Positions 1-64,000 of a DNA stretch of 64,000 bases are shown one piece after another. Location: NCBI RefSeq assembly GCF_006345805.1, contig NC_043000.1:12524001-12588000 (forward strand). The letters run 5' to 3'. This stretch comes from Octopus sinensis (taxonomy: Eukaryota). The position numbers were made by a program, and so were the translations under genes. The notes under the pieces are model-generated. The model searched no databases. It worked only from the letters and a program-made list of their open reading frames with translations, and had not been told where the DNA came from. Position 1 is the first letter of the stretch, and each line of letters starts with the position of its first letter.

Positions 1-539
1 AGTGGTATTTGAACTCAGAATGTAAAGAACCAGAAGAAATGGCATTAGGTATTTTGCCCAGCACACTAGCACTTCTGCCAGAGTTTAATAATGGTTTCAA
101 ATTTTGGCACAAGACCAGTAATTTTGGGGGAGATGGTAGATCAATTACATTGACCTCGGACAGCACTTGATTAACCACTGAGCAAAATAAGCACATACTT
201 AGGGAATCAAGGGAAGAGGGGCACCATTGAATGGTAAATGGTTTAAGATACTAAAAAATCACTTTAAACTTGCTAAAATAACATTTGAACTGGTTTATGT
301 GATTGGAAATATAATTTTGAAGTATTCATAGTGAAGATTTGATCAAAGGCTTCTCAATTAAAAAAAAGTAGGAGAAAACTTTTCAAATATAAATAAAATG
401 GAAGTATAGAAAAATAAATATTATTTTCCATTTTACTGTTAGTTTCATTTCATTTTGAAAAACAAAAAATTTTTTTATGGTTTATTATTGCTTATAATTG
501 AAATTAAGTAGATATGGCGGAATGTAAATTACATATATA

Positions 540-930
540 TGGTTTTCCGGTGGCACGTAAAAAGCACCGTTCAAGCGTCATCGTTACCAGCATCACCTTA
601 CTGGCACTTGTGCCAGTAGCACGTGAAAAAACATTCAAGCGAGGTTGTTGCCAGTACTGTTGGACTGGCTCCTGTTCAGGTGGCATTTAAAAAACACCAT
701 TTGAGTGTGGCTTTTACTAATACCACCTGACTGGCCCTCGTGCCAGTGGCACGGAAAAGCACCCACTACACTCTCGGAGTGGTTGGCATTAGGAAGGGCA
801 TCCAGCTGTAGAAACTCTGCCAGATCAGGGTGGAGCCTGGTGCAGCCATCTAGTTCACCAGTCCTCAGTCAAATCGTCCAACCCATGCTAGCATGGAAAG
901 CGGACATTAAACGATGATGATGATGATGAT
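540..930 (+). mobile_element. RTE LINE 3' UTR fragment
   Basis: gttggcattaggaagggcatccagctgtagaaac...gctagcatggaaagcggacattaaacgatgatgatg. Confidence 0.8.
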
Positions 931-1904
931 ATGGTGGCACAAAAATCATTTAAATGCTTAGGGCTTTTATGGGTCTTAATCCAGCCATGACATCAGTAGT
1001 CAATTGGTGCTTATTTTATCTACCCTGAAAGGATGAAAGGTAAAGTCAACCTTGGCAGAATTTGAACTCAGATGGATGAATTGCTGCTAAGAATTTTGCT
1101 TAGTGTGGTAATGATTCTGCCAGAGTTTAATACCGACAATTATTTTGATAAATTCTTCATTATTTTGAAAATTAATCAAAGTGAAAATCGTGCATTTCCT
1201 TAGGAGTAATAAAAGAAGCAAAGATCATTGTGTCAGATGAGGCACCCTCTAAATGGTTGCTCTACTTATTAAACATAGCAGCCAAATCTCTCTCAAATCA
1301 CAGTCTGCCATCATCATTCTCATATCATCTTCATCATCATTCTCACACCATCTTCATTATTGTCACATCATCTTCACCATTGTCCTCACATCATCATCAT
1401 TTGATATCCACTTTTCCTTACTTGCATGGATCAGATGGAATTTAAAATGATGATGCAAAAATAATGATGATGATGAATGGGTTTGACAGGTTTGCTTGCT
1501 CTATAGTGTTCTCTTCTATAATGATGTTAAAACACCATTTCACCTAATCTGCCAGATCTGTCTCCTAGCTACTTTGTTCCAACACTTACTTCTGCAACTT
1601 CTAGCAGACATGTCTCCCTCCAGGAATTTAAAGCATCCAACTTATATTACATACATGTCTGTGCTATCACATAAACACATGCACACGAACACACACGTAC
1701 ACACACACACACACACATGCGTGCGCATGCACACACAGAGCTGAGCTCCCAAACAGACATCGGTCAACATCATCACTGCCCAGCCACTCAAGGGAGCAAT
1801 ATTGCCAGACACAGTCGAATAACACTGCAAATGGATATGAATTCCAGACAGCTGATGAGGAGGAATGTGAGACAGCATGGAATCTACCGGCAGCCATCAC
1901 ATGT

Positions 1905-2530
1905 GTATGTATGAATGAGAGTATGCATATGTATGTGTGTATAGTTGTATGTGTGAGTGTGTGTATGTATGTGATTGTACATGGCTGTATGTGTGTGTAG
2001 TTGTATGTGTGAGTGTGTGTATGTGTGATTGTACATGGCTGTATGTGTGTGTAGTTGTATGTATGTGTGTATGTAGGTGATCGTACATGGCTGTATGTGT
2101 GTGTGTGTGTGTATGTGATCATACATGGCTGTATGTGTGTGTAGTTGTATGTGTGAGTGTGTGTATGTATGTGATCGTACATGGCTGTATGTGTGTGTAG
2201 TTGTATGTGTGAGTGTGTGTATGTGTGATTGTACATGGCTGTATGTGTGTGTAGTTGTATGTATGTGTGTATGTAGGTGATCGTACATGGCTGTATGTGT
2301 GTGTGTGTGTGTATGTGATCATACATGGCTGTATGTGTGTGTAGGTGTATGTGTGTGTGTATGTATGTGATCGTACATGGCTGTATGTGTGTGTAGTTGT
2401 ATGAGTGTGTGTGTGTATGTGATCATACATGGCTGTATGTGTGTGTAGTTGTGTGTGTGTGTGTGTATATGTATGTGATCGTACATGGCTGTATGTGTGT
2501 GTAGTTGTATGTGTGTGTGTGTGTGTGTGT
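1905..2530. repeat. ~50-bp (TG)-rich minisatellite
   Basis: Repeating gtgatcgtacatggctgtatgtgtgtgtagttgtatg unit, about 12 copies. Confidence 0.9.
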
Positions 2531-3445
2531 GCCTCTTATAGTTGAGTGCAAAGTTGGAGTGAAGTATTAGAGTTCATTATCTAACTCTCACTCACACTCA
2601 CTTTCTTTCAATTTCACCTATGTGTCTATCCATCTACATTACACATACACGACACACACATACATACACACACACATACATACACACACACATACATACA
2701 CATACACATACATACACACACACATACATACACACACACATAAAAATACACATGTGCACACACACACACTAAAATACACATGCACATACACACACACACA
2801 CACACCTCAGTACACATACACACAGAGATGTGCACGAGACACACACACACACAGACAACCCTAAGTACACATGCACACACAGATGTGCACAAGACACACA
2901 CACACGCACCTCAGTACACATACACACACAGACGTGCGCGAGACACACACACACACACACTGTCTGTGTGTCAGTCTCTCAGAGTCGAGAAATGTATGAT
3001 GGGGGGGGGTATAAAGCAGGGAGAGGCGATAGAATAACAACAGTAAGGGAAGGTTGACATCTCCAAACAGCAGCGGCGGCAGCGGCAACAGCAGCAGCAA
3101 CACCATCAACAGCAGCTGCAGCCAGAATAACAGCAGCATCAGCATCAGCAGCAGTCACTGCATCAGTGAATGCAGCATCAAAAAACTGGCAATGTGTCGC
3201 AAATCTTCTCCATGCCTTTCGTCCTCCCTCCCCCTCCCCCCCACGACATGTCCACGAGCAGGATGCTGTAGTTTTCGTTCCGAAACTATTAGAAAGGTGG
3301 CGGTGGTGGTGTGGGAATGGGGTGGTGGAGGGGGTGGGTGTGTGTGTGTGCAAAGAATGTTAGAAGGTGACTGAAGAAACATAAATACACATAAAGTCAG
3401 AGGAAGAAATATAAAGACGAAAATAATAAAGGGGGAAGATGCTGG

Positions 3446-3566
3446 AATAATGATAATAATAATAATAATGATAATAATGATAATGATAATAGTAATAATA
3501 ATAATAATGATAATAATAATAATGATAATGATAATAATGATAATAGTAATAATAATAATAATAATG

Positions 3567-3597
<31 letters not shown>

Positions 3598-3826
3598 TAA
3601 TAATAATAGTAATAATAATAATAATGATAATAATAATAATGATAATGATAATAATAATAATGATAATAATAATAATAATAAGATAATAATAATAATGATA
3701 ATAATAATAATAATAATAATGATAATAATAATAATAATAATGATAATAATAATAATGATAATGATAATAATAATAATGATAATAATAATAATGATAATAA
3801 TAATAATGATAATGATAATAATGATA

Positions 3827-3872
<46 letters not shown>

Positions 3873-4056
3873 TAATAATAATAATAATAATGATAATAGT
3901 AATAATAATAATAATAATGATAATAATAATAATAATGATAATAATAATAATGATAATAATAATGATAATAATAATAATAATAATGATAATAGTAATAATG
4001 ATAATAATAATGATAATAATAATGATAATGATAATAATAATAATGATAATAATGAT
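3446..4056. repeat. (AAT/GAT)n compound microsatellite, ~610 bp
   Basis: Direct reading of the sequence. Confidence 0.95.
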
Positions 4057-4189
4057 AACAGACAAGATGTCTGTAAGAATACGGAAGGGTGGATGGGAGG
4101 AAAGGAGGGAGGAAGAGAGACAAAGACAAACAGAGACAGACAGAAGGAAAACAAAGCAAAAGACAGAAGACACTAGGGAAAGTAATTAA

Positions 4190-4190
4190 C

Positions 4191-4227
<37 letters not shown>

Positions 4228-4469
4228 GCGGTGATGATGGCGGTGATGATGAGAAGAAGAAGAAGAAAAAAGAAGAAGAAGAGGGATGATGATGGTGGTG
4301 GTGGTGGCAGTGATGATGAGAAGAAGAAGAAGAAGGAGGATGATGATGGTGGTGGTGGTGATGGCGGTAGTGGCGGTGATGATGATGATGGTGGTGGTGG
4401 TGGTGGTGATGGCGGTAGTGGCGGTGATGATGATGATGGTGGTGGTGGTGGTGGCGGCGGTAGTGGCGG

Positions 4470-4500
<31 letters not shown>

Positions 4501-4790
4501 GGTGATGATGATGGTGATGATGATGATGGTGGTGGTGGTGATGGTGGTAATGGCGGTAATGATGATGATGATGGTGGTGGTGATGGCGGTGATGATGATG
4601 ATGATGGTGATGGTGGTGGTGATGGCGGTAGTGGCGGTGATGATGATGATGATGGTGGTGGTGATGGCGGTAGTGGCGGTGATGATGATGATGGTGGTGG
4701 TGGTGGTGGTGATGGCGGTGGTGGTGGTGATGGCGGTAGTGGCGGTGATGATGATGATGGTGGTGGTGGTGGTGATGGCGGTAGTGGCGG

Positions 4791-4821
<31 letters not shown>

Positions 4822-4856
4822 GGCGGTAGTGGCGGTGATGATGATGATGATGAGGA
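4190..4856. repeat. (GAT/GGT/GGC)n compound microsatellite with higher-order units
   Basis: Recurring gatggcggtagtggcggt block. Confidence 0.95.
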
Positions 4857-5544
4857 GGAGGAGACCGATGAAGAAATGGATGGAAGGTGAGTATGTAGGC
4901 AAAAGGACAAGGCAACTGAGGAGAGTAAGAATGAGAAAGAAAGTGAATGAGGAGAAAAATAGGAGAGGAAGGAGGAGGTGTGAAGAGAAATCAGTTTGAT
5001 TAAAAAGGAGACAAACGTCAGTAAAATCCAAACTAAATGTGATGAATAGCCATTTTGATAGGAAAGGAAGAATTTATTGATGTGTACTGGCTCATGTAGT
5101 GGAACATTCCATTACAGAACACACACATGCACACACACGCATATACATGTGTAAAGGGACAGGCATGGCTGTGTGGTTAAGAAGTTTGCTTTGCAACTGT
5201 GTAATATCAGGTTCAGTCCCACAATGCAGCGTCTTGGACAAATGTCCTTTTTTCAATATAACCTTGGGTTGACAAATTCCTTGTGTGTGAATTGAGGAAG
5301 ACAGAAACTGAGCGGAAGCTTGATCTGTTGTGTGTGTGGGTGGTGGAGGTGGTGAATGTATGTATGCATGTGGCTGGGTGGTAAAGAAGTTTGCTTCAAA
5401 GCCACATAGTTCCAGGTTCAGTCCCACTGCGTGGCACCTTGGACAAGTGTCTTCTACTACAACCTCAGGCCAATCAAAGCCTTGTGAGTAGATGTGGTAG
5501 ATGGAAACTGAAAGAAGCCTGTTGTGTGTATGTGCATATATATA

Positions 5545-6185
5545 TATGTACTACGGATGGATGAGGAGAGATGTGTGAAGAAGTGCCACTCCCATACAGT
5601 TGATGGAAACCGGGGTAGAGGTAGACCCAGGAAGACATGTGATGAGGTGGTCAAGCATGACCTTCGAACGTTGGGCCTCACAGAGGCAATGACGAAAGAC
5701 CGAGACCTCTGGGAGATATGCTGTGACTGCAAAGACCCAACAAATAACATGAGTTCATGGCTGTTTCCTGCACCAGCTTCACATAGAAGCCCCAGCCCAT
5801 CCAAAGTACCTTGGATTGCAGGATGGCTTGCTGTGCTTAGCTTGGATCATAGGGCAACCTGCTCTGCTTGAGGAAACCTATTGAGTCAAGTACATCAACA
5901 TCAAAAAATCAAATGGAAATTGTAGTTGTGATACGTGTGCCGGTGGCACATAAAGAGCACCATCCGATCGTGGCTGCTGCCCGCCTCCCTGGCACCTGTG
6001 CCGGTGGAACGTACAAAGCACCCACTACACTCACGGAGTGGTTGGTGTTAGGAAGGGCATCCAGTGGGAGAAACACTGCCAAATCAGACTGGAGCCTGGT
6101 GCAGCCTCCTGGTTTCCCAGACCCCGGTCGAACTGTCCAACCCATGCTAGCATGGAAAACAGACTTTAAAGGATGATGATGATGA
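5545..6185 (+). mobile_element. RTE-clade LINE 3' end (ORF2 C-terminus plus 3' UTR)
   Basis: VLRMDEERCVKKCHSHTVDGNRGRGRPRKTCDEVVKHDLRTLGLTEAMTKDRDLW, then the gttggtgttaggaagggcatcc motif and a (GAT)n tail. Confidence 0.85.
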
Positions 6186-7420
6186 TACATGTACGTATGT
6201 ATACATGCCTGTATATATTTATGTGTGTGTGTCTTTGTGTTTGTGTCCTCCCACCAACCATCGCTTGACAACTAATGTGGTTGGTAAGCAAGCTACTGAC
6301 CACACACACCCACTCCTGTATATACACTGTTATTTATTTTTTTGTATGATGCAGAGTTTTCAGAATTGCATATGACTTTTGAAAATATGTTAAGAGACAT
6401 TACTAGTTGCTTCTACATTAATAATTATTATTTCTACTGACTTAGTTAAAAAAAAAGGGATTAAAGACTTATGGACTATGACTATAGTATGTAATAATAA
6501 GCATGGAAAGTTAATGAGTTGAAATTATGAAGGTATCAAGAGAAGGTATTGTTATATGATATAATGAGTTATTGGCAGGAATTAACAGTATAAATGACAA
6601 TGACTATTGTGTTAGGGAGTACATAATAGAGGGTTAAAAACCAGGGACAGAAATAGAGAAAAAATTATTATCCATTCAATCAGGTAGTGCTTCAGAAGGT
6701 ACTTGTCAGAGTGGTGACAATTAATGAAGATCTCTGATTTGATAATTAGATAGTTTTCAGGTTTATTAAAGTTACTGAGTATAAGGTTCTTTCTAACTAT
6801 GAATAACCTGTGGCCTTTTGTACCATTTCTGTATGGTCTGCATCCCAAATTCCAGATGTAATTGAATTGTTTTGTTGCATTTCTTGTTTTTATATTTCTA
6901 AAGGATAAAGTATGGCTGAAGTATCATTATTTAAATATACCTTCTATAATGCCTCCATAGAGTTTACAATGATTTTAAAATTTAATTTGGTGAATAACCC
7001 CTTCAGTATTGCATGATAGGCTAAGATGGCATATATTTGTATTTTTGTATGTACTACAGTTTATTTAATTGGTTGCTTTTTATTTTACCTATTAGTTGTA
7101 CAGCTGTAACTCAGTTTGAGGTTAATTCTGTTGAATAATTTTCTATATTAGTGATTCATGAAGAAACATTTATTTATTAAGGCTAGAAAGGTTTTAGCAA
7201 TACTAGACTTAATATCTAAGGTGAAAGAACACACAAACCAGTTAATTATGCAGGATCTCTTCTTACATTAGACATCAGGGTTAAGGGATCATATAAGTGA
7301 TCATATTTTCAAATCTTTTAGCTTCTAGCACTATTGTAGCAAGAGACTACTTAGTCAAAGGTTTCATAATTGATGACCAGTTAGAAGTATCTACTTTTAT
7401 TAGTAATCAGCTCCTAAGAT

Positions 7421-7620
7421 GGTGAGCTGGCAGAATCATTAGCACACTGGACGAAATGCTTAGTGGTACTTCGCCTGTCACTTCGTTCTGAGTTCAAATT
7501 CTGCTGAGGTCAACTTTGCCTTTCATACTTTCAGGGTTGATTAGATAAGTACCAGTTACACACTGGGGTTGATGTAATTGGCTTAATCCCTTCCCCCAAA
7601 TTTCAGGCCTTGTGCCTACC
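7421..7620 (+). mobile_element. tRNA-derived SINE, family A (gagctggcagaa...ctgagttcaaattc...gataagtaccag)
   Basis: A/B-box-like head and shared central domain; one of more than 20 copies in the window. Confidence 0.8.
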
Positions 7621-7624
7621 AGCT

Positions 7625-8135
7625 CCGGTATTCAATCCTCAGATGAGGAAATTTTGGTAAAAAAAAAGCTAAACTTGCTGTCTTCAATCTGGTTTTCATA
7701 CTTATGGTCATGAATATTGGGCAATGGCCAAAAGAGTACAAATCATGAATACAAGCAGCCAAAAATGTAATTCCTCCAAAAGGCACTCTGAAGTCATGTT
7801 ACTTCACAGAGTGGATGGCTCAGAAATCAAAGAGTTTTCCAGTCATGCTGTTGTTCCTCCACTTTGAGTGGTCACAGCTCCAGTACTCAATGTCACAGGA
7901 AATAACAGCAAGTCAGATTCTTCATGCCAAGCCAACCTACAGGAGTTCCTGGGGATAGACCAAAAATGAGATGGTTGGATAATATCTGTTGTCTTGGTTG
8001 GTCACGCTTGAGAATCCAGCTGCAAAATGTAATTATGGTTGCTTCTAATGAGACCCTGTAGAGGAGGTGCCTGAGGACTCTACTCCCACAACAGTTTCAT
8101 GAATAGTGAGCAGAGAAAATGGCTGGCTGGCTAAA
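7625..8135 (+). mobile_element. Second RTE-like LINE family, 3' remnant (related copies at 34630-34860 and 49340-49612)
   Basis: Degenerate AKLAVFNLVF..YGHEYWAM and GRPKMRWLDNI coding remnants; shared 3' motif gaggaggtgcctgaggactc in all three copies. Confidence 0.65.
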
Positions 8136-8249
8136 TTATTAATCAGATTTTTGAAACTATGAGTGAGTGGTAGAAATCTCCATCAATGCGAGTTTTTCTT
8201 CAGGTCTGCAATATGATTTGTATTTCTCGAGTTGAAGGTAATGTCAATA

Positions 8250-8635
8250 CTCTTTCTACTCTTTTACTTGTTTCAGTCATGTGACTGTGGCCATGCTGGA
8301 GCACTGCATTTAGTCGAACAAATCGACCCCAGGACTTATTCTTTGTAAGCCTAGTACTTATTCTATCAGTCTCTTTTGCCGAACAGCTAATGGGGACGTA
8401 AACACACCACCATCGGTTGTCAAGTGATGTTGGGAGGACAAACGCAGACACACAAACACACACACACATATATATACGACTGGCTTCTTTCAGTTTCCGT
8501 CTACCAAATCCACTCACAAGGCTTTGGTTGGCCCAAGGCTATAGTAGAAGACACATGCCCACAGTGCCATGCAATGGGACTGAACCCGGAACCATGTGGT
8601 TCATAAGCAAGCAACTCACCACACAGCCACTCCTA
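8250..8635 (-). mobile_element. tRNA-derived SINE, family B (head, (TA/CA)n linker, tail ending gaaacaagtaaaagag)
   Basis: Reverse complement of gagtggctgtgtggt...ttccgggttcagtccc...gtaaaagagt. Confidence 0.82.
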
Positions 8636-9799
8636 CACTTGTTTAAAAATATTTTAATACATAGATTATTCAACAGAATTAACCTAAAACAGAGTTACAG
8701 CTGTACAACCAGCATGAAAAATAGTTATTTTTAGGCTGGAGTTATTGAGTTATTGTAGATGTTAATGAGTTCCTTTCTAAATGCATCTAATGCTAACATT
8801 ATTGACATGCTGGAATATAGCCAACACATCATCTCTGCATAAACTTATTTCTATTGTGACGAATTTCACTTTAGCTGTATTTAAGATATATAAACCAATA
8901 AGACTGCATATCTCTGCGCTATCAAATAACCTCATAATGATGTCGAATGAACTCCACAGAATCTGATTTTTTAATCTAGGAAAAACCCTTGTCAATGAGC
9001 AAAATTTTCCAAGTATGCATGATCATATCTATATTATTGCTGTCATATTGTGATATATCTTAGTGAAGGGAAGGGGAAGAGGATATACATACATGGGAAC
9101 ACACAAGTATACATAAATATTCCTAATATACCCATGTGCAAACATACACACACACACACACTGATAAACATATTCACACACATATGCACATATAAATGTA
9201 CACACGCTAGCCTTGGTACATTTAAATTCAGACACAGAAGTGCCTTTGATCTATTTTAAGCATTTAGGGTAGGGAAGTTAGATTCTCTACATTAGGTGGG
9301 GAAGTTGTCTTTAAGATCAGAAGGGCAGTAGGGTCCCATTACTGGAGGGTCAACTTTAGGATCTGCCAGCATATTTTTTTTTTTTAGATAGATTACTTTA
9401 ACTATTGACACATTGCATCAGGGACTATATTCAGGGAATATGAAACTGCTTTTTACCGTTAGGGACCATGTTCAAGAAAAAGGATGGTACACATTAGGGG
9501 CCAATGTTAAGAACAAGGTTTCTTGCTGCTGTTGGTTCTATAAGCTAGGGACTATATTTAGAAGATGAACTAACATTCCTGTTGATTCTACATTTCAGAA
9601 GCCATCTTTAAGGGAAAAGTGTAGCTGCTGTTGGTTCTATGCCAGGAGGTATGCTTAGGAGAAAGACTATAGATACCTTTTTTTAATTATGCATTTTAAG
9701 GATTATCCTTAGGAGAATGGATAATGTTGCCCTGGTCTAAATTCCAAGTGCCATCTTTAGGAGGTGAATTAATGATGTTGATTCTACATCATCATCATC

Positions 9800-9970
9800 A
9801 TGATCATCATCATTGTCATCATCATCGTTTAACGTCCGCTTTCCATGCTAGCATGGGTTGGACGATTTGACTGAGAGCTGGCGAACCAGATGGTTGCACC
9901 AAACTCCAATCTTGATCTGGCAGAGTTTCTACAGCTGGATGCCCTTCCTAACGCCAACCACTCCGAGAGT
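9800..9970 (-). mobile_element. RTE LINE 3' UTR fragment
   Basis: Reverse complement of the same RTE tail, starting with (CAT)n. Confidence 0.8.
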
Positions 9971-10084
9971 GGGAACTGTTTTATTAATAAGAACAATCAA
10001 CCAACAATGGTCTGTCTAATACCTGCACTGACTGATTAAAAGTCTACAAATGTTTAATAATAGGTTGAAAATAGATTTTCTATA

Positions 10085-10400
10085 CATCATCTTGACACAT
10101 TTCCAGTAATGTTTCCTGGAGTCATTGGGTGTTATGGGTCTTTCTATAATCAGACACCCTCATCCAAGCAATCTAACCATAAGTAATCAAGATCCAGTTT
10201 GTGTCAATTTAACACTAACCCAGGTAGCACTATCTCCTCCAGGGATCACACCTCCTGATCCAAGGACATCTTGAGGCAAACCTCTGCAGCTTCTGTAGCC
10301 AACTAGATAGCCATCTTCCTGCTGGTCCCTGTAATACTCAACATCTTATAGGCTTTGCAAAGGGACTGGCTTGCAAACTTAAGACCCACAAGACCGGGAG
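10085..10400 (-). mobile_element. 3' end of a HERO-like (restriction-like endonuclease clade) non-LTR retrotransposon
   Basis: Minus-strand translation KFASQSLCKAYKMLSITGTSRKMAI*LATEAAEV/ASRCPWIRRCDPW (cf. GFAGQSLCRAY..LGITG...AI....EAAE.ASRWLWIKR). Followed by a HERO-type 3' UTR: gagggtgtctgat...gaaagaccc...aacacccaatgactccagga. Confidence 0.75.
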
Positions 10401-10550
10401 GTCTTACAATAACAGAGTGTCTGTCAATACCAGAAACTAAGATTGAAACATCTACTAAATACCAATAACTGCAATGATAATGTATACCAACACCAAAAAT
10501 GTCTATCAACATTGAACAGTATACCAATAATAATAATAATAATACTTTAC

Positions 10551-10637
10551 CAATTTCTTCTTCTTGGTCCCGTGTACTGGCATTCTTACTCAACCTCTCG
10601 AGGTTCTCAGCCAAATAAGCCTCATTTGATACATGCA
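10551..10637 (-). CDS. ASAP: Internal coding exon (87 bp, phase 1/phase 1) of an ASAP-family ArfGAP (ArfGAP with SH3, ankyrin repeat and PH domains), N-terminal BAR domain
   Basis: Minus strand reads acceptor ttttttattttgcag | TG CAT GTA TCA AAT GAG GCT TAT ... GAA GAA ATT G | gtaaag donor. Peptide (V)HVSNEAYLAENLERLSKNASTRDQEEEI(G) aligns by recall with human ASAP1 DHVQNEENYAQVLDKFGSNFLSRDNPDLG and with the Drosophila Asap equivalent. No neighbouring exons were recognised in the window. Confidence 0.88.
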
Positions 10638-11644
10638 CTGCAAAATAAAAAAGTATGTATTAGACAACCAAGCTCACAAAGAGTAATACAGTAGTAAGAG
10701 CTGTTACTTTAATATCAGTATTCATATTATTGTCATTCTTATTGTGACATTTTGCCTGTCTTCACATTCTGAGTTCAAATTCTACTAAGGCTGACTTTAC
10801 CTTTTACCCTTTGAGTTGATGTAATCAGCTTTGTAACCAACTTTACCTTTTACCCATGGGGTTGATGTAATCAACTTTGCCTTTCATCCTTTTGGAGTCA
10901 ATAAATTAAGGACCAGTGAAACATTGGGGTCGATGTAATCGACTTATCCCCTCTCACAAAATTTTTCACGCCTTGTGCCTTTAGCAGAGAGGATTATTAT
11001 TACTATAATTCATTAACTTTGCATTGGGGATTGATGAAGTAAAATATCGGTCTAGAATTGGTAGTGGAGGTGTCAGTGGTATTAACTTACCTCTCCCCTA
11101 AATGCTTCTGGTCTTGTGTTTATAATTCTCTCCCCGCCCTCTCTCTCTCACCAGCTGAAGAAGTCATGAATTCTCTTCAACAAGACACCAGCTCTTGTCC
11201 CTCTATCATACTTTCACCTCCTTCAATACAATAACTCCACCCAATTGAGGGCTCTTGTCTTATGAGTACTCAGTAACCTTATTTAGTGTTGGTGCCACAA
11301 AAAAAAAAAAGATCTCCAGTACACTCTGTAAAGTGGCTGCTGTTACAAAGCACATCAGCTTATGGAATCTGAACCAAAGCAGAGACATAGGAGTCCAACA
11401 TAACCCTCTGAATCACCAGCTCTTGTTGAACTGACCAACCTATGCTAGCATGGAAAAGGAAATATTAAATGATAATAATGATGGAGATAATCGTGCAGAA
11501 TAGGTGTTATTTGAGTAATATATTGTGAGATGAATGTAAAGTTATGTCAGGATAGTGTAAATTGATAGTAGCTGGCAAACACTATTACTTGTAGCTTCAT
11601 CCTAATTCAGTGCAGAGAAACAACATTTATGCAAAATACTTAAT

Positions 11645-12066
11645 AGCATTACCAGTGTTGCCTTACTGGCAGTTGTCCCTGTGCTAGTAGGGTGCCAAGA
11701 GCACCATCCGAGCATGATCGTTGCCAGAGCTGCCAACTGGCTTCTGTGCCGTTGGCACGTAAAAGGGCACCATTCAAGCGTGATCGTTACCAATGTCGCC
11801 TTACTGGCACCTGTACTGGTGGCATGTGTAAAAAGATTCGAGCGAGATCATTGCCAGTACCGCCTGACTGGTCCCCGTACCGGTGGCACGTAAGAAGCAC
11901 CCACTACACTCTCGGAGTTGTTGGCGTTAGGAAGGGCATCCAGCTGTAGAAACTCTGCCAAATCAAGATTGGAGCCTGGTGCAGCCATCTGGTTCGCCAG
12001 CCCTCAGTCAAAATCGTCCAACCCATGCTAGCATAGAAAGCGGATGTTAAACGATGATGATGATGA
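11645..12066 (+). mobile_element. RTE LINE 3' UTR fragment
   Basis: Same tail motif, ending in (GAT)n. Confidence 0.8.
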
Positions 12067-12122
12067 AGATTCAGTATTGCTTTGTGGTTAAATCGTTTGA
12101 CTGACTAATACCTGAAACAAAG

Positions 12123-12505
12123 TGGAGGCGCAATGGCCCAGTGGTTAGGGCAGCGGACTCGCGGTCACAGGATCGCGGTTTCGATTCCCAGACCGGGCGT
12201 TGTGAGTGTTTATCGAGCGAAAACACCTAAAGCTCCACGAGGCTCCGGCAGGGGATGGTGGTGATCCCTGCTGTACTCTTTCACCACAACTTTCTCTCAC
12301 TCTTACTTCCTGTTTCTGTTGTGCCTGTATTTCAAGGGGCCGGCCTTGTCACTCTCTGTGTCATGCTGAATATCCCCGAGAACTACGTTAAGGGTACACG
12401 TGTCTGTGGAGTGCTCAGCCACTTACACGTTAATTTCACGAGCAGGCTGTTCCGTTGATTCGGATCAACCGGAACCCTCGTCGTAACCGACGGAGTGCTT
12501 CCATC
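12123..12505 (+). mobile_element. tRNA-derived SINE, family C (ggaggcgcaatggcccagtggttagggcagcggactcgcggtc)
   Basis: Clear A/B-box head; related copies at 21852-22232(-), 25415-25690(+), 30952-31253(+) and 55070-55290(-). Confidence 0.82.
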
Positions 12506-12836
12506 ACCATCCACCTGAAACAAAATTTCATCTGGGTACTCAGTTGGGCCCTCAAGTAAAGCATTTCAGCTACCAATTCTTCCAACATTCATCTCGTATA
12601 TCTCAAGATATGCAGGTTAGGTTTGGTAGATGCAAACGGCAATTTCTGCATCATCATCATCATCATCAATATTATTACTAAATCCCCATAAACAATCATC
12701 ACAGTTTAAATAACCATCACCATCACCATTATCATCACCACAACCACTACTAACACCATTGTCATCATCATCATTACCACCATCATTATCATCATCACTA
12801 TCATTATCATCACCACCACAATGTCACATTCAAGAT

Positions 12837-12882
<46 letters not shown>

Positions 12883-12894
12883 GTATACATATTT

Positions 12895-13122
12895 CTTTTA
12901 CTGATTGCAGTCATTTGACTGCGGCCATGCTGGAGCACCACTTTTAGTTGAACAAAGCAACCCCAGGACTTATTCTGTGTAAGTCTAGTACTTATTCGAT
13001 TGGTCTCTTTTACTGAACTGCTAAGTTACAGGGACATAAACACGCCAACATCAGTTGTCAAGTGATGGTGGGGAGACAAACACAGACACACAAATACATA
13101 CATATAAATATATGTATGTATG

Positions 13123-13172
<50 letters not shown>

Positions 13173-13350
13173 CATACATACATATATATATATGACGGGC
13201 TTCTTTCAGTTTCCATCTACCAAATCCACTCACAAGGATTTGGTCAGCTCAAGGCTATAGTAGAAGACACTTGCTCAAGGTGCCATGCAGTGGGATTGAA
13301 CCTGGAACCATGTGGTTGGGAAGGAAGCTTCTTACCATACAGCCACTCAT
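12895..13350 (-). mobile_element. SINE family B with expanded (TA)n linker
   Basis: Same bipartite structure. Confidence 0.82.
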
Positions 13351-14016
13351 GTGCCTGTATATATATATATATATATATGTGTTCACATATCATCTATCCT
13401 TAATTTCAATGCTAGAGGGAAAAAAAACCTGAGAGACCTTCCAAACCACCACCCTCAACCCCCACCACCACTACCATCTACCACAATCTCCACTACTACC
13501 ATTATCACTACAGTGTCCACTATGAAAACCAGGTAAGTGATTTATTTGCCAGCGGCAAGTCGCCTTAGAAAGAACCTTGCCAACAGGATGAAGGGTTAAT
13601 GAAGATTCAACAAAGAAACTGAATTCTTCCCAAATAGCCGAAAAGGAAGAACTGGGGAAATATTGATTACTTTTGTTGTTGTTGCTGATGTTGTTGTTGT
13701 TGTTTGGAAAAGAGTAGAATATTGATTATGTGTAACCATTCAAAGCAGCACCGGCAGATAGAGCAAACAGCAGCCACAGAAAAACAATGCTACAAGCCAT
13801 AGAAAACAACGCTATTTCCGCATCATAACGGGCTACATACTCATACACACACACATACGCGCACATACAGCATTACACCAGGCCACTTCATATCACACAC
13901 TACATCATGCTGTACCATAAACATATACCACACAATACCATGTAACACTACAGCATACCAGACCAGACCGGACCGGACTAGACCACATAACACTACACTA
14001 TACTGCATCACACATT

Positions 14017-14790
14017 ACCTATTTCTTTATTACCCACAAGGGGCTAAACACAGAGGGGACAAACAAGGACAGACATAGGTATTAAGTCAATTACATCGAA
14101 CCCAGTGCGTAACTGGTACTTAATTTATCGACGCCGAAAGGATGAAAGGCAAAGTCGACCTCGGCGGAATTTGAACTCAGAGACAGACGAACTACCTATT
14201 TCTTTACTACCCACAAGGGGCTAAACATAGAGGGGACAAACAAGGACAGACAGACAGATTAAGTCAATTACATCGAACCCAGTGCGTAACTGGTACTTAA
14301 TTTATCGACCCTGAAAGGATGAAAGGCAAAGTCGACCTCGGCGGAATTTGAACTCAGAGACAGACGAACTACCTATTTCTTTACTACCCACAAGGGGCTA
14401 AACATAGAGGGGACAAACAAGGACAGACAGACAGATTAAGTCAATTACATCGAACCCAGTGCGTAACTGGTACTTAATTTATCGACCCTGAAAGGATGAA
14501 AGGCAAAGTCGACCTCGGCGGAATTTGAACTCAGAGACAGACGAACTACCTATTTCTTTACTACCCACAAGGGGCTAAACATAGAGGGGACAAACAAGGA
14601 CAGACAGACAGATTAAGTCGATTACATTGACCCCAGTGCGTAACTGGTACTTAATTTATCGACGCCGAAAGGATGAAAGGCAAAGTCGACCTCGGCGGAA
14701 TTTGAACTCAGAACGTAGCGGCAGACAAAATATGGCTACGCATTTCACCCGACATGCTAACGTTTCTGCCAGCTCGTTGCTACATCACAA
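14017..14790 (-). repeat. Tandem tetramer of SINE family A (177-bp period)
   Basis: Units start at 14017, 14194, 14371 and 14548; only the last copy retains the tRNA-like head. Confidence 0.9.
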
Positions 14791-14909
14791 ACAACACCAC
14801 ACAGCAACCACACTACTACCACCACCACCACAACATACTATGTTACGCTACGCACTATACTACACAATACCTCCACCACAATACACTGTAAACACATCGC
14901 AAAAGACAA

Positions 14910-15850
14910 TGACAGCTACAGCAAGCCAATGAGACCGCTTCTGTGTGATCATTCAAACCAGCTAGAAACAGCAGTTAAAACTCTCCAATCAAACTCCCAT
15001 TATGTGAAATAAAGACAAACATATTAGGTAATGATAGGGCACAGAAAGTGTGTTAACAGCCAGCTGAAGATGTTCTCCTGGGGCTACAAGCTACAGTAGC
15101 ATCCACCCTTAGTGGTTAGCTACATTTAAGTGGCAAATATACTTCACATTGTCGTGCAGCTACTGTTTATACCTTGTTCAGAGATTTATTATATTAGGTA
15201 ATGTAATCTTAGAAAGAAATCCCTAAGATGTCAGGATGGTCACAGTTGCAATATCTTTGACCATAGGTCAACTTGATCAGAAATGACCTGAGGCTAAACA
15301 GTAGCAGTGACATCAAGAACAATGGAGGATCTTGATTTGCTAAGAATATCAGCTAAATCTCTCTCAGATTATACCTTACCATCTTTAAAAACACACCACA
15401 ATAAACAACAACTACAGCAAGTCAACAAGACCGCTTCTGTGTGATCATTCAAACTAGCTAGAAATAACAGCTAAAACCCTCTGATCAAACTCCCACTATT
15501 TTAAATAAGGACAAATATATTAGGTGATGTAATCTTAGAAAGAAACCTCTAAGATGACAGGATGGTCATAGTTGGAACCTCTTTGATCAGGATTGACCTG
15601 TGGCTAAACAACAGCAATAATATCGAGGGCATCAACCAACAACTGAGGAACTTGATTTACTAGAAATATCAGCTAAATCTCACTCAGATTATGCTTCACC
15701 ACCTTTAAAAAGGGCACACATGAGATAATATAGTCCTAAATACCTACCAAAAGAGACAGGGTGGTCACAGCTGGAATGTCTTTGATCATAGATCAACTGA
15801 TTCAGGGATGACCTTGGGTTAAATAACAAGAGCAACAACAACAACAACAA
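14910..15850 (+). repeat. Local multi-copy cluster of an abundant unclassified interspersed repeat (ctagaaatagcagccaaatctc family)
   Basis: 14910-15320 and 15410-15625 are diverged duplicates; family members also at 1230-1310, 18480-18700, 54340-54530(-) and 59810-59990(-). Confidence 0.7.
15034..15190 (+). mobile_element. 5'-truncated retroelement 3' end with an exact 13-bp TSD
   Basis: TSD atattaggtaatg at 15021-15033 and 15191-15203; homologous to 50242-50476. Confidence 0.7.
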
Positions 15851-16175
15851 CTACATGAACCAATGAGAAAGCCTAAGCCAACGAGGAAGTTTCTATGTAA
15901 TCAATGCTTGACAATCAGTGTTGGTTTGTTTACATCCCCATAACTTAGCAGTTCAACAAAAGGGACCAATAGAAAAAGTACCAGACTTATAAAAAAGAAA
16001 TAAGTTATGGGGGTTGATTTGTTTGACGGAAACCTTCAAGGTGGTGCCCCAGGATGGCCACAGTTTAATGACTGAAACAAGTGGAAGATAAAAGATGGCT
16101 ACAATGTCTTTGAACACAGGGATGTTGGACTAGAGATGAAATGAGACTTCAACAACAAAAATGACAACACAATAT

Positions 16176-16410
16176 ACCTATTTCTTTACTGCCCACAAGG
16201 GGCTAAACACAGAGAGGACAAACAAGGACAGACACATGGATTAAGTCAATTACATTGACTCCAGTGCGTAACTGGTACTTATTTAATTGACCCCGAAAGG
16301 ATGAAAGGCAAAGTCGACCTCGGCGGAATTTGAACTCAGAATGTAGCGGCAGATGGAATACCGCTAAGCATTTCGCCCAGCGTGCTAACAATTCTGCCAG
16401 CTTACTGCCT
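16176..16410 (-). mobile_element. SINE family A
   Basis: Full-length reverse copy. Confidence 0.8.
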
Positions 16411-16703
16411 TGACAACACAATATACCACAATCTTGACAAGACACCAGTGTATCACAGGTAATCTCCAGATGACCTGATACTTATTCCTATTGACTGAAG
16501 CAATGTGGAATGAAATGTGGAGAGGTAGCTGTCCTCCTGGTTAGGACACCAACCTATCATATGTAACACTCTTAGATGATTTCCTATTTCTTCTTACTAA
16601 GAGCTAGGTGCCCTACAATAAAGTGTTGTGCTCAAGAAATGAAGAAGACACCTTCATAGGGTTTGATTAGACAACACAAGCCAGCATGAAATTGGACATT
16701 TAA

Positions 16704-16923
16704 CCCTTTCATTACTGTATTTCTTTTGAGATGCTCTGTGTTTCTTTCAATTACATTAAATATAACAAAGAATTGAGTAAAATAACTTAGTTATCATTCA
16801 GCTAGTGCTAGGAACATAATTTGTGACTAAGGTTTGGTGGAAGATTTTAATTCAAAACTTAGGAAAACAAGACATTTGTACTCAGAGTCAGAGCCGGTTT
16901 CAGCCAGGTTGGTAATGAAAGGG
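16704..16923. mobile_element. piggyBac-type MITE with TTAA TSD
   Basis: TTAA|ccctttcattac ... gtaatgaaaggg|TTAA. Confidence 0.85.
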
Positions 16924-17635
16924 TTAAAAGTGATGGTGATGAACCTGTGAACAACCAAAATCATAAGGATCATAAAGACAGATCCATAAACTTAAGGATC
17001 ATATAGACATCCATACACTTAGGATCATGAAGACAGATCCATACATAATATGCTACACTGAAGCATATTAAATAGACATGAGACAAATAACGCTTAATCC
17101 CCTTGGTACTGCTGTATTGGTGCCGTCTATTTGGCGCTGCCAATTCGAAGCCGTCATAATTGACATCAGATGTTTTAATGTTTGTCTTACACTCTCTCTT
17201 TCTCTCCTTTCCATTCTCTCTCCCCCTTTCATTCTCTCAATTTCTCTCTCTCTTCCATTCTCAATCTCTCTCTCTCTTTATGCTTGAGAACATATTTTTC
17301 TTTATGTATGAGAAGGAAAGGGTTTATGTCAATCATGTTCAATTAATCAATTGTAATGATTGTCTTTCTTTCTTTCTTTCTTTCTCTCTCTGTTTGCTTG
17401 TGTGGTGTGTGTGTGTGTGTATGAGTGAGTGTGTGTACTTTTGTCTCCAATGCTACAAAAGTACTGTTGCCAAAACAAGCTGAATGTCCAGTTAGCTGTG
17501 CCAAATCCTACGCCCCCAAGTAACAGCACTATATCATCTCATCCTGACCCCTGGGACATGACACTAGCCTATCACAGATAGCTACCCCTGATAAACAAAC
17601 TCCAACACCCAAAACTGCAAGTCAAACAATCACCT

Positions 17636-17867
17636 ATTTCTTTATTGCCCACAAGGGGCTAAACACAGAGAGGACAAACAAGGACAGACAAACGGATTAA
17701 GTTGATTATATTGACCCCAGTGCATAACTGGTATTTATTTAATCAACCCCGAAAGGACGAAAGGCAAAATCGATCTCGGTGGAATTTGAACTCAGAACGT
17801 AGCGGCAGACGAAATACGGCTATGCATTTCACCCAGCATGCTAACATTTCTGCCAGCTCGCCGCCTT
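17636..17867 (-). mobile_element. SINE family A with 17-bp TSD
   Basis: TSD aagtcaaacaatcacct at 17619-17635 and 17868-17884. Confidence 0.88.
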
Positions 17868-18021
17868 AAGTCAAACAATCACCTGTCAATTCAGTACTGC
17901 TACCATTGTCTACTCGAGTTATATACCACTCTGTGGGACCCACTTACAGCTAGGTAGACTGGACTATTGTGGTACCTATTTACAGCTAGGTGGACTGCAC
18001 TGTTCTGTAGTACCTACCACT

Positions 18022-18160
18022 TGTGTAGCAAGGAGGGGGCGGCAGGGGCGGTCCGCCCTGGGTGGCACTTTTGGGTCTACTGAAGGCAATATGTGTTTTT
18101 TGGGGGATTTGGGGGAGGCAAATGGCAGGACCGCCTAAGGCGTCACACTCTCGAGCTACA
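18022..18160. mobile_element. GC-rich MITE inside a ~38-bp minisatellite (17935-18215)
   Basis: Ends tgtagc...gctaca with internal ggcggtcc/ggaccgcc inverted repeat; flanking units cacttacagctaggtggactgcac. Confidence 0.55.
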
Positions 18161-19029
18161 TTAATGGTACATACTTACAGCTTGGTGGACTGCACCATTC
18201 TGTGGTATCTACTACTTTAGTTAAGTAGAGTGTATCTCACAGTGGTACATACCGACCAACTACAATGTAACTACAACAGCAACAGCAACGACAAGAACTA
18301 CAGCAAGAACTGTAATAGCAACAACAGCAACAATAACAGTAGTAGTAGTAGTAGTAGCGGTGGTGGTTGTAGTAGTAATGGTGGTAGTAGTAGTAGTAGT
18401 GGTGGTAGTGGCAGCAGCAGCAGTAACAATAAGTTACAACTGACATCAGATGTTTTAATGTTCACAAAAAAGTTATCACCATAAGCCAACGAGGAAGCCT
18501 CTTCACGGTCGATTGATTTGCTAGAAATAACAGCCAAGTTTTTTTTAATTTTTTATATCAAACCCTACCGTCTCAAGAAAGGAGAAAGAATACATCGGAT
18601 AACGTAGTCCTAGATATACAATGTCAGATATAAATGGATAGGATGAACATGACTGGGATCGTGGCTTGGCTGAGTGAAGGCTGACCTGGGGTTTAAAAAA
18701 CGGCAAAGAGAGAATATCTACAATCGCCGTCATAGCAATGATGGTTAGAACAACATCGACATCAGCAGCAGCCGGAGCAACAACAACAATCACAATAACA
18801 AAAGTTTACAATAATAACAAGGCAGACAAAGACAGACAAACACTCCTGTTTTTCTCCAGAAAGCATTTTTTTACTCCCAGCATTTGTTTATCTAAACATA
18901 CAGTTGCGGTGTATTGTGAGGAAGGTGCTTCCGGTGGGAACAAAAACTCGGCTTGTACACACGCACGTGTGTGCGTGTAAAAATGTTTACACACACGCGC
19001 ACGTATATATATATAAATTATATATATAT

Positions 19030-19410
19030 ATGTATGGTAGAAATTTTGTGTACGAATAGATATACGACCGTTACTGTTATGTTTAGAGTTCCACGTAGAG
19101 TATCATAATCCTGTCTGCTTCCTGTATAGTTAAGTAACTTCTATACCGAGTAATATTAATTAATGTAGGAGAAATAAGGATAAACATAAATTTATATTAT
19201 ACTTCCTGCGTACGTTTCACAATTGTAGTAGCATTGACGCCCTACGATGGATAATCCAAGTGCAATTATATGCTCACAGACAATAAAGTGTTCCCTGACG
19301 ATCTGTTGGGCTTCAGCATTTAAATAAAGCTCCAAAAAGCCATAATGGTGAAACGCACGTAGGAGGTATATTGTAAACTTGTGTTTATTCTTATTTTCCC
19401 TAAATTACAC
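19030..19410 (+). mobile_element. Non-autonomous Penelope-like terminal-repeat segment carrying a hammerhead and ~60-bp inverted repeats
   Basis: Begins after (TA)n at ~19005-19030. 19161-19220 is an inverted copy of 19348-19407, the hammerhead 3' half plus tail. Confidence 0.55.
19291..19365 (+). ncRNA. Type I hammerhead ribozyme motif with intact catalytic core
   Basis: UUCC (stem I) CUGACGA (19295-19301), long stem II, GAAA (19350-19353), C-GCAC-G, UA with predicted cleavage after A19361, then GGAG (stem I partner). Confidence 0.75.
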
Positions 19411-20222
19411 ACAGACACACACTAAAAACTCAATGGGTACAGTTTAATGCCTGAAATAAGTAAAAGATACGTATATGCTAAATGTATGCATGCTGTTAAA
19501 TGCTTGTGGCTGCGGTATTTTGCTTAAGGGAGGCTCTGTTAAAGACATTTAGTGTTAAAAAATACAGTATAAATCAAAGCTAGGTGAAAGAAAATCGCCC
19601 TGGAGGTGGATGAGAATGACAGGTATTGATATTTTGCAGTCATTTCTGCTCGTCACTATTATATACTAAACCCACCGCTAAAACAAATCCACAAAAGACA
19701 GAAGTATATACAAATAATGTATAATCTATTTGCTGATGTGAAATAGTGCTGCACAAGCAGAACAAAATTCAAATTTTGTGTTAGAAGCAGCTCAATAATG
19801 TAAAAATTAACAATATGACATATTTAATGTATGCACATTGTTAAAAGCTTGTAGATGTGATAATTTATCTAAGAGAGGTCATTTTTATGACGTATAATGT
19901 TAAAAAAACACAATATATTTCAAAAATAGGTAAAACGAAATTGTCCTGGAAGGTGCAGTGTTTTTGTACATCAGCAAATAAATTCCATGCTATTTATATA
20001 TACTTCTAGCTGGCTGTCATGGATTTGTCTTGGATGTTGGTTGAGTATATAACACTAATGAGTAGAAATGACTGCAAAATATCATTCTTGTCCACTTCCA
20101 AAGTGATTTAATTTCACTTAGCTTTGAAGTATATCGTGCTTTTTAATACTATATGTCTTTAAAGGAACCTCCCTTAGATGATATCCCACAGCTACAACAC
20201 ACATTAAATATGTGATATTGAT

Positions 20223-20249
<27 letters not shown>

Positions 20250-20260
<11 letters not shown>

Positions 20261-20500
20261 GGCAGTTTGTCTGTGCGTTTTCTGTGTCTGTTTTCTCGTA
20301 CCCTCACTTTGACCACGGCTTTCAACCGATTCTGATGAAACTTGACACACACATAGCCCAATGTCATAATTCAAAACTAACGCAGCGAAAATTTTGAAAA
20401 GTTTTTCCATTTTTTTGCTACTTTTTGGCTATAACTCTCTAAAAATGCTTTATAGTTATTTCCCTTACAAACCTGAGCAACGCCGGGCGATACTGCTAGT
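20250..20500 (+). mobile_element. Non-autonomous Helitron-like element (internally deleted relative to 55620-56008)
   Basis: 5' tatataaacggcagtttgtctg; 3' cgccgggcg hairpin plus CTAG-T terminus; no TSD. Confidence 0.75.
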
Positions 20501-20527
20501 ATCTCTCTCTATATAAACGGCAGTTTG

Positions 20528-20707
20528 TATATATATATATATGTTAATATGGTATCCTTTCACAAAATGGAGGTGAATACCAATGTTCCCATGTGGTACA
20601 CTTGAACAATTGTAAAGAACTTCCTACAGAAACTATTGGTAGCCTTGTCAACCCACAAATAAAGTGTGTGTGTATGTATATATATATATACATATATATA
20701 TACATTA

Positions 20708-20780
<73 letters not shown>

Positions 20781-20873
20781 CATTATATATATATATATAT
20801 ATATATACATTATATATATATATACATACATTATATATATATATATACATACATTATATATATATATACATAC

Positions 20874-20928
<55 letters not shown>
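20528..20928. repeat. Interrupted (TA)n tract, ~400 bp
   Basis: Direct reading of the sequence. Confidence 0.95.
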
Positions 20929-20930
<2 letters not shown>

Positions 20931-21184
20931 TAAGTAGATAGAGAGCAAGATGTATATATACATGTATGCATACACATGTACACACACACACACACAAAGA
21001 ATATTGATTTCTAGCATAGACACGAGACCAGATCTGCTTGATATGAGTAAATGTAGTCAATTTTATCAGCCCAAATTCTGATATTCATTGTAATGATCCA
21101 AGAAGGAGAGGTCAACAGGATTTGAACATGGAACACAAACGGACAAAGCGAAATACCAGAAAACATTTTATCCATCACTCTCAG

Positions 21185-22325
21185 ACAGTGTATAACTGCA
21201 GTAAGTGTACAGAGGGACAGTGTACAGCTGTTGCAGGTACATACAGGGAGACAGTGTAAGCTGCAGTAAGTGTACATAAGGGGACAGTCTATTGATGCAA
21301 TAGGTGTACAGAGAGGTGGTATACAGCTAGTGTACACAGAGGGGTAGTTTACACGTAGTGTACAAGCGTATATAGGATGACAGTGTAAAATTGCAGCAAG
21401 TGTACATAGGGAGACTGTACACCGAGAGGCAGTGTCCAGCTGTTGAAGGTGCATATAGGGAGACAGGATACAACTGCTGTAGGTGTACATAGGGAGACAG
21501 TGTAAAAAAAAGGAGCACTTCGTCGGTTGTGATGACGAGGGTCCCAGCTGATACGATCAACGGAACAGCTTGCTCGTGAAATTAGCGTGCAAGTGGCTGA
21601 GCACTCCACACACACGTGTGTCCTTAACGTAGTTCTCAGAGAGATTCAGCATGACACAGAGTGTGACAAGGCCGGCCCTTTGAAATACAGGTACTACTCA
21701 TTTTTGCCAGCTGAGTGGATTGGAGCAACGTGAAATAAAGTGTCTTGCTCAAGGACACAACACATCACCGGGAATTGAACTCACGACCTTATGATCATGA
21801 GCAGAATGCCCCTAACCACTAAGCCACGCGCCTTCACTAGGGAGACAGAGTGGAAGCACTCCGTCGGTTACGACGATGAGGGTTCCAGTTGATCCGAATC
21901 AACAGAACAGCCTGCTTGTGAAATTAACGTGTAAGTGGCTGAGCACTCCACAGACACGTGCACCCTTAACGTAGTTCTCGGGGAGATTAAGCGTGACACA
22001 GAGAGTGACAAGGCCGACCCCTTGAAATACAGGTACAACAGAAACAGGAAGTAAGAGTGAGAGAAAGTTGTGGTGAAAGAGTACAGTAGGGATCACCACC
22101 ATCCCCTGCCGGAACCTTGTGGAGCTTTAGGTGTTTTCGCTCAATAAACACTCACAACGCCCGGTCTGGGAATCGAAACTGCGATCCTACGACCGCGAGT
22201 CCGTTGCCCTAAACACTGGGCCATTGCGCCTCAGGGAGACAGAGTACAGCTGTAGCAAATATACAATGGAAGTAGGTGTATATAGGGAGACTGTAGAGTT
22301 GCAGTAGGTGTACACAAGCTGGTAA
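21185..22325. repeat. ~36-bp minisatellite interrupted by two SINEs
   Basis: Unit ~gtgtacatagggagacagtgtacagctgttgcag at 21185-21503 and 22233-22325. Confidence 0.75.
21505..22232 (-). mobile_element. Two adjacent SINEs (family D-like 21505-21840; family C 21852-22232) inside a minisatellite
   Basis: agggagacagagt flanks the second SINE at ~21839-21851 and ~22233-22245. Confidence 0.78.
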
Positions 22326-23383
22326 TTTAACTGCTGGAATGCTTGGTGATGCAATACATCCCTGCATCACTGTTGGTTGTAGGAAAAAAAAAAAAACTAA
22401 CGCAGACATTGAGTCAATACAGAGAGAGGCTGAGATTTTCTCACTGAGACATGTATGGTGTGTTTGTAGAAGCTGGATAGTGGTATGTAGAGGAGACAGC
22501 AGTGGTCGGCGGAGAAGAAGGAGAGAGGAGAAAGACGTCAACAGAAGAGAGAAATATAAGAGAGAGAGAGAGAGAGAGTACGTGTGTGTGTGTGTGAGAA
22601 AGAGAGTGTGTATGTGTGAGAGAGAGAAAGAGAGTGTGTATGTGTGTGTGAGAGAGAAAGAGAGTGTGTGTGTGTATGTGTGAGAGAGAGAGAGAGAGAG
22701 TGTGTGTGTGTGTGTGAGAGAGAGAAAGAGTGTGTGTGTGTGTGAGAGAGAGAGTGTGTGTGTGTGTATGTGTGAGAGAGAGAGGAGGTAGACAGGGAAG
22801 TAACAGAGAGGAAGAAAGATAGACATGGAAATAATATTGAAAGAAAAGGATAATAATAATAATAATAATAACAATAATAAACAAAATGAAGAACAAAAGA
22901 GTATGAGAAACGACCTATCATGTTCCACTACCACCACCACTCTGGTATAGCCAGTACCTGCCTTCCTTTATCAACTACCATACTATCCTATCACCACCAC
23001 CATCATCATTATTATCACTATTCCTTAACAACCTCCACCACATCACAATACCACACCTTATCATCATCATCATCACCAGCACCATCAACATACTCTCCAT
23101 AACCATCATGAGTATCACCACCTCTTACAGACAGGAAATTCTACAAGATATCCCAAAATAAATTAAAACAATGAGTTTGTGATCTGCTTCAAGACACTCC
23201 CTGTTGTTGATTATTTTGTTGTACTTGCTGTTGTTATTGTTGTTGTTATTGTTGTTGTGGTGGTGGTGGTGGTGGTAGTGTTACTTTGGTGGAACTCTGC
23301 TCTGTAACTTGGCTCTTTTGAAGACCTGGTGAGAATAAAACCTCCCTCATTTGAAAGACAGGTAATGTTTAGCAACAGGAAGG

Positions 23384-23611
23384 TGAGCTGGCAGAATCGT
23401 TAGCACGCTGAGCAAAATGCTTAGCGGTATTTCGTCTGCCGTTATGTTCTGAGTTCAAATTCCGCCGAGGTCGACTTTGCCTTTCATCCTTTCTAGGTCG
23501 ATTAAATAAGTACCAGTTACACACTGGGGTCGATATAATCGACTTAATCCATTTGTCTGTCCTTGTTTGTCCCCTCTATGTTTAGCCCCTTGTGGGTAGT
23601 AAAGAAATAGG
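23384..23611 (+). mobile_element. SINE family A with 15-bp TSD
   Basis: TSD ttagcaacaggaagg at 23369-23383 and 23612-23626. Confidence 0.88.
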
Positions 23612-24004
23612 TTAGCAACAGGAAGGACATTTGGTCATGAATTACTGTCTCAAATAGATTTTCATCCAACTCATGCTGGTATGGAAAAATAGATATAAAC
23701 CCCAACAAAAAATGATGCAGTATTGTGTGTACTCTCTATATTTTCCAGTCTTTCCATGCTGTTGTTGTTCTTGTTGCTATTATGCATCCCCTCTCCATCA
23801 GGGTTGGCCCTGTCTAAGTTTGCTTCAACAGAGCTAACCTAATAGTTGAAGAGGGGTACATAACAGGGAACATCTAAACCTCTAACTTTTTTCACATCAT
23901 GGACTGGTTTCATACAAGACAATTTTTCTACAGATTGGGGGTTCACACACATAACAGAACACAAGAAAATGCATAATATATAATTCAATTATTGCATATA
24001 TAAT

Positions 24005-24325
24005 GGGGCATGGCTCAGTTGTTAGAGTGTCACGAGGTACTGAGTTCAATTCCTGGACTGGGCTATGTATTGTGCTCTTGAGCAAAACACTTTATTTCAT
24101 GTTGCTCCAGTTCACTCATCTACAGAAATGAATTGTGACATCACAATGTATCAGCCTTTGCCTTTCCTTTGGACAACATCAGTGGCATTGAGAGGGGAGG
24201 CGGGTATGCATGGGCAACTGATGGTCTTCTATAAACAATCCAGCCCAGATTTGTGTCATAGAGAGTAACTTTCTAGTTGCAATTCCATGTTCATTCATGA
24301 CTGAAGGGAGTCTTTACCCTTTACA
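24005..24325 (+). mobile_element. SINE family D variant (related copy at 29780-30120)
   Basis: tRNA-like head, cttgagcaaaacactttatttca core, aggggtctttacccttt tail. Confidence 0.75.
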
Positions 24326-24486
24326 TATATAATGTATAATGGGTCATGTGGCATAGGATGGACTACATCAGACTCCCTAGACTAATCCCTTACTCCTAAC
24401 TATCCAAGGGTAAAAAGAAACTATGGAAGACCTCAACTGAGATTAAAAGATACTGCACAAAGGAAAATTAAATGGAAAGGAATTAC

Positions 24487-25075
24487 TCTTTTACTCTTTA
24501 CTTGTTTCAGTCATTTGACTGCGGCCATGCTGGAGCACTGCCTTTTAGTCAAGCAAATCAACCCCAGGACTTATTCTTTGTAAGCCTAGGACTTATTCTA
24601 TTGGTCTCTTCTGCCGAACCGCTAAGTTACGGGGATGTAAACACACCAGCATCGGTTGTTAAGCGATGCTGGGGGGGGGGGACAAACACAGACACACAGA
24701 CATATACACACACACACATACATCATCATCATTGTTTAACGTCCGTTTTCCATGATAGCATGGGTTGGACGGTTCGATCGGGTTCTGGGAAGTCAGGAGG
24801 CTGCACCAGGCTCCAGTCTGATCTGGCAGTGTTTCTACAGCTAGATGCCCTTCCTAACACCAACCACTCCATGAGTGTAGTGAGTGCTTTTTACGAGCCA
24901 GGGGAGGCTGGCAGCAGCCACGATCGGTTGGTGCTTACCAAATCCACTTACAAGGTTTTGGTCAGCCCGAGGTTATAGTAGAAGACACTTACCCAAGGTA
25001 CCACAGAGTGGGACTGAACCCAGAACCATGTGGTTGGTAAGCAAGCTACTTACCACACAACCACTCCTGCACCTA
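24487..25075 (-). mobile_element. SINE family B interrupted by an RTE tail (24720-24935)
   Basis: SINE tail 24487-24715, RTE fragment, SINE head 24935-25075. Confidence 0.75.
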
Positions 25076-25879
25076 TGATAATAATAAATCATAATAAACA
25101 CAAGCGAAAAACCAACCAGTGGGGTGAAAGCTTATCAAGACATGCCAAAGCCATGAACAATCAGAGTTGCAATGACAGACTGAAGATAATATAATGTAAA
25201 AAACCCTGCAGACTGTGAGAGTTGATAAAGTTGAACTAAAATTTTAAAATTTATTCTCTCTGTGCAATATGGTACCAAGTGGTCCACAGCCTGGTACTGC
25301 TCTGTGACAGGGTGGTTGGAGAACCTTGATATAGGTCCTTGATGGAAGCACTAGGTATAATTCAGAAATTTAGTGCTACAGATTACTGGCAACCTCGTCT
25401 CACTAGTATTGTGGAGGCACATGGCCTAGTGGTTAGAGCAGTGGACTCGCGGTCGTGGGATCGCGGGTTCGAATCTCAGACCGGGCAATGTGTGTGTTTA
25501 TGAGTGAAACACCTAAGCTCCACGCGGCTCTGGCAGAAGGTAATAGCGAACTTCTGCTGACTCTTCCTCCTGCATCTTGCAGCTCACCTGCGACGGACCA
25601 GCGTCCCATCCAGGCGGAGAACCTATACGCCAAGGAAACCGGGAAACCGGCCCTATGAGCCAGGTGTGGCTCGAGAAGAAACAAACTCACTAGTGATGGT
25701 GGCATGATAAAAAGCACTCAGTATGGACTGTTGGCATTAGAAGGGCATCCAACCATTAGAAGCCATGCCAAAGCAGACAGTGGTGCATAATGCAGTCTTT
25801 GAACCCAATGGATCTTGTGAAACCATCTAACCCATGCCAGCTTGAAACATTGATGTTAAATGATGATGGTAACGATGGT

Positions 25880-26093
25880 GACGAGCTGGCAGAAACGTTA
25901 GCATGCTGGGCGAAATGCTTAGCAGTATTTCGTCTGCCGCTACGTTCTGAGTTCAAATTCCACCGAGGTCGACTTTGCCTTTCATCCTTTCAGGGTCGAT
26001 AAATTAAGTACCAGTTACGCACTGGGGACGATGTAATCGACTTAATCCCTTTGTCTGTCCTTGTTTAGCCCCTTGTGGGTAGTAAAGAAATAG
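25880..26093 (+). mobile_element. SINE family A
   Basis: Full-length copy ending gtagtaaagaaatagg. Confidence 0.82.
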
Positions 26094-26531
26094 GTGATGA
26101 TGGAGGGTGATGGTGGTGGTGATGATGATGATGATGATGATGATTATGATGATGATGATGATGATAATGCTCTGTAGCCCCAGGTCAGCCTATGGCATGT
26201 AGGTGGTTGAGAGCCAACAATGGGTTGTTGTGAGTCACAGGCATATTATATTGTTCCAGATATGCAACGCCTTCTCCCTAGCTGATGACTATGCAGTCAT
26301 TAATTGCAGAGGCAGAAGTACTGCAGTCTAGACATGTCTAGTCTATTTTTGAAGTCCTCCAGATTCTGATGATTTCAACAGCAACAAAGCAATTACGGTG
26401 AACTCAGAATGCAATGGTAGCACTATGCTTCTCCACATTTACCATCGGTAACCAACATCCAATATGGTTCTTGGAGCTAATGGAGCTATTGGTGCTACAG
26501 CTATTTCTGTTTTGTGGTGTTTACATGTTTG

Positions 26532-26918
26532 TCTATATATATAAAGCTGAAGTTGTCTGTGTGTGGCAAGTTTGGTAGCCTTCAATGAACACTATTTCCT
26601 CCGAGACCCTGCGGCGCAAGTTGACCAAAATTGAGAGTATGATAGAAGGTTTGCTCTTCATTCTGTAGAAGATAAAATTCAAATCGGACCATGTTAAAAC
26701 CAAAAATTATTTACATAAAAAAGGTGCTTCTTTTCTATGAAAATCCCTATTTTTTATGATTTTTTTATTGCTGTGTCACCATTTTTCAGTGTATTTCAAC
26801 CAGAAAAATGTTCACTTCAAGAGAATAACAAGCTACATAATGCAAAATTTTTACTTTTCAAAAATTCCAATTCTAAAGGGACGAAACAAACCTGAGCAAC
26901 GCCAGGTGATACTGCTAG
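26532..26918 (+). mobile_element. Non-autonomous Helitron-like element, second family with the same 3' end
   Basis: 5' TCtatatatataaagctgaag; 3' cctgagcaacgccaggtgatactgCTAG. Confidence 0.75.
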
Positions 26919-27029
26919 TGTAGGCTAAAGGGGATAATGAGATAGCGTTTTCAGTACAGTATTGCAAATATTTTATTGTATATAGGTAGGGGTCATTACA
27001 GCAATAATATATATTAGTTACAGGGAAGG

Positions 27030-27240
27030 CGGAGAGCTGGCAGAAATGTTAGCATGCCGGCCAAAATGCTTAGCGGTATTTCAGCTGTCTTTACGTTCCG
27101 AGTTCAAATTCCACCGAGGTCGACTTTGCCTTTCATCCTTTTGGGGTTGATAAATTAAGTACCAGTTGCATACTGGGATCAATCTAATCAACTGCCCCCC
27201 TCCCCAAAAATTTCAGGCCTTGTGCCTAGAGCAGAAAAGA
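27030..27240 (+). mobile_element. SINE family A, short-tail subtype
   Basis: Head and core, ending ccttgtgcctagagcagaaaag. Confidence 0.8.
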
Positions 27241-27274
27241 ATATATATTAGTGACAGTAATATGTACCCCCACT

Positions 27275-27500
27275 TTACTCTACAGCATTTAAACTGACCA
27301 TATCTGGTCAAAATATTCTTCCTGTTTTATGATCAGACTGGCCAGATCCAGCCTCTCACACCTACTTGACAATATTAGCCCCCAAAAATACAGCTGCACA
27401 ATCAAATTCTCAAAGCTACAAGAGAATGCAGGATAAATTCAAAATGATGTGAATAAATAAGTGTTACATTTGACAGAATAATCTGAATGCTAAAGGGTTA
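27275..27500. mobile_element. Degenerate piggyBac-type MITE (partial reverse copy at ~63255-63427)
   Basis: Right end aatgctaaagggtta; left end decayed. Confidence 0.6.
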
Positions 27501-27870
27501 TGGTGTGGCTGTGTGGTAAGAAGCTTGCTTCCCAACCACATTGGTTCCAGGTTCAGTCCCACTGCATGGCACCTTGGGGAAGTGTCTTTTACTATAGTCT
27601 GAGGGCCAACCAAAGCCTTGTGAGTGAATTTGGTAGATGGAAACTGAAAAAAACCTGTCATATATATATTTATGTGTTTGTCACCCAGCCATCACTTGAC
27701 AACCGATGTTGGTGTGTTTATGTCCCCATAACTTAGTGGTTCGGCAAAAGACACCAATAGAATAAGTACTAGGCTTACAAAGAATAAGTTTTTGGGTCTA
27801 TTTGTTCAACTAAAACCCTTTAAGGTGGTGCTCCAGCATGGCCGCAGTCAAATGACTGAAACAAGTAAAA
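27500..27870 (+). mobile_element. SINE family B
   Basis: Full-length copy. Confidence 0.82.
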
Positions 27871-28299
27871 GAATGGATGTTCTGTTAGAACAAATTATAC
27901 TGCACTAGTTACCATGAGAGAACCCCTCATCATCATCATCATTGTTCGACCGTGGAATTTACTATGTTACGCCAGACTTCACGGTCCATCATAGCATTAC
28001 GGAGGTCCTGAACCTCTCATATTGGCTCTTGTCTACATTGCTAATAAGTGCAAGATGAATTCTTGTTTATCTTTATATTAACAACGAGCAAAGGCCCCCC
28101 CATCCAATGGATGGTGCTGAGTTGTCAAACATTTAAACCAAATTTTCTCAAAACAACTTGTTCGACCGTCTCATAGGCCTCCCCTTTGAGAAACACTGAT
28201 TTAACCTAAATTTGAGACACCAGCAAAAGAAGAAAAAAAGATAGACTTTTTTCTATTCCAAAGAAAAACGATTTTATTCACACAAATATGCAACCGAAG

Positions 28300-28760
28300 A
28301 GTTTAAAGTACCGGTAATGATAAGGCTGTTGACTGGGAGAATACAAACATGGTTTAAACAGTAAGCTTGGCAGGAAAGAAACGTGCCGTTAAGCAGTACA
28401 AAAACAACAAAAAATGGAAGGCGCAGTTATGTACAGGTTGACGGAAGAAAAGCAGGACAAAAACAATGCATGCAAATGGATTAGCCGGCTTTTTTTGCGC
28501 AAACTGCATGTACATTTTTCTCGCATACGTGCAGTATCAATCGCAACAGCTGATGTACTCGCACATAAATGCACGTTCCCACAGCTTTATCGATCACACT
28601 CTCACCTGGAATCGATTTTTGTAGTTTTGTCTAGACTTATACATGCCCTGATACCATCAGTATCTACATATCAAATTTGAGCATAATCGGATGGAGGCTG
28701 CCCCTGATCCTAGAAGACACAGACAGACAGACAGACAGAACGGATTTTTTATAAAAGATA
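28300..28760 (-). mobile_element. Helitron/DINE-like non-autonomous element
   Basis: (GACA)n block, atcaaatttgagcataatcggatg motif, CpG-rich relative to flanks. Confidence 0.5.
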
Positions 28761-28918
28761 TAAGAATGCATTTTGTACCAAAAGCCAATGTGAGAGGTTC
28801 TCTCATGGTAACTACTGCGGTATAGTTAGTTCTAACAGAACATCCACGTTTAAGTGGGGATAAATATGCCAATAACATATACATGTGCTGGTTGCTTTCA
28901 TTGTTATTAATCAATTGA

Positions 28919-29087
28919 TTAACCATTTAACCAATCAACTAAACTAATTAATTGCTAGATTAATTATTTGATCAATTAATCAGTCAGGTAGGTTTGTAAA
29001 AATCCTTTTGCTGCTTGACAAACCTACCTGATTGATTGACTAAGTAATTAATTGATCAATTGATTACTTAATTGGCTAAATGGTTAA
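28919..29087. repeat. Imperfect palindrome with a 20-bp inner stem and 20-nt loop
   Basis: aatcagtcaggtaggtttgt / acaaacctacctgattgatt; outer arms ttaaccatttaaccaat / attggctaaatggttaa. Confidence 0.85.
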
Positions 29088-30849
29088 CCTCCTCACAAAT
29101 AATAATGGCTTCAAATTTTGGCACAATGCCAGCAATTTTAGAGGGAAGGAGCCAGTCGGTTACATCCACTTGACTGTATTATTTTTTCCTCAACATCAGT
29201 TCTTGACGGTACATTTTTTCTTAACCTGAAAAGGATAAAAGGTATTGTTGACCTCAATGGAATTTGAAATCAGAATGTAAAGAGCAAAGAGAAACACTGC
29301 TAAGCATTTTTCCTGATGTGCTAACAATTCTGTCAACTCATCACCTTCATTTGGTTAATAATGATAAAAGAAGTGAAATAGAACCAGTGCATGTGTTTAG
29401 TATTGGCATAATGACCCTCCCAAGATACAAAAAAAAGTTTCAACACATAAGTTCACACCAAGAATCTTGCAAACCAAATACAAAAATGAAGTGCTTAGTA
29501 TTGCTCTGGTGTGTTCAAGTGTTGTTGTTGCTGTTGTTGGTGGTGGTGGTAGTGGTGGGTCATTGTATATACAGTGGTAAGGACTGCTTGATTAAAAATT
29601 TTCTGTGGGAACAAATAATGCTCCTCATACATTCAATTGGTTTGTTCAGGAGGCTGAGCTACATAAAAGAGATGACAAAAATCACCAGTGGTAACACTGT
29701 GCAGAAGACCTGTCCAACCCATGCAAGCAAGAAAAGTGGACCCATGACAACAACAAGTATCATGATAATGATGATCATCAGTGAAGGTGTATGGCTCAGT
29801 GGTTAGAATGTCGAGCTTATGATCGTGAGGTTGTGAGTTCGATTCCCAGACCAGGCTGAGTGTTGTATTCTTGAGCAAGACACTTTATTTCACATTGCTC
29901 CAGTTCACTCAGCTGTACAAATGAGTTGCAACATCACTGGTGCCAAGCTGTATCGGCCTTTGCCTTTCTCTGGGATGACATCAGTGGCATAGAGAGGGGA
30001 GGCTGGTATGCATGGGCGACTGCTGGCCTTCCATAAAACAACCTTGCCTGGACTTGTGCCTCGGAGGGTAACTTTCTAGGTGCAATCCCATGGTCATTCA
30101 TGGCTGAAGGGGGTCTCCTCCTCCTCCTCATGACGATCATCATCATGTCGGTGACGATGATGATGGTACTGATGATGGTGACAATGATATGATAATGAAG
30201 GTGATGACAATGATGGTGATGATGACAACAGCGATGACGATGATAATGGTAATGACGATGGTAGTGATCATGGTAATGATAATGATGATGATGGTGATGA
30301 CGACAATATAGATGATATAGACAAGTAGGCTGATTCAGTCGGTTGATTATCTCACCCCACTAACAATGTTTGGCCAGGAGCCTAGTCAAAAGAAATTAAT
30401 ATTCCACAGACAGATAGCAAAGCAGCCAGAGTGGTAGGAAAACACAGTCGTTTCAATTCATTAGTCAGAGAGAAATGTGTTTAAATACAACTCCTCCACC
30501 AGCCACGAGACTCTGTTGTTATATAAAAAACACTGTATTATGTAAAAACATCTGGTTAAATGAAATGAATATTTTTAACTCGTTTCGATGTATTGATGCA
30601 GTTATTAATAGTGTAGTTGCAATTTGGTGGTGCACTGATGTAACTGACTCCTATTAGAAAGGAAATCGATAATGTGTGCAGCCACAATGTATTCAGTCAA
30701 TGAACTCGACCCAAACAGTCAGCATTACCCACCCAATATTCTAAGTACCCTGCGTTTATCAATGGATTTTACCACTGTGTGTGTGTATGTGTGTGTGTGT
30801 GCGTGCATGTGTGTGTAAAAGTAGGGTAAAGTTATCTTTCCCTGTTGAT

Positions 30850-31390
30850 TCATAAGGACAAGTTTCCTGGTTTCATGGTGTATATATGCCCCCACCTGGA
30901 CGGGACACCGGTCCATCGCAGGATTATTCATTTTTGCCAGCTGAGTGGACTGTGGCGGCACATTGCTTAGTGGTTAGAGCAGCGAATTCATGGTCGAGAG
31001 ATCGCAGGTTCGAATCTCAGACCGGGCGATGTGTGTGTTTATGAGCGAAACACCTAAGCTCCACACAGCTCCGGCAGAAGGTAATAGCGAACTTCTGCTG
31101 ACTCTTTCGCCACAACTTACTCTCACTCTTTCTTCCTGCATCTTGCAGCTCACCTGCGACGGACCGGCGTCCTGTCCAGGTGGGGAACCTGTACGCCAAG
31201 GAGACTGGGAAACCGGCCCTTATGAACCAGGCATGGCTTGAGAAGGAACAAAAAGCTGAGTGGACTAGAGCAATGTGAAATGAAGTGTTTTGCTCAAGGA
31301 CACAACACATCGCCTGGTCCAGGAATTGAAACCACAATCGTATGATCACGAGTCCAACACCCTCACCATTAAGCCACGCACCTCCACTCT
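30850..31390 (-). mobile_element. SINE family D (-) split by a nested family C SINE (+) with a 13-bp TSD
   Basis: TSD agctgagtggact at 30939-30951 and 31254-31266. Confidence 0.82.
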
Positions 31391-31764
31391 GTCTGTATCT
31401 GTGTGAATCAGTGGTTCTCAACCATTTTTTATCTATGGACTCCTTTGATTTCAATTTTACTCTACTGGAACCTCATAACCATTTAATATTTTTAAAATTA
31501 TATTCTTCACCATCATCATAATCATTTAATATCTGTTTCCCATGCTGGCATGGGTTGGACGGTTTGACAGGAGCCACACCAGGTTCCATTGTCTGTTTTG
31601 GTATGGTTTTTACAGCTAGATACCCTTCCTAATGCCAACCGCTTTACAGAATGTACTGGGTGCTTTTTATGTGGCACCAGAACCAGTGCTTTTTATGTCA
31701 CATCATCACCTATCCTTTTTATGTGGCACCAGTGCTTTTTAAATATTATTAGGAAGTAAGTGTA

Positions 31765-31980
31765 AGGCAGCAAGCTGGCAGAATCATTAGCATGCCAGGC
31801 AAAATGCTTAGCAGTATTTCGTCTGTCTTTATGTTCTGATTTCAAATTCCGCCGAGGTCAGCTTTGCCTTTCATCCTTTAGGGGTCGATGAATTAAGTAC
31901 CAGTTGCATACTAGGGCCAATCTAATCGACTGGCCCCACCCCCAAATTTACTCCTTGTGCCTGGAGTAAAAAAGAACATT
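31765..31980 (+). mobile_element. SINE family A
   Basis: Head and core; flanked by attattaggaagt duplication. Confidence 0.8.
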
Positions 31981-32039
31981 ATTAGGAAGTGTATATAAAA
32001 ACATTTCAGAATATTTTGTGTATTGTAGAAGTATAATGA

Positions 32040-32165
32040 GTTTATTTACATTATTTACATTCGATGGATATTTGTCCTCATCTTGTTTGTTGTTAACATG
32101 TTTCGGCTGATATACTCTCCAGCCTTCTTTAGGTGTCTTACGGAAATTTTAAACCTGGGTTCTCA
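32040..32165 (-). mobile_element. Penelope-derived repeat with a decayed hammerhead motif
   Basis: Minus strand: ACAC CUAAAGA A GGCUG...CAGCC GAAA CAUGU. Stem II intact, core G5 mutated, stem III/I damaged. Confidence 0.5.
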
Positions 32166-32182
32166 TTCCTAAGGTGTTATTG

Positions 32183-32213
<31 letters not shown>

Positions 32214-32457
32214 CATCATTGTTGTTGTTGTTGCTGTTCAGATCACTGCTTGGAATTGAACTCTTAACCACTATGCCATATGTGCCAAGCAGTGACCTTA
32301 ACAATAACAATAATAATAATAATAATAATAATGATAAGATAATGCCCTGATGCATTACCAGGCAGTGGCTCTCATGGCTTCTGTCAGTATTAAGCTATTG
32401 AAAGGCCAAAAAACTAAAAAGGCTTGGGTTGGAACCATAATAACAACAACAACAATG

Positions 32458-32494
<37 letters not shown>

Positions 32495-32949
32495 CAATAA
32501 ACACGCACACATAAGAGGTTTTCAAACTGTTTCCACCAGTCATATTCATTCACAAGGTGGTGGCTGGTCCAAGGTGCTGTGCAGTGGGACTGAACTCAAA
32601 GCTACATGGTTGCAAAGCTAGGTGCTTAACCACACAGCTAAGCCTGCTAAAATTTGTTCTACTTTTTTGCTTCCATAAGTTTTTGCCAGTGATGGGAATG
32701 AGGGGATCCAAAAGGGGTATCTACAGTTGTAAGATACAATACAATATAATATATGTGGGAGATGGGGCAGATGTCAGTTGACCCAGCTGATATAGAGCAA
32801 GAGAATCAGTTTAGGGTGAGATAATGTTTCCTTCGCTAAACAATGAAGCAGGTACAAAACCCAACCTAATCTTGGAACCTTTGAAAGGGGTAAGGGTAAG
32901 ATAGGTAACAGTGTAGTTGTTTATTTAGTTGTAGACATTGTTGGGCATC

Positions 32950-33360
32950 ATTGAAGTAGTAGTAGTGGTGGTGGTGGTGGTGGTGGCAGGATTAATGGTG
33001 GTGGAGATGGTGATGGTGATGGTAGCAACAGCAGTAGTAGTAGTAATAATGGCAGTGGTGGTGGTGGTGGTAGTAGTAGTAGTAGTAGTTGTAGTGGCGG
33101 AGGTGGTGGTGGTAGCAATGGTGGTGATAGTATTGGTGGTAGTAGTACTAGTAGTGGCAGAGGTGGTGGTAGTAGTAGTAGTAGTGGCGGAGGTGGTGGT
33201 GATAGTATTAGTAGTAGTATGGTGGTAGTAGTACTAGTAGTGGCAGAGGTGGTGGTGGTGGTGGTAGTAGTAGTAGTGGCGGAGGTGGTGGTGGTAGCAG
33301 TAGTAGTAGTAGTGGTAGAGGTGGTGGTGGTAGCAGCAGCAGCAGCAGTAGTAGTAGTTT
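32950..33360. repeat. (GTG/GTA)n compound microsatellite
   Basis: Direct reading of the sequence. Confidence 0.9.
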
Positions 33361-33715
33361 CATAACCTGACTCCAGTCAGAGAGGAATCTATCAAGTTAC
33401 CTTCAAAGCATGGTAACCATCAGCAGATGAATCAAAGGATTGTTTAGCATCAGGTCACCGTTAGCAACAACTATTTTCAAGTGTTGCACCCTTAGTGGAA
33501 GCACAGCAGGTAGAAAGGTAATATGTTCAGTGACTCGATCATGATAGGCAGCAAAACTAAAATTAACGACAATAGCAACAAAGACTCTGAATCAGAGAGT
33601 CTATAGATAGATAATCAAAGGTTCGTTTAACACCAGGTCATCGTTAGCAACAACTATTTTAGTCTTGTGCTACCAATGGGATAGAACAAGAACAAAAAAA
33701 AAAAATAAATGTTCC

Positions 33716-34535
33716 TAAATGATGTAAGAGTGGAGGCGCATGGCTTAGTGGTTAGGGTGTCAGCATCATGGCATCATGATCGTAAGATTGTGGTTTCGAT
33801 CCCTGGACCAGGCGACGCGTTGTGTTCTTGAGCAAAACACTTCATTTCATGTTGCTCCAGTCCACTCAGCTGGCAAAAATGAGTAACGCTGCGATGGACT
33901 GGCGTCCTGTCCAGCTGGGGAACACATACGCCATTGAAACCGGGCCCATGAGCCTGGCTAGGTTTTAAAAGGGTGCATTTATTTATTATTATTAAATGAT
34001 GTGAGAGTGGAGGTGCGTGGCTTAGTGGTTAGGGTGTCAGCATCATAATCGTAAGATTGTGGTTTTGATTCCTGGACCAGGCGACGCGCTGTATTATTGC
34101 ACAAAACACTTCATTTCACATTGCCCCAATCCACTCAGCTGGCAAAAATGAGTAACGCTGCGATGGACTGGCGTCCCGTCCAGCTGGGGAACACATATGC
34201 CATTGAAACCGGGCCCATGAGCCTGGCTAGGCTTTAAAAGGGCGCATTTATTTATTATTATTAAATGATGTGAGAGTGGAGGTGCGTGGCTTAGTGGTTA
34301 GGGTGTCAGCATCATGATCGTAAGATTGTGGTTTCGATCCCTGGACTTGGCGACGCGCTGTATTCTTGCACAAAACACTTCATTTCATGTTGCTCCTGTC
34401 CACTCAGCTGGCAAAAATGAGTAACGCTGCAATGGACTGGGGAACACATACGCCATTGAAACCGGGAAACCGGGCCCATGAGCCTGGCTAAGCTTTAAAA
34501 GGGCGCATTTATTTATGTATCTTAAATGATGTAAG
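33716..34535 (+). repeat. Tandem trimer of SINE family D (~272-bp period)
   Basis: Each unit begins taaatgatgt(a/g)agagtggagg; the array is closed by taaatgatgtaag at ~34523. Confidence 0.88.
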
Positions 34536-35119
34536 CATCAGCAATAACAACAACAACACACACACACAGAGGCACATGCATGTGCACAACTACCTCAGAT
34601 GCCATTTGCAAGGGGATGCAAGAATCACAAAATGGATTCTTTGAGCTGAGCCAATCGGCAAGAGACCTAGAGGGAAACCAAGAATGAGATGGCTGGATAA
34701 TAATATCCATAGTTTTAGCTGGTCATGTTTGGAAATCCAGCCACAAAGTGTAATGATGTATGCTTCTGAAAGGATCTTGATGACGAGGTGCCTGAGGACT
34801 TTGCCCCAATAATCCTCCTAGGATTAATGATCAGTGAGGACAATGGACGGATGGTTTTATGGCAGTGGCCATAATGGGATTGTTGCATTTGACAGATTAG
34901 TGTCTTACCTAGAGGAAAATATCTTTCTTTGGTTGTGTAGTAAGAATTTGCTTCTCAACTACATAGTTCCAGGTTCAGCCCCACTGATGGCACTTTGTGC
35001 AAACATCTTCTATAGTCTTGCTCCAACCGAAGCCTTGTAAGTGGATTTGGTAATGGAAAGTGAAAGGAACCTGTTGTATACACACACACACAAATATATA
35101 TCTATATATATATATATAA

Positions 35120-35460
35120 TCAAAATAAGCAACAATAATATCTTCGGTAATTTGGTACGATCGTTTCACGCTACATCATTTTATTAAATATTGTAAATAT
35201 TACAACAGTTTTAAAATGTTGAGCAATCATCAGCCATTTATAGAGGTTTTCCATTAATACATAATTTTCATATTAATTGATAACATTATAGAGAAGGTAG
35301 ATATATAGACAAAGATGTCGATTTGAATTTTAAGAACATTAAGGTAGTAGAGTTTATCTTATGACTGAAGAATATTCTTTAAGTTATTTTGAACTGCTAG
35401 AAGGTTGTGAAGTACATTCAGTTGAAAGGAAACAAAAGAGATTTTCTATTCATAGAAATA
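35120..35460 (-). mobile_element. Solo Penelope-like terminal-repeat segment (hammerhead-bearing) inserted in the (TA)n linker of a SINE
   Basis: Flanked by (TA)n on both sides. SINE head at 34925-35095 and its tail at 35520-35740 are separated by this segment. Confidence 0.6.
35152..35237 (-). ncRNA. Type I hammerhead ribozyme motif with intact catalytic core
   Basis: Minus strand: UGG CUGAUGA UUGCU...AGCGU GAAA C GAUC G UA CCA. 3-bp stem I, palindromic stem III (ACGAUCGU), GUA cleavage triplet at plus 35156-35158. Confidence 0.78.
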
Positions 35461-38400
35461 TATATATATATATCTCTTATTATAAAGATAGATAGATAGA
35501 TAGATGGATGGATGGATGGATATATGTGTGCGTGTCTTTGTATCTGTGTTTGTCCACCTACACTGCTTGACAACTGGCGTTGGTGGATTTACATCCTCAT
35601 AACATAGCAGTTTGGCAAAAGAGATTGATAGAATAAGTACTAGGTTTAAAAACGAAAAAAAAAGTACAAGGCCAATTCATTTGACTAGAAGTCCTTGAAG
35701 GCAGTGTCCCAGCATGGCTACAGTCTAATGACTGAAACACCATAGAACTGCAGCCAAACATTGGTTTTTAGTGAGTCTTAATTAAACATGCAAAATTTTT
35801 TTTTAATAAACACACGAACAAGTCCTCAGTGACTGAAAGTATGCTTGAAATATTTGTTGATCACTCCCGAGATATTCAAAGCTATTTATGACATCAAAGC
35901 TGTAGTGAAACGAACTTGAATAAACTGAATTTGTCGTCTCATTAGTAATAATTACCCCTTAATTTTTGAAATATTTGTTTACATTTCAGTTCAAATAATG
36001 TAAATCACACTTCTAAGATGAAGAGCCGTTCCACTGAAGTCGGTCGTTGTATAGACAGATCTTTGATATGCTTCCTACACAAATAGACTGCAGCTGCAGA
36101 TAAGAGAGCTAATAGCATTCTTAGAATAACAACAACTATCATAAGTGCAGGCTACAAGCACAATGGTTGAAATTATCTGAAGAAACAAAGAAGAACAAGA
36201 ACAAGAAGAAGCAAGAAATGAAAATACTCTCCAGGTTTGTTTATAATTACGGTAAGGACCCACACCTAAAATGTTGAAATATTGTGTAGGGGACCAAATT
36301 TCATTAAGGATCAAATTCTTGTTGAAAATGTAATGTAGAAAGCAAAGCCATTAAGAAGTGAGAGTTATGGGTGCTACCATAAAAGAACTGTCATACGAGA
36401 ACATGCTAAAAGGGTGATTAATGGGGTGGATTTTTGTTCGGTAAATTTTTGCTAGCTTACTTTCTTTTTAATGCATCATGCAACATGCATGCATGCACAC
36501 ACACACATGCATACAGACATATGTACACACATTTGTACACTATGATTAAGCAGTGGTGATGATGATGATGATGATGATGATGGCGATGGTGATAATAGTG
36601 ATGGAGCCGGTGGTGACGTCGGTGGTGCTAGTGTTGATGAGGGTGGTAGTGGATGGGGTGGAAGTTGATGATGATGATGGGTGGGGGTTGATGATGGCAG
36701 GGTGGGGTGGGCTGGGGAGGTTGGTGACAGGATGGGGGTTGATGATGGCAGGATGGTGAGGATGTTGATTGGTGATAGGAGTAATGGTGGTGGTGGTGAC
36801 AATGAAGATGATGATGATGATGATGATGTGTGTGTGTGTGTGCGAGAGAGAAAGAGAGAGAGGGAGGGAGGGAGAGACCAACAGACAGACAGATAAACAT
36901 ACAGACAGACAAAGAGAGAGCATAAGCAATGTTGAAAGGGCTAGAACTCCAGACAGCATCAATTCTTGTGGAATATATTTGTAGGAACCACGAGAAGTGC
37001 AACAAGGAGATAAATGCAAGGAAGTCGAAGATACCCACCACCACTACCATCACCGCCACCACTACCATCACCACCACCACCACCACCACAAAAAATATTT
37101 TTAAAAACTGCTTCAACCGCTGAAGCATGACTCCCTACAGGAGACAAAATCTCCCTTGAACTGTTTTACAGTTGTAAATTAGTTACCACATAGTGGGGGG
37201 TAAATAAATAATAATAATAATAATAATAAAGTGTGGTTGTTACTGCACCACATGTGTAGTGTATGTGGTGTGGATATGCTCTACAGAACATAACACTGCA
37301 CTGGCAAATGTCTCGGTGCCCCACCCCCGCCTTCCACCCCCCCTGCCTCACTAGAACGAGAAACCAGCTTGATGGCTTCTTGAAATAAGCACTTTTAAAT
37401 AGAGGTGTGCAAGGGCTTAAAGAGGGTAGACTGGGAAAGAGCCTGCTGATACTCTAATGGGAGGTTGAATGCCACAACTAATCCTTACTTAATCCGTGGA
37501 TATATTGACAAAAGTAGGGTTGGTATTGTCGCTGTTTAGAACCTTTCCCAGACAGGTTCTGATCAAGCCGATTTATATTTAGGGTTAGGGTTAGGTATTC
37601 CGGTCTTGGTCATTCTATCTGTTTTAGAGTTATGCACAACACAGGCATGGTTGTAAGGTTAAGAAGCTTGCTTTGCAACCATGTGGTTTTGAGTTCAGTC
37701 CTCGGGAAAGTGTCTTCTACTATAGCCCCAAGCTGATCAATGATTTGTGTGAGAGAATTTGGTTGATGGAAACCGTATGGAGGCCCATCATTTATTATAT
37801 ACATGTGTGTATGTGTCTATTTGTGTCTGTGTGACCCCCACCTCCCACCGATGAAAAACCAGTGTTGGTTTGTTTTAAGTCCTTGTGACTTAGCAGTTTA
37901 AGAAAAGAGACCAATAGAATGTGTAAAAGATTTAAAAAATAAGTGCTGGGGATTATTTGTTGTTCCAGCATAGCCATAGTCCAATGATTACGGTATGATA
38001 GTGTGTTCATGTGTGAGACACAGAGAGAGATGGGGGACAGACAGACAGACAGAAAGAAAGAAAAATGCAGGACAGAATTGCAGAAATATAGACAGTCTTG
38101 AGTGAGCAAGACTTGAGAAGTTCCTTACTTTCTTTCCTGTTTGCTTGTTTGCTGGTATGATAGGGATCAGTCAAAATGCTTGGACACTGACTTAAGGACT
38201 TTACAACTTCTGAGGAATTAAAAATATTTCCTTGGTAACCAGAAATGTGGCACCAATGAATTCGGAAACCTGATCTTCAACACTGCCAACACTGTTGTTA
38301 ACAATTCTCTCTATGATAGGCGCAAGACCTGAAATTTTGATGGGAGAAGTTTGGTTGATTACATCAACCCCAGTACTTAACTGGTACTTATTTTCATCAA

Positions 38401-38639
38401 TACAGAAAGGATGAAAGGCAAAGATGACCTCAGCAGAATTTGAACTCAGAACAAAAAGCCATAAGAAAGGCTGCTAAGTAATTTGGCCAATGTGCTAATG
38501 ATTCTGCCATCTCAGTAATATTAATTTCCAGCATTGGCACAAAAGCAGACATTTTAAAGGAAAGGGAAATGCAAAAAAAATCAACTCCAATAGATTTCAT
38601 CATCAACATCATCATCATCATTGTTGTCATCTTAGCATC

Positions 38640-39330
38640 TACTTTTCCATGCTCACAAGTGCCAGGCCCAATTCACTGAGGCAGATTTTGTATGGCTGGA
38701 TGCCCTTCCAGTCACAAACCCTCACCTGTCTCCAAGAAAGATAATATTCCCTCATGGCAAGACATGTTTTCATGGAAGATTGGAAATTAAGGACACTACT
38801 CGCATGATGGTGACACTTATTTACAACTGTTATATGAAGGAAAGGAGACAGTACCATACGCACACACGTATATATACATATATATATCATCATCATTTAA
38901 CGTCTGCTTTCCATGCTAGCATGGGTTGGACGATTTGACTGAGGTCTGGTGAACCAGATGACTGCACCAGACTCCAATCTGATCTGGCAGAATTTCTACA
39001 GATGGATGCCCTTCCTAACGCCAACCACTCCAAGGGTGTAGTGGGTGCTTTTACATGCCACCAGCATGAGGGCCAGTCAGGCGGTACTGGCAATGGCCAC
39101 ACTCAAATGGTTTTTTTTTTTTAATTGCCACCTGTACAGGAGTCAGTCCAGCAGCACTGGCAACAACCTTGCTTGAATGTTTTTTCATGTGCCACCAGCA
39201 CAAGTGCCATCTTGTTGCTCTGGCAACGATCTCGCTTGTATGGTACTCTTAGTGCTCCACTAGCACAGATGCCAGTCATCGAATTTGATTTTGATTTCGA
39301 GATATATATATACACATATATATATATACG
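38640..39330 (-). mobile_element. Two adjacent RTE 3' UTR fragments
   Basis: Reverse complements of the RTE tail at 38640-38830 and 38885-39300. Confidence 0.7.
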
Positions 39331-39947
39331 ATAAGCTTCTTTCAGTTTCCATCTACCAAATCCATTCACAAGGCTTTAGTTGGTCCAGAGCTATAACAGA
39401 AAACACTGCTTCAAGGTGACATGCAGTGGGACTGAACCTGAAACCATGTGGTTGGGAAGCAAACATCTTACTTATTCTATTGACCCTGAAAGGATGAAAG
39501 GCAAAAATTTGATCCAATCAGGATTTGAACTCACAATGTAAAGAAACCAAAATACCCCAAAAGGCATTTTTGGTCATCTCGTTATTCTACCAATCCACAC
39601 ACAAACACACACACACCACACACACACACAAACACACACATTACTAAACAGATGCAAATAAGATTACACATAAAGATAATTTAATTTTTAAAGAATAAAA
39701 AAATAAAATAAATGTTGGGAAAAACAAAAATTGCTGAATGATATCCTGTTTTAGACTTCAGAAGTGCTAACTGATACCCTATTAGATACCCCTAATACGC
39801 CTATTAAATAGAATATTTTCTCTGAAGTGAGATACTCTGCCTCAAAATGATGTAGCTTTTCTTTTTTTATATATTTGCCATAAGCTAATTAACCAAAGAT
39901 ATATATATATATATACACATACTATTTGCTTCAGCCCACCCATCCAT

Positions 39948-40400
<453 letters not shown>

Positions 40401-40920
40401 CTTTCTATCTATCTCTCTCTCCATCATTACTCCTCCTCCAGACCCAGCCTTCATCTTATCATCGAACAACCAATACCTTTTTACCATCAACTTGTACCCT
40501 TATCTTTTCCTCCTTTGCCATCAAAACCATTTTTCACTCCACCACAACACTAACACCACCACCACCACCACCACCACCACCACCACCACCAATACCACCA
40601 TCACCAACATCTCCACTGACACCATCACCAAGAAGACCACCAACACTACCACCAACACCAACACCACTGCCACCACCAACATCACAATCTGAGCAGCCCT
40701 CCAAGTTGCTATACAACAGGAAAATGTTGTAATACTCTTCCTTCTTTTCCAGCCTTTTATTATCTAAAGGGAGTAGTTGGGAGAAGGGGAGGAGCTAAAG
40801 TGGTACCCAAGGTGGTACTGCCAGGAGTTTACAGGATAAATTAAAGAAAACACTAAGAAGGTGTGAAAAATGTTCTTCACAGTGGAAGTAGATTGATGGT
40901 ATTGGAGGAAGGAATGATGG

Positions 40921-40957
<37 letters not shown>

Positions 40958-41153
40958 GTGTGTGTGTGTGTGTGTGAGGTGAGACAGCATGTATTGTTTC
41001 AGTGTTACTGCACATATATAAACACACACAAACACATACACACACAGTTTTTATGCTCCACCCTGCCCCACCACGGTATCCCAAGGAAGTTTAAGAGCAG
41101 GGACGGTTTAAACACGCTTTAAACAAAGACAAAAATATTCGTCTGTCATGACC

Positions 41154-41555
41154 ACCTATTTCTTTACTACCCACAAGGGGCTAAACACAGAGGGGACAAA
41201 CAAGGACAGAAAAACGGATTAAGTCGATTACATTGACCCCAGTGCGTAACTGGTACTTATTTAATCGACCCCGAAAGGATGAAAGGCAAAGTCGACCTCG
41301 GCGGAATTTGAACTCAGAACGTAACGGCAGACGAAATACCTATTTCTTTATTACCCACAAGGGGCTAAACACAGAGGGGACAAACAAGGACAGAAAAACG
41401 GATTAAGTCGATTACATTGACCCCAGTGCGTAACTGGTACTTATTTAATCGACCCCGAAAGGATGAAAGGCAAAGTCGACCTCGGTGGAATTTGAACTCA
41501 GAACGTAGTGGCAGACGAAATACCACTAAGCAATTCGCTCGGCGTGCTAACGGTT
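41154..41555 (-). repeat. Tandem dimer of SINE family A (~184-bp period)
   Basis: Units at 41154 and 41338; flanked by tcatgaccacc duplication. Confidence 0.85.
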
Positions 41556-42009
41556 CATGACCACCACCACCACCACCACCACTACTACCTCCACCACCAT
41601 CATCAACAACACCATCATTAACACCACCATCACCACCAGTACAGCCACCACCATCATTAACCATCACCATCACCACCATCAACATCATCATCATTTATAG
41701 CATCCGTTTTTCCATGCTGGTATGTGTTGGACAACATATACACAGCGTCTTGTAGAGTTTTGTATATCCTTGATATATAGTGCTAGTATAACAGTATATA
41801 CAATAAGAAATGTATGAAAGTTGTGTGACGTCATGAATATGCTTGTGTATAGAAATCCTACGCAAGATGTCTAATATTAAACATATATTTAGTTTTACTG
41901 TAAAAATATAACCTGCGGAAAAACCACTGGGGTTTCGAGAGCTGAGAGAGGAGAGTGTCCAACTGGTTTGATATTTATTAATTCTCATCAGAGAGTATTG
42001 ATATATACA

Positions 42010-42297
42010 GACATATAAAGGGAGGGAGAGAGAGAGAAAGAGAGAGAGAGAGAGGGATGAGGGTTAGGGAATAGGAGAGTGGAAAGGGAAAGAGGGGGAA
42101 AGGAGAGAGAGGAGAGACCAGGAGAAGGGAGAGAGAGAAAAAACGAGCGAGATGGAGGGGAAGCAAGAAAGGAGAGAGAGAAAAAACCAGAGAGAAAGAG
42201 AGGGGCAGAGAGATGAGAGAGCGGAGAGAGTGGAGAGGGGGAGAGAAAGGAAAGGCAGAGAGGGAAACAGGTGAGGAAAAAGGATGAAACAGGAGAA

Positions 42298-42333
<36 letters not shown>

Positions 42334-42955
42334 AGACAGGTGGACAGGAGAGAGTAAGAGAAGGAAACAAGAGGTAGGGAGAAGTAAGGGAGAGAGAGGG
42401 AGAGAGAGATATGAGGGATAGGGAATAGGAGAGTGGAAAGGGAAAGAGGGGGAAAGGAGAGAGAGGAGAGACTAGGGGACAGGAGAGAGGGGGAAAATGA
42501 GAAGGAGGGGAAGCAAGAAAGGAGAGAGAGAGAAAAAACAAGAGAGAAATAGAGGGGCAGAGAGATGAGAGGTGGAGAGTGGAGTGGGAGAGAAAGAGAA
42601 AGGAAAGGCAGAGAGTGAAACAGGTGAGAAAAGAATGATACAGAAGAGGAGGAAGAGAGAAAGAGAGAGAGAGACAGAGAGAGAGATGAGGGATAGGGTA
42701 TAGGAGAGTGGAAAGAGAAAGAGGGGTAAGGAGAAAGAAGAGGGACCAGGGGATAGGAGAGAGGGGGAAACGAGAGAGAGAGAGAGAGAGGGAAACAAGA
42801 GAGACAGGTGGACAGGAGAGAGTAAGAGAAGGAAAAAAGAGGCAGGGAGAAATAGGGGAGAGAGAGAATAAGAGAGGGCAGACTGGAGAGAGAGAAAGGT
42901 AGAGGATAGGAGAGAGAGGGAGAGGGAGAGAAAGAGAGGGAGAGAGAGAATAGGA
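42010..42955. repeat. ~950-bp polypurine (GA-rich) tract with internal repeats
   Basis: gggatagggaataggagagtggaaagggaaagagggg-like block at ~42055, ~42412 and ~42688. Confidence 0.88.
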
Positions 42956-43405
42956 TATTGATCTGTATTGAAGATATGATATTAATAGAAGCAGGAGTCA
43001 GAATCAAAAATAGAAGTTCACCAGAGAACTACAATGTTTTATGACCAAACCATTTTACAAGTGTTCAGAGAGCCATTGATGATGGAACAATACAATACAC
43101 ACAGACCTAACAGTCAATAATTGTCCAGAAATTGATGGGCTGTAGGTGTGGATGGACTCAGCAGACAGTAAGGGAGTGTGCACGTACGTGCATGCGTGCG
43201 TGTGTGTGCGTGTGGTTGTACATAGTATGTGAATAGAGCAGTAGGCATAGGTGTGCGGAAATATAGTATATATAGAAATATAGTATAGAGAAATATAGTC
43301 TATATAGAAATATAGTATAGAGAAATATAGTATATATACAAATATAGTATAGAGAAACAGCATGCACAGATACTGTTTCTGAAGATAGTGTGTGACTGTA
43401 TGTAC

Positions 43406-43451
<46 letters not shown>

Positions 43452-43766
43452 ATATATAGGTGTATATATATATATATATTTGCTATAAGCACAACAAAAC
43501 AGGGATACAACGCATCAAACATAAATATACAGATATACAAAGAACATGTAAGCATGCATCAGATTACACACACACACACACACACACTCATCTGATACAT
43601 AAACAAACACATCAGGTTACATGATGGAATCTCTATGTATCACACCCAATGTTGTTTTAGCTAAACTGTGCTTACTGTATTTTGTGTAACATATACATTG
43701 CTTTGTGAATATACTATGCACTGTATACAATAAGCTCATTATTATATAATATTGTGTGTGTGTGTA

Positions 43767-43810
<44 letters not shown>

Positions 43811-44227
43811 GGGCTCTTTCCACTCTGAGTTCAAATCCTGCTGAGGTCAACTTTGCTCTTCATCCCTTCAGGGTTCATAAAATGCACCCCTGCTCGCAAT
43901 TTATCGGATGCAGCTCTGCATCATAAATCAGATAGAGGAGATGTCCTCTCAGGGTTCAAAAATCACAATAGAGTCCATTTGAACAGACAACTATGTTGAA
44001 GTGGCTATGAATATTACTTGTCAGTATAACTATTGTGTTGATATCTTAGAGAGATCTTAGAACTAGCATTTTCACTTGTTTAATAACCATTTTCCTGTTA
44101 ATAACACCTTAGTAGACCTAGGATATATAGGAAGCTGGCTGAACGGTTAGGTAAATTCCACAGTTCCACCACCCTGGATATTCCATGCCATTGTATGGAA
44201 GATGGCTATAATCTAAATTAAGATATA

Positions 44228-44648
44228 CTCTTTTACTCTTTACTCTTTTACTTGTTTCAGTCATTTGACTGCGGCCATGCTGGAGCACTGCCTTTAATCG
44301 AGCAAATCGACCCCGGGACTTATTCTTTTGTAAGCCCAGTACTTATTCTATCGGTCTCTTTTGCCGAACCGCTAAGTAACAGGGACATAAGCACACCAGC
44401 ATCGGCTGTCAAGCAATGCTAGGGGGACAAACACAGACACACAAACACACACACACGCACATATATATATATATATACATATATACGACGGGCTTCTTTC
44501 AGTTTCCATCTACCAAATCCACTCACAAGGCTTTGGTCGGCCCGAGGCTATAGTAGAAGACACTTGCCCAAGGTGCCATGCAGTGGGACTGAACCCGGAA
44601 CCAAGTGGTTGGTAAACAAGCTACTTACCACACAGCCACCCCTGCGCC
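44228..44648 (-). mobile_element. SINE family B (low divergence, CpG-rich)
   Basis: Full-length reverse copy. Confidence 0.85.
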
Positions 44649-45186
44649 TATATGTAGTAATTCATTATATACAGTGAAATGTGAGTTTTGTATTCCTTCT
44701 GTTGTTTGATCATCATCATTGTTTAGACCCATTCACAAACCGACACAGATACATTCTTGTCCCTCTCGCCCATGTGCAAGTGAAACATCCATCCAGGATG
44801 TGAGAGCTGAAGTGAGAGATGGCTGTGCCAGCACTGAATTGGTACTACTTTAATTGGCCTTAAAAAATAAAAGGCAAAATGGATCTAGGTGGGATTTGAA
44901 CACTTGAACTCAAAGCACAGAGAGTCAAAATAAATATTGCAGCACATTTTACCTGATACTCTAACAATTCTGCCAATCAACAGATGTCTACAATTTCTTT
45001 CAAATTCCACTCACAATATATATATATATATAAACTTAGATATGTTTCAACCAAAGATTGATCCAGACCATGTCTAACTTAATAGCACCACCTGATAGGA
45101 TTATCTAAATCCTGTTTAAGCCAAGTTTTGTTTATGGTTCATTCAAGTAGTGAATTGTTGTTGAGTGAGTTGTATCCAGGTATGGG

Positions 45187-45220
<34 letters not shown>

Positions 45221-45221
45221 T

Positions 45222-45513
45222 TTAGGGTATCTACGAGATACTACCATGCTGAAAATAGCAGCCAAGATCTGACTCTAAAACCATATTAAATGCTCATACA
45301 GCACAAGGAGAGAAGACAAAAAGACAAAATAAAACTAGCGAGGCAAAACATTCCTTAATGCAAAGCCAGAAATCCGGGATCTGGAATTATCCAGTAATTT
45401 TTTGCTAGTTTTATTTTGTCTTCTCTCCTTGTGCTGTATGAACATTTAATGTGGTTCTAGAGTCAGATCTTGGCTGCTATTTTCAGCATGGTGGTATCTC
45501 GTAGATACCCTAA
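45222..45513. repeat. Long near-perfect inverted repeat (110-bp arms, 64-nt spacer)
   Basis: 45222-45339 versus 45404-45513: 4 substitutions plus an 8-nt duplication in the left arm. Confidence 0.92.
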
Positions 45514-45629
45514 CTTATAATTTTAATAATAATTATTACCTTTGAAGGTTTATATTTCCATGCTGGTCACTTGATAAGATCGATATTTAATTCAAATTAA
45601 CGATCTTATCCTTATTTTTATATATATAT

Positions 45630-45659
<30 letters not shown>

Positions 45660-45661
<2 letters not shown>

Positions 45662-45972
45662 CGGCACGTAAAAGCACCATCCGTTCGTGTCCGTTGCCAG
45701 CATCGCCTGGCCCCGTGCCGGTGACACGTAAAAGCACCATCCGTTCGTGGCCGTTCGCCAGCTCTGTCTGGCACCTGTGCAGGTGGCACGTAAAAAAACA
45801 CCCACTACACTCGCGGAGTGGTTGGCGTTAGGAAGGGCATCCAGCCGTAGAAACACTGCCAGATCTGACTGGGCCTGACGAAGCCTTCCAGCTTCACAGA
45901 CCCCCAGTTGACCCGTCCAACCCATGCTAGCATGGAAAGCGGACGTTAAACGATGATGATGATGATGATGAT
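45660..45972 (+). mobile_element. RTE LINE 3' UTR fragment with internal subrepeats
   Basis: Repeated cacgtaaaagcaccatccgttcgtg blocks, then the tail motif and (GAT)n. Confidence 0.8.
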
Positions 45973-46267
45973 ATATATTGTAAACAAAGTGGCCATTGGC
46001 AATAAGCAAAATAGAAAGTTATAAAATCTCAAGAAGAGATAGAGTAGTAACGTATCCTAAACAGTAAAATGAGTAGCCACATCAGAGTGGCAGATGAATG
46101 TTACCACTAGTTTAACCCCAGGTGGATTCTCTGCCAGCTGGTTTCATTGCAAGCTCTGCACCCTTTATATACAATACATTGCTAGCAGCGGGAGTGAACC
46201 CCTGCTATCGCCCATCAGCTGGCAGTCCTGCGGGACTGGCCAGTTTCGAGCTATTTTGCTCATTTCA

Positions 46268-46690
46268 ACCACGCACACCTACTCTTTTACTTGTTTCAGT
46301 CATTTGACTGTGGCCATGCTGGAGCACCGCCTTTAGTCGAGCAAATTGACCCCAGGACTTATTCTTTGTAAGCCTAGTATTTATTCTATCGGTCTCTTTA
46401 GCCGAACCGCTAAGTTACAGGGACATAAACACACCAGCATCGGTTGTCAAGCAATGCTAGGGGGACAAACACAGACACACAAACACACACATACATATAT
46501 ATATATATGTACATATATACGACAGGCTTCTTTCAGTTTCTGTCTACCAAATCCACTCACAAGGCTTTGGTCAGCCCGGGGCTATAGTAGAAGACACTTG
46601 CCCAAGGTGCCACACAGTGCAATTGAACCTGGAACCATGTGGTTGGAAAGCAAGCTTCTTACCACACAGCCACACCAGGCGCCTACGCAT
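46268..46690 (-). mobile_element. SINE family B
   Basis: Full-length reverse copy. Confidence 0.82.
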
Positions 46691-46841
46691 ATAAATGTGC
46701 ATCATCATCACCTGTGCAATATATATAGGTTAAATTGAGGTTACAGGAGAAGATATATGTATAAGGTGCTGAGTAGTAGAACTGAACACAGAACTATATG
46801 GCTGCATAGCGATTTACTTAACCACACAGCCTTATCTGTTC

Positions 46842-46875
<34 letters not shown>

Positions 46876-47678
46876 AAGAAAGAGACTTATAGATATAACA
46901 CAAACAAGATATTTTGCCTCAGTGGCATTCAAGTTCCATGCCATGAGTCTGAGGCAGATGACCCGTGCCCAACCTGCAGCTGAGCCTTCCAAGCATGCAC
47001 TGGACTGATCGGCCACAGCCAGACACACCGTGACAAGTTGTCTTCTCCCATGTAACGTCCTTCCTCAGTTTTGACAATGATAGCTGAACTAAGACAGTAC
47101 TAATAACACAGATACAAAGAATGCACTTACACAGATAAGATTTTTGCCTCAGTGGCTTTCAAACTATATTACAGATGTTATAGTACAAATAAAAGCAGAA
47201 TGCCAGTGATAATTTTGTATGTGTGTATAGGTATATATAATTACTAATTGCACAATAACATTCCATTTCATACAATCAAACACTCTTGTACACAACAATC
47301 TTCCAAGCCACAAACAGTACGGATAGTAAACTGCACACATACATACCACACAATGTGTTTGTAATAAACTAGTTGCTTGGTGATAGCTTATTATGTTCCC
47401 CTGCCATTCCATTCCCCACCCCTCAGCTCAATTAATCTGTGGAGCTCACCTGATATAGGTCATGCCTCTAGTCCTGTTAGTCACCTGAGGTTTACCCACG
47501 CACACACTTCTTTTTCTCACCTTGCGCACATATATACTTACATACAATCATGTACACACACACACGTATATGTGTGCATGTGTGTTTATAAGTGTACATC
47601 TTGTTAATTAAATATGTACATGCATACATACAAATAGATATGCACATGGATTTAACATTTGTTAACACACAAATGCAG

Positions 47679-47724
<46 letters not shown>

Positions 47725-48035
47725 ATGTTCAGTCCAAAGCCTTGTAAGTGGATTTGGTAGACGGAAACTGAAAGAAGCCCGTTGTATATATATGTATATA
47801 TATATATGTATATGTGTATATATGTTTGTGTGTCTGTGTTTGTCCCCCCAACATCGCTTGACAACCGATGCTGGTGTGTTTACGTCCCCGTAACTTAGTG
47901 GTTCAGCAAAAGAGATCGAAAGAATAAGTACTAGGCTTCTAAAGAATAAGTCTTGGGGTCGATTTGCTTGGTGGTGCTCCAGCATGGCCACAGTCAAATG
48001 ACTGAAACAAGTAGAAGAGATAAAAAAAGGAGAGA

Positions 48036-48116
<81 letters not shown>

Positions 48117-50241
48117 TATACACACACACACACACACATACTTAAAGATAACTGTTCAATATCAACTTAAGATAATAAAGTATCTTGAAGCCTTCAACTT
48201 GACACACTGATCACTTTTGAGGAAATCCAATGAGTCATTCCATTAGATTCATAGACTAAACCACTGAAAAATATTTTGAAAAATATTTTGAAACAATCTA
48301 CTCAAAAATATATCTTTTTGTATCTCCAGCCTCTCTTGCAATGAAGGTGTATTTGTTGAAGCTATTTAAATATTACAATAACACGTTACAAAATGATTGT
48401 TTCACAGACAAAATTAGATAAAAACGTATATTTCACCAGCAAAGAGCATACTAACAAAAAATACTTTTTAAATAAAGTTAGTTTGCAACTGACCCTGTCC
48501 CACTGTGATCAAATTTTGACCCCTGTAGGAAAATTTTTTAAAAAATTGATGTTGAAATACTGTCTTCCCTCACCCAACAAATATGTGTACTGTAAGACTT
48601 CTGATAAAATCTGGATAAAATCCTTTATTCTGCCGCACCTAATTTTGACCAACACAAACTATATAATTCTATTATCCAACAGTCACTATCATGCAACTTT
48701 AGACACTTTAATGATTGTCAACTAAAGTGTTGATATAGTAGAAAGAAGTATTATTTACCATGCTGCTCTGAAAACATGTACAAAAATTTGAAACCAAATA
48801 TTGCATTGACTCCTAATACTTTCAAAACTTGCTATACTCAACACACCCACATGTTCAGAAGCAATGTAGAAGCAATGACATAAAATTGTTAAATTTCAAA
48901 TGGCGTCTAAAATATTACAATATAAAATTTGTGATCACGTACAAATTGAATCACTTGGTCAAACAGACAGTAACACACACACACATATATATAAATGATA
49001 TAAATATTTATAATATATAATTAGAGAAAAAAACGTACGTAGTTTTTTACTTATTATATATTGTTTATTTATTTTTGTATTTTTTGTGGTCTAGTTATAT
49101 GTTTTAAAATATATTTTATTTTTTATTTATGATTTGGTTTATGTCTATCATTGTTTGAATTGCATAATAGTGTTTTTTCTCTAATTTATATATTATATAT
49201 TTATATTGTGAAATTTGATTTAATACTAAATTGAATTTTTCCCTGTAAGTTTGGAGTTATACTCCCTAATATTATTATTATTATTATATATATATATAAG
49301 TTTCACAGAATTCAATTGCTAATAAACTGTTTGTTGATAAACACATTGAGAGGTCATAGCATTGGTACAACAGACATGTGATTAGAAAGAATTGTGCGAG
49401 TTGAATCAAATGGCAGGAGACCTAGCGGTAGATCAAGAATGAGATGTTGGATAATATCCATAGTTTCAGTTGGTCATGTTTGGGAATACATCCAAAAAGT
49501 GTAATGGCAGTTGCTTCCAAGATGACCTAGAGAGGAGGTGTCTGAGGACTCTAACAACCCCACAAGCCTTCAAGGAATAGTGGACAGAGAGGATATATGG
49601 TTGAATGGATGGGTAAACTGTTCAACCCCTTTTGTCTGTTACATCACAATTTGGCCCCAAATGCTAGACTTTCCATAGAATGGCTGATCATTCTATTATA
49701 TTCCCTAGACAAAGTATATATAACAAGATCAGAAAGAAACAGGCTTATTTCATACTTGGCCAAAAATTCTAGATATTCAAATTCTATAGACTACCAAAAT
49801 GCTAATTTAAAATCTGTAGATAGAGTATATACACTTAGAATAAAATATAATTATTTCATACTTTGCCAAAAATCAGTAAACATTCATTCTATCGAACACC
49901 AAGACTTTCTATTAAAATCCCCAGACAAATTATATAAAGTTAGAATGAAGTATGGTTATTTCATACATTGCCAAGAAGTGCTAGACGTTCTACAGACATT
50001 CTATAGAGTTTCTAGGTCTTCTAATAGAATATATTAGTTTCACACAATGCAAGGTAACATGGATATTGGAGCATATTTGACCAATGTGTGATGTGGATGA
50101 TAGCAAATAATGATAATGATTACATGATAAAGTACATGATGATGATGATGAAGAAGCATGCCAATGACCACAAAAAGTGGAAAACAACTGTTGAGGCCCT
50201 ATGCTCCACAAGGGGCAAAAAGGATTGAGAAGAATATACGC

Positions 50242-50476
50242 AATAAATCTCTGAGCGAGGTATAAACAGTAGCTGCACCATGACATCATGAAGAAACTCG
50301 GGTCTGTGTGTATCATGTCAGGTTGAAGGTGGGAAGGATGGCTTCTCTTTGCAAATACTGATAAGGCACAGAAAATGTGTCAATAGCCAGCTGGAAGAGA
50401 TGTCCTCCTGGGGCAACAAGCTACAGTAGCATCCACCCTTAAGGGTTAGCCACATTTAAGTGGCAAATATACTTCA
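50242..50476 (-). mobile_element. Copy of the same retroelement with one segment inverted relative to the 15-kb copy
   Basis: 50361-50476 matches 15034-15146 on the same strand; 50242-50293 matches 15143-15190 on the opposite strand. Confidence 0.65.
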
Positions 50477-50499
50477 TGATATATATATGTAATTATATA

Positions 50500-50706
50500 T
50501 GATCCCCCCTGGCACCTGTGCCGGTGGCAGGTAAAAAGCACCCACTACACTCGCGGAGTGGTTGGCGTTAGGAAGGGCATCAAGCTGTAGAAACTCTGCC
50601 AGATCAGACTGGAGCCTGGTGCAGCCCCTGGCTTCCCAGACCCTGGTCGAACCGTCCAACCCGTGCTAGCGCGGAAAACGGACGTATGATGATGATGATG
50701 ATGATG
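50500..50706 (+). mobile_element. RTE LINE 3' UTR fragment
   Basis: Same tail motif plus (GAT)n. Confidence 0.8.
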
Positions 50707-51459
50707 ATTTACCACATGAACTACAATGAAAAAAATTTGAGAAAGATATGGTATATAATTTTTTTTTTGTGCAGGGTTCCTTGAGATTTTTTTTGTATTT
50801 TAAGGGTTACACAAGGGTAAAAAGATTGAGAAACACTGGTCTATATTATTCAAATACATGCCACAACAACTCTGAGTTGTTCTTTTAAGCTCATTTTTGT
50901 TTAGAATATGTTCCATGGACAGAGAGGAGTGGAGAAAGAGGAGTGATGAGGGAATAGTGTGGTTTATTGCAGCAGGTGACAGGAGTGCTGAGTAGTTCAT
51001 AAGTGTTTCATTGCTACTTTGTAACCAGTTCTCTCACAGGCTACTAATGACAGGGCCGTTTCAGAACAAACTAACTCTGATTGAGCAAACTTATGATCAA
51101 AGGCATTCCACTTGTGACCACCCTGTCTTCCATTTTTTTTAAACCAAAGTGTACCTAAACTAAGGCTTCTCATAGGAAGAACCAGTCACCATCCCCAAAC
51201 TTTTGAGGACAGCAAAGAGGGAACACAAATCACAATATTTAATAAAATTAAGTTGGCTTTCCCAATCATATTTCTGAGAAATCATGGACTAGGTGCAGGA
51301 GTGGCTGTGTCATAAGTAACTTGCTTACCAAATACATGGTTCTGGGTTCAGTCCTACTATGTGGCACATTGGGCAAGTGTCTCCTACTATAGCCTCGGGT
51401 CAACCAAAGCCTTGTGAGTGGATTTGTTAGACAGAAACTGAAAGAAGCCTTATATCTCT

Positions 51460-51690
51460 CTCTATATATATAAAACTGAGAATGTGTGTCTGTCTGTGTG
51501 TTTCCCTAAAACTTGATAACTACGCAACCAATTTCATTCAAATTTCACACATGCATTACTTAGGGTCCGGGGAGTGTCATCGGCAAAAAAAATCTTTAAC
51601 TTCTTGCCTAGAGCGAGCCCACAGCAGTATCATATCTTCTCCACTATTTCAGTATTATGTGTTAAAAGTGAAACAAAAACATCTCTCTGT
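51460..51690 (+). mobile_element. 5' part of a third Helitron-like family
   Basis: TCtatatatataaaactgagaatgtgtgtctgtctg...caaccaatttcattcaaatttcacac architecture. Confidence 0.6.
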
Positions 51691-51949
51691 TGTATGTATA
51701 TGGATGTATATATATATATCGGGCATGGCTGTGTGATTAGGGAGCTTGCTTCCTAGCTACATGGTTTCGGGTTCAGTCCCACTGCGTGGCACTTTGGGTA
51801 GGTGTCTTCCACTATAGCCCCAAGTCGACCGAAGCTTTGTGATTGAATTCGGTAGGCAGAAGTTACTGCCGTGTGTGTATGTGTGCGTATAGCTGCTCAG
51901 TGCCTCTCCAAAAGAGAGAGAGAGAAGGATATATATATATATATATATT

Positions 51950-52860
51950 ACAAAATATAAAGTTATATCTTGAGATCGTTAGTGACAACAATGCTCAAAA
52001 TATATAACAGACTGGATCAGTAGTGCTCAAATGAGCTGTATACACTTTTTAATCTGAGGGGAGGCAATGTGAGCAGCAACTACAAAAGCACTACAAAATC
52101 CACAGAAAGGTCAAACACATGCATATATTCATATATTCATTTATATATACAGAACAGACATAAAGCCCGACATTTGGAAATATATAAACATCATATAAAA
52201 ATATATTGTACGCATAAGATCCACTCGACGTTCCATAAGAAATTTAGAAATAAAAATTGCAATAAAAGTTAGAGGTAATAATAACAATTGAATTAAATAT
52301 AGTAAATATAGTAAGTAGTAATTAAATATATTTTATTAAAATGGTAATTAAATTGTAATATAACAATTAAAAGAAAAAAATAGCAATTAGTATAAAATGT
52401 ATTAAGGACTTGAACTCGAATATGTGGCTTTGCATGAATAGGAGAAATTAAAAGATGAAAAATTTAATTGAGTGCAGAAGTGAATTAGTCCAGATGGAGC
52501 TGTGCGCATACAATTTACTATAGCTGCTAGATTGAATTATATGCTTATAAAGTAGCATTCAGTATCTATGAGAAATTTTGGGAGTACGTAATGTCTGGTC
52601 TTTCGCATGTAGCAGGTATGTAATTGTGCATTTGTTTCCATGTACTATATGTTGTGTGTAAAAAACATCCTGACGAGGGGAGAGTCAATTTTAAATATAT
52701 GATGTTTCATATTAATTGATGCATCTCCGAAACGGCCCATAGATGAACTTTTATGTATTTTTGTAAATTTGTATATTTATCTTCTATGTATTTTTCTCTG
52801 GAATTTTAATTCGTCTTTTTAATATGTCATTGTATGTTTTATTACCACAAATTTTTAATT
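51950..52860 (+). mobile_element. AT-rich Penelope-like terminal-repeat segment (hammerhead-bearing) in a nested insertion cluster
   Basis: Starts after (TA)n at ~51928-51948, contains the hammerhead at 52666-52745, and lies between SINE head(s) at 51297/51722 and a SINE tail at 52920-53185. Confidence 0.5.
52666..52745 (+). ncRNA. Type I hammerhead ribozyme motif with one core-adjacent substitution
   Basis: CAUC CUGACGA GGGGA...UCUCC GAAA C GGCCC AUA GAUG. Stem I is CAUC/GAUG; stem II extended by GUCAAUU/AAUUGAU. The expected GUA is AUA, consistent with CpG decay (CGTA to CATA). Confidence 0.68.
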
Positions 52861-52917
52861 TAACAAATTTATACCAAACTAGCACTATGACCCGGCAACG
52901 CCGGGTTATAATGCTAG

Positions 52918-52967
<50 letters not shown>

Positions 52968-53929
52968 TATGTATATGCTTGTATGTCTGTTTGTACTCCT
53001 ACCATCACTTGACAACCAATCTTGGTGTGTTTACATGCCCGTAACTTAGCAGTTTGGCAAAAGGGACCGATAGAATAAGTACTAGGTTTACAAAAGATAA
53101 GCGCTAGCCAATTTGTTCGACTAAAGGTAGTGCACCAGCATGGCCACAGTCAAATGACTGAAACAAGTAAAAGAATAAAATAATAGCAGAACGAAAAATT
53201 TTAAGAATCTTTTATCTTTTACATGCAACTTGTTTCAGGCATTGGACAGCAGCCATGCTGGAGCACCACCTAGAAGAGTTTAGTCAAACAATATAGACCC
53301 CTGTGCTTATCTTTTCCCTTTCAAAGTCTAGTAATTAATCTATAGCATTCTTTTGCCAAACTGCAAAGTTAGAAGGGTGTAAACAAACCAACAATGGTTG
53401 TCAAGTGGTGGTGGTGGGGACAAACACAGACAGAAAGACACACACACATACACACACAGTTTCTTATTTTTTTATTGCCCACAAGGAGCTAAAAATAGAG
53501 GGGACAAACACACATAGTTTCTATCTACCAAATTTGCCCGCCATGCAATAGAATTGAACCCAAAGCCACAAGGTCACAAAGTGAGCCTTTTAACCACACA
53601 GCCACATCCGCAAACACTGTTTTGTCTTCTCCTTATTAAGAGGTGGGTGGACAAAAAGATTTCATAAAACGATTTGAAGGTTGGGCCCTGATATTTGTTG
53701 GGTTTACAAACTGCTATTCTAGATATGTACTATTTAATGTTCTTCTTGTTTTAAAACAGATGAGTGTAAATCAAGGGAGATTTGTTTGCTATTTCAAGCA
53801 TGTCCAGCGACTACATGGAGGTTATTTTTCTCATTGGTTTGAGAGGGAATTTGGTAGGGTGGGGTAGCAATGAGGTGGTGGTGGTGATGGTGGTGGAACA
53901 ATACTGCCAGGTAAGATCTATTTCCACTG

Positions 53930-54220
53930 CCCCCCCCCTCTGCCACCACCATTCCCACCCACACCACCATCGCTGCTACCACCACTACCACCACCATCAC
54001 CATTGCTGCTACCACCACCATCACCATCGCCGCTACCACCACCACCACCACCACCACCACCATCACCATCACCATCGCCGCTACCACCACCACCACCACC
54101 ACCACACAACCACCACCACCACCATTGCTGCTACCACCACCACCACCACCATCACCATCGCCGCTACCACCACCACCACCACCACTACTGCCACCGCCAC
54201 ATCTGCCGCCACCACCACCA
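53930..54220. repeat. (CCA)n compound microsatellite
   Basis: Direct reading of the sequence. Confidence 0.9.
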
Positions 54221-54780
54221 GCTTTACTTTAAAGGCTGGTGATTGAATATGGGCGGGAGAGTATCGCAGTGACTCACACACCAAATCATGGCTGTAGGAG
54301 GTTAGAGGGAGGGAGACAAGGAGGTTTCTTTTTTTTTTAATTTTTTTACTGGTTTGTCCCAGCTCAGCCCGGAACAAGCAGACTTATGACCAAAGGCGCT
54401 CCAACCATGACCACCCAATTTTTCCTCTATATATGCTTCGAACCCAGGACCACAAACATTTAGTACATTCTTCTTTCAAGAGGACAAGGTGTGACTTGAG
54501 GGAGTGTTGGCTATTATCTCTCAGGTCAAACTCTGGCATTAGCTCGTAGACCTGAATTTGTAAGACTGCATCAAGAAAAGGAAGGAAAAGAGGAAAAAGA
54601 TATGTTCCGGTGTGTTTTTAGTGCATGTGTGTGTATGTGTTTTTGTGACTGCGCAAGTGTGATGGTATGACAGTAATTATGGATAGTGCTCATAAGAATG
54701 TTTGTACGTGCACACCCATAGATATGTATGTATATACGTATTTATGCATACATGTGTGTGTGTGTGTGTATATATATATA

Positions 54781-54995
54781 AACCTCATAAGAGAAAAAAA
54801 TCCACCAATTTTTTCACTTAAATATATTTATTTATATTATATAGAGGGCATTACTATACATAAATGCCACACGTTAGGAGGGACTCTTAAAGTCAAAATT
54901 AGCGTGTGGCATTTATGTATAGCAATGCCCTCTATATAATATAAATATATATATTTAAGTGAAGAAATTGGGGGATTTTTTTCTCTTATAAGGTT
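54781..54995. repeat. Long near-perfect inverted repeat (~96-bp arms, ~23-nt loop)
   Basis: 54781-54876 versus 54900-54995, about 6 mismatches. Confidence 0.92.
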
Positions 54996-55319
54996 TTTCC
55001 CGCTAACTACTTGATAAATTCTTATATCGCTGGTCACAATACGCTTCACATTGTTTTAGCCTTCAAATGATGCCACCCCGCTGGCTAAGCGAGCAGGCCA
55101 ACAGAAGAAAGAGTGAGAGAAAGTTGTGGCGAAAGAGTACAGCAGGGATCGCCACCACCCCCTGCTGGAGCCTCACGGAGCTTTAGGTGTTTTCGCTCAA
55201 TAAACACTCACAATGCCCGGTCTGGGAATCGAAACCGCGATCCTACGACCGCGAGTCCGCTGCCCTAACCGCTAGACCATTGCGCCTCCACATGTGTGAA
55301 TATATGTTTATGTGTAAAA

Positions 55320-55520
55320 GGTGGCGAGTTGGCAGAAATGCTAGCACGCTGGGCGAAATGCTTAGCGGTATTTCTTCTGTCTTTACATTCTGAGTTCAAA
55401 TTCCGCCAAGATCGACTTTGTGTTTCTTTCTTTCAGGGTCAATAAATTAAGTACCAATTGCGTACTGGGGTCGACCTAATCAACTGGCCCCCTCCCCTTG
55501 TGCCTAGAGTAGAAAAGAAT
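55320..55520 (+). mobile_element. SINE family A
   Basis: Head and core. Confidence 0.78.
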
Positions 55521-55588
55521 ATATGTATATATGTGTATATGTGTGTAAGTGTGCATGTGCTTATATGACTAAATATATATGTATGCAC

Positions 55589-55619
<31 letters not shown>

Positions 55620-56008
55620 CTAGCAGTATCGCCTGGCGTTGCTCAGGTTTGTAAGGGAAATAACTATAAAGCATTTTTAGAGAGTTATAGCCAAAAAATA
55701 GCAAAAAAATGGAAAAAAAATTATGGTAAATTTTTTTTTTTGAGAGTTAAAAAAGGTGGAGTTGCGTCCCCTAGACGGTCTGTGGTTTGGGTTTCTTTTT
55801 CTCGACCCCATGTCGAATTTATCGATTTTTTTTCAGAACTGGGGGAACTTTTCAAAATTTTCGCTGCGTTAGTTTTGAATTATGACATTGGGCTATGGGT
55901 GTGTCAAGTTTCATCAGAATCGGTTGAAAGCCGTGGTCAGGGTGAGGGTACAAGCAAACGGACACACAGAAACACGCACAGACAAACTGCCGTTTATATA
56001 GAGAGAGA
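55620..56008 (-). mobile_element. Non-autonomous Helitron-like element, same family as 20250-20500
   Basis: Reverse complement runs TCTCTCTCTATATAAACGGCAG...cctgagcaacgccaggcgatactgCTAG. Confidence 0.78.
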
Positions 56009-56660
56009 TTATATATATATATATATATTCATATATATATCTTTGCATACATGTATGTATGCTTGTTTGTTCATGTTTGCATGCCTGCATTTTGATGTGC
56101 ATGAGGTGTATGTGTATATGCGCATACATGCACACATGTGCATGTATGTGTGATGCTTTGTTAGGCCCCTGCCCTCAACACTTGCTCACATACACCCATA
56201 CCCTTCTACTCTCCTGATAACTAGCATACAGTAATGTTCCACCTGAACAACCCCCCACCCTCCACCCCTGGCCGAACCACCCCCACCACCACTTGTTGCT
56301 GCCACAGTATCACTACAGTCACCCGCCCACCCACCCCCTCCAACTTTCTCTTTCATTCTCTTTACTGAAGCATACACACTCCCTTCACACTCTCCTTTTT
56401 ACTCTCCCTCCATGAGTGTGCATGCACACACAAGCTCTCACTTCCCACTTCCTCTTCCCCCCCTCTCTCTGTCTCTCTTGCTTTACATACATACACACTC
56501 TCTCTAAACACTCACTCATGCTTACTACTAATATATCTACAGAAATATACACACACACATATATTAATACATAAATGTCCATTAACACAATCACTACAAG
56601 CAACCATAGAGATATTTATGCTTATGTGTATGTATATATGTACGTATGTGTGTTTGTGTA

Positions 56661-56714
<54 letters not shown>

Positions 56715-57924
56715 TCCTCAGTCAAATCATCCAACCCATGCTAGCATGGAAAGCGGACGTTAAATGATGATGATATGTATATATATATATACACATGAAT
56801 GAATATGTGTACATCTATCTACCTACCTGCCTACCTACTTACCTACTTACCTATCTATCGAGCTATCAATCTATCTGTCTATCTATCTATCTATCTATCT
56901 ATCTATCCATCTATCTATCCATCTCTCTATCGATCTATCTATTTATCCATCTATCTATCCATCTATCTATCTATCTGTCCATGTATCTATCTATCTATCC
57001 ATGTATGTATCTATCTATCCATCTACCTCTGTGTGTGTGTATACACATACACCTATATACATACACAAACACACACAAACTCAGACAGACATAGAAGTCG
57101 TAATACAGAGTGCACACAAATTACTAAGCAACTTATGCTTTAGTACAAAAAACTAATTTGTATTTATTTTTGTACGTATTCTTATGTGTGTACACATGCA
57201 TGATATAAAAACGCACTCTCAATGTCCGTCTGTCTCTCTCTCATTCACACATACACACACACATATCGACAATTGATTAGATTCAGGTGTGTCAAAGCAG
57301 GTTTAATCAGTATTTGTGTGTGTGTGTGTGTGTGTTCATATAAGAGAAGCCTATTACCTCAACAGCATGCGAAAATAGGGAACACAGAAATTCTTATCTT
57401 AACAGAAGTATTCACTTGTTTAGGGGTGGGTCTAGTGATTCATGGCTTACCTGATGTGTATGTGTGTGTATATGTGAGAGAGAGTTTTGTGTGTGTGCAT
57501 GTGTGTTTGAGAGAGAGTGAGAGAGAAAGAGTGAGTGTGTATGTGAGATAGCAGGTATTTGTGAATGTGTATAAGTGGAGTGTGTGTATGTGAGTGTAGT
57601 GGAGAAAGACCATAGGAGAGAATAAGGAATGAGGAAAAGGAAGAGTAGTAAATAGAAGAAAGGAAGGAGAGAGGGCCACCCCACCACCACCAACAACAAA
57701 CAACTACATATTGTTTATACACTCCCCTCTGCGCCATCACAAAGGAAGATAAAAGTGACTGACTGTGTGTGGAGTTACAAGGGGAGGAGAAGAGGGTTCA
57801 CAGAAGCCTGTCCCTCCCACAACTCATAAGACCATGCAGGTCAGTTTCTAATGGGCAGACAAAAGGGAGAATTGGTCCCTTAGCATCATCATCAAACAGA
57901 AATCAGAGGATGATGGGAAAGGCA

Positions 57925-59190
57925 GTGAGCTGGCAGAATCGCTAGCGTGCTGGGTGAAATACATGCTTAGCAGTATTTCATCCATCTTCACGTTCTGAGT
58001 TCAAGTTCTGCTGAGGTCAACTTTATCTTTCATCCTTTTGGGGTTGATAAAATAAGTACCAGATTGATGTAATTAACTAGCCCCACCTCCTCCAAAATTG
58101 CTGGCCTTGTATCTAGAGCAGAAATTATTACTATTATTATTATTGGGCAGCGAGCTGGCAGAATCATTAGGATGCCGGGCGAAATGTTTAGCGGTATTTC
58201 GTCTGCCATTACGTTCTGAGTTCAAATTCTGCTGAGGTTGACTTTGTCTTTCATCCTTTCGGGGTCGATAAATCAAATACCAGTTACGCACTGGGTCGAT
58301 GTAATCGACTTAATCTCTATGTTTAGCCCCTTGTGGGCAATAAAGAAATAAAAAATTATTATTCAGTTTTCTTAAGGTGGCAAGCTGGCAGAGTTGTTAG
58401 CACACCGGGGAAAGATACTTAGCAGTATTTTGTCTGCTGCAATGTTCTGAGTTCAAATTCCGCCAAAGTTGATTTTGCCTTTCATCCTTTCGGGGTTGAG
58501 AAATTAAGTACCAGTCACACACTGGGATCGATGTAATCGACTATCACCCTCCCCAAAAATCGTTGCCCTTGTGGCAAAATTTGAAACCATCATTATTATT
58601 ATTACTAAAGTGGTGAGCTGGCAGAATCGTTAGCATGCCAGGCGAAGTGCTTGGCAATATTTCGTCTGTCACTATGTTCTGAGTTCAAATTCTGCCGAGG
58701 TTGACTTTGCCTTTCATCCTTTTGGGGTCAATAAATTAAGTACCAGCCAAATACTGGGTTCAATGTAATCAACTATCTCTCTCCCACCAAATCGCTGCCC
58801 TTGTGGCAAAATCTGAAACCATTATTATTCAGTGTTTCTAGATCTTTACGTTTTGGGCTGAAAATATACCAAGGTCAACTTTGCTTTCCATTCTTTCAGA
58901 TGTTATTTGATTACTTTCAAATAAGTACCAGTTGAGAACTGAGGTCAACATAATCAACTACCCCCCCCCTCTTCCCTGAAATTACTGGCCTTGTGCCGAA
59001 ATTTAAAATCAATATTGACGGTGATGATCTGTCTGTCTTTACATTCTAAGTTCAAATTCTGCTGAGGTCAATTTTGCTTTTCATCTTTTCGGGGGTCAAT
59101 AAAATAAGTACCAGTTGAGTACTGGGGTTGATGTAATTGACTAGCCCACTAGCCCCACCCCGAAATTGGTGGCCTTGTGCCAAATTTGAA
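57925..59190 (+). repeat. Cluster of about six co-oriented SINE family A copies (decayed tandem array)
   Basis: Copies at ~57925, 58147, 58373, 58609, 58835 and 59027, separated by short attattatt spacers. Confidence 0.8.
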
Positions 59191-59764
59191 ATCAATATTG
59201 AGGAGGAGGAGGAGGATGGTGACAACTATCACAACAGCCATCATCATCATTACCATCATCAAATGTTGTGAGTGACTTTGATGACCATAATAATTATCAT
59301 AGTATAGATAATAATCCTGTCATTGAAACTGATGATGATGATGATGATGAAATGCTAGTGATGTTGAGGTGTTAGTGGAATGATGTCATGATGCTAATGA
59401 TAACAGTGATGATGATAATTATTGAGATGATGAAGATAGTGATTGATCATAAAGATGATGATGATGATGATTGTGGTGGTAATGATGATGGTGGTGGTGG
59501 GAATGATGATGATAATGACAGAGATGATAGTTGTAAGGATGATGATGGTGATGATGATGACGATGAAAGTGATAATGATGATGATGGTGGTGGTGGTGGT
59601 GGTGGCAACTACATTAAACATTAAGGTTACAACATAGGCCCCAACTAAAAAGTGTCATTACCCTCCACAGCAGTAGGCCCTCATGCTTTCCGAAATCCGC
59701 CGAAACTACACCTGATTATATATACACTTTAGATGAGTTGTAGTGCACCTGAGCACTGTACACA

Positions 59765-59808
<44 letters not shown>

Positions 59809-59964
59809 GCGCTTTTTTCCTTCTTTTCTTTTTAGTCCCAATTCAGCACTGATTAAGCAGACCTATGATCAAAGACAATCCAGTGCCATCTGGCCTGTCT
59901 CATCTTTTTCAGACGTAGCACATCACACACTATTTTATACGATACATCACTTATTAAGATATTG

Positions 59965-60750
59965 GAATTATTTGATAGAGATTTGGCAGCTATTTCTAGC
60001 ATACTGAGTGAACATGCAATGGCTCTTTCATTGATTCTACTTCCCCCAAAAATTATTCGATAGAGATTTGACAGTTATTTCTAGCATACTAAATGAAAAT
60101 GCAATGGCTCTTTCATCAATTCTATGTCCCCCACCAAAATTATTTGATAGATATTTGGTTGATATTTCTTGCATACTGAGAACATGCAATGGCTCTTTCA
60201 TCGATTCTGTTGATAGAGGTTTGACTGCTATTTCTAGCATACTGAGTGAACATGCCTTGGCTCTTTCATTGATTCTATTTCTGCCAAAAATTATTTGATA
60301 GGGATTTGACTGCTATTTCTAGCATAGGGTGAATACGTCGTGGCTCTTTCATCAATTCTGTCCCCCACCAAATTATTTGAGATTTGGCTGCTATTTCTAG
60401 CATACTGAGTGAACATGCCATGACTCTTTCATTGATTCTATTTCTGCCAAAAATTATTTGAAAGGGATTTGACTGCTATTTCTAGCATAGGCTTTTTCAT
60501 CAATTCTATGTCCCCCACCAAATTTGGCTGCTATTTCTAGCATACTGAGTGAACATGCAATGGCCCTTTCATCAATTTTATACCTACAAAACATTATTTG
60601 ATTTGGCTGCTATTTCTAGCAGAGAGAGTGAACATATAGTGGCTGTTTCATCAATTCTATGCCCCACCCAAAATTATTTGATAGATATATGGCTGCTATT
60701 TCTAGCATACTGAATGAACATGCAGTGGCTTTTTCATTGATTTAGTCCCC
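59965..60750. repeat. ~85-bp satellite, about 10 diverged units
   Basis: Unit aaattatttgatagagatttggctgctatttctagcatactgagtgaacatgcaatggctctttcatcaattctatgtccccacc. Confidence 0.9.
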
Positions 60751-61564
60751 CTACTGCCCACTGATGTGTTATTAGCTGGGGGTGGTGTTGTGGTGTAGGT
60801 CCAATATGGAGTGGCAACAATGCTGTGGGTAACAGCTGGGTACATGGGAGGAGACAAAGAGACAATCAGGACACACAGACAATTGAAAGTAATCAAATAA
60901 CATCAATAAATACATCAATGCAGTGATAGATGTGGTGGGGAGCGAGGAGGAGGAGGAGGTGGAGTTTGAGAGAAGATAACAGATTGAAAATAGGAGTGTA
61001 TTCATAGATGCACAAGTAGATGCGTATTTGTGTGAATACACACACATATATATACATATACACACTAGACACACACACACATGTATATATATGCACACAT
61101 ACTCATATAAATACACATTCATGACTACACACACATACATATGCACAAACTGAATACATGAATGTGTGTGATGTGATGCACTGGTTGACCTAGTCAACAT
61201 ATTTTCAGTTTTCAACCATAAAACTGGAAATTAATTATTTCACAAATTAACACCCAAAATTAATTGAAAAAAGGGGAATTTCATATCACCATCATCATCA
61301 TCATCATTCAACATCCGCTTTTCATCCTAGCATGGGTTGGACGATTTTGACTGAGGGCTGGCAACCCCGAAAGGATGAAAGGCAAAGTCGACCTTGGCGG
61401 AATTTGAACTCGGAACGTAATGGCAGACGAAATACCGCAAAGCATTTCGCCCGGCGTGCTAACGATTCTGCCAGCTCGCCGCCTTCTTACTACACAGCTA
61501 TATGTGTATGCATACAAATCTCAAGCTTACACTGCTATATATGTGTACAACACATACATACTCA

Positions 61565-61840
61565 CACCGCATTGACTGGCCTCCGTGCTGGTGGTATGTA
61601 AAAAACACCATCCGAGCGTGGCCGTTCACCAGCCTCGTCTGGCACCTGTGTCGGTGGCACATAAAATCACTCACTACACTCTCGGAGTGGTTGGCGTTAG
61701 GAAGGGCATCCAGCTGTAGAAACACTGCCAGATCTGACTGGCCTGGTGCAGCCTTCGGGCTTCCCAGACCCCAGTTGAACCGTCCAACCCATGCTAGCAT
61801 GGAAAGCGGACGTTAAACGATGATGATGATGATGATGATA
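61565..61840 (+). mobile_element. RTE LINE 3' UTR fragment
   Basis: Same tail motif plus (GAT)n. Confidence 0.8.
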
Positions 61841-62444
61841 TATTCATATATATATTTATATATATACACAAACACAGATATATAGAAGTTTCAGCTGATT
61901 TTCTTTAATATGAAGCTACAAAAAAAAAAGCAATAAAAAAAGAAGCTAACCATATTTTATGACAGTAATTCCCAAACGTTTTTGGCCTGCCACCCCCTTG
62001 ACACCCTGACCACATTCCTAGCACCCCCATCACAAATAACCATCACAAACATAGACCTCTTTCTGAAGCAAATTCAAAGCCACTGTATTTAACAAATAAA
62101 ACTTAACCTAATGAACCTATTATCTTCTTGTTTTTACATGAATCCACTACCTCATTATTGCCCCACTTTTTACATGAATCACTACCCCATTATCACCCAA
62201 CTTTTCTTCAACGCCCCCTTGGAACTTTCCACCACCCACAAGGAGGCAATACCACCCAATTTGGGAACCACTGTTTTATAACAATCAGAAATGTTTATTA
62301 GTTTGTTTAGACTATTAGTTCTAAGTATTTATTTACATTATAGAATATCTATTTTTGGCTTAAGCAATCAATAAACAAATCACATTCATGAACATAACAA
62401 CCACAGTGTGCTTTCATATATATATATATATATATATAGGTACA

Positions 62445-62820
62445 GGCATAGCTGTGTGCTAAGAAATCTACTTTCCAACCACATGGTTCCGGTTCAGTCC
62501 CACTGTGTGGGCAGGTATCTTGTACTATAGCCTTGGTCTGATCAAAGCCTTTTGAGTGGATCTGGTAGAGGAAATCGAAAGAAGCCTGTCATACATATAC
62601 ATCTATATGAATGAATCTTTGTGACTGGGTATGTCACCCACCACTGCTTGATAACCAGTGTTGGTTTATTTACATCCCCATAATACAGCAGTTCAGCAAA
62701 AGAAACTGACAGAATAAATACTTGGCTTTAAAAAAAAAAGTACTCAGGTCAGCTCATTTAGCTAAAAGTTCTTCCCAGCATGGTCGCAGTGTAATGACTG
62801 AAAAAGTAAAAGATAAAAAG
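62445..62820 (+). mobile_element. SINE family B
   Basis: Full-length copy. Confidence 0.78.
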
Positions 62821-62972
62821 TACACACACACACACACATATAATCGCAGATGTGTCTGTGTGATAAGAAGCTTGTTTCTTGAGGCGGCAAGCTGGCAGAA
62901 ATGTCAGCGCACCAGGCGAAATGCTTATCGGCATTTCGTCTGCCGTTACGTTTGGAGTTCAAATCCCACCGA

Positions 62973-63252
62973 GGATTCGGATACAACTTTCAGGGATGTT
63001 TGGCCTCATGACTAACACAAACTCATTAGGTTTTGGGATCGATCCAGTACCGGACAAGGATTCTGGATTATTTTTCCAGTTTTTTTTTTTACTTAATTTT
63101 TGAGAACAGTCGGGTTCATTTTTAGTATTTTTGTTTGTGAGAGCAGTCGAGTTTATTTCAGATATTCTCATTTTTAAAAATCATCTCCGCTAATCGTTGA
63201 GAGGACGTGGTCTTGCCTTGGCAGAGGTTTGCATTCACTGAGTGCTCTAGTT
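62973..63252 (+). mobile_element. Helentron-associated (HINE/DINE-like) element 3' part
   Basis: Terminus gccttggcagaggtttgcattcactgagtgctCTAGTT. Confidence 0.55.
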
Positions 63253-63539
63253 CATGTTTTGAATTAATTCTGCATTATCTTGTAGTTTAAAGATTTCAAT
63301 GAAGTGATTGTTTAATTTTAGAATGACATTGTAGGGTTAGAGTGAGAGGTCGCATCTGGTCAATTTCAACATAAAACAGATTAAATATTTTGGCCTGATA
63401 TTACTAGTTTGAATGCTAAAGGGTCAAACCTAATGACCTTATGCCTTAAGGGGGAAAACAATACACAGAAAAACCTTTCAACAGGCAAAAATTAGCTACA
63501 TATGTAGAGAAGATAGTTTTCAATTAATGTTATTCTAGC

Positions 63540-63900
63540 AATGTGTGGTAAGAAGCTTGCTTCACAACCACATGGTTCCAGGTTCAGTCCCACTGCATGG
63601 TGCACTGGGTGTCTTTTACTATAGTCCTCAGGCTGACCAAAGCCTTGTAAGTGGATTTGGTAGACAGAAACTGAAAGCAGCCCATCATGTGTGTGTGTGT
63701 GTGTGTGTGTGCACATGCGTGTTTGTGTCTTGACAACCAGTTTTGGTGCAACTTAGCGGTTTAGCCTAAGACACCAATAGAAAAAGTACAAGGCTTAAAA
63801 AATAAGTCCTGGGGTCGATTTGTTCGATTAAAAAATACCTTTCAAGGTGGGGCTTCAGCATGGCTGCAGTCAAATGACTGGAACAAGTAAAAGATTAAAA
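63540..63900 (+). mobile_element. SINE family B
   Basis: Full-length copy. Confidence 0.78.
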
Positions 63901-64000
63901 GAATTCCTTACAACAGCCAGCATTGAAAGAGAGGAAAGCAACTGTATGTAAATAGAGAACACATGTACAAGCTCATCACAAGAACATCAATCACACCTCA

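What the first reader, a model, noticed from the sequence alone, without database searches (positions are those of the whole stretch)
35152..35237. Intact hammerhead ribozyme in the sense orientation of the ASAP pre-mRNA intron
Seen: on the minus strand, the same strand as the ASAP exon, all invariant type I hammerhead nucleotides are present (C3U4G5A6U7G8A9, G12A13A14A15.1, C15.2-G16.2, U16.1, A17). It has a 3-bp stem I, a self-complementary stem III (ACGAUCGU) and an extended stem II opening with a U.U pair. Known: minimal hammerheads with palindromic stem III are typical of Penelope-like element terminal repeats and usually cleave as dimers; intronic hammerheads occur in some vertebrate genes. 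Inference: every ASAP transcript would carry a potentially self-cleaving site ~24.5 kb upstream of the BAR exon, which could affect nascent RNA processing.
Basis: partly seen in the sequence, partly recalled or inferred. Interest (0 to 1): 0.8.

Follow-up and report, generated by a model that had tools for sequence, protein, structure and literature searches.

The report
Transposon-borne hammerhead motif in ASAP intron
The hammerhead ribozyme motif is really there, in the sense strand of an ASAP intron, but it is most likely a lone leftover of a Penelope-like retrotransposon that cannot fold or pair up well enough to cut the gene's RNA.

Summary
The motif exists exactly as described at 35237..35152 (-). 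It has the full hammerhead core, a 3-bp stem I, a long stem II opening with U.U, the palindromic stem III ACGAUCGU, and A17 at 35156.

Taken alone it is weak: about 0.05-0.06 such matches per window arise by chance, no Rfam hammerhead model reports it, and the conserved G10.1-C11.1 pair is missing. It is nevertheless not a chance match. A second motif at 19291..19365 (+) shares an identical 14-nt box, GUGAAACGNNCGUA, which appeared in 0 of 100 shuffles. None of 291 simulated chance hits has a palindromic stem III or resembles it that closely.

Both motifs lie 30-46 nt from the 3' end of short inserts bounded by microsatellites. One insert splits a SINE at its (TA)n tract. The other has an inverted truncated copy beside it. 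These are hallmarks of 5'-truncated Penelope-like elements.

The ASAP context was confirmed with tools. The 87-nt BAR exon (10551-10637, -) is conserved in other species, and the preceding exon lies outside the window, so the motif is intronic and in the sense orientation.

As a single copy it has no dimer partner, and the predicted occupancy of the hammerhead fold is about 1e-4. Cleavage of ASAP pre-mRNA is therefore unlikely. I class it as a new member of a known kind, of modest interest.

The parts
35152..35237 (-). Hammerhead-type motif HH35. Stem I 5' strand 35236-35234; core CUGAUGA 35233-35227; helix II hairpin 35226-35168; GAA 35167-35165; palindromic helix III ACGAUCGU 35164-35157; A17 at 35156 (predicted cleavage 35156|35155); stem I 3' strand 35155-35153.
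   Evidence: Sequence; descriptor hit; helix II hairpin z = -3.44; no Rfam hammerhead hit.
35127..35457 (-). AT-rich insert of about 331 bp that carries HH35 30-36 nt from its 3' end. Most likely a 5'-truncated copy of a hammerhead-bearing retroelement (a Penelope-like element or a derivative). No other copy in the window.
   Evidence: Self-BLAST and alignment with intact SINE copies; no internal repeats; whole-insert fold z = -0.29.
34930..35126 (+). 5' half of a SINE-like repeat of about 390 bp, ending in its central (CA)n/(TA)n microsatellite. This is the target split by the insert.
   Evidence: Matches 46672-46491, 44638-44461, 8610-8473, 27506-27664 and others.
35458..35739 (+). (TA)n plus (ATAG)n(ATGG)n microsatellite, followed by the 3' half of the same SINE-like repeat.
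   Evidence: Matches 46500-46292, 44455-44253, 8473-8269 and 27673-27863, where the two halves are contiguous.
19291..19365 (+). Second motif of the same family, HH19: UUCC CUGACGA U|CUGUUGG...CCAUAAUGG|U GAAAC GCAC GUA GGAG. It is antisense to ASAP and lies 46 nt from the end of its unit, which abuts a (CA)n tract.
   Evidence: Descriptor hit; shares the exact box GTGAAACGNNCGTA with HH35; no other homology.
19161..19224 (-). Inverted, 5'-truncated copy (81% identical, 64 nt) of the 3' half of HH19 plus its tail (19344-19407). It contains GTGAAACGTACGCA.
10551..10637 (-). 87-nt coding exon of an ASAP-family gene (BAR domain; peptide HVSNEAYLAENLERLSKNASTRDQEEEI). It has a polypyrimidine-CAG acceptor and a G|GTAAAG donor.
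   Evidence: The upstream conserved exon is absent from the window.

Best explanation
HH35 is a genuine member of the minimal, dimer-type class of type I hammerhead motifs that metazoan Penelope-like retroelements and their non-autonomous derivatives carry near their 3' ends.

Shown:
- The full catalytic core and three possible helices are present.
- A second, independently diverged copy in the same window shares only the hammerhead boxes.
- Both copies sit 30-46 nt from the 3' end of short inserts bounded by microsatellites.
- The HH35 insert splits a SINE at its (TA)n tract.
- HH19 has an adjacent inverted truncated copy.
- HH35 lies in the sense strand of an ASAP intron longer than 53 kb.

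Inferred:
- A retroelement RNA was reverse-transcribed from its 3' end into a (TA)n target and truncated at the 5' end, leaving about 331 bp that include the ribozyme.
- In the parent element, tandem copies pair through the palindromic ACGAUCGU to build a long intermolecular helix III, then cleave after A17.
- In this solitary copy no partner is available. Stem I (3 bp) and stem III (2 bp) are too weak, and a competing fold is about 5 kcal/mol more stable.
- The motif is therefore a passenger fossil that cleaves ASAP pre-mRNA little or not at all.
For: Sequence evidence:
- Core and helices are present.
- There are two descriptor hits against an expectation of 0.05-0.06.
- The identical 14-nt box GTGAAACGNNCGTA occurs at both loci and in none of 100 shuffles.
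- Of 291 chance hits, none has a palindromic helix III and none is as similar to HH35 as HH19 is.
- Of 55 metagenome matches to the two boxes, none also has both helices.
- There is no homology between the two loci outside the boxes. This is the pattern Cervera and de la Pena describe for hammerheads of Penelope-like elements (PMC4209133).

Context evidence:
- The insert splits a SINE at its (TA)n tract.
- An inverted truncated copy lies next to HH19.
- The literature reports a (TA)n target bias, hammerheads near the 3' end, 30-40-bp tails and inverted 5'-truncated copies for these elements (PMC8557442; PMC11167929).
- A U.U pair at the base of helix II, with a 2-bp helix III and tetraloop, occurs in the active axolotl HHR_Amex2 (PMC7229834).

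Evidence for weak activity:
- The probability of the hammerhead fold is about 1e-4.
- Dimerisation in trans gains only -6 kcal/mol.
- Hammerheads of Penelope-like elements cleave poorly even as dimers (PMC6765202).
Against: - No RT or GIY-YIG coding sequence is attached, and none was found among the ten large ORFs scanned (chosen from the largest, passing over overlapping and repeat-encoded ones).
- The canonical features of hammerheads from Penelope-like elements are missing: the G10.1-C11.1 pair, a bulged nucleotide after A9, and a compact 6-8-bp helix II. Helix II here spans 48-59 nt.
- No canonical minimal hammerhead occurs in the window.
- No Rfam hammerhead model reports either locus, even at E <= 10.
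- The family rests on two full copies plus one fragment, because no genome of this organism could be searched.
- The helix III of HH19 is not a perfect palindrome.
Confidence: 0.62

Rival explanations
1. Chance match. The hammerhead consensus arose fortuitously in AT-rich intronic repeat DNA, and the second locus is an unrelated coincidence.
For: The loose descriptor gives 0.05-0.06 hits per 64-kb window, which means thousands in a genome of gigabase size. No Rfam hit was found. The helices are weak and rich in G.U pairs, and G10.1-C11.1 is missing. The MFE fold is not a hammerhead.
Against: The second locus shares an exact 14-nt box not seen in any of 100 shuffles. None of 291 null hits is palindromic or as similar. 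None of 55 box-only matches in metagenomes carries the helices. The helix II hairpin has z = -3.4. Both loci share the same position relative to the end of an insert and a microsatellite.
Confidence: 0.12
2. A real repeat family, but not a ribozyme. The shared boxes are terminal motifs of some other transposon, for example the terminal inverted repeats of a MITE of about 247 bp at 19161-19407. On this view the resemblance to a hammerhead is incidental.
For: The 3' box of HH19 lies inside a 64-nt inverted repeat whose arms are 119 nt apart, which is MITE-like. No RT or endonuclease remnant was found.
Against: HH35 has no terminal inverted repeat. Between the two loci only the hammerhead boxes are conserved, and both helices are kept by different sequences. 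Inverted 5'-truncated copies are also typical of Penelope-like elements.
Confidence: 0.12
3. An active, possibly co-opted, intronic ribozyme that cleaves nascent ASAP pre-mRNA and influences its processing.
For: The core is intact, and the motif lies in the sense strand inside a long intron of a conserved gene. HHR_Amex2, which has the same U.U pair, shows 22% monomer cleavage in 1 h. Intronic hammerheads are known in amniotes (reference 22 of PMC7229834).
Against: The copy is single and no sense partner exists. The probability of the hammerhead fold is about 1e-4. There is no closed loop 1, so no tertiary contacts are possible. The motif sits inside a recent-looking insertion within a SINE, not in a conserved block. 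Retrozymes are depleted from introns in Xenopus, which suggests that active copies in genes are selected against.
Confidence: 0.05
4. An intronic C/D-box snoRNA. UGAUGA would serve as the C box, with a terminal stem.
For: Weak matches, driven by sequence alone, to snR51, snR54 and ceN108 at 14-16 bits with E of 3.6-10. The length of 86 nt and the sense intronic position would fit.
Against: The scores are far below the gathering thresholds of 44-50 bits. No CUGA D box lies next to the terminal stem: the sequence there is GUGA, followed by 10 nt before CCA. The twin locus is antisense to the gene.
Confidence: 0.02

Closest known systems
Minimal hammerheads (min-HHRs) of Penelope-like elements (Cervera and de la Pena 2014, PMC4209133; Lunse et al. 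2017, cited in PMC6765202)
   Same: Type I topology, a short stem I, and a very short palindromic helix III that implies action as a dimer. Extreme divergence outside the core. Mostly solitary truncated copies, located near the 3' end of the element. Microsatellite targets and adjacent inverted truncated copies.
   Different: U10.1.U11.1 replaces the conserved G10.1-C11.1. There is no bulged nucleotide between A9 and 10.1. Helix II spans 48-59 nt rather than 6-8 bp with a small loop. No RT or GIY-YIG ORF is attached.
Type I hammerheads of metazoan non-LTR retrozymes, especially axolotl HHR_Amex2 (de la Pena et al. 2020, PMC7229834)
   Same: A U.U mismatch at the base of helix II, a 2-bp helix III capped by a tetraloop, and a unit size of about 330-350 nt.
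   Different: Retrozymes are tandem arrays with loop 1-loop 2 contacts and strongly structured circular RNAs. Here the copy is single, stem I is open, and the insert has no fold energy above background (z = -0.29).
[quoted passage not shown]
   Same: A sense-strand type I hammerhead inside an intron of a protein-coding gene.
   Different: Those are compact, canonical and ultraconserved, have tertiary loop contacts, and are active as monomers. This motif is not recognised by any Rfam hammerhead model and lies inside a transposon insertion.
Newt satellite 2 and Schistosoma Sm-alpha hammerheads
   Same: A short helix III with a palindromic loop, the double-hammerhead mechanism, and carriage by a repeat.
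   Different: Those occur in tandem or SINE-like arrays with many near-identical copies and canonical helix II.

Membership tests
Hammerhead ribozyme (type I) | Conserved core C3 U4 G5 A6 N7 G8 A9 / G12 A13 A14 / A15.1-U16.1 / H17 in the correct order | tested here: met
   CUGAUGA ... GAAA ... U A, with A17 at 35156.
Hammerhead ribozyme (type I) | Three helices around the core, with stem I open | tested here: inconclusive
   Stems of 3 bp (I), 4 bp after the U.U pair plus an extended hairpin (II) and 2 bp (III) can be drawn. The MFE fold differs, and the probability of the hammerhead fold is about 1e-4.
Hammerhead ribozyme (type I) | G10.1-C11.1 pair at the base of helix II (highly conserved) | tested here: not met
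   U.U at 35226/35168. A precedent exists in HHR_Amex2.
Hammerhead ribozyme (type I) | Score above threshold against the Rfam hammerhead covariance models | tested here: not met
   No hammerhead family was reported at gathering score or at E <= 10, even on a 121-nt slice. The 59-nt helix II probably costs most of the score.
Hammerhead ribozyme (type I) | Mg2+-dependent self-cleavage 3' of H17 | not testable with these tools
   Needs in vitro transcription and cleavage assays.
Minimal hammerhead of Penelope-like elements | Palindromic 15.2-16.2 pair and loop 3 (dimer-forming helix III) | tested here: met
   ACGAUCGU is fully self-complementary, with a duplex energy of -10 kcal/mol. None of 291 chance hits has this feature. 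HH19 manages only 6 of 8 pairs.
Minimal hammerhead of Penelope-like elements | Extra nucleotide between A9 and 10.1, and a compact 6-8-bp helix II | tested here: not met
   No register gives a bulge plus a paired 10.1-11.1. Helix II spans 59 nt.
Minimal hammerhead of Penelope-like elements | Location in the pseudo-LTR or 3' end of an element encoding RT and a GIY-YIG endonuclease | tested here: inconclusive
   The insert is only about 331 bp and has no ORF. Its position 30-36 nt from the 3' end, its (TA)n target and the inverted truncated copy at the twin locus all fit.
Minimal hammerhead of Penelope-like elements | Multi-copy consensus families with covariation in the helices | tested here: inconclusive
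   Only two full copies and one fragment are available. They share the boxes, and stems I and II are kept by different sequences. No genome of the organism could be searched.
Metazoan non-LTR retrozyme | Tandem repeats of 170-400 bp, each with a type I hammerhead | tested here: not met
   No tandem array at the locus; single copy in the window.
C/D-box snoRNA | C box RUGAUGA and D box CUGA brought together by a terminal stem | tested here: not met
   A C-box-like UGAUGA is present, but no CUGA lies next to the stem. Rfam snoRNA scores are 14-16 bits against thresholds of 44-50.

The most novel reading that the evidence does not exclude
A solitary hammerhead derived from a Penelope-like element, with an unusual U10.1.U11.1 pair and a helix II of about 50-60 nt, may be catalytically competent in vivo. 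This could happen with help from chaperones, or through pairing in trans with transcripts of sister copies. It would then cut nascent ASAP pre-mRNA inside a >53-kb intron, acting as a built-in brake on transcription or processing of a conserved Arf-GAP gene in a cephalopod-like genome.
Probability: 0.04. Interest if true: 0.7.

Novelty: new member of a known kind. Interest (0 to 1): 0.3.

Why it matters
Hammerheads carried by transposons are known to litter metazoan genomes, so one more truncated copy is ordinary.

Two features are mildly useful:
- The core is intact but has a U.U pair at the base of helix II and a very long helix II. If genome-wide copies confirm this, the descriptors used to count such ribozymes would need widening, since neither Rfam nor the canonical minimal-hammerhead descriptor finds it.
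- The copy lies in the sense strand of an intron of a conserved gene. Recent work in Xenopus reports depletion of retrozymes from introns, so this copy is a natural test of whether solitary dimer-type hammerheads are harmless to host transcripts.

Tried and rejected
- Rfam at gathering score and at E <= 10 on 601-, 121- and 111-nt slices gave no hammerhead hit. This is not decisive, because helix II is so long.
- A canonical minimal-hammerhead descriptor and the U3-A8 variant found nothing in the window.
- Homology between the two inserts outside the core was sought by local alignment against shuffles. None was found, nor between their tails.
- Pfam on ten large ORFs of the window (chosen from the largest, passing over overlapping and repeat-encoded ones) found no RT, endonuclease or other domain.
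- Several attempts to reach the organism's genome failed. Word-indexed protein searches with the exon and with a SINE ORF found nothing. Three exact-ORF look-ups found nothing. Family-wide copy analysis and orthologous-intron conservation were therefore impossible.
- The orthologous contigs that were eventually found are too distant: only the exon aligns.
- The metagenome pattern scan returned only chance or coding matches. I used it as a negative control.
- My first attempt to verify the ASAP exon used a human ASAP1 sequence recalled from memory and gave E = 20, which is noise. It was replaced by the phmmer, PDB and contig evidence.
- Pfam did not recognise the short exon peptides.
- Helitron-type ends (5'-TC ... 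CTRR-3') were checked by eye on the insert. No CTRR end was found.
- The snoRNA reading was rejected because there is no D box.
- ARAGORN found no tRNA in the SINE heads.

Full report
**Observation**

On the minus strand the window reads 5'-AUGG CUGAUGA U UGCU...(helix II, 59 nt from U10.1 to U11.1)...AGCG U GAAAC GAUC GUA CCAA-3'. The coordinates are:
- C3-A9 at 35233-35227.
- G12-A14 at 35167-35165.
- The self-complementary ACGAUCGU at 35164-35157.
- A17 at 35156.
- Stem I, UGG/CCA.

**Is it more than chance?**

Taken alone, hardly. It gives:
- 0.057 hits per window in 300 dinucleotide shuffles.
- 0.059 with 540 permuted decoy cores on the real sequence.
- 0.052 per 128 kb in 720 Mb of Markov sequence.

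That amounts to thousands of chance hits in a genome of gigabase size. Other points also count against it:
- Rfam reports no hammerhead family at gathering score over the whole window, nor at E <= 10 on slices of 601 and 121 nt.
- The minimum-free-energy fold is not a hammerhead and is not unusually stable (z = -1.5).

The same descriptor, however, finds one more hit in the window, at 19295-19361 on the plus strand: UUCC CUGACGA U CUGUUGG...CCAUAAUGG U GAAAC GCAC GUA GGAG. The two loci share far more than the descriptor demands:
- Both have U.U at the base of helix II.
- Both contain the exact 14-nt box GUGAAACGNNCGUA. It occurs twice in the window and never in 100 shuffles. My rough estimate from base frequencies is about 0.007 per window.
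- Of 291 simulated chance hits, none has a self-complementary helix III, and none resembles HH35 as closely as HH19 does.

As a reverse control, I scanned public metagenomes for the two boxes at the same spacing. This returned 55 matches, about the number expected by chance, including a cluster from one conserved coding gene. None has both stem I and stem II. Outside the boxes the two loci show no detectable similarity. Conserved boxes, helices kept by different sequences and unrelated surroundings are what Cervera and de la Pena describe for hammerheads of Penelope-like elements (PMC4209133). I conclude that this is a real family of hammerhead type, not a coincidence.

**Context**

Self-BLAST and alignment show that 34930-35118 and 35520-35739 are the two halves of a SINE-like repeat of about 390 bp. 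Intact copies of this repeat lie at 8269-8610, 44253-44638, 46292-46672 and 27506-27863. At this locus the repeat is split at its central (TA)n microsatellite by about 331 bp of unique AT-rich sequence (35127-35457). Read in the sense of the motif, the hammerhead lies 30-36 nt from the 3' end of that insert.

At the second locus:
- The unit ends 46 nt after A17, against a (CA)n tract.
- Its last 64 nt, which include the GAAAC box, are repeated in inverted orientation 119 nt upstream (81% identical, 19161-19224).

The literature reports the following for Penelope-like elements, with the insertion features drawn largely from the Naiad/Chlamys clades, which lack canonical hammerheads (PMC8557442; PMC11167929; PMC4209133):
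- An insertion bias for microsatellites, notably (TA)n.
- Hammerheads near the 3' end.
- 30-40-bp tails.
- Adjacent inverted 5'-truncated copies.
- A majority of solitary truncated copies.

The insert is not part of a tandem array and is not unusually structured as a whole (z = -0.29). This argues against a retrozyme unit. The helix II hairpin itself is unusually stable (z = -3.44). No RT or endonuclease domain was found among the ten large ORFs scanned, as expected for so short a fragment. Assignment to Penelope-like elements therefore remains an inference.

**Gene context**

The candidate exon at 10551-10637 (-) has a polypyrimidine-CAG acceptor and a G|GTAAAG donor. The evidence that it is a real ASAP exon is as follows:
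- A phmmer search of its 30-residue peptide against 1.84 billion representative proteins found two short ORF products that are 67-70% identical (E = 3e-4 to 9e-4).
- The contigs that encode them, and a third contig, keep the same 87-nt exon with the same splice junctions, and similarity stops at those junctions.
- A related peptide from the same family matches residues 69-117 of ASAP3 in PDB 9jih_A (E = 1.3e-4).
- One orthologous contig carries ORFs with ArfGap, Ank and SH3 domains downstream on the same strand.

The exon is therefore an ASAP BAR-domain exon on the minus strand. The preceding exon (LDxDRxGLTKMKKSVKALYSSG) is 86% identical between two of the other species but has no match anywhere in the window. 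The intron upstream of the BAR exon therefore extends beyond coordinate 64000. It is longer than 53 kb and contains HH35 in the sense orientation and HH19 in the antisense orientation.

**Will it cut?**

Forcing the hammerhead secondary structure costs about 5 kcal/mol relative to the ensemble. This gives an occupancy of about 1e-4, with or without flanking sequence. The competing fold pairs GAUGAUU of the core with the helix III strand.

As a monomer, stem III is only 2 bp with a GAUC loop. Stem I is 3 bp (-1.6 kcal/mol) and open, so no loop 1-loop 2 contact can form. Two molecules can form the 8-bp intermolecular helix III (-10 kcal/mol). The net gain from dimerising is only -6 kcal/mol, which corresponds to roughly 60 uM. 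That is far above any plausible concentration of an intron, and no second sense copy exists in the window.

Published data point the same way:
- Minimal hammerheads of Penelope-like elements show no monomer cleavage and only low activity as dimers.
- The axolotl HHR_Amex2 also has a U.U pair at the base of helix II and a 2-bp helix III with a tetraloop. It cleaves 22% in an hour as a monomer, but it has loop contacts.
- Retrozymes are depleted from Xenopus introns, which suggests that active copies inside genes are removed by selection.

I therefore expect little or no cleavage of ASAP pre-mRNA. This is a prediction, not a measurement.

**Comparison and novelty**

The motif works like, and most probably is, a minimal type I hammerhead of the Penelope-like-element or retrozyme class. 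It departs from the published consensus in its U.U base pair and its very long helix II, and neither Rfam nor the canonical descriptor finds it.

With only two copies and one fragment available, I cannot tell whether this is a distinct variant family. I therefore file it as a new member of a known kind. The rivals, with my estimated probabilities, are:
- Pure chance, about 0.12.
- A non-ribozyme transposon motif, about 0.12.
- An active intronic ribozyme, about 0.05.
- A C/D-box snoRNA, about 0.02.

The decisive data are a genome-wide copy analysis and a cleavage assay, neither of which was possible here.

Noticed in passing
window 19291-19365 (+) and 19161-19224 (-): A second hammerhead-type motif of the same family, antisense to ASAP, with an inverted 64-nt truncated copy of its 3' half 119 nt upstream.
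   Followed up: yes
window 34930-35739; copies at 8269-8610, 12975-13355, 27506-27863, 44253-44638, 46292-46672 and others: An abundant SINE-like repeat of about 390 bp with a tRNA-like head and an internal (TA)n(GT)n microsatellite, present in at least 12 copies in the window. ARAGORN calls no tRNA in it.
   Followed up: partly
window 33716-34532: A 269-bp unit repeated three times in tandem (88% matches) whose consensus starts with a tRNA-like SINE head. It carries no hammerhead boxes.
   Followed up: partly
window 14016-14846, with related copies at 16175-16474, 17632-17878 and 41153-41636: A 177-bp tandem array (about 4 units, 96-97% identical), with dispersed and inverted relatives of the same SINE-like family, for example at 23357-23612.
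   Followed up: no
window 3329-4915 and 33033-33358: Long imperfect trinucleotide microsatellites, (GAT/GGT/AAT)n and (AGT/GGT)n. They create spurious ORFs of up to 586 aa on both strands and a strong local GC skew.
   Followed up: no
window 12125-12484 and 21873-22232: A pair of 360-nt inverted repeats, 95% complementary and 9.4 kb apart. They bracket the region that contains HH19. A third copy lies at 55104-55291.
   Followed up: no
L057 (ENA ERZ26695794 ctg424408), L056 (Logan ERR14368248), L055, L058: Contigs from metagenome or run assemblies that carry the orthologous ASAP exon. L057 also has ArfGap, Ank and SH3 ORFs within 9 kb, so that organism has a far more compact ASAP gene. These appear to be animal host DNA inside metagenome assemblies.
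   Followed up: partly
L002, L003, L005, L007, L015, L036, L044, L052 and others (metagenome loci): Thirteen of the 55 metagenome matches to the two-box pattern have exactly the same 77-nt spacing and a conserved context (TCCTTGCTGATGAT...GGTGAAACGTTCGTAATGGCC). This looks like one conserved bacterial coding gene and is unrelated to hammerheads.
   Followed up: no
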